Below are positions 1 through 64,000 of a stretch of 64,000 nucleotides of DNA, one piece after another. This stretch comes from a virus. Its lineage: Duplodnaviria; Caudoviricetes. The stretch covers positions 1 to 64,000 of the IMG/VR virus record IMGVR_UViG_3300021387_000682; one strand, 5' to 3'. The notes below the pieces were generated by a model. The model did not search any database and was not told the origin of the DNA. It was given only the letters and a program-made list of their open reading frames with translations. Each line of letters starts with the position of its first letter. The first letter of the stretch is position 1. Made by a program: the position numbers and the translations under genes.

Positions 1-2
1 AA

Positions 3-281
3 GCAATCTTGCGTAAAATGATGAAGGCAAACCAAAAAGCGGCAGATGAATACCGCAAGGCAGGTAGAGAAGACCTTGCAGAAAAAGAATTACAGGAACT
101 TTCAACATTAAAGACAAGCTTTTGTGAGCCAGAAGTAACAGAAACACAGATCAAGACAGTTGTTGACAAGTGCCTGCAGAAGGGAATGAAAATGGGTGAC
201 ATCATGATATGCATTAAGAAAGAACTTCCTGATGCAAACATGGGCCAAGCATTCCAGATAGTAAAAAACACAAAAATATAA
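3..281 (+). CDS. GatB/YqeY-domain protein, 5'-truncated by the window edge
   Basis: Frame is open to the window edge. ILRKMMKANQKAADEYRKAGREDLAEKELQELSTL matches the YqeY pattern (Y..AGR.DLA.KE..E). Confidence 0.75.
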   Translation, partial: AILRKMMKANQKAADEYRKAGREDLAEKELQELSTLKTSFCEPEVTETQIKTVVDKCLQKGMKMGDIMICIKKELPDANMGQAFQIVKNTKI

Positions 282-287
282 CAAACT

Positions 288-1040
288 ATGGCAAAGAAAT
301 TGATTAGAACATATGCCAGCCTACAGGCGGCAGCAGAAAGTGCAGCAAAGAAGGGAGATGAAGCTTCATTGAACATCTTCCAGAAAGCAGCAGCAAAGAT
401 TAAGGAGCTTGCAACAATCCCACCAAAGGAGCAGCTTCTCTTACCATTTACACCAAATGCCTCAAAAGCTAAGGTGTTCAGAGAAGAGCTTGTTGACCCA
501 CTGTCTACAGAGAGAAAGGTCTTTAAAGAGGCCTCAGATAAACTCTGTGGAATTCTGGGTAACAACCCATCCTCAAACATGCGAGATGCAATTGAGGAGT
601 TCTGTATCATGACAGGCTCAGCATCACCAAGAGAGATGTTGAACATGATGTTCAGAAACGGTGAGCAGAGTAAGCTTAAGAAGCTGAGACACTATCTCGA
701 CTTCCTTGCAAACATGGCACATGGCTCAACACCAGTTATGCCAATCGCAATGATCGAGAAGAACTATATCCCATATTTCATGGGAGCAGATATCACCGAG
801 TTTGCTATGAGAATGAACGAAGAGAACACAATCTCAGCAAATTCAGGACGTCTGCGCTCATACTTCGATGAGATGAGCACAATTGAGGCTGCAAAGAAAG
901 ACATCATCAGAAACATCAATCTGGGTATATTGCCACAGGCAGATGATGATGTAATTCTGAAGCTGTCGATGGCAATCGTACCATCAGAGAGAATGAAACT
1001 GATTGAACAATACGAAAAAGAAGGCTATGTTAAGTTTTAA
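288..1040 (+). CDS. hypothetical protein (250 aa)
   Basis: Long ORF with A-rich leader (acaaactATG) and the same codon style as its neighbours; no motif recognised. Confidence 0.8.
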   Translation: MAKKLIRTYASLQAAAESAAKKGDEASLNIFQKAAAKIKELATIPPKEQLLLPFTPNASKAKVFREELVDPLSTERKVFKEASDKLCGILGNNPSSNMRDAIEEFCIMTGSASPREMLNMMFRNGEQSKLKKLRHYLDFLANMAHGSTPVMPIAMIEKNYIPYFMGADITEFAMRMNEENTISANSGRLRSYFDEMSTIEAAKKDIIRNINLGILPQADDDVILKLSMAIVPSERMKLIEQYEKEGYVKF

Positions 1041-1737
1041 CAAAATCAGAAAAATCAAGACTATCATCACAGTAGCGGCAGTGATAGCGATGGTAGTATC
1101 TATAGTTACAGACAAGGACATCACAAAAGATCTGAATGTGATGCAGTTTGTAAAGGCTGAAAAGGCGCCAAAGACCGATTGGAAGCCTATTAAGCCTATC
1201 GTCATAGACGAACCAGAGAGTGATAAAGTTTATGTTCAACCCCCTCTTAAAGAAGCGGAATGTATAGCGCAGGCAGGTACTCCACATCTGGAACCGACTA
1301 TACAAACGAAGCATAAGAGTACAATTAAGAAAAAGCAGAAGCGTGTCGCACCTCTGTCTAAGGTAGACACGATCACTGTTGCAGATGTAATATCGGATAC
1401 CATAATATCGTCCGATACGACTGAGGCCGAGTCAAGTGCAACCACAGTCATATCTGTAGATGATGTAACCGCGAATACTGCAGTTGCACACATCAGTGGA
1501 ATCCAAACTGAGCAAGGTTTTGTTTCAGATGGAGTAACTTCCACAAATGATAGCATCATAATTATAACAGCCGCAGAATTCAATAAGGCAATTAATGATG
1601 CATATCAAGCTGGAGCCAATTATGGCTACAATGAGGCAATGCAAGAAACTGGAGGTGAATTACAAACGCCAGAAGGTTTCCCGGGAGAGCGAGATATGCC
1701 CGCGATGACATTCACTACAAGTGAATCGAGCGACTGA
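1027..1737 (+). CDS. putative membrane-anchored protein with an S/T/D-rich region
   Basis: ATG at 1027 is preferred over the TTG at 1003. Basic N-terminus, hydrophobic helix IITVAAVIAMVVSIV, then low-complexity acidic S/T segment. Confidence 0.7.
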   Translation: MLSFNKIRKIKTIITVAAVIAMVVSIVTDKDITKDLNVMQFVKAEKAPKTDWKPIKPIVIDEPESDKVYVQPPLKEAECIAQAGTPHLEPTIQTKHKSTIKKKQKRVAPLSKVDTITVADVISDTIISSDTTEAESSATTVISVDDVTANTAVAHISGIQTEQGFVSDGVTSTNDSIIIITAAEFNKAINDAYQAGANYGYNEAMQETGGELQTPEGFPGERDMPAMTFTTSESSD

Positions 1738-1802
1738 GCCGCCATGACCCCGTAAGATGCAAAGATTAAACAAATTTTAGGCAAATCGAGCCAATCAGGA
1801 AC

Positions 1803-1951
1803 GCATGAAGTAAATCCCAGAAACATGCATGGAGTCCTCGTGTACCAGAAACACGATAGTTCGAGACGCGAACAGTCTCACTAGGCGTAGTCTTTGACTA
1901 CGTACGCTGAAAACCAGCTACATCAAAACGTATCCGGGGATCGTATGTCCC
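1803..1951 (+). ncRNA. candidate structured RNA (chain of six hairpins)
   Basis: GCATG/CATGC, CGTGT/ACACG, GAGAC/GTCTC, CGTAGTC-TTT-GACTACG, GCTG/CAGC and GGGA/TCCC occur back to back in an intergenic gap. Confidence 0.35.
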
Positions 1952-1978
1952 ATTATATATTAACAAAAGTATCAAACC

Positions 1979-2239
1979 ATGACAAACATTATTCTAATAT
2001 TCATCCTTTGGGTGATAGCGATGATGGTTGTCGATATGTTCGCAGCAAGCGCACAGAATGGGTCCAAACCATTAGGTGTCTCTAAACAAGAGGTAACAAG
2101 CACGATAAGCAGTTGTAAGCCTAAGTGCAGAGTTATACCGCTGACTACGAAACATCGCAACCCAGTAAGTAATAAAACTATAGCGAAGAACTTGGTTCGA
2201 CGACATCTATGCAGAGGTAGTTGTAAAGATGGTCCGTAA
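1979..2239 (+). CDS. small hypothetical protein with N-terminal TM/signal and a basic Cys-containing tail
   Basis: A-rich leader; IILIFILWVIAMMVV hydrophobic stretch. Confidence 0.55.
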   Translation: MTNIILIFILWVIAMMVVDMFAASAQNGSKPLGVSKQEVTSTISSCKPKCRVIPLTTKHRNPVSNKTIAKNLVRRHLCRGSCKDGP

Positions 2240-2579
2240 GAAAGTTCAGATCTATAGTAATAGAAACGCTTGAAAACCGTATTCTTAGATAGTGCAAATC
2301 TATCACACCCTTGAGTTCCACAAAGGCTACTCATATCCTACTGTATCATTTCCAACTGGTGGAGTGGAAAATGCCCGCAAGCACACTCGTAATACCCATT
2401 TTGGTAGGCAATAGGAGACCAGCAGAGCAAACTGCTCCAAAGAACCACAAACAACTAGGAAATAAGCAAACTCTGCCTTAAAGAGTATAGCTATCTGTCT
2501 GATATACAGATGAATGAAAAAACATGAGATTACTATCACATGGTATGGATAGCAGTCAATAATGTAGCGTGAGAACCGA

Positions 2580-2686
2580 CTGGTGACGCAATTGGTATCC
2601 GAGTTCGAATCTCGGCCCCCTTTATGGGAGTGGCGGAATTGGCATACGCGCAGCAAAACTGTACCAAAAGGTTGCAAACTAGACCA
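2580..2686 (+). ncRNA. circularly permuted tRNA-Leu-like RNA (T arm, closed acceptor, D arm, mini anticodon arm) on a bulged stem
   Basis: T arm CCGAG-TTCGAAT-CTCGG (2599-2615); acceptor hairpin CCCCC-TTTAT-GGGAG; D arm GCGGAATTGGCATACGC; CAG-CAAAA-CTG; closing stems TTGGTA/TACCAA and GCAA/TTGC. Confidence 0.6.
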
Positions 2687-2747
2687 AAGTTAGTAAGCTA
2701 TTCAAAATCAAACCACAAAGTCAACAGTAAATTGGCTCCCTTTAAGT

Positions 2748-3143
2748 TATCCAGGGGTGTAGTGGATGCCAAAGTTTAGGATATCGCCAAGGGAACACAG
2801 CCCCGCTAATAGGCAAAATTTGTCGTGTAACAGCGTGTTTAATACAATGACATACAACCATACCAGAAGCAAAGCAGATACGCTTAAATCGAGCGTAATG
2901 GGTGGGAATCCCATTGAAATAACTAATGCACATAAGTAGCATACAGCCAACCGCATAGGCAGTTGATGCGATTCTCAGTTGAATGGGATGTGGAGTAGAG
3001 CTATAATATCACACGTGGGTGCTTGACACGTAGTTGATCTCTAGAAAATATAGCTAAGCCTCAAAACGGGCACAGAAAACGTTAAGAGTAATACAGATAA
3101 CGGGTGGTTCCTGTAACTAAACAACCAAACGTCCATGAGGGAC
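2748..3143 (+). ncRNA. candidate large structured ncRNA
   Basis: No credible ORF. Many nested helices, e.g. TACGCT/AGCGTA, AATGGG/CCCATT, CGCAT/ATGCG, ACGTG/CACGT and AGCTATA/TATAGCT, plus a possible pseudoknot. Confidence 0.4.
2979..3007 (+). promoter_or_regulatory. sigma70-consensus-like promoter TTGAAT-N17-TATAAT
   Basis: Perfect -10 box, 4/6 match at -35, 17-nt spacer, about 190 nt upstream of ORF 3196. May be a chance match inside a structured RNA. Confidence 0.25.
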
Positions 3144-3195
3144 ACCAACTAAACCAAATTATTAACCAAATTCATAACATAAAAACAGAAAATAT

Positions 3196-3603
3196 ATGAG
3201 CACAAACGTAGCAAAGAGACTGGCAATATCAGACTCACTTTACACAGTAAAGACAAAGCCAGCAAAGGCATTCGAGGTTAAGATGAACCAGAACGTAATA
3301 TCAATTGCAAAAGTAAAGAAACTTTCGGCAACTACAATCAACGGACAGCCTGTGGTAACCGCATTCTGGGGTAACGCAGACGACGAGAAGCAGACATTCC
3401 CAATGGACCGCAAGTTCAATGAGTCTGTTCCAGGAGTAGATCCTGTATACACAGACCCTAAGCAGTTCAAGGAGGTTTACAAGGCCTTGGTTGAGTCTGA
3501 GCTTCAGGAGCTCGAGCAGGTAGAAATTGCGATTAAAAAGCGCAGAGCTGAAATCGAGGATCAGATGAGAAGCCTCGACGCAATCATCAATAGCGGTGAC
3601 TAA
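3196..3603 (+). CDS. hypothetical protein with C-terminal coiled coil
   Basis: A-rich leader; 135-aa ORF; heptad-like C-terminus. Confidence 0.8.
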   Translation: MSTNVAKRLAISDSLYTVKTKPAKAFEVKMNQNVISIAKVKKLSATTINGQPVVTAFWGNADDEKQTFPMDRKFNESVPGVDPVYTDPKQFKEVYKALVESELQELEQVEIAIKKRRAEIEDQMRSLDAIINSGD

Positions 3604-3605
3604 AT

Positions 3606-4268
3606 ATGAGACAGATAACAAATGAGTCAAAACAGCGACTTCATTTGCTTTGTTCACAGTATGGAGTCGCAAGCAATATACGAGAGGTAAGCGAGGACGG
3701 AAGTATCCTTACAAATGATGTTACAGAGTCAAGGTTCCTAGGCTTGGTTAAGTCGTACAAGAGAATCGACTTCTTTGACGCAGTAACAACAATTGGAAAT
3801 AGGATTCTTTCACAGTCTTCAGGGGATGACCAGGTCTCTAAGACCAAGAAATCCATAGTAGAAGGTTGTTTGAAGGGAATTGCTTCAGATGACCCTAACC
3901 GAGTAATCTGCAAACTGATGTCTGCAAGTACCCTTATAGAACTCCCTAAGGAAGAGAAGAAGGGTCCATCCGAGGAGGAAAAGAAAGCCGCCGAGGAGAA
4001 GAAAAAGCAGCAAGAAGCAGAGAAACAGAAGAAGGCCGAGGAGCAGAAAAAGCAACAGGAAGAGGCCAAGAAGAAGAAAGAAGAGGAGCAGAAGGCTAAA
4101 CAGCAACAAGCTCAACAGAATGGAAACAACAAAGAGTTGGTTCCAGTATATAGAGTCGTTCAAGAGAACGGCGAAACAATTCGCGAGGTGGAGAAAATTC
4201 CTATGAATGACTTCATGGAGCTCGTGAAAGCAAACCTTAAGGCGGGTAAAAGCATAGAATTTACATAA
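3606..4268 (+). CDS. hypothetical protein with a K/E/Q-rich helical linker
   Basis: Operonic spacing; EEEKKAAEEKKKQQEAEKQKKAEEQKKQQEE low-complexity segment. Confidence 0.8.
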   Translation: MRQITNESKQRLHLLCSQYGVASNIREVSEDGSILTNDVTESRFLGLVKSYKRIDFFDAVTTIGNRILSQSSGDDQVSKTKKSIVEGCLKGIASDDPNRVICKLMSASTLIELPKEEKKGPSEEEKKAAEEKKKQQEAEKQKKAEEQKKQQEEAKKKKEEEQKAKQQQAQQNGNNKELVPVYRVVQENGETIREVEKIPMNDFMELVKANLKAGKSIEFT

Positions 4269-4271
4269 CAG

Positions 4272-4784
4272 ATGAAAATAGTAGTAGAACCATCAGTCCT
4301 CAATACCCCAGCGGGTGTTGAGAGGCTGACGGCTCTCTGCATGTTAGCAGTGAGCTGGGAGAACAGAAAGTTAGTGAGTGATATCAATTACTTCGTTAAG
4401 AAGAGGAGCAATGAGGTAGCAATCTTAGATTTCAGCGATTGCTCATCAGATCTGACATATGTACCTAGAGGTATATATTACAGAAATATACCATCAATCA
4501 ACGATGTAATTACAGTAAATAACAGTACAATACGACTTGTGCAGCCTCTTGGAGGATGTGTGACAATGGAAGTACCAGAAAGATACGCCCCAATACTCTA
4601 CCGTAATAGGCAGAGTGTAGCAGACATTCTTCTCGCAAAGGTACTAGAAAAGTTACAGACCCCAAGTGACATAGACAGGGTTGCAGAAGCTATTGTCAAG
4701 GCTATAGATGCTCCAAAGACAGGTACAGAACCTGCCAAGAAAGATGAGCCATTTAAGCCTAGGTTTTACGCAAAACTTGGATGA
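4272..4784 (+). CDS. hypothetical protein
   Basis: 170-aa ORF tightly packed in the operon; ATGA overlap with the next gene. Confidence 0.75.
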   Translation: MKIVVEPSVLNTPAGVERLTALCMLAVSWENRKLVSDINYFVKKRSNEVAILDFSDCSSDLTYVPRGIYYRNIPSINDVITVNNSTIRLVQPLGGCVTMEVPERYAPILYRNRQSVADILLAKVLEKLQTPSDIDRVAEAIVKAIDAPKTGTEPAKKDEPFKPRFYAKLG

Positions 4785-5215
4785 GCTATACATACGACGA
4801 ATTACAGAAGATAAAGGTTAAGCTGGAGAAGGATTTCAGCAAGAAAAAGGCTGAGATCCTAAACTCTAGCTTCGGAAGCCTTAGATCAAGAATATTAAAG
4901 GCAAGAAACACAATAGAAGACCTAGTCTACGTGAAGGCAAAACTACTAAAATACACGTTAGACAACAATGATGTGGACACTAAGGGCCACGAAAATATAT
5001 TCAGATTGGCGTTGTTGATTGACCTAAACAAAACCATTCTGAATGTTCAAACAACGGAATTCTTTCACCCAACAAAACCTTCAAGAAGGGCTAAGTTGAA
5101 TATGATGAAGGAAGTCCAAAGAGAGATTGACCAGATAAAAGAGAAACGAAACGAATTCAACTGTAAAAAGGTTGAAGACGATAAGATAAAAGAAATACTT
5201 GACAGATTACACTAG
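4781..5215 (+). CDS. hypothetical basic helical protein
   Basis: 144-aa ORF with 4-nt overlap. Confidence 0.75.
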   Translation: MSYTYDELQKIKVKLEKDFSKKKAEILNSSFGSLRSRILKARNTIEDLVYVKAKLLKYTLDNNDVDTKGHENIFRLALLIDLNKTILNVQTTEFFHPTKPSRRAKLNMMKEVQREIDQIKEKRNEFNCKKVEDDKIKEILDRLH

Positions 5216-5324
5216 TAAGCCAGTTGGGATGAGCATCCAATTGGTGGGCGAAGTGAACGTGTCGAAGAGGGAAGGATCGGGGTAACGTCCGATGCCAACT
5301 TCTGTCGAGTATCAACCTACAGAT

Positions 5325-5834
5325 ATGAAAATAGAAGTAGATACGGAGTGGTGCACTCAATACCACTTGACATTAGAACAAGCATTACTGCTTAAAGCCA
5401 AACTAAATCCATCAAACAACCTCGAAGAAGTTTTTGTGCTTAACAACAGCAAACTCCAACCTTACGAAATCGCTAGGGTTGAGGATTTGTATAATAAGCT
5501 CAAGAACGCTAAGCCAAAATTATCTGACCAATGGGCACAAGAGTTTTGGGATGAATTTCCTAAATACTGTATTGGCCCCGAAGGCAATAAGCGTTACTTG
5601 AGACAGGGAGTGTTAAAACGGAAAGCGATTTCCGAGTACAAAAAACTAATTAAAACCGAAGAGCAACACCAGATGGCAATGGAGTATTTGCGACACGACG
5701 TAGCACACAGAAAGGAAACAAACTCTCTGATGTGGATAAATTCGATCGTGAAGTATATACAAAATAAGCCCTGGGAATCCGAGGAGCTGAAAGGAGATGT
5801 TGATGGATTCATTTTTGGAGGGGATATCGAGTGA
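5325..5834 (+). CDS. putative replisome organizer / replication initiator-like protein
   Basis: EFWDEFPKY...RKAISEYKKL resembles the phage replisome-organizer C-terminal motif (FW..YP....K..A...Y). Lies directly upstream of DnaB. ATG at 5325 is preferred over 5292. Confidence 0.55.
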   Translation: MKIEVDTEWCTQYHLTLEQALLLKAKLNPSNNLEEVFVLNNSKLQPYEIARVEDLYNKLKNAKPKLSDQWAQEFWDEFPKYCIGPEGNKRYLRQGVLKRKAISEYKKLIKTEEQHQMAMEYLRHDVAHRKETNSLMWINSIVKYIQNKPWESEELKGDVDGFIFGGDIE

Positions 5835-6783
5835 TGTAAAAATCAAATCGATAAACGAAGCGGTTGATGAAGCTATAGAATCACTAAAAGAGGAAAACAA
5901 AGCCCACTACTACAAGACAGGCATCGAAAAGCTCGATCGTGCCCTTGGAGGAGGGGTTGAGCAGAATCTATTAGTGACCATTGGTGGTATATCCGGTTCC
6001 GGCAAGTCCGCAATCGCAAATATCATCGAGACCAATATAGCGGAAAACTACGAAAACGTAGTCGTTCTAAATTTTTCGTTTGAAATGACAGCCAAGTCGC
6101 AGGTGTTTAGAAAGCTTTCGTCCAAAATGCTTTGCAACACCTCGCAGTTGCGGGAACAGCTTGCACACAGTCAGAACGCACTCGGGAATGTGTCCGATGC
6201 TCGAATAGCGGTGAACCCAATAGAGGAAATCCGGAGTAGGCAAGTGTTCTACGTCGAAGAGGCGATCAATGTTAAACAGCTGTGTGACATTGTTTCTGAG
6301 TTTCAAAGAAAATGCTTTGAGGAAAAGAAATGGCTTGTAGTATTTGTGGATCACGCGCTGCTGATTGATGGAAAATCATCGGACGAAAGGACGAATGTTG
6401 CTGATCTCGAAAAAGCCTTAATAAGGCTGAAAAAGGTAGGTAGAACCACAATCTTCCAATTAATGCAGCTCAATAGAAATATAGAGTCTGCAGAAAGGAG
6501 ATCAAACAGATTGCTACACTATCCTACGAGATCTGATCTGTCAACAGCAGATGCGGTATACCAGGCATCAGACCAGGTATGGGTAATACATAGACCAGAA
6601 CTTTTAAACATAAAATCATACGGACCACATGAGATAGATTCTGAAAAGAAGGTATTTCTACATATAATTAAGTTCAGGGAAGGTGAACAAAAGATCCTCA
6701 TGTTCGAGAACCACCTGGATATTAATCGTATGGAACTTCCTAGTCAGCCTGAGAAGGCTGGCCAGGAGCAAACTTATTCATAG
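5797..6783 (+). CDS. dnaB: DnaB-family (SF4) replicative helicase
   Basis: Walker A GGISGSGKS, Walker B VFVDH, QLNR motif, SDLSTADAVYQASDQVWVIHRPE. Start codon is uncertain. Confidence 0.9.
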   Translation: MLMDSFLEGISSDVKIKSINEAVDEAIESLKEENKAHYYKTGIEKLDRALGGGVEQNLLVTIGGISGSGKSAIANIIETNIAENYENVVVLNFSFEMTAKSQVFRKLSSKMLCNTSQLREQLAHSQNALGNVSDARIAVNPIEEIRSRQVFYVEEAINVKQLCDIVSEFQRKCFEEKKWLVVFVDHALLIDGKSSDERTNVADLEKALIRLKKVGRTTIFQLMQLNRNIESAERRSNRLLHYPTRSDLSTADAVYQASDQVWVIHRPELLNIKSYGPHEIDSEKKVFLHIIKFREGEQKILMFENHLDINRMELPSQPEKAGQEQTYS

Positions 6784-6850
6784 CAAACAAAACCAAAGAA
6801 TACCAAATACAAGTATTGACTGTAAAATGTAATTATAAATATATATATTT

Positions 6851-7516
6851 ATGGCAAACTGTATTATGGTGCTCGGTAAAACGGGCTCAGGCAAGTCCTA
6901 CAGTATCAGGAATCTAGACCCAGCGAAGACGGTAGTCATCTCTGTTCTGGACAAACCAATGCTGTGGAACAAAGACAAACGTTATTCAAAAGACAACAAG
7001 AACCTATTTAGTTGTTCCGATTACCTGTCTGTAATATCGCTAATCACAAACATCTCTGAGAAGGCGGAGAACATTCAAAACATCATAATTGATGACATGA
7101 TCTACGTCATGACGAAAGAGTTTTTCAAGCGTGCAAAAGAGACAGGATACGGGAAGTATACAGAATTTGGTATGCACTTCCAGCAAGTAATCGAAGCTTG
7201 TGAGAAAGCAAGAGACAACATGAATATATTCTTCATGCTTCATGCAGAAGAGGTGTTCTCGGACAAAATCCATGTAGGATATAAGGCTAGAACCATTGGT
7301 CAGTTGGTTGATAGCTCATACAATCCAATGGAGGTTGTCACGATATTGCTCTTTGCTGATAAAAAGTACGATGAAAACGGAAAGGCGCAGTACGGGTTCT
7401 ATACACACAACTTTATGAGGGGATCTGTTGAAATCCCAGCTAAGTCTGGAGATCTATTTGAAGACGATTGGATTCCTAATGACCTGAATCTGGTTGTTGA
7501 AGCGTTAAGTAAATAA
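6851..7516 (+). CDS. phage AAA/NTP-binding ATPase (AAA_24/Sak4-like)
   Basis: N-terminal GKTGSGKS, Walker B IIIDD, followed by an SSB-like gene. Confidence 0.8.
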   Translation: MANCIMVLGKTGSGKSYSIRNLDPAKTVVISVLDKPMLWNKDKRYSKDNKNLFSCSDYLSVISLITNISEKAENIQNIIIDDMIYVMTKEFFKRAKETGYGKYTEFGMHFQQVIEACEKARDNMNIFFMLHAEEVFSDKIHVGYKARTIGQLVDSSYNPMEVVTILLFADKKYDENGKAQYGFYTHNFMRGSVEIPAKSGDLFEDDWIPNDLNLVVEALSK

Positions 7517-7545
7517 GAGATGTTGAACTTTTAAATTGATGAAAT

Positions 7546-8112
7546 ATGTTATTTAATTCCGAAAACAAAGCTATTGAAAAGAACGACGTTAACTTCTTCG
7601 AAGCAGGTATCATTGAAGACGTAAAGCTCGAGGGAGCTGAGCTCAAGACGACACCTACAGGAAAGAGGTTGATTGAGGTTACATTTACAAAGGGAGGGGC
7701 TAAGCTCGTCTCAAGTGAGTGGGAACCAGAGAAGAGAGAGACAGACACACAGGAAGACTATGAACGCCAGTGTTCAGGCTTCTTGAGCAGACTGCTTGAC
7801 ATTCTCGGCTGCTTCTACCCAGAGGATCAGTTGAAGGTTAATGTGGAGACATTCACAGAGCTTGCAAACTGGTTCATCACAAAGGTACAGATGGCAGACA
7901 AAACAAAGCTCGTAAGAGTAAAAGCTGTATTTAACAAGAACGGGTACGTAGTTCTGGCCGGTGGATATAGGTATACATTTATCGAGCCAATGACGATCGC
8001 GAAAGACAATTCAAAGATCCGTATCTTGGCAAAAGATGTTATCGTACGTCCTGAGAAGGAAGTTGACAACATAAAGGATCTGAAGAAGAATTCTGACGAC
8101 CTGCCTTTTTAG
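7546..8112 (+). CDS. putative single-stranded DNA-binding protein
   Basis: C-terminal acidic tail SDDLPF typical of SSBs; beta-rich N-terminus; replication context. Confidence 0.65.
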   Translation: MLFNSENKAIEKNDVNFFEAGIIEDVKLEGAELKTTPTGKRLIEVTFTKGGAKLVSSEWEPEKRETDTQEDYERQCSGFLSRLLDILGCFYPEDQLKVNVETFTELANWFITKVQMADKTKLVRVKAVFNKNGYVVLAGGYRYTFIEPMTIAKDNSKIRILAKDVIVRPEKEVDNIKDLKKNSDDLPF

Positions 8113-8227
8113 TTTTTAGTTAGTGAATAAGGGGGATTGAGACTGGCAGTCAGCTCAGTCTCCCAAATTTCAAACAGCACCAAAAAGATCCAAATCAAAT
8201 CAAATATGTTAACAGAAAATTTAGCAT

Positions 8228-8545
8228 ATGAGAAGAAGATTTGGGTATTTGCTTTATTACATACCAAAGTTTGCAAGAATGGTAGCGAAAGCATACATCT
8301 GGCAAGAATTAGGTGTGAAATTAAGAAACAACTTTCCAGAAGTGCAAAGCGTATTGGATACCGGAAAGGCAGTGGAAGTTAGGTTCTCATCAACATCAAA
8401 GACAATGTATGAAGATGAGATATTTTTCAAGAAACTAGAGGATGCTGGAGTAGAGAGGAATAAAAGACCATCACTATATACAACATTCATATTCAAGAAG
8501 GATCCAACAATAAAGGTTAGCGCAGATGGAATAGACTACCTATGA
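8228..8545 (+). CDS. hypothetical protein
   Basis: 105-aa ORF with ATGA overlap to the primase start. Confidence 0.7.
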   Translation: MRRRFGYLLYYIPKFARMVAKAYIWQELGVKLRNNFPEVQSVLDTGKAVEVRFSSTSKTMYEDEIFFKKLEDAGVERNKRPSLYTTFIFKKDPTIKVSADGIDYL

Positions 8546-9441
8546 TGAACGAGATCGAAATATATGAGAGGATTATGGGGCATTCAATAAAACTGTCCCA
8601 TCTCTACAAATCGCCTTTCAGACCAGAAACGCGACCATCATTATCGTTCTTTAGACACAGAAGTGGGTACATAAAATGGAAGGACTTTGGCTCAGGAGAG
8701 CCAGCAGGAAACGTATATGACTTCGTAGGTAAATACATCAACTCTACGAACATTGAGGCTATAAAGATGTTCATCTATGGGTCATCAACGCAAGACAATG
8801 CGTATAAGGAGAGGAAAATATACAAACTAACACCAAGAAAGGAAACAAACCTTGAGATAAAAACGAAACGATGGGAACAAAGAGAGCTCGATTATTGGCT
8901 GCAATTCGGGATAGATAAGCAGTCTTTAAAGAAGTTCAATGTGTTTCCTCTACAACACTATTATATCAATGATATAAAGACAACAAACAACAAAGGATTA
9001 ATGTTTGCAGAAATAGTAAACGACCATGTAAAGGTGTACAGACCAGATACACCAGCAATGAAATGGAAATCCAATGTTACGAAAAGTGATGTCTTTGGGC
9101 TTGAGCAGCTAAAGGTAAAAGACAATGAGCCTATAGTTATAACTAAAGCCTTAAAGGATGTAATGGTACTAGACAAACTGGGATATAATGCAATAGCACC
9201 CCAGTCAGAAACATCAGATCTTTCATGTACGGCAAAAGAAGTCATTAAAGGACACAAAATATACGTCCTGTTCGATAACGACGAGACGGGATTAAAAAGA
9301 GGCAAGGAACTAGCCGAAGAGTACGGAGCAACAGCAATCTTCATACCAGAAGAATATAATAGTAAAGATATCTCCGACTTGGTTAGAGACCACGGAATAG
9401 AAACCGCAAAAGAATTTCTAAAGAACACAATAGAGGGTTAG
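8542..9441 (+). CDS. dnaG: DNA primase (DnaG-like, TOPRIM)
   Basis: Cys-less zinc-finger-like region SPFRPETRPS...WKDFG; TOPRIM IVITKALKDVM and YVLFDNDETG (DxD). Confidence 0.85.
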   Translation: MMNEIEIYERIMGHSIKLSHLYKSPFRPETRPSLSFFRHRSGYIKWKDFGSGEPAGNVYDFVGKYINSTNIEAIKMFIYGSSTQDNAYKERKIYKLTPRKETNLEIKTKRWEQRELDYWLQFGIDKQSLKKFNVFPLQHYYINDIKTTNNKGLMFAEIVNDHVKVYRPDTPAMKWKSNVTKSDVFGLEQLKVKDNEPIVITKALKDVMVLDKLGYNAIAPQSETSDLSCTAKEVIKGHKIYVLFDNDETGLKRGKELAEEYGATAIFIPEEYNSKDISDLVRDHGIETAKEFLKNTIEG

Positions 9442-9496
9442 TCTCCACGGAGGCTAGCCCTTCATTGTTTATAATCAACCAAATAAAATCAAAAAC

Positions 9497-9709
9497 ATGC
9501 AAACAACAATCAGAGGAAAAATCGAAAGGCTTACAGATGAGCTTTTCAAAGTAATGCCAGATGGCATAATCGTAGAAAAGACAAAGAATTACCAGGAGAT
9601 TACAGCCAAGTACAACAACAGAGAGGCAGTAATAACTGGTGACATGAGTTATTCTCAGGTACACGGAACAGTGACAATCAAACCAACAGAAATCTTAATC
9701 AAAATATAA
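9497..9709 (+). CDS. small hypothetical protein
   Basis: A-rich leader; 70 aa; abuts the next gene. Confidence 0.65.
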   Translation: MQTTIRGKIERLTDELFKVMPDGIIVEKTKNYQEITAKYNNREAVITGDMSYSQVHGTVTIKPTEILIKI

Positions 9710-9710
9710 A

Positions 9711-10943
9711 ATGAAGAGAATAGTAGACGAGGTAACATCAAACATGTCTGTTTACGAGGAGAACGGAACAGCAATATCAATTTTCAGAAACGGCACAATC
9801 AAAGAGTGCAAAGGCTACAAGAAAGTTGGCGCCTACAAAGAGATAGAAACAACGGCAGAACAAGACGCAGTAATCAACGAAATTCTGGGAGTAGATCCAA
9901 CAACAGACGAGGAGGTATTCCAGAAGTTAAAGAGCATTGATATCGAGTCAGTGTTGAAGAAGAAATTCACAAAGTCAGAAAAATTCGCCAAAGCCCTCAA
10001 GATAGCAATAGACAACGAGGAGAACCTAATAGTCTTTGGTCCTGGTGGCTACGGTAAGTCAGATATGATTCGTGAGATCCTCACAACAGCAGGCATAATG
10101 GATAAGTCATTCATCATGTCATGCGGTGAAGATACAGACGAGTCAAAACTCTATGGCGGTATAGACATACCAGCCATGAAGGAAGGCAAGCTCAGATACA
10201 ACATCAAGGACAGTTTCATAAACTACCCTATCGTAGTATTTGAGGAGTTGCTGGATGCTCAGGTAAATGCATTACTCTCACTTAAGGATACTCTTGAAGC
10301 AAGAGAATTCAGAAAGGGATCTCAGAGGCAGAAAATCAGAACCAAGATGGTAATCGCACTGACGAATAAATCGCCAGAGGAGGTAAGCCAGATGGGTCCA
10401 TATGCAGAGGCTCTTATGCAGCGATTCAGAATTGAGTTGGAACATAAGTGGAGCTCACATACAAGAAGTGACTACATGGAGCTGCTGCATGGAAGGTTTA
10501 AGCCAAGCACAGACAAAGACAAGAAGATTATCAATGCAATGTCTGGAATCTTGGAGACAATATCCAAGAAGAAGGAATGCATCTGTCCGAGAATCGCAAT
10601 AGCAGCCACAAAGGTTGCGTTAAGTGCAGGCTCAAGCAATGTGGAGGATATCCTAAACAACATATCATTTGTCCACGGATTGGCTGGTATGGAAGACACC
10701 TACGAGACCATGAGAAGAGACATGATGATAAGTGAGGAGATCTCCAAGATACAAGAAGCATACGGCAAGATAGAAGAAATAGAGGACGACAGTCACACAG
10801 ACAGCGTCGAGAAGATATCGCAACTCAACGAGATCATAAAGAACGTAGGAAGAATGAACGTTCATGACGAAGTCTACAACCAAAAAGACAGCGTCGTTGA
10901 GCACGCGAAAGATCTGGTAAATCGTATAGCAAGTAGCATATGA
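9711..10943 (+). CDS. MoxR/RavA-like AAA+ ATPase
   Basis: Walker A GPGGYGKS, Walker B variant VVFEE, sensor region TNK...ALMQRF; overlaps the VWA gene. Confidence 0.8.
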   Translation: MKRIVDEVTSNMSVYEENGTAISIFRNGTIKECKGYKKVGAYKEIETTAEQDAVINEILGVDPTTDEEVFQKLKSIDIESVLKKKFTKSEKFAKALKIAIDNEENLIVFGPGGYGKSDMIREILTTAGIMDKSFIMSCGEDTDESKLYGGIDIPAMKEGKLRYNIKDSFINYPIVVFEELLDAQVNALLSLKDTLEAREFRKGSQRQKIRTKMVIALTNKSPEEVSQMGPYAEALMQRFRIELEHKWSSHTRSDYMELLHGRFKPSTDKDKKIINAMSGILETISKKKECICPRIAIAATKVALSAGSSNVEDILNNISFVHGLAGMEDTYETMRRDMMISEEISKIQEAYGKIEEIEDDSHTDSVEKISQLNEIIKNVGRMNVHDEVYNQKDSVVEHAKDLVNRIASSI

Positions 10944-12118
10944 AAAGTAACTACATAAGAGATGCCGTAGACTATACGTATGAAAGCGCAAAGATACGGC
11001 AGGCTAGCGAAGTGATAGATCCACCGAAACATGGAACAGCAACACGTAGGTCGGAAAGAGATGCAAATGAATTTGCATTTAGACAGGTGTTGAACAAAGT
11101 CCTCGGTGGAGATGTCGCATCCGAGCAGGGCATCAGAATGTCTTCAGAGAAGTTTATTAGCAACAAAAATGTTAAAGACTTCCTGCTCGGAGAAAAGATT
11201 GACAGAGGCAAGATAAGCCCAATGGAGAAAGCAAAGGCATCAGTTCAAATGCTACTTAAGGGTGAAAGCCCAAATAGCGTAAAGCAAAAACTTAAAAACG
11301 CAGAAGCGGCAAAAGAAATGATGGACGGGGAGAAAGATGGGGATAAAATGAGGGGAGGTAAGGATTCTGGAGATCCATCCGGAGAGGAAATAACTGCAGC
11401 AGACATCGTTAAAGATCAATGGACTGACTTATCCAAAGTAAAGGATATGCTAACATCCTGCATAAACAAAGTAGGCTTCATAAAACGAGAAGGAAAGCTC
11501 GTTGAGAGGCCTGGCGAAATAACGATGAGGAATGTAGCTAAGTCCACGAAAGACTTGCAAAAGGCTACGCCAGAACTGTATGCAATGCCAGATATGGTAT
11601 TCGCAAGCAAGGTTGCAACAAATGAGTATATCGTAAAAAGAAAGTACGATAGAGAGTATGCTGCAGCAAATATTGTAATAGTCGAAGACGTATCTGGATC
11701 AATGAGTGGAGAACCAGAGCAATGGGCAGCAGCTGCAATCATAACAATGTTAAAGGAGGAGGCTGCTGGAAAGATGACAATAGAAGACGTTATTCTAATG
11801 GGGGATCGTGTAGATCCACTAAAGCTTGCGAATAACAAGATAGCAGAATACATAAAAAAGAGAAACCACAACTATCCAGGTGGAACAGAAAACCAACATG
11901 CAATCATAAAGGCTGCAGATATGGTGAAAGATAAGCCTGGAGCAGAAATCGTGATTCTTACAGATGGTGCATTCGATATCAGTAGAAGAATGATGGATAC
12001 TATACTGGAAAAGAAGGTAAAGGTCCATTGTCTATTGGTTGGTAACAGAAGCCGCAACATCAAAGAGTTATGCATGTGGTCTGGAGGTAAATTCGAGAAC
12101 TTCCACAGAGAGTATTAA
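10940..12118 (+). CDS. VWA-domain protein (MoxR partner)
   Basis: MIDAS motifs DVSGSM, GGT and ILTDG; C-terminal VHCLLVG. Confidence 0.85.
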   Translation: MKSNYIRDAVDYTYESAKIRQASEVIDPPKHGTATRRSERDANEFAFRQVLNKVLGGDVASEQGIRMSSEKFISNKNVKDFLLGEKIDRGKISPMEKAKASVQMLLKGESPNSVKQKLKNAEAAKEMMDGEKDGDKMRGGKDSGDPSGEEITAADIVKDQWTDLSKVKDMLTSCINKVGFIKREGKLVERPGEITMRNVAKSTKDLQKATPELYAMPDMVFASKVATNEYIVKRKYDREYAAANIVIVEDVSGSMSGEPEQWAAAAIITMLKEEAAGKMTIEDVILMGDRVDPLKLANNKIAEYIKKRNHNYPGGTENQHAIIKAADMVKDKPGAEIVILTDGAFDISRRMMDTILEKKVKVHCLLVGNRSRNIKELCMWSGGKFENFHREY

Positions 12119-12135
12119 CAAGTAAAACCAAAACT

Positions 12136-12546
12136 ATGACATTAGCAATAGTATTATTCGCAATCGTAATCGTGATGAACCTCATAATCTCATCACAGAT
12201 CGCAGACACAGAGACAATCTCAAACACATCAGACGTTAAGAGCGTTAAGCTCGAACGTGATGGTATCCGATGGAAGGGGGCAGTGAAGGTCCGTAACACA
12301 GTATTGCAGACGCAGGGACTGACATTCACAGATACATTGAAAGCTTGCTCAAAGGCAGCAGAAACAGAACTTAAAAGATTGTTAAATGGAGCTGATACTA
12401 AATCCGTATATAACGGAAAACAAGAAGATAAACCTAAGTCCGACAATCCTAAGGGAAGTGACGGAAACGGGGTTTCTAGTAAGCACAAGAAAGAAGATTC
12501 CGCAAAGGGTAATTCAAGCGAAAGCATGGAGCCTAAGCGAGGATAA
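12136..12546 (+). CDS. putative membrane-anchored or secreted hypothetical protein
   Basis: N-terminal hydrophobic LAIVLFAIVIVMNLII; A-rich leader. Confidence 0.65.
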   Translation: MTLAIVLFAIVIVMNLIISSQIADTETISNTSDVKSVKLERDGIRWKGAVKVRNTVLQTQGLTFTDTLKACSKAAETELKRLLNGADTKSVYNGKQEDKPKSDNPKGSDGNGVSSKHKKEDSAKGNSSESMEPKRG

Positions 12547-12559
12547 AGAGTGGAAGGGA

Positions 12560-12838
12560 ATGAGGTCGTATAAGATCTTGTTCCCTCCTATAATATCAAC
12601 AGAAGCATACTTCTTAGACAAGTTAAACACAATAACCTGGATAAGAAGAAAGATCAAGGAAGATTGGATTGATCTAGCAAACGAACAGAGGATCTATAGA
12701 ATGATAATAGAATCAATGCTGACAAAAGAGCTCAGTAGACTAAAGATAGATTCGTCATTCCATGGGTCATTCTACAACAACATCAACGAAGCAATAGAGC
12801 TTCAGAAGGTAATCATAGATTTACAACTACCATTTTAA
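12560..12838 (+). CDS. hypothetical protein
   Basis: In-frame ATG at 12560, just after the previous stop, within track ORF 12386-12838. Confidence 0.55.
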   Translation: MRSYKILFPPIISTEAYFLDKLNTITWIRRKIKEDWIDLANEQRIYRMIIESMLTKELSRLKIDSSFHGSFYNNINEAIELQKVIIDLQLPF

Positions 12839-12845
12839 TCAAATT

Positions 12846-13010
12846 ATGGCAAAAACATACAAAGACTCAGAGTTCGAGACAAGATCAGGTTTTAGTTTCG
12901 AAAGAAACGGCAAGAAGAAACAGATGTCTACATCAAAAAGAGACAGGTTTCAGGACAGAGAGAACAAAAGGTTCGAGAAGTATAAAGGCTGGCAATCAGT
13001 CTACGCATAA
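12846..13010 (+). CDS. small basic protein (54 aa, MAKTYKDSEFETRSG...)
   Basis: Translated by hand (below the track cutoff); A-rich leader; fills the gap between neighbouring genes exactly. Confidence 0.55.
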   Translation: MAKTYKDSEFETRSGFSFERNGKKKQMSTSKRDRFQDRENKRFEKYKGWQSVYA

Positions 13011-13021
13011 AACGCACAAAT

Positions 13022-13264
13022 ATGATAACAGAAAGAAACGAAATACTCGACATCTTTAAAGCGGAAGATAAGGAATTAGAAATGATATTCCTCCTCTTGG
13101 CAAACGAGATGTATCAAACAGACAAAATGAAGAAGGAGCTGTGGATTATGATAGTACAAATGGAAGCTCATAAGTACGACGTAGACCCACAAGCTCTGAA
13201 TGACTTCATCGAGTGGGCAGCAACAGACATCAAAGAAGTTTCATACGGAGGAAGTCTGCTCTAA
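13022..13264 (+). CDS. hypothetical protein
   Basis: 80-aa ORF with operonic spacing. Confidence 0.7.
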   Translation: MITERNEILDIFKAEDKELEMIFLLLANEMYQTDKMKKELWIMIVQMEAHKYDVDPQALNDFIEWAATDIKEVSYGGSLL

Positions 13265-13275
13265 AACAATAAAAT

Positions 13276-13369
13276 GCGAGGATGCTGAAATAGGTAGACA
13301 GGATGTCAAAAGGATCCCGAACAGCCTATGGTGGTAGGATCATTGCTGGTTCGAATCCAGCTCCTCGCA
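13276..13369 (+). tRNA. tRNA-Leu-like RNA with a collapsed anticodon arm (function uncertain; possibly a pseudo-tRNA)
   Basis: Perfect acceptor GCGAGGA/TCCTCGC with A73; Leu-type D arm CTGAAATAGGTAGACAG; T arm GCTGG-TTCGAAT-CCAGC. The central 42 nt do not form a 5-bp/7-nt anticodon arm. Confidence 0.6.
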
Positions 13370-13389
13370 CAAATTAATTAAAGCACCGT

Positions 13390-13496
13390 GTTATCGCTAC
13401 TCCGAGGTTCTACCTATGCACATAGGTCAAAGCGAGTTTTATAAAACGGGCCAGGTAGAGACTGGAGCTTTACGCAACATCTACGCGGTAGATAGC
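13390..13496 (+). ncRNA. candidate structured RNA between the two tRNA elements
   Basis: Nested pairings GTTATC/GATAGC, CTCC/GGAG and TTCTACCT/AGGTAGAG, plus local hairpins. Confidence 0.35.
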
Positions 13497-13512
13497 GTTT
13501 CATCCAGTCCAA

Positions 13513-13584
13513 GTTCTCATAGTTCAATGGATAGAACGAGGGTTTCCTAAACCCTAAATCTGAGTTCGATTCTCAGTGAGAGCA
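13513..13584 (+). tRNA. tRNA-Arg(CCU)
   Basis: Canonical cloverleaf: GTTCTCA/TGAGAGC, GTTC/GAAC, AGGGT-TTCCTAA-ACCCT, CTGAG-TTCGATT-CTCAG. No encoded CCA. Confidence 0.92.
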
Positions 13585-13614
13585 CATATGAAGTTGCAAA
13601 TCCTAGCAGCTTCG

Positions 13615-13672
13615 AGGGGAGCAACATCTGTGGGGGTTTACTGCCATTTCCCTCCACAGATGCCCCTTTTTT
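13615..13672 (+). terminator. intrinsic terminator after the tRNA cluster
   Basis: CATCTGTGG/CCACAGATG 9-bp stem plus AGGGG/CCCCT, followed by a T-run. Confidence 0.6.
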
Positions 13673-13747
13673 ACTCGCAAACTTTCACCATAACCAATCT
13701 AAACTAGATTTTTGCAAACGAAAACCAAAAACATAGTATAATAAAAG

Positions 13748-13779
13748 TTTGCATAGTTCAGAAATTTTTAATATCTTTG
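13748..13779 (+). promoter_or_regulatory. Bacteroidota primary-sigma promoter
   Basis: TTTG (13748-51), N20, TATCTTTG (13772-79); matches the -33/-7 consensus. Confidence 0.75.
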
Positions 13780-13785
13780 TATTAT

Positions 13786-14727
13786 ATGAAAACAGACAGT
13801 TATTACACAGACAAAAGTAGGGTGAACAACTCTGCTTTAGGGTACTTTCTTAAGTCTCCGCGACTATTTCACAAGATGATGACCGAAGATGTAGAGCAAG
13901 AAAGTAAAACCTCATTAGAATTCGGAACGGCTTTGCACATGTATGTTTTACAGCCTGATGAATTTAAGCACACCTACCGCATTGCAGACTTCGAAATTCC
14001 TCGTTTAAGCCAACAAAAGGCCTTCTGCGAAGAGTTTATCAGACTCAGGGAGAGAGGCCCTAGAATCGCAGCTTTTGAGGCTTATAAGGCATCTTACGCA
14101 ACCAAAGGTAAGAGTGACGATAAGATAGCATCTGAATCTATAGCTTTATTGCTTAGATATAAGACGTACATTCAGTCTTGCGATGGCAGAAAGTATCTCA
14201 CATGGAGTCAGTTCAATAAAATCAAAGACCTATACAAAGAGGCAATGAAACACAAGTTCGCAAAGACATTACTAGAAACTAAAGGAGAGTGTGAGTATCA
14301 CATCAACTGGGAATGCTGTGGTGTTGATTGCAAGTCACTGCTTGACAAGGTAATAATAGATGAGGATTCTAAGACTATTACACTTATAGATTTGAAGACT
14401 ACATCACATATAGCAACATTTAAGGATTCAGTTGATACATACGACTACTTTAGACAGATGCAGTTCTATAAGATGGCTCTTAAGTATCTTATAGATAATG
14501 GATTCTATAAGTATAAGTTTGATGAGTTTACATTCAGATGCTACATAATAGCATTTGATACATCAGATACTAAGGAAGTAAAGGTATTTGATATGCTTAA
14601 CGGTATGGTTGATAAGGAGGAGCAGATTAAGTCAATCCTTACGCAGATTAAGTGGCATATGGATAATAATTTGTGGGACCATTCAAGAGAATATTATGAA
14701 GGTGAAGGCATTGAAACGCTTGCGTAG
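13786..14727 (+). CDS. PD-(D/E)XK exonuclease (DUF3799/RecE-like)
   Basis: EFGTALHMYVL, CKSLLDKV...IDLKTT and YDYFRQMQFY motifs. ATG at 13786 is preferred because the TTG at 13777 lies in the promoter -7 box. Confidence 0.85.
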   Translation: MKTDSYYTDKSRVNNSALGYFLKSPRLFHKMMTEDVEQESKTSLEFGTALHMYVLQPDEFKHTYRIADFEIPRLSQQKAFCEEFIRLRERGPRIAAFEAYKASYATKGKSDDKIASESIALLLRYKTYIQSCDGRKYLTWSQFNKIKDLYKEAMKHKFAKTLLETKGECEYHINWECCGVDCKSLLDKVIIDEDSKTITLIDLKTTSHIATFKDSVDTYDYFRQMQFYKMALKYLIDNGFYKYKFDEFTFRCYIIAFDTSDTKEVKVFDMLNGMVDKEEQIKSILTQIKWHMDNNLWDHSREYYEGEGIETLA

Positions 14728-14845
14728 TATTAAGTTTAACTTAGTATTTGCATTTACAGTATTTACAATAATGTTGTTATGGATTGCAGTTGCAGCAGTA
14801 TGCACTGGAATATTCATTGGAGTTTGTATGCTTTTTGGATTTTAG
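14711..14845 (+). CDS. small membrane protein (44 aa)
   Basis: TTG start near the previous stop; almost entirely hydrophobic. Confidence 0.45.
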   Translation: MKRLRSIKFNLVFAFTVFTIMLLWIAVAAVCTGIFIGVCMLFGF

Positions 14846-14856
14846 TATAATAATAT

Positions 14857-16029
14857 ATGAAGTTAATTGAAAGTAAGGCTGAGCTCATACAGCAAAAACC
14901 AGGATTGTGTGGTATATATGAGCAAATAGAGATAGCTGGTCGTACCTGCTACAAGAGCGAAGGTAAGATGGCTGAAAATCATAAGGCATTTGTAGATAGG
15001 ATGATTAAGTCTAAGCACTATGCAATGCTTGAGCATGGTACAGTATATTTCTGGAATCCTGTTGATAGCGAAGACTTCCAGGCTATAAGAGATAAGTATT
15101 CTGCAAACAAATACTCAGAGGTTAGGGCAGATGGTCAGGCTATCACGACCAATTATCGTGTGATTATAGAGAATGGCTGGGAAGATGACCTGTATATGTT
15201 GATTAATGAGCCTACAGAATACCATGCAAAGCGTATAACCATGCGTTTTACATGCGACAGAGGTATATCACATGAGTTGGTAAGACATAGAGTATTCTCA
15301 TTTGCGCAGGAATCTACTAGATACTGCAACTATAGTAAAGGCAAGTTTGGCGGTGAGCTCACATATATACTGCCAACATTCCTTGAGTCACAGATTAACC
15401 CAGGGCAGTACAACTTCGACAGTAAATCATTCAAGGCATATACTGGCGATGCAGTTATTGACCTAGAGGAGAATAGTAATAGAGTTAGATTCATCTGGCA
15501 ATGCTTATCCGCAGAGATGGCATATAAAGATATGCTTGATAACTCACTTTCACCACAAGAAGCTAGGTCTATACTCCCAAACTGCCTTAAAACAGAGGTT
15601 GTAGTGACTGGATTCCTTGATGACTGGAAACATTTCTTTGACTTGAGACTTAAAGGTACTACAGGTAGGCCCCATCCAGACATGGAAAATCTTGCATCTA
15701 AGGCTTATGCAGTGCTCACTGATGCTTCTTACTATGAAAGGGTAGATAAGCCCTTAGAGAGCAAATTTGAGTCCTTAAATGAGACGTCAGAGGCTCCAAG
15801 TGAGGTAGCCGCAGACATGGTTAACCATCCACCACACTATGAGGGTAAGTTTGAATGTATAGATGTGATGGAAGACTGCTATGGAGATGAGGCTGTTAAG
15901 GCATTCTGCTTAGGCAATGCATTCAAATATATATATAGATGCAATAAGAAGTTCAACAAACTTGAAGATGTAGAGAAAGCTATATGGTATTTGAATAGGT
16001 ATGTATCAATGGCACGTAAAAAGAAGTAA
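14857..16029 (+). CDS. thyX: flavin-dependent thymidylate synthase ThyX fused to a C-terminal DUF3310 domain
   Basis: H.SMLEH-like HYAMLEH and the ThyX motif ELVRHRVFSFAQESTRY; C-terminal DMVNHPPHY...FCLGNAFKYIYR...EDVEKAIWYL. Confidence 0.9.
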   Translation: MKLIESKAELIQQKPGLCGIYEQIEIAGRTCYKSEGKMAENHKAFVDRMIKSKHYAMLEHGTVYFWNPVDSEDFQAIRDKYSANKYSEVRADGQAITTNYRVIIENGWEDDLYMLINEPTEYHAKRITMRFTCDRGISHELVRHRVFSFAQESTRYCNYSKGKFGGELTYILPTFLESQINPGQYNFDSKSFKAYTGDAVIDLEENSNRVRFIWQCLSAEMAYKDMLDNSLSPQEARSILPNCLKTEVVVTGFLDDWKHFFDLRLKGTTGRPHPDMENLASKAYAVLTDASYYERVDKPLESKFESLNETSEAPSEVAADMVNHPPHYEGKFECIDVMEDCYGDEAVKAFCLGNAFKYIYRCNKKFNKLEDVEKAIWYLNRYVSMARKKK

Positions 16030-16032
16030 GAC

Positions 16033-16110
16033 ATGTATAATCTTATGGCAGCAATGGTTATAATAGTATTAATCCTTATATTGAATAATATCTATGATAA
16101 GCTTAAATAA
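16033..16110 (+). CDS. 25-aa hydrophobic micro-peptide (MYNLMAAMVIIVLILILNNIYDKLK)
   Basis: Translated by hand; starts 4 nt after the thyX stop. Confidence 0.3.
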   Translation: MYNLMAAMVIIVLILILNNIYDKLK

Positions 16111-16504
16111 CACAATAAAGAGAGTCCTAGTGGCTCTCTTTTTTATTTGCATGCTTTCACCAGTATATAGCAAAAACTACAAAATACAGGCTAAATACTT
16201 CTGTATGAGGAACAATGAGACAGAAGTGTACACCAAGTGGGTACCATCTGAGATAACTGGATTCATATCATCAGATGATAAGACTATAGTCCTATACTCA
16301 AAGGATATACAAGTGTACTACATATATGATATCAATGAGGATAGGGCAGATGGTACATACTTCCTGTGTACAGATAAGAATGGCGTTAGAATGAGAGTTA
16401 GATTTCAGTACGACATTTATAAGAACTGCAATGGACTTACACATCTCTACGTAGATTACGATGATTACACGTGGGGATACTTAGTTGAGATAACAAAAAG
16501 ATGA
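16094..16504 (+). CDS. secreted or periplasmic hypothetical protein
   Basis: Signal-peptide-like KRVLVALFFICMLSPVYS, followed by a beta-rich body. Confidence 0.75.
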   Translation: MISLNNTIKRVLVALFFICMLSPVYSKNYKIQAKYFCMRNNETEVYTKWVPSEITGFISSDDKTIVLYSKDIQVYYIYDINEDRADGTYFLCTDKNGVRMRVRFQYDIYKNCNGLTHLYVDYDDYTWGYLVEITKR

Positions 16505-16509
16505 TATTA

Positions 16510-16541
16510 TTTGCATATCTTAAAAATATGTAGTATCTTTG
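16510..16541 (+). promoter_or_regulatory. Bacteroidota primary-sigma promoter
   Basis: TTTG (16510-13), N20, TATCTTTG (16534-41); same geometry as the promoter at 13748. Confidence 0.75.
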
Positions 16542-16549
16542 CATAGAAA

Positions 16550-16690
16550 ATGAAAACAGCACTAACACTACTAGGTATAGTAGGATTCAATGTATTATTT
16601 TATTTAGTATTAACAGTAATAGTATTAGTATATGAAGAGCGAAAATTTGGTACCAAGAGAGGTGCCAGCAACCAAATATCAGATAGATAG
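16550..16690 (+). CDS. 46-aa single-pass membrane peptide (MKTALTLLGIVGFNVLFYLVLTVIVLVYEERK...)
   Basis: Translated by hand; first ATG after the promoter; TM helix followed by a basic tail. Confidence 0.55.
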   Translation: MKTALTLLGIVGFNVLFYLVLTVIVLVYEERKFGTKRGASNQISDR

Positions 16691-16889
16691 AGCAGGCCTT
16701 ATAGGTAAGGAAATAGCCCTGTATAAGGATGGTAAGCTTGTTGTAAAGGATAAGCTTATAATGGTATCAGCTCCAGAGCATTCTCCTGGTGTGGTAGGCC
16801 TGTATTTTGATGAAATGCCTACTGCTACAATAGATAGAAGTGGAGTGTTCACAATCAAGTATATGGCTAGAACCAGAACAGCCTCATAG
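16632..16889 (+). CDS. hypothetical protein
   Basis: 85-aa ORF. Confidence 0.6.
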   Translation: MKSENLVPREVPATKYQIDRAGLIGKEIALYKDGKLVVKDKLIMVSAPEHSPGVVGLYFDEMPTATIDRSGVFTIKYMARTRTAS

Positions 16890-16946
16890 AGGCCCCAAAT
16901 TTGCGATTTAAGACACTTTAGTATTAACAATGATAAATCTTACAGT

Positions 16947-17246
16947 ATGAATGATATAGCGGCTTATATAGACGAAAACAAGGCTTTTATAGCAGACGAT
17001 AGATGTGCTATAATAATGCAAGATGGGTCAAACGGTGTAATGGTTGTGCTAAATAGAGAAACAGGTGCATTGCATACACCAGCAACTGTGTTTTTTGATT
17101 GTATTCGTGATGGTGAGCCTATATTTGATATGGCTTTAACAGATGAATACAACAAGACATTATCAGACTGTGGGTTTGACGTATTCATGGCAGCAAATGC
17201 AGTTGGTAAGTTTAATAGATTTATGAGATATGCAACTGAATCTTAA
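16947..17246 (+). CDS. hypothetical protein
   Basis: 99-aa ORF overlapping the sigma-like gene start. Confidence 0.65.
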   Translation: MNDIAAYIDENKAFIADDRCAIIMQDGSNGVMVVLNRETGALHTPATVFFDCIRDGEPIFDMALTDEYNKTLSDCGFDVFMAANAVGKFNRFMRYATES

Positions 17247-17772
17247 TAAAAGATACGAGGAGCTATCAGAAGCAGAAAAGGTAGCCTTCTATCACAACGT
17301 GAAGAGGACTACCTTTAGGTATATCTGCAAGTTTGATGTGTATTCAGAGCTTGCGTATGAGGTTATAGATGATTCATATATGAAGGCTATACGTATAGCT
17401 AAGAAAGATGTGAATCTAAGGTCTTTAAGGTCATATATAGGCACTATATCATGGAGGGAGTTTAATCGCAGGAAGAAAAGCCGCGATACCAATACCCAGT
17501 ATTATGAGAGAGTAGAGCAGAAGTTTGATCTTATAGATGACCCATTTGAGGAATCAGTTCCAATGAGAGAATCTCTTAAGTATGCAATAAGAAAGCTTAC
17601 ATCACTGGAGAAGAGGCGACTTAGGGATATGGTTAAGACGGATGTTGATTATGATAAGCTAGAGAGTATATGGGGACTAAGTTATAATTCATGCAGACAA
17701 GTGGTATTTAAGATACGTAAGAAGCTGCAAAAAGATATGGATATATACAACAAAAAAGGGGAGGCCATTTAG
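17230..17772 (+). CDS. ECF/sigma70-like factor
   Basis: Region 2-like LAYEVIDDSYMKAIR...LRSYIGTISWREF; region 4 HTH AIRKLT...YDKLESIWGLSYNSCRQVVFKIRKKL. Confidence 0.7.
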   Translation: MQLNLNKRYEELSEAEKVAFYHNVKRTTFRYICKFDVYSELAYEVIDDSYMKAIRIAKKDVNLRSLRSYIGTISWREFNRRKKSRDTNTQYYERVEQKFDLIDDPFEESVPMRESLKYAIRKLTSLEKRRLRDMVKTDVDYDKLESIWGLSYNSCRQVVFKIRKKLQKDMDIYNKKGEAI

Positions 17773-17782
17773 GCTTCCCCTT
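17756..17782. terminator. bidirectional intrinsic terminator at the convergence of the two arms
   Basis: AAGGGGAGGCC-ATTTA-GGCTTCCCCTT hairpin, with an A-run on the left and a T-rich tail on the right. Confidence 0.75.
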
Positions 17783-17794
17783 ATTGTTTTACTA

Positions 17795-20700
17795 TTAATC
17801 ATCGTCTTCATCATCGACATAATTTTTACTAACGAAATCTCTTAACCATTTATATTGACCGTCGTTTATATTTATGCCAAGAAGATCCATCCATTTAACA
17901 GACTCTGTTTCATTGTCATCTTCATCATTATACCTTTCGTATCCACCATTTATAAGTGTATGCATCTTATCTGCAACCTTTTCGTCACTCTTCTTAAGAA
18001 GATACCTTAATTGGTCTGGGTGGCCTTCATATTTGTTTTTAAGCCCCTTAAGCGCAATCTCCTCGGAAACTCTAAGGCCATCGATTGTTAGGTCAGCCAT
18101 ATTTATGAAGAACTTGGTATCATATGGCTTCATTGCATCATTTAGAACCTCATAAGCCATCCTCTTTGCCTTAATCTTCATATAGTTAGAATCATCTTTA
18201 TCGTATAGACTTGGAGCTTCAAAATCATCATCAAAGTTCATGCTAGATTCTGTATAATATGAAGTAATACTATTGAGGTCGGTAGTCTTCTTAAATACTT
18301 CATTTGCTATTATAGCTTTACCAACTAGAGTTGGCTTACCATTCTTGATGTATTTATCTGGGTCTACTTCTGGATGAATACCGTCTTTATATGATATTCC
18401 GTTCAATGCAAGTAATCCTTGTGCAATAATTGGAACATCGTACTGGATGATATTTCTATCTATCTTACTGTCCCTGGCATCCTTTAATTGCAAGCCAGTT
18501 CTAATCTCATTCTCATATACTTCCTTTAGTCTTCCTCTTATCTGATTTATCTCATCCTTATTAACAACCATATCCTGTATGAACTGATAGAACAATCCAG
18601 CAGCACCACCATTACCAACCAGGTAGTGTATCTCGGATGCTCTATCGTTACCAGATATAAATATATCAGAGAATGGTACAAAGTTGTTGAAGAATATAGT
18701 TTCAGCCTTTAATGCATTCTTATACTCACCAGACTTATGTACACTAGGTTCTGCGTCGAAGCCAGCTTCATTCGCTAAGAATCTAGCGCCTTCTACAGAT
18801 TCCTGGAAGAATGCGTATGCAAGAAGGTCGAGATATGATACCTTATTGAATGTTGGTAATATACCAAGCATTGTAGTTGTATCAAAATGCTCTGACGCTG
18901 TCTTTATAGCCCATGCTTCAAGATACTTTCTCCACCATGTCTTTCTATCATCACCGTCAGGGTCCATAGCTCTAAGTAACAGAGCTGCACTTGATAATGC
19001 AGTGTACCATGCACCAAGCATAACCTGATATACGAATCCAAGTGTTGATTCACGATTTGCATAACGCAGGTATATATCTCTGGTATCCTCATCAAATGTA
19101 TTAAGTGCGGCATTACGTAGTGGGTTGTATATACCTAATGTAAGCATTCTTGATAAGCAACTACCCATAACGCCCATTACAAGCTTTTTATCTCTATAGT
19201 TGTATGAAGCACCAGTAAATGTATGACCCCACAACTGATAGAACTTAGGTAATATCCATGTTCTGAATATGAATACAGACTGCAATGATGGGTCTGTAAA
19301 TAACTTTCCTTGCTCATCTTGTGACACAGCACTCTTTGCAAATGCACTATATGCTCTAAGTATTTGTCCTATTCTACCAGCGTTCTTTTCGACAACCTCC
19401 TTATATTTTTTATCTATATCAGGGAATCCGTCATTCATTGTTATTACATCAGGTAAGCGCTTCAGCTGGCTAAACTTCATCAGCCTCATCGCATCCTCTT
19501 CAGACAACTTAGCCTTTATTGCTTCGTATTCGGTCTTCTGAACTATAGCAACCTTCTTTTCTCCATTATCTGTATATTCCAATATAGCGAAGTCAAACAT
19601 TCTTTCAAGTACAGCTGTGTTGTGTACTAATAATGTTCCTGGAAGGTTGAGGCCTTCATTAACGAAGTCGTTTATACCTGAGATTAATACGTTTGCAGCT
19701 CCACCAAGTGGTCCAGCCTTTACAATCCTATCAAACTTCTTGTTTTGACTAAGACCAAATATGTTAAACAAATAACCAACCTTTGACCTCTTAGCAAATC
19801 TATGATTGTCTGCAATCTGAGATGCCACATCAAGAGCCTGATACTTAGATGCTCTTATCTTATTAGAGTGAACATTTGGGTCAGCAATTTGCTTAGCTTG
19901 AACGTTCTCCACAACCTGAGCTGTATTGGTTCCTGACTGCAATGCCTTTGTTTTGATAAGACATGCAGACATCAATCTTGATACAGCTCTGATTATCTTA
20001 CCAGCTATCATTGCCTTTCTATTTGTTGTAGCAGATATAGTATATATACCAAACACAGCTGTGTCTATAATATCATTATATGCGGCTTCTGTTTGAGATC
20101 CAGAGTATGACCTATTTCTCTGACGTACAGCTTTATTAAGGTCATCTGAAACCTGTCTTGTTCTAGCAGATGTGGTTCTGCTAGGGTCAAGTGATGCGTT
20201 AGATTCTACGCCAGACTGTATCTGTGAAGAGCCAGAAGCTAATCCGCCCATTATTGACTCAGTGACATCCATTGCCTTTAGGTGCTCATCAAGTAAGAAT
20301 GTCTTATCAGAGTATTCTGTCATTGAATTCAATAGGTTTGTAGAGCACTGTCGCATATCCTCAAGTCGTCTAGACATTGGAGTAATAGCCCTCTTTAATA
20401 AGATACCAGACTGTGACTTAATTGAGAATCCCTCTTCCTTAATCTTAAGCGACAGATATTGTCCATTTGTGAGGTTCCTGTCAGCAACAGATAATGCATT
20501 TCCTAGCTTAGATACAGATGCAGCGAAGTTGGTCTCCTTGTATTCAACTTCCTTTATTGGTATCCTAAGTTTCGACTCAGTTGGATTTGGCATTCCATTC
20601 ATTATATCCAATTCCTCTTTCTTTGCTATCATTGCATTGTAGAAGTTGGCTACGTCTGGATTTGACATAAGCTCATCAAACTTAGGATTAATGAATCTGC

Positions 20701-23700
20701 TATCATCCTTATTTGGTCTTAATCCTCTTACAGATGGTGAATCATCCTCAGATGCTCTTACTATATACTCACTTGAATAACCAAAGCTATATAAATCCTC
20801 ATCACGGAATCCATCTACATCAATACGTCTTGCTATTGGGGCAACTGTAGATAAGGATGATTTATATCTCCTTACTCTAGCGTATCCGTAGTTTATTGTA
20901 TAGTAGAAGTCGTTTATCTTCTGATTGATGTTGTCTATATTACGTTTAGCATTTTCCTTTTCTTCGGCAGACGCCGTTAAGCTATTCTTTTTTGTTATAT
21001 TATCATCCCTCTCTCTTAACAGTTTATCCATCACAACTTTTGCGTGTGGTTTCAATACTGTTTCAGCTATAGAATCAAACTCTATCTCTCCATAATAGTC
21101 TTCTATTGAGACACTACCTGAAGGGTCTGTAGCCTTGACACCGAGAACGTCATTATCATACAGTTTTTTCATGGCATCCTTATCACCACCAACTGCTAAT
21201 TTAATAATCTCAGCAAGTGAATCGATATCTATATCAGCGTCATCAAGGCTTGAAATTTGCGTTTTAACGCCATTAACTGTATAAACGAGTCTTTTATTGA
21301 TATACGCAAGAGACCTAATATATGTCTCAACTATAGCCTTATTATCTCCTGTAGAGAAGAGGTCATTCATTGCATCTATACCAAGCTTCTTGTATTTCTT
21401 TCTAGTCTCACCAGTAGACTTTATTATGTTGTCATATGCAAGGTCTAATTCGTATTCAAGGTCATTTATCTCCTGAGTGACATACGTACCATCTGGTGAT
21501 AATGCTATTCTAGATAAGTTGGTTCTCTTTCTATTAATAGCAGCCCTACATATTCCTACGAGCATTCTGTCGTACTTGTCAGCAGCCCTATTGAATCCCT
21601 TATCCTTTCTGATGGTCTTAGAAAGAGCTCTATAGAATGAACCTTCTGTCTTCTTAAAGCGTCTAGCTGATGTCCATTTGTACAGCAAATCCATGGCCTC
21701 ATCGACGTATGATGATATTATATCACCAACCTTGTCGTCAACCTTATCCCCGGTAGCTAACAATGTAGTAGCTGCATCCTGGAGTCTAGTATCGAATACA
21801 GTCTTATCGCCATCAGTTAATGTTGGGTCTTTATCTATCTCTTCATGGATGATTTTACTGATTCTTTCCAACTCAGTATTAAAGTCCTCATTAAACTTAT
21901 CCTCATTGTATGCTGTTGGCTTCAGCTTAGCAAGCTTATCTCTTGTATCATTAAAGTTCTTTACATGCTCAAGTTCGTCGGGACTCTTTAGCGTACCATC
22001 TATATTATAGATTGACCCAAGTCTTCTTCTCGATTCGGCTATTGCATCGAGCTCCATCTTTTCCTCAGATGTTATTGCGCTACCATCCTTATGTGCTGAT
22101 AATATGATGCGCTCCTGCTCACGCAATGCATTTAATATGGCGTAGTTGTAATCGTCATAATCATTAAATGCTCTATCATGCTCCTCTGCATTCCTTAAAG
22201 CCTCTTCATCTGATATGTTTGCGTTTTCACCAACCTTATATATAGATAGGTCTATATCAACCATTCTATCACCAGAGAAGCCAATAGGTTTGCCATTTGA
22301 ATCATATTCAACCTTTGAGCCATGGAATTTCCACTGTGAAAATAATGTAGCAAACTCCTTCTTCTGCTGCAATGTGGTTATATCCTCCACGGACCCAATT
22401 GGGTATCCTACCTCATTCTTGTGTCTATTGTTTATGATTTCAAGAATGATATCATATGCCTTATCAATCTCCTTTTCAAATTCTCCAATCTTATACTTAG
22501 ATATGAAGTAGCCAGTTGGTACTCCATCATCGTCAAGTTCAACAAATTCCTTTGATGTTATACCAGCAGACTTATGTGCTTTATCAGCAAGTCTATCTAA
22601 GTCAAGCATGAATCGTCTAGATTTGATGGCAGCTCTAGATGCGGCTTCACCTATCTTATTCGCAGCAATCTGCAATGCCTGGTTCTTTGTTTCACTCCAG
22701 AATCCAGCATATCTATTTACAAAGGATATATCATCCTTAAAGTGATGTGCATATGCAACCAGAGATGCCCTTGCTGATGAACTTAAGTTGTGTTCATCTG
22801 CTACATTAGAATAAAACTTCTCAAGCATCTCTGTTCTTACAGAGTTAAACAAGCTAACAGCATCATCATTCTTTATGATCTTGCTAAAGATATTATCAAA
22901 GATAGCATTCACAAGTGTTCTTGCTGTATCCTTATCTTTTTTGCCAACAACTTCGCTTAGAACATTAAACAAGAACCCACCATTCTCTCTAAACAGATTC
23001 TTATTATCACCAATCATTTGTCTAAGGTCTTTAGACATCTCCTCCATGACAGCAATGTACTTATTATATAGCCTATTCATCTCAGCAAGATAATCGGCGA
23101 CACCATCAGATGTTTCTTGTGCTGCAGTATCGTTGCGATATTTACTCAAGAGACTTGTTAGGTCGTCCATGAAGTAATCGACCATATTGTTTATTGAGTT
23201 AGCTGTATTATCTATGGTGTCGAGCTCATTTATAGCAGATAAGTCGTTTGCTTTTCTTTGCATGTCAACAAGCGACCTACGTACCTCGAGGTTAAGGTTG
23301 TTTCCGATTGCTTTAAGCAGGTTGTTGACTTTAGTAGCTTCTGTCTTCCTGAATGACAGTATCTTAGCCATAGCCTCTCTGGCATTCTTGATAATGTCTA
23401 CATTCTTCTGACCAAGGAAGTTGTTTTCGGTTATTAAGGCAATCAATCCATCTCTAACTAGCAATCTCCTCTTACCAGGACCCCACTCTTCTGCGATTTT
23501 ACACATATCGTTCAGTGACAATCCGAACTTAAACCCAATCTCATTCATAACTATATTAAATGTAGTTATAGAGTCTGGATTATTTGTATTAAGTACAAAA
23601 TCCTTACCTACCTGAGACAAAACACCTAACTCCTCGAGTAACCCAACAATTGTTTTGCCCTTATCCTCTTTTTTAGGAGTGCCATATATTATATTATTAA

Positions 23701-26700
23701 GCCTAGTCTGTAGTTCTCTGTATGTGATTTTACTACCATCTGGCTTTGTGATTTCAGTCTTATCGAAGATACGACCATCATTCTTAAAGAACAGCTGAAC
23801 CTTGTTATCTAACTGAATGTAGTCAGAAACAAGCTGCTCCTTAATATTCTTATCTATGACTGAGTTCCATCTGCCTCTTAACTTATTATGAACTGAAACG
23901 AAGTCTCTGGACCCAAGTAATATCGAATACATTACAACATCACCATAGCCATTAAATCTTCTTTGTGGTCTTATTAAGTCCGCAACCCATGTGAGAATAT
24001 CACAAGCAAACCTCTTTAATCCAAATAAGCACCAAGCTACGAACTTAGATATAGGATTTTTTACTGCTAGTCTAATAGCCCTCACATTGGCTTTAGATGC
24101 TATCGACTCAAGCTTCCTACCGGTATATGCCCACAATGACTCTACGTCGTCCTTATACTTCTCTGCAAGGTTATTATATGATTCCAACGCAAAGTCTGCT
24201 AACACTTCATATGGGTCTCTATCTGGGTATTGCTTGCTTATAGCATCAATCATGGTCTTCATGCCAGCTATAGGAAGACCTGACTTCAGATAGAATATAA
24301 ACCTATCTCTACTTAAAGCAACTGGACTAGAGTCATTATTATTCCTAAGTATATCATCAGCAATCAATTTATCTGCACCCTCAAGCTGATCAAGAAGCTT
24401 CCTCTGCTCCGAATCAAGCTTTGTAACCTCTTCATCGGTAAGTGTTGCTCCTATAGAAAATTCGGTAGATACGGAACTAAGCTTAGCGTCAGATATTTCT
24501 CTACCAGAGATAGCTCCCTCAGCAAAATCCCTTATTGTAAGATTAACGAAGTCATCGAGTGTAAGCGACTTAAGCTCATCCTCTGTCCATACGCCAAGCG
24601 TTTTGCCTAACTCCTTCCAGAAGTCCAGTATCCATTGCTTGAGTTTTGATATTATATTGCTACTACCCTTCTCTGCGGCTATTGTCAAAAGCAAGGATTC
24701 TCCCTCCTTACCAACGAGTCTAGCGTGTACCTCAGATGCAATCAAATCGTCAAGCTCCTTACCGCTCTTACCTTCGGCAATCCATCTTTGACCGTATTCA
24801 GGGTGATTTAGATATTCATTCCACAGCCTCGTCTGCTTCATTAATTCAACACCACGGTTCCAGAGTGCTTCGTTCTTAGACCTTACAACCCTATCCCACA
24901 AGTGCGTATATTCGTGTATAGGATGCTCAGGTTTTATAACTCTTTCATCGAGATATATTTTACCATCTGTAGTTGCATATCCATAGACTTCACCATTTTT
25001 GGTCTTGAAGTATTCTGTATTGCCATTATCCGCAGGAGTACCAGCTGATGCTATATTTTCATTAGGAATGAATCTATTGTAATCCCATATATCTTTGAGT
25101 CTTGAATAATCCAATTTAGCCTTGAAGGTATCAAGCCAAGAGGATAACTGCAGCGGCTTCCCTGATAATGTTTTAGACATATACGACTGCCTACCAGTCT
25201 GATCCGAAAATACATCTACAGTCTTTCCTATAACTTCATTATTAGAGAACCCCTCGTGTCTGATTCCGTTGGCATCTTTTTTATTCTCATATGAATTTAC
25301 TACATTTCCATTGCCATCTACAATATCATACGATTCTATAATATTATTGCTTCCCTCAAGTATTAAATTGGCAATGCTATACCCCTCTGGAACAACCAGC
25401 CATGTATCTGTGCTATAGCTTTCTTCTTTATTCGATATCTGTCGTATATATATGGAATTAGGAAATACCTTCTCAAAGATCCTCTTATTATGTTCAGAGC
25501 TAAATGGGGAAGCCCAGTCTATATCATGTAATAGATTTTCGTTTGGTCTGAATACTGTTCCTTGCTCTGCTAATGCTACGCTTCCTGTAAGCACAAAATA
25601 GTCAGAAAGCTTTTCTACTATCTCATTACCAAACGAATCTGACTTTAGGGCTTTTTCAAGTGTAACTCGAGTAAGAGGCTTTCCTATGGATCCAGGTTTA
25701 TACATTGACTGCGTAACTAACGCTTCGTTTTGAAGCATAATGTTATCTACAATGTATCCAACATTCCTGTTTATACGATTAAGTTTAATCTTATAAAGAA
25801 AATCAAAGAATTGACGTATGAGGTTTCTTAGCTTCTCAACAAGAGTTTGCGGTATGTTTTCATTTGTTCTCTTATGTAATTCATTGGCTATCAAATCTCC
25901 AACAGCTTGTAACTGCTCTTCCTTTGACAACAGTCCCTTAAATAAGGAGTTTTTCCTCATGTCACTCATTATTTCAGTCACAAGAGGATTGTGTTGCATC
26001 ATAAAAGCAATAACAGTACCAGCCTCTTCAGGGAAGTTCTCTTGTTTGTTTTGATTTATGTATGCAATTTTATTTAAGATCTGTATTGTTGAGTATCCAT
26101 CTATTCCTAACTTCTCAAGATCATTTGTTATTTGAGTGCTAAAACCAAACTTTGACAAATACTTTACAAGTATCTTATTTACTTCCGTGTTTAACTTATC
26201 GTATATCTCTGGGTTATTTATTCTGTCCTCTGAGTCTATTTTAACCTTATTGCTTTTTGAGTTTGATATAATTTGATCAATAACCTCATGCATCTCCTTA
26301 TCTGTGAGGGTACCAGACTTAAATTTCTTTACATAGTTATAAGCATTTTTATCATATATGCCTAGCTCCTTAAGGGTATTGAACAATCCGGTATAATCTT
26401 TAGAAAGGTATTGTGCCTTAAGTTTCTGTAATGTCTTATATTGGTTATAGAATCTATCATAAGCTTCAACCTCATCTGCTGTTATTTTGCTTACCTTCTT
26501 TCCGAATACTCGCTCTGCAAGTTTTTCATTTGAAAAGTAAAGGTGTTTCACCATCTCTTCTCCCCTGAAATTATATGGTTTATCTACTTGTAACTCATAT
26601 AATCCCTTCTTCCTAAGCATCCCTCCGATATCTTCAGGAACAGAAGCCATAAATGGTACACTATCGAGTAATACATCAAGAGATTCGTACAGCTTTCTTA

Positions 26701-27289
26701 TACTAGGAGAAGACATTAACCTTCCTCTAAACAGATTGTTTGTAGAATCCCATTCTCCAAATATATATGTATCTCCATTTACATACACTTGAAGGTTATC
26801 AAACATGTAATCAAACTTATCTCTAGTAACAGCCTTGCCTTCACGTTTTCTATCCATAAGTTTGACATAGTTCTCGTATATCTCTGACTTTTTCTGCTCA
26901 GAGATTTGCAACAAAGTGCCATTTTGAAGCAGTTTAAATCCATTGGGAACTACACTACCTTCGAGCTGTCTCAGATGCGACTCCATATCGCTGCTACCAT
27001 GTGTCTCGATGCCAAGGTCGTTCAAATGACCTACAAGCAGATTAGTGATATCAGCGCTGAGATCAATACCGCCGTCTTCGGTTAATCCATGCTCTATAGC
27101 GTATCTCTTAACATCCTCAGCATATTTCTCAATGTCATTCACATTGTCTATCACACCATGGTTATGCAATACAGATACTATACCGTAAATAGTATCAGGG
27201 GATATTGCTACCCCCTGATCACCTAACATAATTTTGTCTCTATACTGAAGCCTCCTATCAGGCGACAGCATAATACATTTACTACTCAT
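17795..27289 (-). CDS. giant virion cargo protein (3164 aa) with N-terminal zincin and nucleotidyltransferase-like modules
   Basis: Directly downstream of the virion RNAP. HEYTH at aa ~792; GS at ~569 with DID at ~589; long helical C-terminal part. Confidence 0.85.
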   Translation of the reverse strand: MSSKCIMLSPDRRLQYRDKIMLGDQGVAISPDTIYGIVSVLHNHGVIDNVNDIEKYAEDVKRYAIEHGLTEDGGIDLSADITNLLVGHLNDLGIETHGSSDMESHLRQLEGSVVPNGFKLLQNGTLLQISEQKKSEIYENYVKLMDRKREGKAVTRDKFDYMFDNLQVYVNGDTYIFGEWDSTNNLFRGRLMSSPSIRKLYESLDVLLDSVPFMASVPEDIGGMLRKKGLYELQVDKPYNFRGEEMVKHLYFSNEKLAERVFGKKVSKITADEVEAYDRFYNQYKTLQKLKAQYLSKDYTGLFNTLKELGIYDKNAYNYVKKFKSGTLTDKEMHEVIDQIISNSKSNKVKIDSEDRINNPEIYDKLNTEVNKILVKYLSKFGFSTQITNDLEKLGIDGYSTIQILNKIAYINQNKQENFPEEAGTVIAFMMQHNPLVTEIMSDMRKNSLFKGLLSKEEQLQAVGDLIANELHKRTNENIPQTLVEKLRNLIRQFFDFLYKIKLNRINRNVGYIVDNIMLQNEALVTQSMYKPGSIGKPLTRVTLEKALKSDSFGNEIVEKLSDYFVLTGSVALAEQGTVFRPNENLLHDIDWASPFSSEHNKRIFEKVFPNSIYIRQISNKEESYSTDTWLVVPEGYSIANLILEGSNNIIESYDIVDGNGNVVNSYENKKDANGIRHEGFSNNEVIGKTVDVFSDQTGRQSYMSKTLSGKPLQLSSWLDTFKAKLDYSRLKDIWDYNRFIPNENIASAGTPADNGNTEYFKTKNGEVYGYATTDGKIYLDERVIKPEHPIHEYTHLWDRVVRSKNEALWNRGVELMKQTRLWNEYLNHPEYGQRWIAEGKSGKELDDLIASEVHARLVGKEGESLLLTIAAEKGSSNIISKLKQWILDFWKELGKTLGVWTEDELKSLTLDDFVNLTIRDFAEGAISGREISDAKLSSVSTEFSIGATLTDEEVTKLDSEQRKLLDQLEGADKLIADDILRNNNDSSPVALSRDRFIFYLKSGLPIAGMKTMIDAISKQYPDRDPYEVLADFALESYNNLAEKYKDDVESLWAYTGRKLESIASKANVRAIRLAVKNPISKFVAWCLFGLKRFACDILTWVADLIRPQRRFNGYGDVVMYSILLGSRDFVSVHNKLRGRWNSVIDKNIKEQLVSDYIQLDNKVQLFFKNDGRIFDKTEITKPDGSKITYRELQTRLNNIIYGTPKKEDKGKTIVGLLEELGVLSQVGKDFVLNTNNPDSITTFNIVMNEIGFKFGLSLNDMCKIAEEWGPGKRRLLVRDGLIALITENNFLGQKNVDIIKNAREAMAKILSFRKTEATKVNNLLKAIGNNLNLEVRRSLVDMQRKANDLSAINELDTIDNTANSINNMVDYFMDDLTSLLSKYRNDTAAQETSDGVADYLAEMNRLYNKYIAVMEEMSKDLRQMIGDNKNLFRENGGFLFNVLSEVVGKKDKDTARTLVNAIFDNIFSKIIKNDDAVSLFNSVRTEMLEKFYSNVADEHNLSSSARASLVAYAHHFKDDISFVNRYAGFWSETKNQALQIAANKIGEAASRAAIKSRRFMLDLDRLADKAHKSAGITSKEFVELDDDGVPTGYFISKYKIGEFEKEIDKAYDIILEIINNRHKNEVGYPIGSVEDITTLQQKKEFATLFSQWKFHGSKVEYDSNGKPIGFSGDRMVDIDLSIYKVGENANISDEEALRNAEEHDRAFNDYDDYNYAILNALREQERIILSAHKDGSAITSEEKMELDAIAESRRRLGSIYNIDGTLKSPDELEHVKNFNDTRDKLAKLKPTAYNEDKFNEDFNTELERISKIIHEEIDKDPTLTDGDKTVFDTRLQDAATTLLATGDKVDDKVGDIISSYVDEAMDLLYKWTSARRFKKTEGSFYRALSKTIRKDKGFNRAADKYDRMLVGICRAAINRKRTNLSRIALSPDGTYVTQEINDLEYELDLAYDNIIKSTGETRKKYKKLGIDAMNDLFSTGDNKAIVETYIRSLAYINKRLVYTVNGVKTQISSLDDADIDIDSLAEIIKLAVGGDKDAMKKLYDNDVLGVKATDPSGSVSIEDYYGEIEFDSIAETVLKPHAKVVMDKLLRERDDNITKKNSLTASAEEKENAKRNIDNINQKINDFYYTINYGYARVRRYKSSLSTVAPIARRIDVDGFRDEDLYSFGYSSEYIVRASEDDSPSVRGLRPNKDDSRFINPKFDELMSNPDVANFYNAMIAKKEELDIMNGMPNPTESKLRIPIKEVEYKETNFAASVSKLGNALSVADRNLTNGQYLSLKIKEEGFSIKSQSGILLKRAITPMSRRLEDMRQCSTNLLNSMTEYSDKTFLLDEHLKAMDVTESIMGGLASGSSQIQSGVESNASLDPSRTTSARTRQVSDDLNKAVRQRNRSYSGSQTEAAYNDIIDTAVFGIYTISATTNRKAMIAGKIIRAVSRLMSACLIKTKALQSGTNTAQVVENVQAKQIADPNVHSNKIRASKYQALDVASQIADNHRFAKRSKVGYLFNIFGLSQNKKFDRIVKAGPLGGAANVLISGINDFVNEGLNLPGTLLVHNTAVLERMFDFAILEYTDNGEKKVAIVQKTEYEAIKAKLSEEDAMRLMKFSQLKRLPDVITMNDGFPDIDKKYKEVVEKNAGRIGQILRAYSAFAKSAVSQDEQGKLFTDPSLQSVFIFRTWILPKFYQLWGHTFTGASYNYRDKKLVMGVMGSCLSRMLTLGIYNPLRNAALNTFDEDTRDIYLRYANRESTLGFVYQVMLGAWYTALSSAALLLRAMDPDGDDRKTWWRKYLEAWAIKTASEHFDTTTMLGILPTFNKVSYLDLLAYAFFQESVEGARFLANEAGFDAEPSVHKSGEYKNALKAETIFFNNFVPFSDIFISGNDRASEIHYLVGNGGAAGLFYQFIQDMVVNKDEINQIRGRLKEVYENEIRTGLQLKDARDSKIDRNIIQYDVPIIAQGLLALNGISYKDGIHPEVDPDKYIKNGKPTLVGKAIIANEVFKKTTDLNSITSYYTESSMNFDDDFEAPSLYDKDDSNYMKIKAKRMAYEVLNDAMKPYDTKFFINMADLTIDGLRVSEEIALKGLKNKYEGHPDQLRYLLKKSDEKVADKMHTLINGGYERYNDEDDNETESVKWMDLLGININDGQYKWLRDFVSKNYVDDEDDD

Positions 27290-27290
27290 A

Positions 27291-30200
27291 TTATAAACAA
27301 TTTTCTATTGCTTCATTAACTTCACCATTATCAACAGCCTTAGGGTTAACACCCGGTTGCTTATCCTTAGATAAACTTGAACCAACCTTAATAGTAGACT
27401 CATCAGATCTTTCAACAGCACTTGTTATTGCGGATTTTAAGCTCTCTATAAAATCAGATTTCATATCCTTATATGGATCGTCGTCTGATAATTCGATGCC
27501 ATCAAGTATGGCTAATGTACTTGACACGACATCTTCGTTAATGCCGGTTGTTATCTTATCTATATTTTTAACTATAGAATTACGCTTTTTGTCAATCATA
27601 GACCTAACAAGCAAGTCATCGGTGTCGACTGAGCTGAATGTTGAAATGACATTATTCATGAATGACACAGCCTCTGATACCACATTTGTAAGGAACTCGG
27701 ACGTAAGTATTGCTGGTGTATCAACCCCTTCGATCGTATTATCAGGATCCTGTGTATACACAACGGTGGACTCGAATATAACATCATTGATGTCTATCAT
27801 ATTTGTCTCTTCTACTTCTTTACCGCCTTTGTTTTTCTTAACGTAAGTATTGTAGCCTTTTGCTTTGGACATAGACCCAAGCATTATTTTACCAGATTTG
27901 AATTGATCTATTATCACCTTCATTGTGTTCTTCGTGTCAGTATCTATACCATTCTTGTTTTTACCATCTCCATCTATCAGTCTCTCGTACTTATCTATAA
28001 GATTTTTCACAACACCATTAATATATGTCATACATAAATTTGTGCTGCTACCAGATGGTATAAACTCTCCGCCGAATGTAAGAATGTTGTTGAAGTTGTC
28101 ATCGTATCCAAATATGCCATTTGAGTTGACAATATTAAGCCCATTGTTGACGAATGACATCATTGGTGCCTCGACGAATATACAAGCCTGTTTAACTGTT
28201 TTTGGTTTTGGTCCAATAGACAAACTCTCTTCGCCCTCTCCTGATGTGCTGTATTTTACAGATGGAAACTGCAGTCCGGTTTTGTCACCTTCGCCAATAT
28301 TCTCACCAACCAAACCAGGTATCCTAGCGATATTCATATATATCTTCGATATGCCACCTCTGGTTACTCTAACAAACGTCTTGTTGTATAACTCGTAGTT
28401 CGATGACATGAATATAACAGGCATTCCACTTGAAGTCTTAACGATCTTATTCTTTGCATTAGGCTTCTTATATGCAAATACATCCGGAACCTCGAATTCA
28501 TCAAAAGAACCATCGTTCTCAAACGTGTAGTCGTGTATTAATCCATTTAAGTTTCCGTACTTAAGGATGAACTCATATACATTCTTATTACTAATAAAGC
28601 TATTACTATCAACAATATTAGCCTGCTTCTTTTCAACTTGAGTTCCATTATCGGATTCGGATAGTTCCACAAGAACACTTGCCGCATGTGGCATAAGTAA
28701 CGTGAATACATTACTCTTGCTTCTTACTAATCCACCTGTATACAAGGCTGCTACAACAATCTTTTTAACCAAATCGCGAGTGTTAATGAAGGTATTATTA
28801 CCTTTTATCATCAGCTTGATTTTCATATTGTCATTGTACAGCCTAGATATAACAAGCTTCAGCTTTTCTATGTATATGGAGTTATTCTCATTAAATACAT
28901 CAGTTTTTATCACTGTGCCGATAACACCCCATGGTGTCCAAACGTTACATCCCTTCATAGCCTGAAGTGAATCCAATGTAGACTGGTCGAATACGTCATC
29001 GTATACGGCACCTGTTGTCACTGCAGAGCAGAATGCATTCCATAGCGACCCAGCTGACAGTGATAAGTCTTTTCCGTCGCCAAAGAGTGCTTTACCTACG
29101 TATTCATTGTCTATATTCAATGCACTTATCAACGATTCGTTCTCGATTGCTGATGAAACCATGGCTGATAATCGCCTGTCTGTAGAATATTTATTACCTG
29201 TAGCTTCCATTATGCCGCCATACAGGGTTGTTGCATTGTCCATTGTTGAAACGGATACTCCATTTAACAAAATCTTATTAATAGAGTCAACTGTGAGTAT
29301 CTTGTCAAGGAAGTGGTTATTGCTGTACATTCGCCTTACGCTCTGTGTATCAAGCATACCATCCTCTTTTGGCTTGATCGCATCAGCTATCGTGCTAAGG
29401 TATTTCTCGAATCCATATGCATTAATTCCAGTCTTACCCTGCTCAACCTGACAGGACTTGACAACTGTATCAAGCTCAGAGCCAATCTTATCAACCTCAA
29501 CCATCTGCCTCATCAATATCAACTGACACGCTGCATATGTGGCTTTATTCAGTTTAACATTTTCTTCATTATATCCAGTAAGGTTACCCTTTGCATCATG
29601 TACTGGTTTGTATATGGTATACTCAACAATGTTGGCTCCAGTTGCCGTCATTTCAGCCATAGCCTCCAAGAGTGCTATCTGATTGTTTTGGTATTTCAGC
29701 TTATCACCAACACGTACATTGATAGGGGATGTATCACCAAACAATAGGGTTGCTTCATCACCAAACTCGTATGAAGGGTTGATTGATCCATCAGAGAGGA
29801 ACATATATTTGTTACGATCATCAGAGCTATCTGTCTTCTTATCTGGAGATATTATCTTTGACGCATCAACGCTGCCCATTATTGCAGGATTAATAGCACC
29901 ATCATCAACAGTAGCTTTAGTAAAGCTAATGTTAATTGTATCCCTCATCTTCGAGACATACCTGCTAATAATGTTTGACTCTCTGGTTTTTGCTCTTTCC
30001 TTGTAGTTGCTGTATGATGCAGATGTTCCGAGCGACTTAGCAGCAGATAGGACTCTTATTGAATCTTGAGACATAAGGAACAATGCCTGTCTTCCAAATC
30101 CAGCCCTAAGCAATACCGCAGCAGCTGACCATGTTGTTTCGTTTATATTGAAGTCAAGTATATATGGATCCTTGACAGCATCAACGTGAGCATTGATAAA

Positions 30201-33200
30201 GTATGACAACCAGTCTGTGATATATACGTCATCTCTTGATTTAACACCACTTAATGTACGGTCCTTACCGGTAAGCCCAAGTATAGCCTTTCCTCTTGCG
30301 CTAAGGTCGAGTCCAGCTATCTGTGCATATACATGGTTTACGGATGCCAATGCAAATGGAGCGATACCATCTGTAGCACCAGAGTTCTCCATCTTCTTAT
30401 TTATCTGATACATTAACGAGTTTCTGTATACAGATGTCGATGAATTCTCCACTCCGTTAACCATGATGTTCTTTACATCAATACCGGTGTTTCTTGTGTG
30501 AAGCCTCTTGATAAGACCAACATCCTCATCTTTAAAGATTGTACTACCGGAGTCAATAGTTGTATGCGTTTCAGCCCATTGCTCAGGGGATGTCATTATA
30601 CCTATATAACTGCGTATCATATTAGATGATAATACGCTAGACTGGAGTTCAAGGGTTTTATTAACTAACGCCTTTAGGGTTATGTCTTTTACATCCTTAT
30701 ACGCATCTATCTTACGCTTGATTTCATCAAGCTTCTCTTCTGCACTTATAACCTCATTGTTTACACTGATAAACTTATTCTTTATGGCTACATACAGTTT
30801 ATCAATATCGAAGTCGGAACCAGTTATATTAACATATCCATCAGGCAATACAATTATATCACCACATTCAGCTCCAACTATATCCATAACCCTAAGTGCA
30901 GATATAGATGCCTTAGACTGAGTTGGCACACGATATCCAACGCCAAGTGGCTCGGCATTAGCTCCAATCACTTTATTCTCCGTAAGATACTCTCTTGCTT
31001 CAGCTACGCTATACGTACCAGGATTCCCTCCATCCTTACCATGCTTAATTCTCCACTTCGACCAATCTACGTCACTAAGTAGGTCTGCAAATAAGTTTAT
31101 TGAAACATAGCAGTCCATAGCGTTATGCTCATTACTAAGCTTAAGTCTAGGCCTACCAGAGCCGTCTATTGTTCTAAACAGTGTCTGTGGAACCTGAATG
31201 AATGCACCACCCTGTGTTTGTATGGATTGAACATTCTGCTTAACTATTGCCATTATCCTTGCGCTGAACAAGGAACTTGACATTATCACGCTAACAGGAA
31301 CAGCGTCTTCCGTTCCAATCTTTCTAGCTGCAGCAAATACATCAACTCCAAGGTTATTTGTACTAGCGGATGATTCAATGAGGCTTCTGAGTTTTGCAAC
31401 AGAAATATGTAGTTCGCCATTCTTATCTGCGATAGACCACTCTGACAACAATCTGCAGTATTCATTCATCTCGAGCGCTTTCATATTCGACATTATATCT
31501 GAACAAATCTTCTCTCCAGATACAGTCTCACCATAGAATGTTATCTCCTTATTATTGCCATCTACGAGATTACCCATCGTTATAGCCATAAGCTGAGTAC
31601 CAAGCTTCCTTTCTGCATGTTCATGAGGGTTTGTTTCAAGCTGTCTCCTCAGCATCTGGAACTTAATCTTCGATGGAACCATCTTTTTGTTTTTGGCCTC
31701 AGCTAATTCGCCTATCGATCCATCGCTTTTATTATACTTAAATATCTCATGGACTTCACTTGAACCAAACTTTTCAATCTCATTATCGCCAATCAAATCC
31801 GCACCGGTCCTTTTTGCTATCTCATTTAATCTTGCTCCAATAGAACCAGGCTGACACATACCAGGTAGAAGTGGGAATACGGCCATCTTCATAACTCTAG
31901 CCGTAACAGTACCTGTTTTAGTGGTGCTCGATGTACCAGCCTCAGTGGCCTTAGTTTCATCTATAGATTGACCACAGTATATAAGCTTCATTGGACTGAG
32001 TATACACCTTTGATGTATTGCAATTAACTCAGGCCTACTCAACTCCTCACCATTGCTTAATCTTTCAAAGTATTCCTCTATATCGCTAAGTCTATATCTG
32101 CCTTCCTTTATGAGGTACTTCTTGTATGCGTCAAGCGTTATAAAGCACGCTCCATCGGATGACTTTATAATTCCATCTTCATCCTTTGGTGCTTCAAGTG
32201 CATTCATTCTAAGCAAAACGAAGTCATCTATCGCTTTGTTATAATCGTCGTCACTATTAAACTTACTCCTATCAGTTATGCTTATTGCTAAGTCCCTAAA
32301 TACAGACTCCATCTTAAACCCAGCGCCACCAACGAATACACCGTTGCTTTCTGTGTCTTCACTCACAACCACGTCCTTCATTGATAGATACGACAGCGTG
32401 GTCTCACTCATAATTGTGTCATCTGTATCTGGGTCTTCTGGATTCACTTTCTCATATCCATCAAATACACCTCCCTCTGAACCGGTAGACATAAGTGACT
32501 GATATCGCTTGGTTTGGTCTGTTTCGTCCTTGAACAGCGATAATGGTACACCATAAAAGTTCTCAAAGTCACATAAAGATAACAAGTTGAGACCTTCTAT
32601 TGCCATGAAGTATCTAATGATGTCGGTTCCTTTGACATCAAAGTTAAGATTGTACGCTCCATTTTGCGTCGGAATCCCAGGTAGATCGAATATCGCATAG
32701 CCGCTATCATCAAATAGGCCATCTCTCTTAAGGGTATCTATAGTATTATCTGCAAGAACCCTAAGTAGTTTGTCTACAACTCCATTAAATATCTTTGTCG
32801 GGCCCTTCTGCTCGCCGACTCTATTACCATACTTATCGTGGTCAAATAACGTCTCTCTAGCAAACAAAATTGCATCACCAATCGGATTACCATCACCACC
32901 TGCAATACTCTTTATTGAGTCCTTGATTACAACCTTTTCCTTGCCATCTTCGGTCTTGTATTCAAGCAACTGAGACATATCTCTTTCGTATATTGCACGA
33001 GCAATTTCTATTATCGATTTTGCTTCAGTCAGTGCAGCCTTCATATCTGACCCATGATCTTTTATTCTATCTTGAATCAGTTTGTTTATATCGAGGCATC
33101 TCTTCTTTATTTCACCATTAACCTTTACTTCATAGAATATCTTTCCGAATCTAGGCATCGTAACACCAGCACCTACCTCTAAAGACCATTCGCCATTAAC

Positions 33201-36200
33201 CTTGCTAGGCGTCTTCTTTAAGTGGAAGTTCTTTTTGAATACAGTTTTATCCTGCATTGCATTATATTTGGCAGATGTTTCCGATGAGTTGCTTCCAGCT
33301 ATAGACATTAAGTCTTCTATTACCCTCAATGCATTATTTGCTTCTACAACCGCCCTTGCTTCGATTTCCTTCAGAAGCTTGCTGGTTCTTTTTACTTCTG
33401 TGCCGTCGCCTGTCACAAGAGCATCCCTGGAATTACCATCTTCGGACCCGGTAACCATCAAAGCTCTAGTTTTTGAGTACAATGTTTCACCAAAGCCGTT
33501 GCTAGCCATTGTAGGCATCAGTATGTGCCCATTCAGTAATAATGCACATCTTTCGTACAAGTAATCAATCTTACTTCTATTTCTATAATCACTAGGCCTT
33601 GTAGATGCACCAGATTTTGCTAAGCGCATTGTATTAATCTGACATACTGACATATCGCCAGAATATGTGTATATGTCATTGCGGACAAGCCCATTGAGTT
33701 CGCAGGCCTCACTAATCTTTTCGGCCTCTGATGCGTATATGGAATTATTTCCAACACCTGCTGCAAGCTTAGCCAGAGCAATCTTCCTAAGCATAGATTC
33801 AATATAGCTACTTTGCTTATTTAAGTTCACAATTTCACCCTTAGAGTTTCTTGTTGTGAAATCAGATGCAGCAACTCTGTTTTGCGTGTAAGACCTAACG
33901 AAGTTCCATACAGATCTATAACTTTTTCTATGCAGTCTACCGCGATACTGGTACATGCTTGACGTAAATCTATAAGCAACATTACCAGAGTCGTCTTCTT
34001 CGGCTAATTTAACATCGTCGTTTAGTGTTCCAACAACGTAGTCTATAACCTCTACGAGATTTGCTGCAGTAGAGCGAACGTCTTCCATAAGAGTATCAAG
34101 CTCTTCTTGAGATGGGAAAAATCCGAGTTGTGTAATTATATTATACAGTTTCTCTTTATTAATCTGGGATCCTCTTTTTACAGCAAGACAGGTTTCTCTA
34201 AGGCCTTTTTCGCCGCTTAAATGATTTAATATAGCGTCATATTGCTTATCATCCGTAGGATCGTAGTTTGATATCCCGAGCGCTGATAGGATGTTTCCAC
34301 CAGCTCTAGATGATGCCGCATTGAGCTCAACTCTAGCGTAATCACCAGAATTCTTAATGTCTATTAGCTCATATCCTCCATTAGTTATCTCTATGCTAAC
34401 CGTACTAACAACATCTCTATTCAGGAATACGAATATGTTTGCGAGGTCGAAAGTTCTGAATCCAGGTCCAGCATTAAAACCAGTGTCTGCCCTTAGATTA
34501 AATTTGCTGCCAACATCTGACTTTGCTAATATCTCATAGAACGATTTAACTATGCCAAGATTATAGCGCTTTCCATCTATAGTTGCATCCTTTGATTTTT
34601 TATTAGCGGCGATTGCTATCGCATTAACAAATTCACCAAGTGTCGAAGCACCCTTTGTTACAGCAAGCAATGTCTGGTATACATCCCTTCTCTGGTAGAA
34701 TTCGTCGAATCCTGTAAGCTTACTTCTCACATTGCTTATAGACTCATCTTTATTAATCTTCAATTTTGGTATCAACGAAAGCAAGAATCCAGCTCTCTTC
34801 GACATGGTCTCTATCGGAGACACAGGATTTTCCTTGTATTGGATAATATCCTGCAGGTTGTCAGCGGACTCTATATCACCCTCATTACGTATGTTTACAA
34901 TTGAATTAACATTCTTTATTGCATCTGATACAATATTAGATATAGCACCAGAGTCAGCACCCTCTCCTACGCTAATATTATCATATAAATCCCTTAATGT
35001 TTCATATGTCTTTATATCTGAATCTTTTGCATTATTAGGATCTGATAATATTGATTTAGCAAGATTGTCTATCTTAGCCTTTATTGCTAACTTGATGATT
35101 CTAGGACTTAATGTAACATCATTCACACCTGCGATACTTACAGACAATGATGCGTATCTATAGAATATGCTTGACACTATAGATTGTACTTCAGCTGCTG
35201 TGTTTACATGTCTAAATAAACCAGATATATCGTCATTCGACAACTCGTTCTTAGATGCATTTATGGCGTTTCTAACGAAGTATGTTGTATCCGCAGTACG
35301 CTCATCATATACAGTCTTTCCATCGATTTCAATCTTAGAGACAAGTGATGTTCCAAAGAATGATATCTTTTGTCTGTTGCCGCTAGCATCTGGGTTTAAT
35401 CTAAGACTCTTATCACCTATAATGCCATCGAATGCACCATCTTTCTTTGCTTCCGATAATCTATCTACAACAACCGCATCCTTTGATGACATTATATCGG
35501 CCGCTAACTTAACCTCATCAAGAATACTTTCAAGCTCTTCATCAAACCAAGTTCTACTTACAGACAAGGCTGTTGCAATTGATTTTACATTCTTGTTTGA
35601 GTATAGAGATGTAGACTCATTTCCTACCTCGGCACTTATTTCATTTGCCAATGCAGTAAGAGTGTCATTATACAATTCCCTGTCATTTCTATATTTGCTG
35701 CCGCTTGGTATTCTCACTGAGATTGCTGCATCAATAATAGAGATTAGTACGCGAAGATCTGGGATCTGCTCTATAGTTGGTGCGCTAATCTTTCCTTCGC
35801 GGAGTTCACGAAGTGTGTTTAATCCATTAGTTATACTAGAGCATATCCTTGATACAGTATCAGATTTAGGTTTGCATAATGCCAGTACAGATGCTGCAGT
35901 CATCGTGGAGTTAAGCGCCTTAATTGTCAGATCAATATCCTTATCTTCATCAAGGCTGGAAAGTTCAAATTCTTTCACGGTCTTGATAGCGTCAACAATA
36001 CCCCATATCTTTTTACTAGCAATGAATTCTATGTCACCATCATCTGTAGCACTTTTAATCTCTATATAGTTTGCTCTATTGTAAACTCTCTTAATTGCAC
36101 CGTCTGCACATCCAATAGCTGGCGCTGCAATTGTTATCATGTCAGAGAGTTCGCTAAATACGATAGACTTAACTCTGTTTGTTGATATATCAGCAAATCC

Positions 36201-39200
36201 AAAGAATTCCAGTATACCACCAATAAATGATAATATTGCATCATAAATCTTGGCGATGTAAGATGGATATCCGGCAGATATTGCCTTATCTCTTCTAGAC
36301 CATCTAATGAAGTCTCTCATTGAAGAGTTGTTTCCAAATTCCGCTAAGAACTCATCAAAGTTGCTAACTACTGCACGCATTGCTATTGCACGCTCAGTAG
36401 CTCCAGCAGCAAGATATTCTCTGTATCGCTTATACAGAACAGCCATCCTTCTGTTTGAGGGATTCTCCATTCCAGCAAGTGCTGCATGAACAAACTCATG
36501 GAATACTGTCTCAGCGAATGCCTTCTTGTTTTCAATTATTGATGCATCAATCAGAACCTCAACTGCACCATCGTTAGACCCGTTAACTATAGTTCTTCCA
36601 AACGAACCAAGGTCTGACACCAATCTAATCTTCTTAACACCATTGGATGAAACCTTATCTATAAGCTTTGATACCAAGGCTGCTCTTATTGGGTCACTTG
36701 AAGCAAGGAGTCTAGGGACATCCTCTATTGATATATAAGTGCCATCCGAGTCTCTTTTTATGTATGAAGCAGATACAGATCCGGCAAACAGTGGTCTGGA
36801 TGAATTAAAGTATGCTCTAGATTGACCAAACTTCTCAATAAGAGCTTCTTCTACTGATGTTATGTCGCCTTCGGCTGGCGTACCATCTGTAGGGGTGACC
36901 TCCATCCCGCCAGTTGGTATAGTCATAGTAGACTCATTACTGCTTGTAACAGATGAACCGGTTCTTTTTATAACACCGGCGAATGAGATACCAGTTCTGT
37001 CGTTCTTATATGATAGTTCAACACTATCAACGCGATCAACATCAATTGTCACAACGCCACCACCGAACAATGCAGTTCCAGATTCGTCGTCAAATGCAGC
37101 TCCAACTGCAATAATATTCATTGAGCCTACCTTTACACCGCTATCCTGTATTCCGTATCTATATAAATTCTGTTGTCCACAGTATCTACCTCCTTCGCTA
37201 CACGCCGCCTTCAGTGCTTCTGTATTTTGCGTGTCAGCAACTTTAAAGTCAAATATATCAACAGAACCATCATTTCTGATAACTAATACATCGGCTTCGC
37301 CTCTCAATACAACATGCTTTCCAACTGCACTATCTGGCAACATACTTCCGCTGGTTACAGTGATTTGTTCATCGGCATTCTCAATTACAATTGCAGGGCC
37401 ATCGAACAATACAGTAGTATTAGAGTCAACCGTAGCATTACTCTTAACCTTTACTTTATCACCATCTTGTACACCTAACGAATTGTACACATCAACCATC
37501 TGTTTTGATATGTGTTCAAATTCATCTTTTATGCTATCTGCGTACTCGTCAATGATACTTTCGGTTACACCCTTCTCTATTACTACATCGTTTTCTACTA
37601 TGTTTTCTTCGCTTCCTTGATATTTCTTATTGATGCCGGTAATCGACCTAGAGACTGACTGTGCAAGTAAAAGTCCTATTAATTCATCAGCTTGCTTCTG
37701 TCTACTTAATTCTGAATACGACTTAAGATTGACGCCCTTTTTAAATACAATGCTAATATTGCCATTACTCCTATTGCTGTTGATAACACTAGACGTCTTG
37801 ATCGCAGACTTTATGGCGGCCTTAATATCTTCGGCATTTACGGTTCCATCACTATTTATTCGTATACCGCAAATTGACGATATGCCATCGCTTCCTCTAT
37901 TCTCTATGTACACACGGAGAAGGCTGTCGACAATAGTTCCTACGTATCTATCATTGTTAGTTCCGCCAAATAATTGAGTAGATTCAGAATCAGCAGCAAT
38001 AATAGATGTTGCTCCGTAGTATACAACACTATTATCTTTGTTGAGGATTGCATTTCTGTCATCCATCTTGTTGAGCGCCTCAATGGTATCTTGCTGTGCA
38101 TTGGTGGAGTTCTCTGTCTTTGTAGCACCAGTAGACGTGCGTTTTCCAAACTTTCTAACCTCACTCTTTGTTGCCGATGAAGGTTTGATTCTAGACATTT
38201 CAACACCATCTACATATACATTTGGATTATTACCAGATAACTTTACCTTTCCACCAACACCAGCTTGAACGCTACTAATAAGCGCTCCGTTTATCTGCAT
38301 AGCCCTAGCTATATTAACATCGTCGATAGATGTGTCCATTGCGGTAAACACACCAGGTATAAAAATAACAGCTTTCCTTCCGCTCGATTTCTCAGTTGCT
38401 TCTTCGGCATATCTAAGATCGCTAGGGTCCTCATTTGATTTTATAAAGTTCTCTTTATTCATATTGAATGAGAACCTTTTATATATAGTTTCCAAGAGGT
38501 TCTTGGCTTGATTATCCTGTACACTATTTTCGTCACCTGGTTTACCTATATTGTATTCATGGGTTATAATTTTTGGCGATCCATCTTCGTTTCTACCTTC
38601 AATGTATGATACCGATACAGCAAGTGTGCTACCAGATTCAGAATTAACAACCCTAAGTGACATGCCTGTAGTGTCAGTATCTGGTTGTGCCTTTGTTAGT
38701 ATAAAGCGATTCAGATACTTGATAAATGCACCATCAATCTCTCCATCATCATTAACTGCATTCTTTAGTAAGAATTTAGCAAAATCCCTTGCGTTATCAT
38801 CTGTTAGCGTTCCATTGAACATTCCGATGTTACTACCACCAAACACAACATTCCTTTCCACACCAGCCTCATCTTTAACCTTCAGAATAAGCTCAGACTG
38901 TCCAACCTTACTACTTGGTAATATAGATGAACTTCCTTGTCCATTAACCTTAGCTAAGGTAGATACTCCGCCATCCACAACTGGTATATACCATACATTA
39001 TCCGAAGATAATTCCACGTGCTTTAATATAGAGTTATCGTCATTTGACTGAAGCTTTTTCTCAGATACATCCATAGATCTGTGGACGTGTGTTAATACAG
39101 CAATGTTATTGATTGTGTCAGTACCATTATCGCGTTCTATTAGTCCAATAATCTGTTCAACCAAATTAACCCTACTATACAACAAGGCCATGACTTCCCC

Positions 39201-42200
39201 GAGCATACCTTCTGCGTCACGAACTGTTCCACCATCCTTCGAAGCGTTACTAATTGTGCCACCATATAGATATCCAATAGATACATCTTCCTTGCCGTCG
39301 GACCTAAGCATAACCTGGAACTCAAGCCCTTTTATTGCATTAAGTGCAGAATCTAAATGTTGCGCCGCAGTTACGGCGTCCATACCATTAAGCGAATCGC
39401 GCTCCTGCTTAAGGGCGTCTAAATATGACTTAAGATCATCTACGTTAACTACATTATTGCCGCGTGTTATCTTGAATACAAACGAATTGTTTTGGTCTGA
39501 AAATGCCTGAACAAATGTATTTGCAGCATCAACTGCTGTGCCACTACCGTTATCAACGTAATATACGTAGTTTGCGAGCAATGGATTCTCAGGTATAGCG
39601 TGCCCATTTGGCATATTCTTCTGGACACTAGCAATATGGGCGTTCAATGTAGACGGAATAAATGCGGATAAGCCGTTTTTCTCTGCGAAGTCAATTATAC
39701 AACTATTGAATGTCTCTATTATCATTTGACCACATCCTCTATTTGCAAACTCACTTACCAAGTAATTATATAAAGCATCAATATTTCGCCTTACCTCATC
39801 ATCTGTATCCATTCCAGGAACAGCATTAAACATAGCAGCAGCAAGCTCATCTGTGTTGCCAGGCGTCTTGTTGTCTCCGATTATGCTATTGTAAAGCCTA
39901 CTACCAACTTCTACAGGATTGAATTTAGGCTCGTCATCTATATCAGGAGTACCATACCCAGAGCCTTCTTCAGCACGTGGTGATTCAACAGTGTTGGTGC
40001 TACCAGTGTTTGCTGGCTGGTTATTACCAGTAATCGTGCCAGTAGTTTCAGCTCCTGGCTCAGGTGTTACGGTTGGCAGTACAGCCTGCTCTACCTTATA
40101 TATATCACCTGATACTACATCTATACTACCAATCTTGCTATGTGCACGTCTAACATCTGTCTTAATGCGCTTATTTCTAAGAGCGTTCGACTTCCTCTTC
40201 TTATCAAACTTATTATAATCAACCCTACTGTCTATTGTGTCGATAAAGCTAGATGCAAGTATATCCTCTGTAGATTCAATTGAATCACCAGTGAGCGATA
40301 AGAGTTTCTGTATTAAGTCGTATGCGGGACTATCTTTATCTATTTCAGATGCAAGCTCCTTTATAGAATCCTTAAACGTCTTAGCGCCGAACATCTTCTT
40401 CGTTAACAGATCACGAACTGACGATACATCTCTATCGGAGAATGATTTATCCTTATTGATAATCCTCATCATCGCTCCATATGAATCATTGATAGTCTTG
40501 CCAAATAATCCATTAAAGATATCTTCATCAGAATCAGGAAGTAACTCTCTTGTGGTTACTATTCCAGCGTTGTGGATATTATTCAGTGTATGCTTATACT
40601 CTTCAACAACCTCTCCATTCTGCTTCAAGACCTCTTCACCTCTTATTGCTATACCATTAAGCTGATTATCTATGAAGCGCAATGCATTCTCTTTTACACC
40701 ACTGTTTGATGTAAGGCTGCTAACAAGATTATCTATAAGACCTTCGATCTTCTTTGGGTCGATACCGCTAATCCCGAGTGTTTTTATTACGTCATCAACA
40801 ATCTGCTTTTTTGCGCTCTTCTTCATAGCAGACTCCAATGTGGAGTTATCGTTGTAGAAGGAGCTAATTGCAGCAGATACAACAGATGATATTATGCTGT
40901 CTTCTGTAATCTTATTGGTAGCAGCAAGCTTGACCTCATCGCTCAAGGAACTGCTATCGATTATACCCTTAAGTACATCTATAGCCGCCTTAACATCACC
41001 ATTAAATTTACCATTGTTTGCAATAGATGTTATTTCAGACCTAGCATCGTTAGAGGCATCATCGTAGAGCTGCCCTAATCTTTGATTAGCAAAGTACATG
41101 CTCAACCACATAGCTTTACTATTCTCGTCGTTATCAATGCCTATTGCTTTAAACACATCACTAAAAGCGATATCAGCAAACTTGGACATCTTCGCAATCT
41201 GATTTGCATACTGCAACTCGCTCATTACCTTTCTAACCTTCCCGCTATTCTCTGAGCCTGAGATTACATATCTATCATCATCAATCTTTTCATATTTGTG
41301 CCTCTTGCCAAACAGTGTACCAAGGCTACTAAATGTCTTGTCATTGAGCTCATCCTCATACTTGTCGAGGATATCATTAAGCCTACCAGACTTCCTAAGC
41401 AGCTGATATACATACGCATTTCTAACCAAAGCCTTATGCTGTGCTGCAAACATCTTGCGAATAGCATTAACTCTATCCTTTTCAGAGCCAGTACGGGTAT
41501 CGCTATCAGAGAATGCATTCTGCATATTTACTCTCATGTTATCGCTAACAGCTGGAGTTGCATTGCCATTCTCATCTACATCGAACTCAATGCCTGTATC
41601 GATCTCCTTACCAGTCTCATCGGCAATTCTAAGTGTAAACGGAGAGTTGTCGTCCTTACGTCTTAATACACCGCCAGATGATGCTATCAGCTGATTATAG
41701 CTCTTACCGTTAATCTTATCAGCATTGTCTAAGATGGCATCCATAATGGACTTATTCGAAGCTCTAACAATAGCTTGTGTCCCAGCGTACTGAGATATGG
41801 CAGAAACCAGTATCTTCTCCTGGTCTGTATATTGACTTGGATCCTTACCCAATAAGCCAAATATACTAAGTATATCACCGCCTACGGTAGACTCCTCTTC
41901 AAACGAGCTCAAATCACCCCTTTTTATTTGATTTAAGACGTTTTCTACTTCTTGGTTGATAGTTACCCTAGAAGCCTTCATTAAGTCCTTAAACTGCTTA
42001 TTTAAGGCCTTCTCGGTCTCCTCATCTATTGCATTGAGACCATTATCCATTCTATACTTATCTAAGAACGCCTGCCTAAGTATCTCCTCAGAGTCTGCTA
42101 TAGCCCGTCTACCAGACTTAAATTTACCATAGCTCCTAACAACCTTATCAAGTCCAGCTGTAGCAATAGACTGCTGTCCCATAGCTGCAGCAAGGTGTAT

Positions 42201-44822
42201 AAACGTATCAAGGTTCTTTTGTGGATCAATAACACTCTTCCAGTCATTCAGGTTCATTCCTGCTTGGAATATGTTATTAGCAACCTCCTCTAAGAACTCA
42301 CCAGGGAGTGAGCTTGTTATGCCAAAGGTGTACTTAGTTAATGTTTTATTTGCACGGCCTAACCATGTTCTGGATATTCTACTGATGCCCTTACCTTTAA
42401 ATATGAATGCACCAATCTTATCTATAAGCTGTCCAGAATGCTCAGAACCATACTCACCAGATGCTTCTATCAATGCTGCATTTTCAAATTCATCTTCAGT
42501 ATCTATATACTCTCCGCTTGCATTCTTCAAGAACTCCTGGTCGTAGCCGAACTCATCTTCACCAGCAAAAGCCTTCTTTGTTAAGATGCCTGTCTTGTAT
42601 CTATTATAAGACTCCTGCTTCATACCGAGTCCAATTGTGTTAGCTTCAATCAATCCAGATGTAGCAATAGCACCAACCTCAGCTGCTGTCGCTCCAGTCC
42701 TAGCTAACCACTTGGCCTTATTGGAAATCTTACCGCCTTTTTGTACGGCATTCATTATAGCTCCGTATGTCCTATTATACTGAGAGCCCTCCATTACGCC
42801 GCCGAGTACATCTATAGTAGCTCCTGCGTATTTACCAAACTTGCCTAGTTTCTGACTAGCACTAAGAAGTTTACCTCCTCTGGATATAAGAGATCCAGCC
42901 TTAACCCAACCTCCAATTGGTATTGCAAACGAGGCCATATCAACGGCTCCATTAGAAAGGTCGTATAATGAACTTGTATACCCCTCTTTCTTCAATACAG
43001 TTGCTATAGCTTCCGCTGATTGCTTTTGATATGCTGCATCTACAGCCATCTTCTCTGCCTTTGTTAAGGCGTTTCCAGCCTTGGCTTTCTTAATTATATC
43101 TCCAACGCCCTCATCTCTAAAATCACCGAACAAAAATGAATCATCAACATATCTGCTACCATGTTCCCATACATTGTTCTTTATTGACCTAAGAGCCTTT
43201 CCTGCAACGGTACCCTCATCAAGCATTATCTTTTGAGCCTCGAGTGTTTTAATTGCATCCTCATTCGCTCTATATGCTGTATTGATAGCTTCAGCCTCTG
43301 TATTATCGACATCACTTAAACCATTTGGTTTTGCAAAACTTCCAGACTTCATCTTTATATCATCAGGAAGTGCGCCGGTTTTCTTATAGAAGTCGTCTCT
43401 AACTTTATCAATTTCTAATGTTTTGTTGCGTAGCTTATCCAGCCTTCCGTCGATCAACTCCTTCTGTCTAACAAGGTTCAAGTGCTTCAATGCTGCATTA
43501 CCGCTCGCTCCTGCATTTACCTTAGCGTACTCCTCTTCTATTGTACCACCAGCGATTCTATTATTTGCCGCATTTTCAACACCAGACATTGTTGCAGCTT
43601 GTCCAAATGATTCATATGGATCTGCACCAACATATTTAAATATTGAGTTATCGTCCGACCTTTCGCTATGGCCAGATCTTAACTGATACTTTAGCGCCGT
43701 AGCAGCGTCAACATTCTTATACTTATCACCAAACTTCTTATCGAATGCTGCGTATGCTGCATTCTCATCCTTTTCTCTCGCTGCAATTGGCATGTAGTCG
43801 TCATACAGCGACATCAATGTAGATTCATTGACGTTACCAGAGATTACACCATCATTCTTTAACGATGTAAGCAGGTCTTCCTTTTGTTTGGTATAGAAAT
43901 CAACTTCCTCAGGAGTCTTAGCATTTGCTATGTTGTCGTTGGCCTTCTTAACCATTATGGCTGGAAGACCAAATGCGTCCAACTCCTCTGTTGAATTTAA
44001 ACTATACTTATCTGCAACAGCCTGCTTATTCCTTGCCGTCTCCCTTACACTATTGTCTAGGTTTCTTGAGAATGCAGAAGCCTCATCAAGTGTGTTGACG
44101 TCAGGTAAGGCCGTAGCATCCGCAGGATTTATTGCGGTCTTTAATGACAATCTAGCCTTCTTCAGAGCGTCTAGCTTCTTTACATCATCTGATACATCGC
44201 TCTTAGCGCTAGGATTCAAGATGTAATTAGATACAGCCTTTGCGCCACCCTTCTCCTTTATGCTAGCCTCAGTCTTCTTTATCTCATCATCTAATATCCA
44301 CGACAATCCATTTATATCCTGCTCAGATAGCTTAGGCCCCATATTGTACGCCTGTGATATAATATCATCTCCACCCTGGCCAACTAAGCCTCTAGTTAAC
44401 CCTTGAACAGTATTAAGGGCTGAATCGTATGCGTATGTACCCTGCTGTTGGTTCTTTAAATCATTAATAGCCGACAAGAGTTGTCTCATCGGCTTTGATT
44501 TAATATATTTATTTAAGTTATCAAATAGAGATGATTCTTTATTTGATCTATTGTCTGCATCTGTTGTATTATCAACAATGCTTATAGATTCATTACCATT
44601 GTTATCCGCATCTCTACTTGCAAGCTTTTCTTTTTTTACAGATTCATTATATCTGGCTACTTCATCCTCTACGAATTTTTCTACATCTCCGCCATCGTGC
44701 GACTTAATAGATTCCTCTCGAAATCTATTATATGCATCCGCTCGTCGCCTGTTTAGCTCGATGCGCATATCCTTGGTTATCCCTTTGGTTATATCACCGT
44801 AATTTAACTCACGTCTTGGCAT
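27291..44822 (-). CDS. crAss-like virion-packaged RNA polymerase (5843 aa, multidomain)
   Basis: YRVPTQ...GSDFDIDKL catalytic motif (DFDID at 30801-30815); zincin HEFVH at 36486-36500; PD-(D/E)XK-like segment near 37250. Confidence 0.92.
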   Translation of the reverse strand: MPRRELNYGDITKGITKDMRIELNRRRADAYNRFREESIKSHDGGDVEKFVEDEVARYNESVKKEKLASRDADNNGNESISIVDNTTDADNRSNKESSLFDNLNKYIKSKPMRQLLSAINDLKNQQQGTYAYDSALNTVQGLTRGLVGQGGDDIISQAYNMGPKLSEQDINGLSWILDDEIKKTEASIKEKGGAKAVSNYILNPSAKSDVSDDVKKLDALKKARLSLKTAINPADATALPDVNTLDEASAFSRNLDNSVRETARNKQAVADKYSLNSTEELDAFGLPAIMVKKANDNIANAKTPEEVDFYTKQKEDLLTSLKNDGVISGNVNESTLMSLYDDYMPIAAREKDENAAYAAFDKKFGDKYKNVDAATALKYQLRSGHSERSDDNSIFKYVGADPYESFGQAATMSGVENAANNRIAGGTIEEEYAKVNAGASGNAALKHLNLVRQKELIDGRLDKLRNKTLEIDKVRDDFYKKTGALPDDIKMKSGSFAKPNGLSDVDNTEAEAINTAYRANEDAIKTLEAQKIMLDEGTVAGKALRSIKNNVWEHGSRYVDDSFLFGDFRDEGVGDIIKKAKAGNALTKAEKMAVDAAYQKQSAEAIATVLKKEGYTSSLYDLSNGAVDMASFAIPIGGWVKAGSLISRGGKLLSASQKLGKFGKYAGATIDVLGGVMEGSQYNRTYGAIMNAVQKGGKISNKAKWLARTGATAAEVGAIATSGLIEANTIGLGMKQESYNRYKTGILTKKAFAGEDEFGYDQEFLKNASGEYIDTEDEFENAALIEASGEYGSEHSGQLIDKIGAFIFKGKGISRISRTWLGRANKTLTKYTFGITSSLPGEFLEEVANNIFQAGMNLNDWKSVIDPQKNLDTFIHLAAAMGQQSIATAGLDKVVRSYGKFKSGRRAIADSEEILRQAFLDKYRMDNGLNAIDEETEKALNKQFKDLMKASRVTINQEVENVLNQIKRGDLSSFEEESTVGGDILSIFGLLGKDPSQYTDQEKILVSAISQYAGTQAIVRASNKSIMDAILDNADKINGKSYNQLIASSGGVLRRKDDNSPFTLRIADETGKEIDTGIEFDVDENGNATPAVSDNMRVNMQNAFSDSDTRTGSEKDRVNAIRKMFAAQHKALVRNAYVYQLLRKSGRLNDILDKYEDELNDKTFSSLGTLFGKRHKYEKIDDDRYVISGSENSGKVRKVMSELQYANQIAKMSKFADIAFSDVFKAIGIDNDENSKAMWLSMYFANQRLGQLYDDASNDARSEITSIANNGKFNGDVKAAIDVLKGIIDSSSLSDEVKLAATNKITEDSIISSVVSAAISSFYNDNSTLESAMKKSAKKQIVDDVIKTLGISGIDPKKIEGLIDNLVSSLTSNSGVKENALRFIDNQLNGIAIRGEEVLKQNGEVVEEYKHTLNNIHNAGIVTTRELLPDSDEDIFNGLFGKTINDSYGAMMRIINKDKSFSDRDVSSVRDLLTKKMFGAKTFKDSIKELASEIDKDSPAYDLIQKLLSLTGDSIESTEDILASSFIDTIDSRVDYNKFDKKRKSNALRNKRIKTDVRRAHSKIGSIDVVSGDIYKVEQAVLPTVTPEPGAETTGTITGNNQPANTGSTNTVESPRAEEGSGYGTPDIDDEPKFNPVEVGSRLYNSIIGDNKTPGNTDELAAAMFNAVPGMDTDDEVRRNIDALYNYLVSEFANRGCGQMIIETFNSCIIDFAEKNGLSAFIPSTLNAHIASVQKNMPNGHAIPENPLLANYVYYVDNGSGTAVDAANTFVQAFSDQNNSFVFKITRGNNVVNVDDLKSYLDALKQERDSLNGMDAVTAAQHLDSALNAIKGLEFQVMLRSDGKEDVSIGYLYGGTISNASKDGGTVRDAEGMLGEVMALLYSRVNLVEQIIGLIERDNGTDTINNIAVLTHVHRSMDVSEKKLQSNDDNSILKHVELSSDNVWYIPVVDGGVSTLAKVNGQGSSSILPSSKVGQSELILKVKDEAGVERNVVFGGSNIGMFNGTLTDDNARDFAKFLLKNAVNDDGEIDGAFIKYLNRFILTKAQPDTDTTGMSLRVVNSESGSTLAVSVSYIEGRNEDGSPKIITHEYNIGKPGDENSVQDNQAKNLLETIYKRFSFNMNKENFIKSNEDPSDLRYAEEATEKSSGRKAVIFIPGVFTAMDTSIDDVNIARAMQINGALISSVQAGVGGKVKLSGNNPNVYVDGVEMSRIKPSSATKSEVRKFGKRTSTGATKTENSTNAQQDTIEALNKMDDRNAILNKDNSVVYYGATSIIAADSESTQLFGGTNNDRYVGTIVDSLLRVYIENRGSDGISSICGIRINSDGTVNAEDIKAAIKSAIKTSSVINSNRSNGNISIVFKKGVNLKSYSELSRQKQADELIGLLLAQSVSRSITGINKKYQGSEENIVENDVVIEKGVTESIIDEYADSIKDEFEHISKQMVDVYNSLGVQDGDKVKVKSNATVDSNTTVLFDGPAIVIENADEQITVTSGSMLPDSAVGKHVVLRGEADVLVIRNDGSVDIFDFKVADTQNTEALKAACSEGGRYCGQQNLYRYGIQDSGVKVGSMNIIAVGAAFDDESGTALFGGGVVTIDVDRVDSVELSYKNDRTGISFAGVIKRTGSSVTSSNESTMTIPTGGMEVTPTDGTPAEGDITSVEEALIEKFGQSRAYFNSSRPLFAGSVSASYIKRDSDGTYISIEDVPRLLASSDPIRAALVSKLIDKVSSNGVKKIRLVSDLGSFGRTIVNGSNDGAVEVLIDASIIENKKAFAETVFHEFVHAALAGMENPSNRRMAVLYKRYREYLAAGATERAIAMRAVVSNFDEFLAEFGNNSSMRDFIRWSRRDKAISAGYPSYIAKIYDAILSFIGGILEFFGFADISTNRVKSIVFSELSDMITIAAPAIGCADGAIKRVYNRANYIEIKSATDDGDIEFIASKKIWGIVDAIKTVKEFELSSLDEDKDIDLTIKALNSTMTAASVLALCKPKSDTVSRICSSITNGLNTLRELREGKISAPTIEQIPDLRVLISIIDAAISVRIPSGSKYRNDRELYNDTLTALANEISAEVGNESTSLYSNKNVKSIATALSVSRTWFDEELESILDEVKLAADIMSSKDAVVVDRLSEAKKDGAFDGIIGDKSLRLNPDASGNRQKISFFGTSLVSKIEIDGKTVYDERTADTTYFVRNAINASKNELSNDDISGLFRHVNTAAEVQSIVSSIFYRYASLSVSIAGVNDVTLSPRIIKLAIKAKIDNLAKSILSDPNNAKDSDIKTYETLRDLYDNISVGEGADSGAISNIVSDAIKNVNSIVNIRNEGDIESADNLQDIIQYKENPVSPIETMSKRAGFLLSLIPKLKINKDESISNVRSKLTGFDEFYQRRDVYQTLLAVTKGASTLGEFVNAIAIAANKKSKDATIDGKRYNLGIVKSFYEILAKSDVGSKFNLRADTGFNAGPGFRTFDLANIFVFLNRDVVSTVSIEITNGGYELIDIKNSGDYARVELNAASSRAGGNILSALGISNYDPTDDKQYDAILNHLSGEKGLRETCLAVKRGSQINKEKLYNIITQLGFFPSQEELDTLMEDVRSTAANLVEVIDYVVGTLNDDVKLAEEDDSGNVAYRFTSSMYQYRGRLHRKSYRSVWNFVRSYTQNRVAASDFTTRNSKGEIVNLNKQSSYIESMLRKIALAKLAAGVGNNSIYASEAEKISEACELNGLVRNDIYTYSGDMSVCQINTMRLAKSGASTRPSDYRNRSKIDYLYERCALLLNGHILMPTMASNGFGETLYSKTRALMVTGSEDGNSRDALVTGDGTEVKRTSKLLKEIEARAVVEANNALRVIEDLMSIAGSNSSETSAKYNAMQDKTVFKKNFHLKKTPSKVNGEWSLEVGAGVTMPRFGKIFYEVKVNGEIKKRCLDINKLIQDRIKDHGSDMKAALTEAKSIIEIARAIYERDMSQLLEYKTEDGKEKVVIKDSIKSIAGGDGNPIGDAILFARETLFDHDKYGNRVGEQKGPTKIFNGVVDKLLRVLADNTIDTLKRDGLFDDSGYAIFDLPGIPTQNGAYNLNFDVKGTDIIRYFMAIEGLNLLSLCDFENFYGVPLSLFKDETDQTKRYQSLMSTGSEGGVFDGYEKVNPEDPDTDDTIMSETTLSYLSMKDVVVSEDTESNGVFVGGAGFKMESVFRDLAISITDRSKFNSDDDYNKAIDDFVLLRMNALEAPKDEDGIIKSSDGACFITLDAYKKYLIKEGRYRLSDIEEYFERLSNGEELSRPELIAIHQRCILSPMKLIYCGQSIDETKATEAGTSSTTKTGTVTARVMKMAVFPLLPGMCQPGSIGARLNEIAKRTGADLIGDNEIEKFGSSEVHEIFKYNKSDGSIGELAEAKNKKMVPSKIKFQMLRRQLETNPHEHAERKLGTQLMAITMGNLVDGNNKEITFYGETVSGEKICSDIMSNMKALEMNEYCRLLSEWSIADKNGELHISVAKLRSLIESSASTNNLGVDVFAAARKIGTEDAVPVSVIMSSSLFSARIMAIVKQNVQSIQTQGGAFIQVPQTLFRTIDGSGRPRLKLSNEHNAMDCYVSINLFADLLSDVDWSKWRIKHGKDGGNPGTYSVAEAREYLTENKVIGANAEPLGVGYRVPTQSKASISALRVMDIVGAECGDIIVLPDGYVNITGSDFDIDKLYVAIKNKFISVNNEVISAEEKLDEIKRKIDAYKDVKDITLKALVNKTLELQSSVLSSNMIRSYIGIMTSPEQWAETHTTIDSGSTIFKDEDVGLIKRLHTRNTGIDVKNIMVNGVENSSTSVYRNSLMYQINKKMENSGATDGIAPFALASVNHVYAQIAGLDLSARGKAILGLTGKDRTLSGVKSRDDVYITDWLSYFINAHVDAVKDPYILDFNINETTWSAAAVLLRAGFGRQALFLMSQDSIRVLSAAKSLGTSASYSNYKERAKTRESNIISRYVSKMRDTINISFTKATVDDGAINPAIMGSVDASKIISPDKKTDSSDDRNKYMFLSDGSINPSYEFGDEATLLFGDTSPINVRVGDKLKYQNNQIALLEAMAEMTATGANIVEYTIYKPVHDAKGNLTGYNEENVKLNKATYAACQLILMRQMVEVDKIGSELDTVVKSCQVEQGKTGINAYGFEKYLSTIADAIKPKEDGMLDTQSVRRMYSNNHFLDKILTVDSINKILLNGVSVSTMDNATTLYGGIMEATGNKYSTDRRLSAMVSSAIENESLISALNIDNEYVGKALFGDGKDLSLSAGSLWNAFCSAVTTGAVYDDVFDQSTLDSLQAMKGCNVWTPWGVIGTVIKTDVFNENNSIYIEKLKLVISRLYNDNMKIKLMIKGNNTFINTRDLVKKIVVAALYTGGLVRSKSNVFTLLMPHAASVLVELSESDNGTQVEKKQANIVDSNSFISNKNVYEFILKYGNLNGLIHDYTFENDGSFDEFEVPDVFAYKKPNAKNKIVKTSSGMPVIFMSSNYELYNKTFVRVTRGGISKIYMNIARIPGLVGENIGEGDKTGLQFPSVKYSTSGEGEESLSIGPKPKTVKQACIFVEAPMMSFVNNGLNIVNSNGIFGYDDNFNNILTFGGEFIPSGSSTNLCMTYINGVVKNLIDKYERLIDGDGKNKNGIDTDTKNTMKVIIDQFKSGKIMLGSMSKAKGYNTYVKKNKGGKEVEETNMIDINDVIFESTVVYTQDPDNTIEGVDTPAILTSEFLTNVVSEAVSFMNNVISTFSSVDTDDLLVRSMIDKKRNSIVKNIDKITTGINEDVVSSTLAILDGIELSDDDPYKDMKSDFIESLKSAITSAVERSDESTIKVGSSLSKDKQPGVNPKAVDNGEVNEAIENCL

Positions 44823-44833
44823 AATTATAAAAT

Positions 44834-46945
44834 TTAATCGAGGTCATACATTGTGTATAACTGCTCTGGTTTGTTTGCGCTAGATTTAATATCGCTAGAT
44901 GCATTCGTGTCAATGTATCTTGTAACGGTAGAAGATGTAGGTATTGACGCACCAACCGTATATATCATTTTAGAACCATTATCTGTCTTGACGGCGCGTC
45001 CCTTGCTGTTTATTATTTCGCTAAATGACTTCATAATATCGCTATTTTTTCTACTCTTCTTAACGACGTCCCTAATTGCATCAATTGCGACTTTTTCTGA
45101 TTCCGACTCTGGTTGTTTTTTAGCGAGATCCTTTATCGCAGTAACGAAATCATCTTCAGTAAAATCAATGCTAACACCAAGTGTGGTTGGTGAGTAGTTG
45201 TCTATAGTATTTAAGACGTAGCTACCTCTAGGTTTAACGCTGCTTGGAGCTACGGAGTGTGCGATTCTATTATATACATAGAAGCTAACAATTTCATTAG
45301 CATTTTTAAATACACCACTTCCGGCCTCAAGCCTAGCTGTTCCACTCTCCTTATCTATGACAACTGCGGTTGGATAGATGTTGTTAGATGCGTTATCATT
45401 AGTTGTTGCCTTGTCAATAAACATTACATTCTCTGGTATAAATACAAGATTCTCATCAACTCTAGTTGTGGTGCTATTCTTTGCGGACTTAGTGATTCTA
45501 CGTTCCGTATCGCCATGTGATTGTGTGTTCTTACTTTCGGTTATAGTCAATCCAGAGTTACTGTATGCGCTAGCATCTATATAATCCGAACCGATTTCCT
45601 TCCTGAAGTTTACTCTGTATACGTCGCCTCCACTATTTCTATTGTTATATGCGTTTGATTCACTAGTATTCCCGGAAACAAGTAACATTGCCTTAACCTC
45701 CTGTGGAACATCTGGGTTGACCCATAATTTGTAAGCTTCACTACCCTCTGCATTTTTTACATACGTAGGCAATGTGATCTTACCGGTCTTTTCGTTGTAT
45801 AAGCCATATGTCATTCCGCTTTCGTCTCTTGTGTCAATATCAGACAAGAGTGATATGTCGTTATGATATGAAAACCTTCCAAGACTATCGTCCCACTCTG
45901 ATCTAGAGCGCCTAACCCTGGCGTTTACAAATTGAGTAAATGTGATATCATCCATAAGCGTAGGATCTTTTTTACCACTACCCTTCGATCCATCTTTTGG
46001 TAATTGTTTATCTGTCCTTCCAAATGTCCTATTGTATCCCATTCTATATATATACTCCCTAGCAAGAGCGTCGATACCCTTACCAAACGAAATAGGGTTT
46101 TCTTCATCTGCAACAAACCCACTTCCCTTGGCTTTTGGCTTAAACATATACTGTGAGTAATTGCCTGTTCCAGTAAAGTCGTCTTTTAGTATCGCTGTTC
46201 CCTTGGCAGTGGTTTTAATTGTGCCATCGTCATTTAAAACAACATGATCCTTTAGCAGATCATAATACTGCGATTTACTTCCGTTCCTGCCGAGGTCATT
46301 AAGCATTAATACAGACTTAAATCTAGCGCCAGTCATTATGTCGCTATCTTCAGAAATCATGGCAACATCCTCTGCCCAGTGGTTTGGGGAATACGTTTCA
46401 GTTGATGTTATTCCGTTATCAACGCGATCAGACTTTGATTTATCTACATGATCCGCAATCGCTGAGTCGACTGTCTCTAGGTAATGGAATGGGTTAGCTT
46501 CATTGCTCCTCATTACTCCATCATTTGGATCATAAGACCCATTACTCTCATCTATAGCCTGGACTTGCGGTTGGGTTAAATGCAAATTCGTTACAGATTT
46601 TCTTCTTTCGTCAGCCTGTTTTTGAGCTCCCTTCTGATATGCAAGTACAGGATTCATATTCTTGTTTAGATCCCTGCTAAAGTCACCTGGAGCCATATTG
46701 GTTCCCAATGAAGAGATTCTTTCTATCTCAGACTTTATGTAATTATTTGCCTCGGATGTAAAGTCATCATTTACATCTGTGACATACATCTCATTGAGGT
46801 TCTTTAATTTCTCAGCCTTAGCGTCTGCATTATCCTTTGCATCCTGTCTAGCTCTATTAGCAAAGTCATTCAATGCTTTCCAGTCTATAGGTTCGTACGT
46901 GGACACGAAGTCCATGTCGTTCCATTGTTCAAATAAATTAACCAT
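44834..46945 (-). CDS. putative virion cargo/ejection protein (703 aa)
   Basis: Lies between the first cargo gene and the RNAP gene, as in crAss-like gene order; N-terminal YEPIDW..L motif and coiled coil. Confidence 0.65.
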   Translation of the reverse strand: MVNLFEQWNDMDFVSTYEPIDWKALNDFANRARQDAKDNADAKAEKLKNLNEMYVTDVNDDFTSEANNYIKSEIERISSLGTNMAPGDFSRDLNKNMNPVLAYQKGAQKQADERRKSVTNLHLTQPQVQAIDESNGSYDPNDGVMRSNEANPFHYLETVDSAIADHVDKSKSDRVDNGITSTETYSPNHWAEDVAMISEDSDIMTGARFKSVLMLNDLGRNGSKSQYYDLLKDHVVLNDDGTIKTTAKGTAILKDDFTGTGNYSQYMFKPKAKGSGFVADEENPISFGKGIDALAREYIYRMGYNRTFGRTDKQLPKDGSKGSGKKDPTLMDDITFTQFVNARVRRSRSEWDDSLGRFSYHNDISLLSDIDTRDESGMTYGLYNEKTGKITLPTYVKNAEGSEAYKLWVNPDVPQEVKAMLLVSGNTSESNAYNNRNSGGDVYRVNFRKEIGSDYIDASAYSNSGLTITESKNTQSHGDTERRITKSAKNSTTTRVDENLVFIPENVMFIDKATTNDNASNNIYPTAVVIDKESGTARLEAGSGVFKNANEIVSFYVYNRIAHSVAPSSVKPRGSYVLNTIDNYSPTTLGVSIDFTEDDFVTAIKDLAKKQPESESEKVAIDAIRDVVKKSRKNSDIMKSFSEIINSKGRAVKTDNGSKMIYTVGASIPTSSTVTRYIDTNASSDIKSSANKPEQLYTMYDLD

Positions 46946-46947
46946 AG

Positions 46948-49875
46948 TTATTTCTTCTTGGATTTACCAATTTTCTTAAACTTGCCTTTCGTATAGTCCC
47001 ATGCTTTCTTTACTCCAGCCTTAGCTTTGTCTGCACCTTTCTTAAGTTTAGCTTTAGTCTCATCAGACATCTTATACGTTGGACCATTGCTGCCGGATGC
47101 GACTCTAGCATTGTATCCGCCTGGACCAGTATTGCTGAACGCTCTATTAAGAGCATCCATATACATCTTACGTTCGCCTTCGTTCATATATCTAGCAGCT
47201 CCAGCAAACTGTGTAAGACCATCTATATATTCCTTACGAGCCTTATAGCCGTCAGACTTTCTAGACTGAGCAAGCTTAGCTCTAAGCTCTGCAGCTTGTG
47301 CAGCGTGGTCTTCACGTCTAGCTCTAGACCTCATATTCATTTCATCAACCTTCATTCGGTTAGTCATATTCTGCTTCTCAATCTCAGTGTTAACTCTATT
47401 AGCTTCCTGTATCTGGGCTGCATCATACTTCTGCTTAGATGCTGCTATATCAGCCTGCTTGCCTGCGAATCCTAATGAAGCTGCTATTGCATTAGCTGCA
47501 TTACTGCCGCCTCCACCTCTAGATGCTGCAGTTTGTACAGCAGCTGCTTGCATCTTTCTAAGGTTTGCGTCATCACTCCATCTATTGTATGAACCAGGAG
47601 TGACCTTACCCATATCATACTTACGTGGGTTTATCTCCTCTACAGGCTCATTAGCTTTAGCCTGGTGATATCTAATATATGCACCCTCTTCATTATCGTA
47701 TTGGTGAGGGTCTTCCCATCCAGCATTCATAAGTTGTTCCCATGTTAAATCTTCAGGGTTCTTCCCTTCGTTACCAGGTGTTTTACCATCACCTTCCTCC
47801 TTTGATTTGCTATTGTCAACTGTAGGCTCAGAAAGACCAACGTCACCCCTTGTAAGCAATTCTCTACCCTTTGCTGCATCATCACCAGTTGGCTTATTAG
47901 GGTCCTCGACTGGGTCATCTGACTCCTCTGGACGAGGAACATTTAGGTTTGGTTTAGGTATATAACCATTCTCATCAAGCTTAATGCTACCTGTATTTGC
48001 TCCATTACTTTGAGATGCTAGAGCAGTATTATCTGCAGGGGTAGATGATGCGCTATTTGGATTAGTCCAGTATTCGTTGAGCTTAGAGATTCTAACATCC
48101 TCAGGCTGTTTCATAAATTCATCTACCGACATGCCGTTATTTCTTGCCGCAGCAGAAGCTGTATTAAAGTAGTGCTGCAATGTCTCAAACTGATTGTATC
48201 CATCGCCACCTGTACCTCCATATCCAGCTGTAGCTCTATCATTACCAGCTAACGCTGCAATTGCAGCAGGGTCTCTACTAATCTTATATCCAAATTCAAC
48301 ATCCTTACCTGTAGTTGGATTCCACATACTACCATTACCATACGCCTCAACGCCTGTATTGACGATATTGGCTCTAGCATCATTAGATATTTTCGAGAAG
48401 TCGCTAGCAAATGTTTTTCTATATTCCGGTGTATCAAAACCAGTTGATACTAATGTACCATCTTCATTGAAGTAATCACTATAAACAGGTTTACCATAAT
48501 CAGCAAACGTTGTGTTTCTACGTTGTGGTGTCATCAGAGCTGGCTGACCTACTGTATATTTATCGTTAAGATTAGATGGGTTGACGCTCTGTATTACATC
48601 AGCTTTTATAGCTTCATCAATCGCCTGTCCTGCGGTCTTAAACTTAGGTAACTTCTTACCTCCGTATTTAAACTTAGCGGCGGACTTAATACCAGCAATC
48701 ATCTTCTGATCTTCCTGTGCTGCATACAGCTTATCAAACGCGCCCGCAGAGGCCCTTAAATTGAGTTCTGCGGTCTTTCTATCTATTGGTGAGGCAGACC
48801 TATCATCCAGGACCTTTCGTGCCTTAGAATTGACTTTTGATAGGTTAGAAGCCATATCAGCAAATGATCTATCACCAACACCTAAGCTATCTGACAATAT
48901 CCTTGTACCATTCTCTAATGATACTGGTATCTGGTCATCCTTACCCCTCTGTGATGAGTTGTGTCCTACTGCCTTCTGTATCTCACCATCAGGATTCATC
49001 ATTACTTCCTTGTGGTCTACCAATGCATTAGGATTGTTTGAATGAGGCTTCTCACCTCCATATTTAAATTTGAACTTGCCTCCGCATTTATAATTCATTC
49101 TGTTATATTCATCTATACCACTAGTCCTAGCCTCAGCATCTGCAGATGCGATAGCTTGGTCATTAATTCTTGTTTTATCTAATATCTGCTTTTTAACTTC
49201 AGCCCTCATAGCATTGCCGTCAAGAACGCCAGCTCCAACACCAACAACAGTTCCGAGTGCGCCACCGATAACACGACCCCAAGGGCCAAATTTAGCTCCC
49301 CACTTTTCTCCCGTTGCGGCATATTGTGGTATTGTTTGCATCATAGCAGCGCCTCTATACTGAGCGCCACTTCCACCTGTTGCTGAGTTTGCCAACCTAT
49401 CTGTACGATATTGACCAGCTTTAGATAACAGTCCAATGCCAGGTGTATTCTCTATGAATGATGTCTCGCCAGATGCATCACCAGCTGCCTTTACAACTGC
49501 CAATTCCTTATTTACATCACTCTGTGCTCCGGCAGCGCCAAATCTACCTCTACCTTCTGTATTAGTTGCGTATTCATTACCAACCAAACTAGATTTAGGA
49601 GCTGCTACGTCAACTCCAGTTGCGTTTTTAGCATTTGACTGAGCGCTATTTTCTTTATTGATTGATGACATGGCGCCTGCTGCAGCATTGATTATGCTGC
49701 CCCATCCGCCGCCACCATTGCCACCGGATGAACCAAACGCACTGGAGAATCCCTCCATATTAAAGTTTCCATTCTTCATAAAGCTACCGAAGTTGCCTAT
49801 GCCGAACTTGAACTTAGGAAGTAGTGGGTCGTTTACCAACCCACCCTTCTTATAATTTCTTAGTCTCTTTTTCAT
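46948..49875 (-). CDS. putative virion cargo protein (975 aa) with Gly-rich membrane-like segment
   Basis: Follows the muzzle gene; glycine-zipper-like WGRVIGGALGTVVGVGAGV; repeated KxGG motifs; Ala/Gln-rich coiled C-terminus. Confidence 0.7.
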   Translation of the reverse strand: MKKRLRNYKKGGLVNDPLLPKFKFGIGNFGSFMKNGNFNMEGFSSAFGSSGGNGGGGWGSIINAAAGAMSSINKENSAQSNAKNATGVDVAAPKSSLVGNEYATNTEGRGRFGAAGAQSDVNKELAVVKAAGDASGETSFIENTPGIGLLSKAGQYRTDRLANSATGGSGAQYRGAAMMQTIPQYAATGEKWGAKFGPWGRVIGGALGTVVGVGAGVLDGNAMRAEVKKQILDKTRINDQAIASADAEARTSGIDEYNRMNYKCGGKFKFKYGGEKPHSNNPNALVDHKEVMMNPDGEIQKAVGHNSSQRGKDDQIPVSLENGTRILSDSLGVGDRSFADMASNLSKVNSKARKVLDDRSASPIDRKTAELNLRASAGAFDKLYAAQEDQKMIAGIKSAAKFKYGGKKLPKFKTAGQAIDEAIKADVIQSVNPSNLNDKYTVGQPALMTPQRRNTTFADYGKPVYSDYFNEDGTLVSTGFDTPEYRKTFASDFSKISNDARANIVNTGVEAYGNGSMWNPTTGKDVEFGYKISRDPAAIAALAGNDRATAGYGGTGGDGYNQFETLQHYFNTASAAARNNGMSVDEFMKQPEDVRISKLNEYWTNPNSASSTPADNTALASQSNGANTGSIKLDENGYIPKPNLNVPRPEESDDPVEDPNKPTGDDAAKGRELLTRGDVGLSEPTVDNSKSKEEGDGKTPGNEGKNPEDLTWEQLMNAGWEDPHQYDNEEGAYIRYHQAKANEPVEEINPRKYDMGKVTPGSYNRWSDDANLRKMQAAAVQTAASRGGGGSNAANAIAASLGFAGKQADIAASKQKYDAAQIQEANRVNTEIEKQNMTNRMKVDEMNMRSRARREDHAAQAAELRAKLAQSRKSDGYKARKEYIDGLTQFAGAARYMNEGERKMYMDALNRAFSNTGPGGYNARVASGSNGPTYKMSDETKAKLKKGADKAKAGVKKAWDYTKGKFKKIGKSKKK

Positions 49876-49877
49876 AT

Positions 49878-52800
49878 TTAGATATAACTACTCCTAAATG
49901 TTGTTATGACAGAAGGTAGCTTAAATTCACCACCGCCATTATTAAATTCAAAGTTCTCTATAAGGTACTTACCTTTCATTCTATTTGGATACATATACTC
50001 ACTATCTGATTTAGCTCTAGGTATCGCAAATCTATAATTATCCTCGCGTCTACCTATGAACTCAACGTTATTAGACACCATAGAAGGTGCCTCAAAATTT
50101 ATAGTTGTAAAGTTTAATCCAGGTTCTCTAAACTCAGCTGAGTATTCAATATTGTCAAATACTTTTGTTACGGTAGGAGACTCATTTGCAACAAACCTAA
50201 GTTTAGCAGCGTCAATACATGTATCAACATTGTGTCTCCTGAGTATAGCTGTCTTATCGAATGAATATAGGTCATTAAACTGTCTTGTATAGAATGTTGG
50301 GTTGTTGGTTACAAACGTAGTTGGAGCTTCAATCAACTCGCTATACACTATCGTACTAGCTGGCTCTTGTACTGCCTTATCAGCTCTATAATACATATCA
50401 TCTCTAGGTATGAAGGTCATAAGGATCTCCTTATACTTAGGGTTATATGCAAATGCAAGCTTTGCATTAAATCCATCGTGATACTTATTCAACCATGATT
50501 GGAACCCCTTCATCTTAGACAGCTGGCCAACTCCTCCCTTGTATATTAATACCTCATGCTTGTTATGGTCGTACCAGTATATTGCGCTATCGCTAGATGC
50601 ATATACGCCTGATGCGTAATTCTTGATACCATAATTGTCTAACACAGATGAGGCTATGCCATTCTCTATCGTTATATATGTTGGTGTCTTAAGCACATCT
50701 CCAGTTCCAAGGAGAAGGTTTGTATTTGTGTCGTCCTGAACTAATTGCTTTTCGTTTACAGATATAGATGCAAACGCCGAATCCTGCCAGAAGTATAAGC
50801 TATTGTTAAATCTATACAATCCAGTTATTGGACCATATCTAGAGTCAACGTCTATCTTATTATCTGCCAAGAAGTCTGTGTAGGCATCGTCCGATTCATT
50901 TATAGTCTTCGTCTTTGAGTATCTTATACGCGTATCAAATGTACCGCTACTTAATTTCTCTACAGATCTAGATACAGTACCAAGTTGTTCTTGGTCAGTA
51001 GGTGGAACATCTATTGAGATTAGCTTATGCATACCATTTACAATGCCGGTTGAAGATCCAGATATAACACCAGAATTTGGAATCTTGCAGTTATAATATG
51101 ATCCATCTCTCCATCCTCTAGGACCTTCAATACTTCTAATTTTGATGTTGTACTGAACTATAGATGTATACACCTCACCGAGTGTATCTATTGCACCAAA
51201 TTCATTTATTCCAGGATCGGTATTGCCACTTACTACGTAATGACTAGCTAACTCATAGTCACCGCTGTATATAAATTTATTATGCATTGCGGTTTTGTCA
51301 CCACTATCACCTCTGAATCTTTGTGTGTGCACCTCCTTGTCAACACCAACTGTTGCTGGTTTGTATCCATACAGTAATGATATATTTACTTGCGTCTCTA
51401 TTGGAATTAATGCTTGCACTTGGGCACTGATGCTCTCCTCTGTAAACACAGATGCAAGCGGTCCTGTTGATGCGTCTTGATAGAACACTTCTTCATTACC
51501 TTCCCCTCCGCTGTATGCGGCAAATGCTATTGCGGCACAATCCTCTCCAGCCTCTCCAGCTTCTGGCACATCTGTTTTGTTGTTATTCATCGCACCAAAC
51601 CTATTCTTAGGATCACTGCCAGCGGCCCTAGTCAAATATGTACTCGTGTAGTCATATACACATATATACTCGTCTCCGCTAAATATAGTTTGTTCTATCC
51701 TCGCAGGATATCTTTCAATACTGCCAAACCTATGTGTCATACTCATAGACGTTCGACACATATCAAACTTATCAGATTCCAATGGAATGAGTGACCCACC
51801 TGCTGGTGCGAATTGTATAGACGATCTCTTTATTTTATTCAGTCCGATTCTATCGAATGGAATCTTTACGTCGACAACAATTGATGATGAGTAATTCATT
51901 ACCTCTGACACACTAAGTGGAACATTTTTGTTTTCCAATAAATCCTCTGCATAACAGCCAGATATAGTTGGAATGAGATTGTCATTATCCGAGTCAAGTG
52001 ACACGTAGACCATATTTCCATGCGATGGACTAGTCCTACCCCTTCTTATGTCAGGATGAGTTTCGTCTCCACCGCAGCAACCGGTTAAAGATAACATATG
52101 CTGTCCATGTGGTCTTCTTTTGTTAAATGCACTATCAACTGTAGTACCTCCATCTAAGAGTGCGCTTATCATTGGTAACACCAACAAGCCAATAATTGGT
52201 ATTCCACCGACAGCGACTTTTATCCAGTTTATTTCGTTTCTAGTAAATAGATCTGATTTGTTAATCTCATACCACAATGTATATGGAGCTATATACATGT
52301 ATGTGAACACACTTGTATTATCTGTTCTTTTAAATGCACCCTCGTGTCCATACAATATCTTAACTCTACTATTTGCAGAGTAGTCTATCCTACCTCTATC
52401 AGTCCTAACCACCGAAGCATAATTATAGTCGCGTATACTTGACTTTATAGAAGATACACCATATTCCATCTCTGTATCTACCTGTTGGTATGTATTGTTA
52501 ACATACTCGTAATCCCTTTTCCTTATCCTGTGCGATTGGTAATAATACCTACCAACGATATTCTGACCCCCAGACATTGTTGCAAGGTGTGCAGAATATG
52601 CAGTTTGCCTCTGGTCTAGTGAGCTAATGAATCCTGCTGTGTAAATGGCATCTACCATTTCTGCGATTGACGAATCTGAGTCAAGCCTACCTAATTTTGG
52701 CAACGTTGACTCACCAACAACATATAGACCATCGCAACATCCGGTTGATATACCGCCAGTAGATAAAAAGGATTTATGTTCGTTAAAAGACGATTGATAT

Positions 52801-55800
52801 GGCGCTGATTTGTAGAAGGCATAGCCAGCAGATTTTAGTGCAGAGTAATTGAAGTCAACAGTTGTATCGCCATAATAATCAGGACTACCATACCAATGTA
52901 ATTTATGTTTGCTGCTACCTTGTATTTCTGTAACGTTGATTGACGCAAATGGTCTAAATGACGACATATTGGTTTTGATTGGTTGGCTAAGTCCGTGCAC
53001 CTCATTATATTGGCTAAAAAGCGCAAGCAGCGGTATAGATGCCATTGCTGCGTTTCTGCCGTATCCTGTATGTACTGGTTGTATATCAGCATACATTGTA
53101 TCACCGTCATTCTGTACAGCACTGAACAACACTGTGTTACCAACTATATATGATCCAGCCAATGGAGCACTCAGTGAATTATTTAGGTTACTCCTCATTT
53201 TATTGGTTTCGTCTACAGCGTAATTATCATCCTCTTTCCTATAGTTACGCATTGCGAAGTCAAACTCTGGTGATATCACACCGAAGTTATTCCTTGACGC
53301 TGGGAATAGACTACCAAAATTTGATCCATTATATTTGACATCATTGTTATCGATGCTAGCATTTCTATATCCAGCAGTATACTTGGAGTACAGCATATCC
53401 CTGCCAGATTCATCGAAAGCCAATGTAATATCAGTTTGTTCTGCACTTGTGCCTTCTCCATCGCTAGGCACCCTAACTCTATATGGAACATTATTTAGCC
53501 TATCATTGAATGACTCTATGAATTTATATTTTCCATTCGTTGACGCTTTCGGCCTTCTTATGTAATTTGGGAAGAAGCACTCTGGATCACCATACGTAGT
53601 AAGAAACCACGTTGGATTTACAGCTGAATCGTGACTATCGTAGTAGTATGCCGCCGATGTATTGTCTTCAATCTCAGTTCTTGTTGGTTCGGAAACGAGT
53701 TCATCGAACGACACTCTTCCATTTGCGTCGTGGAATAATGACTGTAAAACACCTGTTGCTATTACGGTCTTGTTCTCAAATAACTGTCCGTTACCAATTG
53801 GAGATCGTTGAGCTCTAAGTATTTCGAATGAATCAAATACTTGGAATGAAGCAACCTGCTCAATGGCTGCCTTCATTACTTCAATATCAAACTTAAATTT
53901 AATACCAAGTACATTTGCGAATACCATAGATCCATCACCTTCGGTATCGCTGTATCCGCTACCATTACTTTTGTGTATTGTAAAGTACGGTATCACAGAT
54001 GACGATGGAGTTCTTATATCCCCAATCCAGAATGATGCACATCGCTTACCGCCTGATGTTCTAAATGATATTATATATCTATAGACCTCATTCCTCTTGA
54101 GTGACCTAAACTTCTCTATTATAAATGGATTATTGTAGCCTCCGGCGCACCTACATCCACTGTAAAAGTCTGGTTCTATATTGACATTGTATGACTTATT
54201 ACTACCAAACTTAACCATCTTGCCATCTACGCCGACCGGAATATATTCACTGTGTACTAGTATACTATTGTTGCTATCCCAGTCTCCGTCAGATCTTGGA
54301 CTAAACACCTTAGCGTTATCGTGGCTAAGCTCATGCCCACCAACGACCTCCAATCCGTTTTGATTAAATGTCTTATTATCAGATATAGCAACTTCCTTTG
54401 TTACAAACTCGTATGATACTATAGGACCGCAACCGCCAATCCAATACTTACCAGCATTCTCTGGGTCGCTAAATGGATCAATATCATCATCTCGATGGAA
54501 GTTGAATGTCTTGTCAAATCCATAGTTAAAGAACTTGCTATGCTTGTCAAGCTTATCATATATCTCTACGCTAGGTATGTTATCGTATGGAATATAGCAA
54601 TCTGATTCCGAAGAAACTGGAGCTCCATCGCCCTCTCTTCCGACATTTATGTAATCAACAGACACACCTGCGCTGTCATCGATAGACTCAGTGTTTATCA
54701 TTCTCCATGACTCATCCTCTTCGTTATCCCCGCTTTTGAAGCTATTATCCCTAAGGTCAACGTATCCGTACCTATTAAATGGATATGCCCTGAAGTCAAG
54801 CGCCTTCTCCTCTCCATTATCAGAAACACCTAATGTAGAGAAATTTGTCTCAGGTTCTATTATGTTTGCTGCAAAAAGAATGTTGTCCTTCTGCTCAAGG
54901 AATCTTGGCATAAAGATTGTACTCAGGGCGGAGTTTGCATCATATATTGCAGTTATATCTGATATCATTTCAACAACCTCATCACCAAGGTTATCTATTA
55001 TTGCATACGCACCAAGAGAGTTGCCGTTTTCGTCAATCTCGTAATCATCTATTACGTTTGTAAGTTTTATATCATCGACAAACCTCGAGTATTCTACATT
55101 ACCATCACTACCTATCGGCGCTGGTTTATAGATTCTTATAACTCTGATAGAGTCATATTGATCAAGCATTTGCTGAGGTATAAACACCTTTAATCTAATA
55201 CCCGTCTCAGATGATTCTGGTTTGCTCTCCTCATCTTTCTCTGTCTGTGAATCAGCCCATTCTCCAGTGCTAAATCTATCATTGTTAAGGTAGTCACCTG
55301 CACCCTTATATAAAACTATTGGGCCAGTAGGAAGTGCTACCCCTGATTGCGCACCACCAGCGTTTGTCAATACATACGTATATCTATATACACCAGTAGG
55401 CAGGCTGCCACTAGTCAACAGCTCAGAGAGAAACATTGAATTGTATGGAGACATAGGTACAATAGATGTTGCATCCTTAGAGTCGTTCTTAAGGAAATAA
55501 CCCTTGTATGCATCTATGATGTTCATTGTCTGTATCTGGTTGTGACCATCAGCCCAATATATCTTGACGTTGGTATCAGACTCATACATCATTGTAGATG
55601 ATATAGGCTGATGTATACCATACTCTCCAACCCTAACTAATGTACAGAAGAAGTGATCCTTCCATGTCGTACCACTAAACCTATCAAGTGGTATATATCT
55701 GTTATTGATATCATCATCACTAGGATTATCGCTAGTCTCGTTTTCGTATACAACATTGGTTGTTATCTCTTCGTATTCACCAGTCTCATCATTCTTACGT

Positions 55801-56255
55801 AGCAATGTCTTATTGCTATTTCTGTATAGATCACCTAATGCAGTCCTACATGTATCTTCATTGAATACTGGCCTATTCTTTGGATCCTTAGTGAAGTCCA
55901 ACAGATATATTCTATCGATATGTGCATCTGATCCTGATACCTGCTCTCTGGTGAACACAACAGCATACTGCCTACATGAATCAACATGTATTATACGTTC
56001 ATCATTCTTTGATGGAGTATACTTACCATCATCTGTTTTCTTATCTGGATCTACATGGAATATGCGCATATCATATATGGTTTCTACTCCATCGTAGTTA
56101 CATGCTACTCCAGTAGAACCATCATCATTCGTAACTATACGAATGTTTTCTGCATATTGGTACGTACTATTCTTTGCAAGTGAAGGATGAACATCCATAT
56201 TCATACCCTCACTAAACGTATTTATAGAGTACATACCTTCTTTTAAATTTGGCAT
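49878..56255 (-). CDS. tail stabilization/muzzle protein (2125 aa)
   Basis: N-terminal NTFSEGMNMD...YQYAENIRI; C-terminal YGPITGLYRFNNSLYFWQ, TKVFDNIEY and NRMKGKY motifs typical of crAss-like Tstab. Confidence 0.85.
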   Translation of the reverse strand: MPNLKEGMYSINTFSEGMNMDVHPSLAKNSTYQYAENIRIVTNDDGSTGVACNYDGVETIYDMRIFHVDPDKKTDDGKYTPSKNDERIIHVDSCRQYAVVFTREQVSGSDAHIDRIYLLDFTKDPKNRPVFNEDTCRTALGDLYRNSNKTLLRKNDETGEYEEITTNVVYENETSDNPSDDDINNRYIPLDRFSGTTWKDHFFCTLVRVGEYGIHQPISSTMMYESDTNVKIYWADGHNQIQTMNIIDAYKGYFLKNDSKDATSIVPMSPYNSMFLSELLTSGSLPTGVYRYTYVLTNAGGAQSGVALPTGPIVLYKGAGDYLNNDRFSTGEWADSQTEKDEESKPESSETGIRLKVFIPQQMLDQYDSIRVIRIYKPAPIGSDGNVEYSRFVDDIKLTNVIDDYEIDENGNSLGAYAIIDNLGDEVVEMISDITAIYDANSALSTIFMPRFLEQKDNILFAANIIEPETNFSTLGVSDNGEEKALDFRAYPFNRYGYVDLRDNSFKSGDNEEDESWRMINTESIDDSAGVSVDYINVGREGDGAPVSSESDCYIPYDNIPSVEIYDKLDKHSKFFNYGFDKTFNFHRDDDIDPFSDPENAGKYWIGGCGPIVSYEFVTKEVAISDNKTFNQNGLEVVGGHELSHDNAKVFSPRSDGDWDSNNSILVHSEYIPVGVDGKMVKFGSNKSYNVNIEPDFYSGCRCAGGYNNPFIIEKFRSLKRNEVYRYIISFRTSGGKRCASFWIGDIRTPSSSVIPYFTIHKSNGSGYSDTEGDGSMVFANVLGIKFKFDIEVMKAAIEQVASFQVFDSFEILRAQRSPIGNGQLFENKTVIATGVLQSLFHDANGRVSFDELVSEPTRTEIEDNTSAAYYYDSHDSAVNPTWFLTTYGDPECFFPNYIRRPKASTNGKYKFIESFNDRLNNVPYRVRVPSDGEGTSAEQTDITLAFDESGRDMLYSKYTAGYRNASIDNNDVKYNGSNFGSLFPASRNNFGVISPEFDFAMRNYRKEDDNYAVDETNKMRSNLNNSLSAPLAGSYIVGNTVLFSAVQNDGDTMYADIQPVHTGYGRNAAMASIPLLALFSQYNEVHGLSQPIKTNMSSFRPFASINVTEIQGSSKHKLHWYGSPDYYGDTTVDFNYSALKSAGYAFYKSAPYQSSFNEHKSFLSTGGISTGCCDGLYVVGESTLPKLGRLDSDSSIAEMVDAIYTAGFISSLDQRQTAYSAHLATMSGGQNIVGRYYYQSHRIRKRDYEYVNNTYQQVDTEMEYGVSSIKSSIRDYNYASVVRTDRGRIDYSANSRVKILYGHEGAFKRTDNTSVFTYMYIAPYTLWYEINKSDLFTRNEINWIKVAVGGIPIIGLLVLPMISALLDGGTTVDSAFNKRRPHGQHMLSLTGCCGGDETHPDIRRGRTSPSHGNMVYVSLDSDNDNLIPTISGCYAEDLLENKNVPLSVSEVMNYSSSIVVDVKIPFDRIGLNKIKRSSIQFAPAGGSLIPLESDKFDMCRTSMSMTHRFGSIERYPARIEQTIFSGDEYICVYDYTSTYLTRAAGSDPKNRFGAMNNNKTDVPEAGEAGEDCAAIAFAAYSGGEGNEEVFYQDASTGPLASVFTEESISAQVQALIPIETQVNISLLYGYKPATVGVDKEVHTQRFRGDSGDKTAMHNKFIYSGDYELASHYVVSGNTDPGINEFGAIDTLGEVYTSIVQYNIKIRSIEGPRGWRDGSYYNCKIPNSGVISGSSTGIVNGMHKLISIDVPPTDQEQLGTVSRSVEKLSSGTFDTRIRYSKTKTINESDDAYTDFLADNKIDVDSRYGPITGLYRFNNSLYFWQDSAFASISVNEKQLVQDDTNTNLLLGTGDVLKTPTYITIENGIASSVLDNYGIKNYASGVYASSDSAIYWYDHNKHEVLIYKGGVGQLSKMKGFQSWLNKYHDGFNAKLAFAYNPKYKEILMTFIPRDDMYYRADKAVQEPASTIVYSELIEAPTTFVTNNPTFYTRQFNDLYSFDKTAILRRHNVDTCIDAAKLRFVANESPTVTKVFDNIEYSAEFREPGLNFTTINFEAPSMVSNNVEFIGRREDNYRFAIPRAKSDSEYMYPNRMKGKYLIENFEFNNGGGEFKLPSVITTFRSSYI

Positions 56256-56257
56256 AA

Positions 56258-57361
56258 TTATAATCCTTTATGTCTGTAATTGTAGTAAGGCCTATTGGTT
56301 TGATTGTAGATCTCCTGCTCGTCTCCGCTATGTGTAAAGAATGTAAGATTCTCTTCAATCTCTGGAACGAGTCTTTGCCAGTTATTCTGCATTGTCTGCA
56401 ATTCATCTGTATCTGGCATCATGCAATCACCATAAGCCTGCTTTCTGTATATATGCCAGTTATTCTTTATCTCTGCATATAACTGAGCATTCAATGTACC
56501 TCTTAATACCTCTGGGAACTTAAGCTTCATAGCCACATACCAATAGACTGCTTCCTTGTATGAAGCTATATCTGGTATCATTGGGAAACCTTCCTCATCA
56601 ACATTAAATGCTTGATAAGATATAGTAAGGAATCCATATCTTACATTGGTATTGATAAAGCCCTTATTAAGCGTATATACAGGCTTAAAGTTAGTTCTAG
56701 CAGATCTAGCTGTAATAGTATCTGGTGCTATGTTTGTATTAATCATAGACATCAATACTGGCAATACGTGATTAAATCTATGCTTCAGATGAGGCTCGTG
56801 GTGATGGTCGTGATGATGTTCATGGTGTTCGTCTTCATCATGCTCATCGTCTTTCCTGTGTACATGTATATCATGCTCATGATAGTCGTGATGCACATCA
56901 CCATCTGCAAGTCTCATGATTATATCCTTAGCCTCGTTATCTGATATTGGTCTATGCACAGAATACATACCTCTAACGAGATGTATCAGCTGTTGCATTG
57001 CATCACCTCTGTATACCAAAGATGGACCATATTCAGTAAACCTATCAATCCAATATCTATCTGCATCCCAGCAGTCAAATGAACCAGTAGCCTTGGTCAT
57101 TGGCATCAGGTTCCTCTGAGTACCATCAAACGAATAGGCACACTGGACCAAACTGTGAAGATCGTCTGGTATTCTTACCTTATAGTCCACTATAGGGATA
57201 GTTATGACTTTCTTCACAAATTGGTCGAATGCGCCTATTTTCTCTATGGCTTCAGTTATCCATTCCCTTATATCCGTTATTCTATGCAGTTCCTCCTGTA
57301 TATCGAGGTCTGAGTATATCTTAGCTACAACCTCTTTAGCGGATGTAAATTTGTAAACCAT
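56258..57361 (-). CDS. tail tubular/ring protein with a His-rich insertion
   Basis: MVYKFTSAKEVVAKIYSDL..., DEEGFPMIPD..SYKEAVYWYV motifs; immediately upstream of the muzzle gene. Confidence 0.8.
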   Translation of the reverse strand: MVYKFTSAKEVVAKIYSDLDIQEELHRITDIREWITEAIEKIGAFDQFVKKVITIPIVDYKVRIPDDLHSLVQCAYSFDGTQRNLMPMTKATGSFDCWDADRYWIDRFTEYGPSLVYRGDAMQQLIHLVRGMYSVHRPISDNEAKDIIMRLADGDVHHDYHEHDIHVHRKDDEHDEDEHHEHHHDHHHEPHLKHRFNHVLPVLMSMINTNIAPDTITARSARTNFKPVYTLNKGFINTNVRYGFLTISYQAFNVDEEGFPMIPDIASYKEAVYWYVAMKLKFPEVLRGTLNAQLYAEIKNNWHIYRKQAYGDCMMPDTDELQTMQNNWQRLVPEIEENLTFFTHSGDEQEIYNQTNRPYYNYRHKGL

Positions 57362-57362
57362 A

Positions 57363-57896
57363 TTATACTGTTTTAAAATTATTGTAGTAACCGTTGTTGA
57401 TTACCTTTTGCATCTTCCTTTTGAATTGTTTACTAGCGACAAACATATAATCACCAAACATTCCTCGGTCTCTTATCCATCTGAGAGATATCGCATATCC
57501 CCTGGATGCCACAAATGGGTCATCCATATTTGGCCTAGTTCTAAGTATCTTACGCATCATATTAACAGATGCTTTCTTCTTTATGATCCTCAGACCACCT
57601 ATGCCATCTCCAAGGTATACCTGGTTGCCATCCAGTAGTTCCTTCTCTAATATATTATTATATATATATATTATATTATAATAATCTATATAGTCTATAG
57701 ATTTATCTAATCCTACAGATATACAGTAGTATACATAAGATGCAATTATACTGTGATTATGATATAACTGAGAGTTCTCGTATACTGTTTTGTTTCTATA
57801 ATCAAATCCAGCTCTATATACTCTCCTGATTGCTTCCTTTGCAATCTCATAATTTTCACTACTGGTATCAACTATCAAGTCTGCTTCGCTTATCAT
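57363..57896 (-). CDS. IHF-like/tail hub-type protein
   Basis: Position between ring genes; LLDGNQVYLGDGIGGLRIIKK and YMFVASKQFKRKM segments. ATG at 57896 is preferred. Confidence 0.55.
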   Translation of the reverse strand: MISEADLIVDTSSENYEIAKEAIRRVYRAGFDYRNKTVYENSQLYHNHSIIASYVYYCISVGLDKSIDYIDYYNIIYIYNNILEKELLDGNQVYLGDGIGGLRIIKKKASVNMMRKILRTRPNMDDPFVASRGYAISLRWIRDRGMFGDYMFVASKQFKRKMQKVINNGYYNNFKTV

Positions 57897-58626
57897 ACAA
57901 ATCCTTAAGCTTACCAAACAATCTATTTATCTCAGACAGATCATCGTTAGCATTGTTAGCTCTATCGCTTATAGCCTGAGTCATCAAACCAAGCTCCTTG
58001 CTGTATATGAACTCCTTAAGCTGTGCTATTATGTTTGATGGGCATTCATATGGTGCATTGTAGTCATACTCTATATAACCAGTATTGGTAAGTATGTTCT
58101 GCACTTCTGTAGGTACCTCAAATATAGCCTTAAGGTTTACAAGCTTGATGGGAAGTAATGATTCTATATACAGATAGTCTTCCTTCATGTATGCGACTAT
58201 ATCAAACTTAGTCCATTTACGATGTCTCTGTCTTACAGCCCTACTCTCTGGCATTAGCTGTATCTCCTTTCCAGATATTGTAGTGAGCTGCACTATTCCG
58301 TTCTTGAAGTGAAGGTCTATGGTCTTTGGTATCTTAGTCTTAGATCTAAACACCAACAGCTTTAAGTCTCTTCCAGATAGATCTCCATAATCAAATGGCT
58401 CCATCTCGAGTCCATTCACCTCTTGAACATATGTTTCATTCACATATCTCCCTCTATCTAGATCCTGCTTCAAAAGCATAGATCTGTATTGATGTATCCA
58501 CATCTCAATCTGATTCCTAGATATCTGCTCAGACTGTGCAATATTGTTGCCTCTGATTACATTCATGATATCCTGAATGATTGTGTTAAGGGAGTTGTAA
58601 TGTATATAACCTATGTTAGTATCCAT
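57868..58626 (-). CDS. tail ring protein (crAss-like structural)
   Basis: SLNTIIQDIMNVIR.N.....ISRNQIEMWIHQYRSMLLKQD.D.G motif recalled from crAss-like ring proteins. Confidence 0.7.
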   Translation of the reverse strand: MDTNIGYIHYNSLNTIIQDIMNVIRGNNIAQSEQISRNQIEMWIHQYRSMLLKQDLDRGRYVNETYVQEVNGLEMEPFDYGDLSGRDLKLLVFRSKTKIPKTIDLHFKNGIVQLTTISGKEIQLMPESRAVRQRHRKWTKFDIVAYMKEDYLYIESLLPIKLVNLKAIFEVPTEVQNILTNTGYIEYDYNAPYECPSNIIAQLKEFIYSKELGLMTQAISDRANNANDDLSEINRLFGKLKDLYDKRSRLDS

Positions 58627-58632
58627 TTTATT

Positions 58633-58715
58633 CGTTTTAAGACGTTTTATCTACCTTATGGAACAACTTAAGGCGCTCCATAATAGAACGCCTCAAATCG
58701 CCTAAAAATGGCCTC
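58633..58715. repeat. imperfect inverted repeat in the intergenic gap
   Basis: CGTTTTAAGACGTT (58633-46) and AACGCCTCAAATCG (58687-700), with an inner AGGCG/CGCCT pair. Confidence 0.45.
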
Positions 58716-58717
58716 AT

Positions 58718-59293
58718 TTAACGTGTTGCAGCAACACCATAAACTACGCCACCTACTATGATAGCAGAGCCAACTCCAATCCAGAACTTATTCCTGTTCC
58801 ACCAGTTGCTCTTCTTCTTAAGTTGTTTATTGAGATCTACTATGTTGTTATTAAGTTCACCTATTGTGATGCTCTTAATTGCAACTATAGAGTCTGTAGC
58901 TATAACCTTCTCTTCAAGAAGAACAACCTCATCCCTGAGTGCGTCATTAGCATTCTCAAGTGTCGTTATCACTGTATCGGCTGCTGCTATAACAGAATCG
59001 CACACATTGGTTGATTCTGTGATCGTTTCTTTAATTGTATTGTACTTAACTATAACTTTAGACTTAGCATTGTCAAGGGAGTCGGCTCTATATTTGACCC
59101 GAACAAGCTGGTCATCTAGCTCCTTTATTCTCGCCTCCATAGAGGCCGTTTTTACGCTGTCTAAGGCGTTAATAGTATCGACTGGTACAACTTTACCATT
59201 GTCACTATCACAACGCACCAAGCAGCCTAAAATAAGGCCTATTATAAACATCGCTAAGTAGTAGATAAGTACAGTCTTGATATTAATCTTCAT
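58718..59293 (-). CDS. putative spanin (N-terminal TM/lipobox, coiled coil, C-terminal TM)
   Basis: Immediately follows the holin; LILGCLVRC; long coiled coil; C-terminal FWIGVGSAIIVGGVVYGV. Confidence 0.55.
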   Translation of the reverse strand: MKINIKTVLIYYLAMFIIGLILGCLVRCDSDNGKVVPVDTINALDSVKTASMEARIKELDDQLVRVKYRADSLDNAKSKVIVKYNTIKETITESTNVCDSVIAAADTVITTLENANDALRDEVVLLEEKVIATDSIVAIKSITIGELNNNIVDLNKQLKKKSNWWNRNKFWIGVGSAIIVGGVVYGVAATR

Positions 59294-59753
59294 CTATGTC
59301 TACTCCTGTTAAGTCTTCTGCCTTGTTATTTACGAATCTCTTGATTATCCTGAATATCTTTGCATCGCTTATGTCGCACATATTCTCAAGCCAACTCGAG
59401 AACTCTACTAAGCACACAAGCAAACACATACCCTTTGTTAGCATCATAGATTCACTGTCTAATACATGGTTGTCCAGGAAGAATAGTAAGACTGCGCCTA
59501 TTACAACGCCTATTATCTTACTAATGGTATTCCATGCTTTCTTACTCTTGAACTGATACTTCTTACCAGATTTCTTAGCTCTCTTGGCGTATGCAACATT
59601 TCCTGTTACGAAGTCTACGCCAATAAATACTAGCATAAGTATAAGTATTGGTGCTATTGGGGAGAAGTATGAGCATATGAAACTTATAACATATATTAAT
59701 ATCTTGTTTATGTTAGTTAATATTGTGTTTAACATTTTATTAAAATATGACAT
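59283..59753 (-). CDS. holin (Phage_holin_4_1-like)
   Basis: Multiple TMs; LVFIGVDFVTG and LVEFSSWLENM motifs; charged C-terminus. Confidence 0.8.
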   Translation of the reverse strand: MSYFNKMLNTILTNINKILIYVISFICSYFSPIAPILILMLVFIGVDFVTGNVAYAKRAKKSGKKYQFKSKKAWNTISKIIGVVIGAVLLFFLDNHVLDSESMMLTKGMCLLVCLVEFSSWLENMCDISDAKIFRIIKRFVNNKAEDLTGVDIDED

Positions 59754-59961
59754 ACGATACTGGGTTTATTTTGTCCATAACAAACATACCTACAGTAGCA
59801 TGTATCTTTCTATTTTTGTCCGCGACTACAGGCAGTGTATCAAACTCATCCGAGATGAATTTATCTCTCATATCTGAAGATACTGTATCTGCAAACTCAC
59901 TGCCATCTATAGTTATGCAAACTACATCTTCGTCTATCTTGACGTCCCACTTGGTTATCAT
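59740..59961 (-). CDS. small hypothetical protein
   Basis: 73 aa, overlapping both neighbours. Confidence 0.55.
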   Translation of the reverse strand: MITKWDVKIDEDVVCITIDGSEFADTVSSDMRDKFISDEFDTLPVVADKNRKIHATVGMFVMDKINPVSYVIF

Positions 59962-60398
59962 ATTACCTCCCGCTCTATTCTCCTTGGGTTGTAAACAGGT
60001 CCTCTAGCAATCCTTCTATCATCACCATCGTCAGCAAAGATTGTATTCTCAAGCTCTATGATAGCTGGAGACTCTATACTATAGAGCTCACCATCCTTAA
60101 AGAACTCGATTCTAAATCTAAGCAATCCTGGATCAAACATGAAGCTACTGTCTGAGTCTATTGTAAATTCAAGTGTTCTGTCTGTATTATCTATAACAGC
60201 AATACCATTCTCAATAGATGCTGTAAATACATATCTATTCTTATTAGTGAATGCTATTATACGAATGTTGTCGTAAGATGTGAGGTCAGCAAACTCGTCG
60301 TTTATACTGCCAACCTTCATCTTAAACTTAAGCGTATCCCCTATGAATCGCTTACACACCCTTCTTTCAGGTGCCTTCTTCATTTCCTTAGGAAACAT
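59958..60398 (-). CDS. hypothetical beta-rich protein (BppU-N-like, tentative)
   Basis: IGDTLKFKMKVG...LEFTIDSDSSFMFDPG pattern of alternating strands. Confidence 0.55.
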   Translation of the reverse strand: MFPKEMKKAPERRVCKRFIGDTLKFKMKVGSINDEFADLTSYDNIRIIAFTNKNRYVFTASIENGIAVIDNTDRTLEFTIDSDSSFMFDPGLLRFRIEFFKDGELYSIESPAIIELENTIFADDGDDRRIARGPVYNPRRIEREVI

Positions 60399-60450
60399 GT
60401 TTTTAGATTTAATTAGTTATATACTTGATAAAGATAGATATATAAGTATA

Positions 60451-60855
60451 CTATCTAATCTTTAATTCCTGCCTTCTGTTTCTTGGGCTGTAACTTACAT
60501 GAACCCAATTGAAACCATATTCATCGATTAACTGATCAAATGGAAGGTTAAGCTTCTTTATTAGATCATATAGCTTCTTATTCTCCTCTGGAGTATCCTT
60601 AACTGTACGTATATCTGCAGCCTCTCCAGTTTTATGCTGACTAGTAGAACTACCTCCTACAGCCCTGTTTAACTTAGGGCATCTATAAGCTGAATCTACT
60701 ATAATAGGAGCTCCATATGCTTCTCTGAGCGGATCCAAGATTAGCTCTATAAGCAATGTGAGCCTCTTCTTAACAGCCTCAGTTGGTGTATTATCTATCT
60801 TCTTTCTAGCTGCAGTCTTTGACTTACACAGCTCATTGATTGTAAAATACTTCAT
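60451..60855 (-). CDS. endolysin, peptidase M15A family
   Basis: LDPLREAYGAPIIVDSAYRC..LN.AVGG...SQH..GEAADI and WVHVSY motifs. ATG at 60855 (MKYFTINEL) is preferred. Confidence 0.9.
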   Translation of the reverse strand: MKYFTINELCKSKTAARKKIDNTPTEAVKKRLTLLIELILDPLREAYGAPIIVDSAYRCPKLNRAVGGSSTSQHKTGEAADIRTVKDTPEENKKLYDLIKKLNLPFDQLIDEYGFNWVHVSYSPRNRRQELKIR

Positions 60856-60856
60856 A

Positions 60857-61441
60857 TTACTGTATGTTAAATACTGGCTTATCCGGATACCCGGTAGTAA
60901 AGTCATAGTTCTGAATCTCCTCAATTGTGTTCAATGCCTTTATCGCCATCTTATGCTCGAATGTTCTCTGCATACACTTTATCGCATATACTTCAACATC
61001 TTTGAATATAAGCCTCATGGTTGCAATTGGTATGTTAACAACACCAATCTTCTCATCACACAATGGATATGTGGTATTGCCTTCAGCCTCCCATTTATCC
61101 ACAGCTCTCTCTAATGCCGTTCTATCATCTTTGTCAGCCCATAAACCAACTTCTCCAAGATAGAATTCATTAACAGCAGTAGACTTATCATATGTATCCA
61201 ATTGAGCCAATCGCATCATTCTAACATCCTCTATATCCTGATTGTAGTGAACAGTTATAGATGTATCATCCTCTGTTATTGTGTAGTGGTTTGTAACTGC
61301 ACCATCCTTCACTACCATCTTGTACCCATGCTGTAGCATCAGCGCTGGGTCTGTAGTGAATACCATAGAATCACCATCTATAAGTCTATCTGGGGCGTAT
61401 TCTATACAACCGCCAACTAGTTTTCCAAATTTAGTATTCAT
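60857..61441 (-). CDS. DUF4376-like tail-fibre-associated protein
   Basis: C-terminal HKMAIKALNTIEEIQNYDFTTGYP; FYLGEVGLWADKDDR pattern. Confidence 0.7.
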   Translation of the reverse strand: MNTKFGKLVGGCIEYAPDRLIDGDSMVFTTDPALMLQHGYKMVVKDGAVTNHYTITEDDTSITVHYNQDIEDVRMMRLAQLDTYDKSTAVNEFYLGEVGLWADKDDRTALERAVDKWEAEGNTTYPLCDEKIGVVNIPIATMRLIFKDVEVYAIKCMQRTFEHKMAIKALNTIEEIQNYDFTTGYPDKPVFNIQ

Positions 61442-61887
61442 CTTTTATTAAACTTATCTTTGTAGAAATCAAATGCAATACGCTTGTACTTCCCACCAAA
61501 TATATATCTAAACTTTATATTATTATACTCGTCTTCGATGTAGTTGCCGTTTGGTGTTACAGTAATAGCTGGAAGAACAGAACTATTGTTATATGTAACT
61601 CTAGCTCTATAATCCCCGTTATCATTCAGCCCTGGTTTAACGTAATTTATTGCAGATGGGTCGTTTATTTCAAACGTACCATCGTTAATAAACTTACCAT
61701 ATGTTGGGCCAGATGGATGGTCTACGCCTTTTACGTAATCAGGTAAATGTCCTCTGGAGTCTCTAGCAATTGCATCTAATCTGTTGATATATTCGGGCCT
61801 TATGTATTCTCGGTTCGAATGCGGATCTACTCCAAATTCCATCGATGATGTACCATATGGACCACCCTTTCTATATTTGAAAACCAT
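61438..61887 (-). CDS. hypothetical protein with terminal KGG/FGG motifs
   Basis: 149-aa ORF in the operon; YRKGG at the N-terminus and YIFGGK near the C-terminus. Confidence 0.6.
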   Translation of the reverse strand: MVFKYRKGGPYGTSSMEFGVDPHSNREYIRPEYINRLDAIARDSRGHLPDYVKGVDHPSGPTYGKFINDGTFEINDPSAINYVKPGLNDNGDYRARVTYNNSSVLPAITVTPNGNYIEDEYNNIKFRYIFGGKYKRIAFDFYKDKFNKR

Positions 61888-61905
61888 AATTACAATTGTT
61901 TAAAA

Positions 61906-63192
61906 TCAACTCCAGTTGCCATAAGTGGCAAATGCCGTACTAGTATAACTCTGATAAAGTATACCACTGATCCTTTCATACATACCAACTTTACCATCCC
62001 ATTTTCTAACTGCTGGTTGGTAATCCCTTTGAAGTATGTCATCCACCCACATCTGGCACTCTCCTACTCTACCATAGTCCCTTGTGTTGCTTGCATATTG
62101 ATTATTTTGGTTCAATGCGAACAAGGTAATGATAGAGTGGCTTTGGAATGTGGTTTCGGGCATAGATGCTGATTCCACATTGCCTTCATTGTCAGTTCTT
62201 GTCCAATGGTCAGGGAATGTCTCTATTGTATAGACCTTGTTAATGTCAGCAAGACCGAACCTGTAAGCATCTGTAGCGGAGTTTGCATAGTCGTATGTTG
62301 TTCTACCTGCAGCTACTGAAGATGATGAACACAAGCGACATAAGAATTGGTTCCGACCGACTGCATCTCTACTACCAAAGATAAAGAAACGATTAGTCTG
62401 CGTTAACTGTCCTTTTATCTTTATCTTAACATTGCTACCTCCATTAATATCTGTTCTTATATATTGTAAACCAAGGTATCCTGAATCAACTGTATTTTCC
62501 AAGTAATCGTAGTAGTCGTATTCGTCAGCATAATTTCCTACGTTGAAATTATATTCGTTCTCAGAGGAGTAAAATACATTAGCAAGAACATCTAGATATC
62601 CAGTTCTCCCATCGTCTCTTCTAGCCGGTTTAAGGTTCATTACTAGCTCGGTGTCTTCATATATCTCTATAGCGCTCATCTTGACGCCTGCAATTTTATT
62701 TACAGGGCTATTAGAGCCAGCCGTACCTATCGGAGCGTCATTATGGTTAATGGCGAATAGGTACATATTGAATGGGACCGTAAACTCCGTTCCATCCCAA
62801 GTTCTTGTTTGATCTCCTGTAGCAGTGCCAGGTCTTTTTCTCACCCATTCCATAGAGGTATTAGCCGCAACTTCATACCAGTCGTAAGTATATGAATTGC
62901 CAAAATTAACCTGTCCGCCTCCATTCCTTGAAAGTATACTACCTCCTGAGTTTGTATTCTGATACCAGTACAACACTAGCGTTCTGTTGCTATTGCGACT
63001 ACCAAACAGAATGCACTCCTGCGTAATAGTAGGGACTGAGTATCTGAGTTTTAAGCGAGTTCTATTGTTCGGCTGATAAGGCAGTATTATATACTCTCCA
63101 TTACCTGTATGTTCTAGATAATCAAAGAATTCGTATGTTGTGTTTCTTCGATTACCAAGCAATGACATAAATATTCTATTTACCTTATTCAT
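61906..63192 (-). CDS. tail fibre/receptor-binding-like protein with two tandem beta-sandwich (LamG/ConA-like) repeats
   Basis: Internal duplication of the pattern (F/Y)DYLE.T...Y...FGSR...LFA.N...P..R.DG..G...Y. Confidence 0.65.
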   Translation of the reverse strand: MNKVNRIFMSLLGNRRNTTYEFFDYLEHTGNGEYIILPYQPNNRTRLKLRYSVPTITQECILFGSRNSNRTLVLYWYQNTNSGGSILSRNGGGQVNFGNSYTYDWYEVAANTSMEWVRKRPGTATGDQTRTWDGTEFTVPFNMYLFAINHNDAPIGTAGSNSPVNKIAGVKMSAIEIYEDTELVMNLKPARRDDGRTGYLDVLANVFYSSENEYNFNVGNYADEYDYYDYLENTVDSGYLGLQYIRTDINGGSNVKIKIKGQLTQTNRFFIFGSRDAVGRNQFLCRLCSSSSVAAGRTTYDYANSATDAYRFGLADINKVYTIETFPDHWTRTDNEGNVESASMPETTFQSHSIITLFALNQNNQYASNTRDYGRVGECQMWVDDILQRDYQPAVRKWDGKVGMYERISGILYQSYTSTAFATYGNWS

Positions 63193-63194
63193 GA

Positions 63195-63998
63195 CTATTG
63201 TGATATATCATACTTTGTCCATACTACATAATTGGCCTTAACTCCGATTATCCAATGCTCGTTATTACCAAAGACTGGCGTTTCTGCAAACCTAAATGCA
63301 ATAGGGAACTGTATAGTTACGGTGCCAGACGCTACGGTTGAAAACTCTATTATACAATCTGCATAGTATCTAAACGTTTTATTAGATATTCTTTGAGTAG
63401 CGTAGTGTATTGTATTTGTCCTTAAATCAGTTGTTCCTCCATCTGTAAACTGCTCAGTATATGTAACCATATCACTAAGCCTATGACCATTTAAGTACAT
63501 TCTATCATCTGGAGCTAATGTACCATCATCAACCGTCACAGTTCCTGCTCCGTCATTTACATTCAACTCAACCTCGTTATATTGGGTCTCATTGTCATCA
63601 TACAATGTTCTTATGATAAGCGCATCACTTCCCATTGCATCGCGTAATGAAACCTCACCAGTATCTGGATAAGACTCTCCAGGGTATGGCTTTTGTACTC
63701 TTGCAGTAAGCAGGTCGGAGTATCCACCATTCTGAAATGATGTATAGTATTCGACCTCTTCATATCCATTGTATGAGCCATCCCTGTCATCTGCCACATT
63801 TGTCCTATACGAATAGATAAGATTATATCCGCTATTATAGATATCTGTGCTTATTGTAGACGTTAAATATGTATGACCGTTTCTTCTTGCCGTGTTTCTA
63901 CCCAATCTTGTATACCAGAAGTCGTTACCCTGTGGGGTTCTACCCTCAAGATACCATGTTGGAGTAAAAGCTGTATCGTTAACCTGCACATTAGGATA
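63195..63998 (-). CDS. tail fibre-like structural protein, 5'-truncated by the window edge
   Basis: Frame is open to the edge (YPNVQVNDTAF...); T/D/Y-rich; adjacent to a fibre gene. Confidence 0.6.
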   Translation of the reverse strand, partial: YPNVQVNDTAFTPTWYLEGRTPQGNDFWYTRLGRNTARRNGHTYLTSTISTDIYNSGYNLIYSYRTNVADDRDGSYNGYEEVEYYTSFQNGGYSDLLTARVQKPYPGESYPDTGEVSLRDAMGSDALIIRTLYDDNETQYNEVELNVNDGAGTVTVDDGTLAPDDRMYLNGHRLSDMVTYTEQFTDGGTTDLRTNTIHYATQRISNKTFRYYADCIIEFSTVASGTVTIQFPIAFRFAETPVFGNNEHWIIGVKANYVVWTKYDISQ

Positions 63999-64000
63999 TT

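Follow-up and report, generated by a model that had tools for sequence, protein, structure and literature searches.

The window analysed here is a stretch of 64,000 nt, the first 64 kb of an IMG/VR record of 87.6 kb rated 94% complete. Its + strand carries an RNA element of about 100 nt (2580-2682) which, as far as its sequence can tell, is a real mimic derived from tRNA-Leu, non-chargeable and non-decoding. The element is built of a T arm, a sealed acceptor, U8-G9, a Leu-type D arm, a hairpin of 3 bp with a 5-nt loop and a bulged closing stem, and it reads as a class II tRNA-Leu body, circularly permuted, with its variable stem prolonged by two more helices. The explanation that we prefer, to which we assign a probability of about 0.45, is that it would be a small, structured and functional RNA (or one domain within the 2240-3195 stretch around it) that mimics a tRNA body and works in trans by binding a protein; we infer this function, and likewise the expression of the element and its folding in vivo. 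Its parts are the following:

2580-2584, + strand: 5' strand of P1 (CTGGT), pairing with 2678-2682, with one G.U pair; present in the minimum free energy (MFE) fold
Between the 5' strands of P1 and P2, + strand: unpaired gac, read from the sequence
2588-2591, + strand: 5' strand of P2 (GCAA), pairing with TTGC 2672-2675 across the AAGG bulge
2592-2597, + strand: 5' strand of P3 (TTGGTA), the counterpart of the variable-arm 3' strand in class II tRNAs
2598, + strand: single U, equivalent of position 48, between P3 and the T stem
2599-2615, + strand: T arm, made of CCGAG 2599-2603, loop TTCGAAT 2604-2610 and CTCGG 2611-2615; seen in the MFE fold and in the YrlA alignment
2616-2630, + strand: sealed acceptor, made of CCCCC 2616-2620, loop TTTAT 2621-2625 and GGGAG 2626-2630, with the mismatch C2617.A2629
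2631-2632, + strand: U8-G9 (TG), read from the sequence
2633-2649, + strand: Leu-type D arm GCGGAATTGGCATACGC, identical at 15/17 positions to the D arm of cr131_1 tRNA-Leu(UAA)
2650-2661, + strand: hairpin best read as a collapsed anticodon arm, G2650 (G26) followed by CAG-CAAAA-CTG 2651-2661; from the alignment to cr131_1 tRNA-Leu(UAA)
2662-2667, + strand: 3' strand of P3 (TACCAA), corresponding to the 5' strand of the variable arm
2668-2682, + strand: AAGG bulge, 3' strand of P2 (TTGC 2672-2675), AA, and 3' strand of P1 (ACTAG 2678-2682)

All the helices named in a preliminary description of this DNA were found on the + strand, the C2617.A2629 mismatch being their sole flaw, and the pairing that it had proposed between the flanks (TTGGTA/TACCAA, GCAA/TTGC and CTGGT/ACTAG) is borne out by the sequence and by the MFE fold. 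When no constraint is imposed, the MFE fold gives the layout drawn at that time, a four-way junction placed on a bulged stem. The closing stem, from P1 to P3, is a bulged helix of 15 bp, and the acceptor is without free 3' end, discriminator or CCA. The elbow nucleotides, read from the sequence, are all there: U8, A14, A15 with U48, G18G19 and the equivalents of T54-Psi55-C56...A58.

Within the core, the string TGGCGGAATTGG, which is the standard run from U8 to the D loop in bacterial and phage tRNA-Leu, is matched exactly over 12 nt. The small hairpin GCAG-C--AAAA-CTG aligns on GCAGACTTAAAATCTGC of the cr131_1 tRNA-Leu(UAA); relative to the anticodon arm of that tRNA (GCAGA-CTTAAAA-TCTGC) four bases are missing, two of them from the 7-nt loop, and the hairpin is best read as a collapsed anticodon arm whose 5-nt loop would be unable to decode. 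The spacing of a single U between variable stem and T stem is common to the element and to the cr131_1 tRNA-Leu. Because the succession of TTGGTA, one U and the T stem is spaced as in a tRNA, and TACCAA lies directly 3' of the anticodon arm, the chain is opened in the loop of the variable arm. The alignment with cr131_1 upholds the earlier proposal of a permuted class II tRNA-Leu with a sealed acceptor and a shrunken anticodon hairpin, and, with a closed acceptor and an anticodon loop of only 5 nt, the element can be neither charged nor decode.

Other identities were considered and rejected. A functional tRNA-Leu is ruled out by the permuted order, the sealed acceptor, the 5-nt loop and the lack of an ARAGORN or Rfam call, and a permuted gene maturing to a working tRNA by the 5-bp mismatched acceptor and the anticodon arm of 3 bp and 5 nt. 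A permuted two-piece tmRNA is ruled out by the negative ARAGORN result in the window. T-box ligand, synthetase substrate and attP were all discarded on anatomy (sealed acceptor; 5' half directly after the 3' half). Two of the functions first suggested for the element fared poorly: the sealed end excludes a synthetase substrate and a T-box ligand found no support, and the element, lacking an anticodon loop of 7 nt, makes an unlikely decoy for anticodon nucleases.

We also evaluated how far the structure could be a product of chance. The tRNA signature is not one, since a canonical 7-nt T loop stands on a perfect 5-bp stem and is accompanied by the 12-nt exact match to TGGCGGAATTGG. The MFE fold energy of the element is ordinary (z = 0.24), which is usual for tRNA-sized RNAs, and the reverse strand folds about equally well; the T-loop and D-loop signatures are found only on the + strand. 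A duplex as stable as the closing one (-15.4 kcal/mol) arises in 1.8% of dinucleotide shuffles and in 1.5% of equally spaced pairs of genomic flanks, while for the acceptor we estimate that 4/5 standard pairs would be reached by chance about 7% of the time. ARAGORN called no tRNA or tmRNA at 2580-2686 and no tmRNA across the window, and Rfam at gathering thresholds returned nothing at the element, tRNA (RF00005) not being called; on either side of the element neither ARAGORN nor Rfam found tRNA remnants.

The genome that carries the element is, from its sequence, that of a crAss-like phage (gut-type) of a distant lineage; this label holds because the helicase (5797-6783) has about 40% amino-acid identity to Suoliviridae phages and because the minus-strand arm contains giant ORFs of 5843, 3164 and 2125 aa. 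The element is on the + strand, as is every gene in the first 17 kb, and lies inside a stretch of about 950 nt (2240-3195) without credible ORFs (table 11, TAG=Q, TGA=W), bounded on both sides by + strand coding sequences:

1979-2239, + strand: small ORF of 86 aa whose N-terminus, MTNIILIFILWVIAMMVVDMF..., is strongly hydrophobic; the product is probably a small protein, membrane-bound or secreted
3196-3603, + strand: gene for a conserved 135-aa protein, the first gene past the non-coding stretch

Homologues of the 135-aa protein were found in more than 200 Logan/ENA/IMG metagenomic contigs of up to 93 kb, a set of them at 53-93% identity. Its model is a small five-stranded beta-barrel with a 45-residue helix (pLDDT 69), for which no significant structural match was obtained (Foldseek E >= 0.26; VIA Z <= 3.7). 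For a neighbouring protein of 244 aa the model was unusable (pLDDT 38) and the protein atlas search was empty, and for the neighbouring proteins Pfam and PHROG gave no assignment. The minus-strand ORF 2327-2677 was treated as spurious because its translation is low-complexity and Cys-rich, and alternative genetic codes opened no long ORF across the element. Scans for promoters and terminators gave no convincing promoter or terminator of its own for the element and were uninformative. In the 2240-3195 gap there is no Rfam family at E <= 1 and no repeated regulatory motif connecting it with other intergenic regions, and its fold energy as a whole is ordinary, no better than that of shuffles.

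Relatives were searched for in IMG/VR by protein-anchored searches (ORF 3196-3603 and the helicase), in JGI metagenomes, among GenBank phages at the DNA and protein level, and by exact-pattern scans. In the one relative obtained by these searches, IMGVR_UViG_3300021400_001137, which is about 98% identical overall and differs at 142/8215 aligned positions, the element is identical, there are zero SNPs in 2554-3091 and only 4 SNPs fall in 2240-3195. Low SNP density spans 1000-3600 and is not specific to the element, so that, the entire block being SNP-poor, the identity of the element counts as weak evidence. R1, a covariance model built on the element, detected no further copy within the window and no match in 10 Suoliviridae/crAss-like GenBank genomes, from which the element would be young or lineage-restricted; the same model does recognise unrelated sealed-acceptor modules. 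One nearby stretch was considered as a paralogue:

2352-2442, + strand: stretch of 91 nt running from CCAACTGGTG to GCAAACTGCTCCAAAG; the element bears these motifs at its two ends (CCGACTGGTG ... GCAAACTAGACCAAAG)

This stretch shares CCRACTGGTG and GCAAACTNNNCCAAAG with the element and holds a CAG..CAAA..CTG hairpin. As a paralogue it was rejected, the similarity not being significant (3.3% of shuffles are equal, many genomic windows score higher and R1 is blind to it), and it may represent a sister unit that has diverged, or mere coincidence.

The surroundings of the element bear on the possibility of a cis-acting role, either as a tRNA-like signal in a long leader or polycistronic transcript, read by RNase P, RNase Z, RNase E or tRNA-modifying enzymes and controlling processing or stability, or as a domain of an ncRNA of about 2240-3195. 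Such a signal would fit an SNP-poor ORF-free gap of 950 nt between + strand genes, the lack of a convincing promoter or terminator of its own, and the stretch 2352-2442, which begins and ends with short motifs of the element, although the likeness of that stretch to the element is not significant. The YrlA RNA of M. smegmatis, a tRNA-like RNA, is cut by RNase P, but Chen et al. 2014 (PMC4201824) observed the cleavage only where the acceptor had 7 bp, whereas acceptor and T stack of the element reach only 10 bp and are sealed. For the gap, moreover, Rfam gave no family at E <= 1, and shuffled sequences fold just as well. On balance we hold the cis-acting role to be distinctly unlikely.

YrlA (RF02553) is a tRNA-like Y RNA bound by bacterial and mycobacteriophage Ro60/Rsr (PMC4201824) and modified by TruB/DusA, and the preliminary description had likened the element to it. 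Four features define YrlA (PMC4201824): its core is T-AS-D, the motif GNCGAAN0-1G stands close to the 5' end, a V stem-loop precedes the T arm, and the gene is at most 4 kb from Ro60, with both on one strand. In a cmscan search of 701 nt YrlA was the best Rfam match to the element, with 15.9 bits against a gathering score of 69 (E = 2.4), in an alignment that spans model positions 1-114 and has T, acceptor and D in register; in a search of 1601 nt it was not reported at E <= 1. No GNCGAA is found on the + strand in the window 1207-4170, and the closing helix is one nucleotide from the T stem with the extra hairpin 3' of the D arm, so that the YrlA layout is not reproduced; in L180, a Ro60-adjacent module read base by base, the V hairpin is 5' of the T arm and the closing helix occupies the position of the anticodon stem. 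Among the four defining features the element therefore has the T-AS-D core only. TROVE/Ro60 had no match at E <= 1 in the 87.6-kb genome, control genomes being positive, and this search of a 94%-complete genome confirms the earlier remark that no Ro60 gene was visible. Of the comparison with YrlA, the order T-acceptor-D stands, while membership of the family does not, given the Rfam score, the Ro60 neighbourhood, the GNCGAA motif and the point of permutation.

To place the element among similar designs, the pattern GTTCRAATC, 12-26 nt, TGGCGGAATTGG was scanned in viral, metagenomic and genomic collections. Most matches are ordinary tandem tRNA-X/tRNA-Leu pairs, and in about 25 independent families the intervening bases fold as a sealed hairpin. 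The neighbours of these modules were obtained by all-against-all ORF comparison followed by Pfam. Ro60 (TROVE + vWA_Ro60) is found within about 4 kb on the same strand in six families (L180, L191, L249, L264, L274, L292), and DUF7873 is directly adjacent on the same strand in three phage families (L037, L068/L106 and, in Pseudanabaena phage Pam2, L295). SPFH/Band 7 and AAA ATPase genes recur as same-strand neighbours in Bacteroidota, and in one family (L099) an GCAGCAAT motif lies 5' of the core and the genome encodes DUF2828. With these neighbours, the pattern retrieves Ro60-adjacent YrlA-like RNAs plus other protein-linked tRNA mimics. Since the modules recur in many unrelated phages and bacteria, often by Ro60 or DUF7873, the sealed T-acceptor-D design shows itself, on sequence and gene neighbourhood, as a recurrent, protein-associated module.

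In the genome of the window phage DUF7873 (PF25283) had no match at E <= 10, and comparison of the DUF7873 alignment with the three flanking ORFs by hhalign gave probabilities of <=0.4%. DUF2828 is absent from the same genome, with one marginal low-complexity match of 14 bits. All 20 ACAGCAA sites are outside the ORF-free gap; the element has GCAGCAA 3' of its D arm. A DUF7873- or DUF2828-associated RNA is ruled out by the lack of either gene.

Some of the modules retrieved deserve a record of their own. In the cultured cyanophage Pam2 (ON014754) an unannotated sealed-acceptor tRNA-Leu-like module (L295, 1476-1583) is located 112 nt downstream of the DUF7873 gene Pam2_134, and ARAGORN finds no tRNA in the 3-kb stretch. 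On the chromosome of Aquimarina sp. SS2-1 (L290, 6270-6440) two tRNA-like bodies lie within a single outer acceptor stem, GGTCCCG/CGAGACC, and are linked through a T arm, TATCCT-CTT-GGGATA and a D arm of Leu type; related copies in Bacteroidota (L249, L279, L284) adjoin an SPFH/Band 7 gene, and L249 also has Ro60 within 4 kb. In the phage contigs L054/L125 (IMG/VR) a sealed acceptor of 5 bp, TAGGC-TTCA-GCCTA, separates the T arm from a D arm of Leu type, after which come an anticodon-like arm and a second T arm that covaries between both contigs. A genome of this last family (G001, 65 kb, 94% complete) is without TROVE, DUF2828 and DUF7873, like the window phage.

These data allow us to consider whether the element might be a true YrlA-type Y RNA that uses the Ro60 (Rsr) of the host, a special case of the explanation that we prefer. 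YrlA is its top Rfam match, over an end-to-end alignment in which T, acceptor and D stay in register. In the six families that share its T/D signature a Ro60 gene lies at most about 4 kb away on the same strand, and Bacteroides thetaiotaomicron, included as a control, has a TROVE protein. However the score is 15.9 bits against 69 with E = 2.4, the phage has no TROVE, and the element is opened at the variable arm with its hairpin 3' of the D arm, unlike YrlA and L180. It also has no GNCGAAN0-1G motif, an absence that counts weakly because the motif is found upstream of just 2/6 Ro60-adjacent control modules and 4/6 are without it. TROVE was detected in only 2/81 sampled Bacteroidaceae genomes, so that reliance on a Ro60 of the host is conceivable but not the favoured option. 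We consider a true YrlA with a host partner quite improbable.

In the protein-binding explanation that we prefer, the element would be transcribed with the + strand early/replication gene block. It derives from a Crassvirales tRNA-Leu(UAA), most simply by a tandem duplication followed by loss of the outer halves, a route that would give a circular permutation opened in the variable-arm loop, with the elbow (T loop, G18G19, U8, A14, A15/U48) and the coaxial acceptor/T stack kept. The tRNA-body mimic would be shown on the bulged stem as on a handle and work in trans, binding, and so scaffolding or sequestering, a protein able to recognise the elbow of tRNAs or the body of class II tRNAs; by analogy, this binding may resemble that of YrlA in Ro60 complexes, and the partner would be encoded elsewhere than beside the element. 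The intact core, the flanks free of tRNA remnants and a closing duplex that exceeds about 98% of controls and abuts the junction exactly argue for this explanation. So do the alignment to a crAss tRNA-Leu(UAA), deletions of the anticodon arm included, the position of the element in an ORF-free stretch on the strand of its flanking genes, the absence of SNPs in 2554-3091, and the recurrence elsewhere of sealed modules with this D arm, often by Ro60 or DUF7873. Against it are the ordinary fold energy, the empty R1 search in 10 Suoliviridae, the lack of a TROVE, DUF2828 or DUF7873 gene, and neighbour proteins that show no kinship with DUF7873 and no informative fold.

The same duplication could have left nothing more than an evolutionary relic with no present function, namely what remains at the junction of two tRNA-Leu genes in tandem after decay of their outer halves. 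Tandem duplication is the natural route to such a permutation and, since an ancestral tRNA-Leu duplicated in this way would hand down both the acceptor and the TTGGTA/TACCAA pairing, these would simply be inherited. Tandem tRNA-X/tRNA-Leu pairs dominate the pattern matches, and Chen et al. 2014 (PMC4201824) warned that dimeric tRNAs can mimic YrlA. A relic would also agree with an element limited to one clade, with the downstream TACCAA-AAGG-TTGCAA, which could be a decayed variable-arm hairpin, and with a second broken-looking Leu-like tRNA in the same genome:

13276-13370, + strand: Leu-like tRNA look-alike, called tRNA-Phe(aaa), 95 nt, by ARAGORN

Decay, however, would have been very uneven, with T arm, T loop, D arm and sealed acceptor essentially perfect and nothing tRNA-like outside; the closing pairing goes 9 bp past a normal variable stem, which is rare by chance, and there are no SNPs relative to a phage differing at 1.7% of aligned positions. 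Because the acceptor has a 5-nt spacer, no discriminator and no full 7-nt strands, it appears to have been remodelled rather than left to decay. A relic is thus, in our opinion, somewhat unlikely.

The RNA at 13276-13370 has acceptor, T arm and A73 intact, and its anticodon region is collapsed and also contains CAAAA; as T and D arms differ, it and the element are not recent copies of each other. The existence of two anticodon-less Leu-type bodies in one genome (2580-2682 and 13276-13370) would be consistent with a decoy or regulator of an enzyme attacking tRNA ends or class II bodies, be it an anti-phage tRNA nuclease or nucleotidyltransferase of the host or a candidate MenT/AbiEii-like protein of the phage. 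MenT3 picks class II tRNAs via the variable arm (PMC11541572), and the element has a long variable-arm-like stem followed by a single nucleotide. Pfam, however, did not confirm the MenT-like nucleotidyltransferase domain at 24890-25852, the element offers no anticodon loop to anticodon nucleases and no free CCA to end-modifying enzymes, and the decoy role is entirely inferential; we regard it as very improbable. The same low odds go to the idea that the phage pairs the sealed permuted body with the open-ended one of 13276-13370 as a counter-measure or regulator made of RNA alone, directed at an enzyme choosing class II tRNAs by body and variable arm; if it were true, the sealed mimic would be an uncleavable and unextendable competitive inhibitor.

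That tRNA-mimicking Y RNAs, phage ones included, are partners of Ro60 is already known. What is new is the combination of a crAss-like genome, a Leu class II body opened at the variable arm, a hairpin read as a collapsed anticodon arm and no partner gene: the sealed tRNA-Leu design occurs in a crAss-like phage without Ro60, DUF2828 or DUF7873 and opened at a different point of the cloverleaf. If the element is functional as a protein-binding mimic, tRNA-body mimicry would be a phage tool more general than the Ro60 system alone, and the element would be a compact RNA for finding a host or phage protein that reads the tRNA elbow in crAss-like infection of gut Bacteroidales. If only a relic, it would be a record of a permuted tRNA mimic arising by tandem tRNA duplication.

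The known systems that resemble the element can now be compared with it. Permuted tRNA genes occur in Cyanidioschyzon merolae and in some archaea, and permuted two-piece tmRNA genes are also known; their products are matured to working RNAs with free acceptor ends. They are like the element in having the 3' half (T arm and 3' acceptor strand) upstream of the 5' half, whereas the acceptor of the element has 5 bp with a 5-nt loop and there is no usable anticodon loop and no tag frame. With the tRNA-Leu(UAA) of Crassvirales, such as KNV60_gt03 of cr131_1, the element has in common the D arm (15/17), G26 and the GCAG...AAAA...CTG succession, while it differs in being permuted, in its sealed 5-bp acceptor, in an anticodon loop reduced from 7 to 5 nt and in a variable stem lengthened to a 15-bp bulged helix.

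The modules linked with DUF7873 or DUF2828 have the same T loop, D arm signature and sealed acceptor, and are likewise carried by phages; unlike the element, they possess 7-bp acceptors with 8-nt loops or full anticodon arms. In the module linked with DUF2828 GCAGCAAT/ACAGCAAT is found 5' of the core, whereas the element has CAGCAA only 3', inside the small hairpin. As for YrlA, the D arm of the element is of the Leu (class II) type and no Ro60 gene is present nearby or genome-wide; the element is opened in the variable arm and YrlA in the anticodon arm, and the hairpin of the element (the collapsed anticodon arm) is 3' of the D arm, whereas the V hairpin of YrlA is 5' of the T arm. The two RNAs nevertheless have the same order of T arm, acceptor-position stem-loop and D arm and keep the nucleotides of the tertiary contacts; both heads sit on a helix made by the 5' and 3' parts of the RNA, neither would decode, and YrlA, too, is known from phages.
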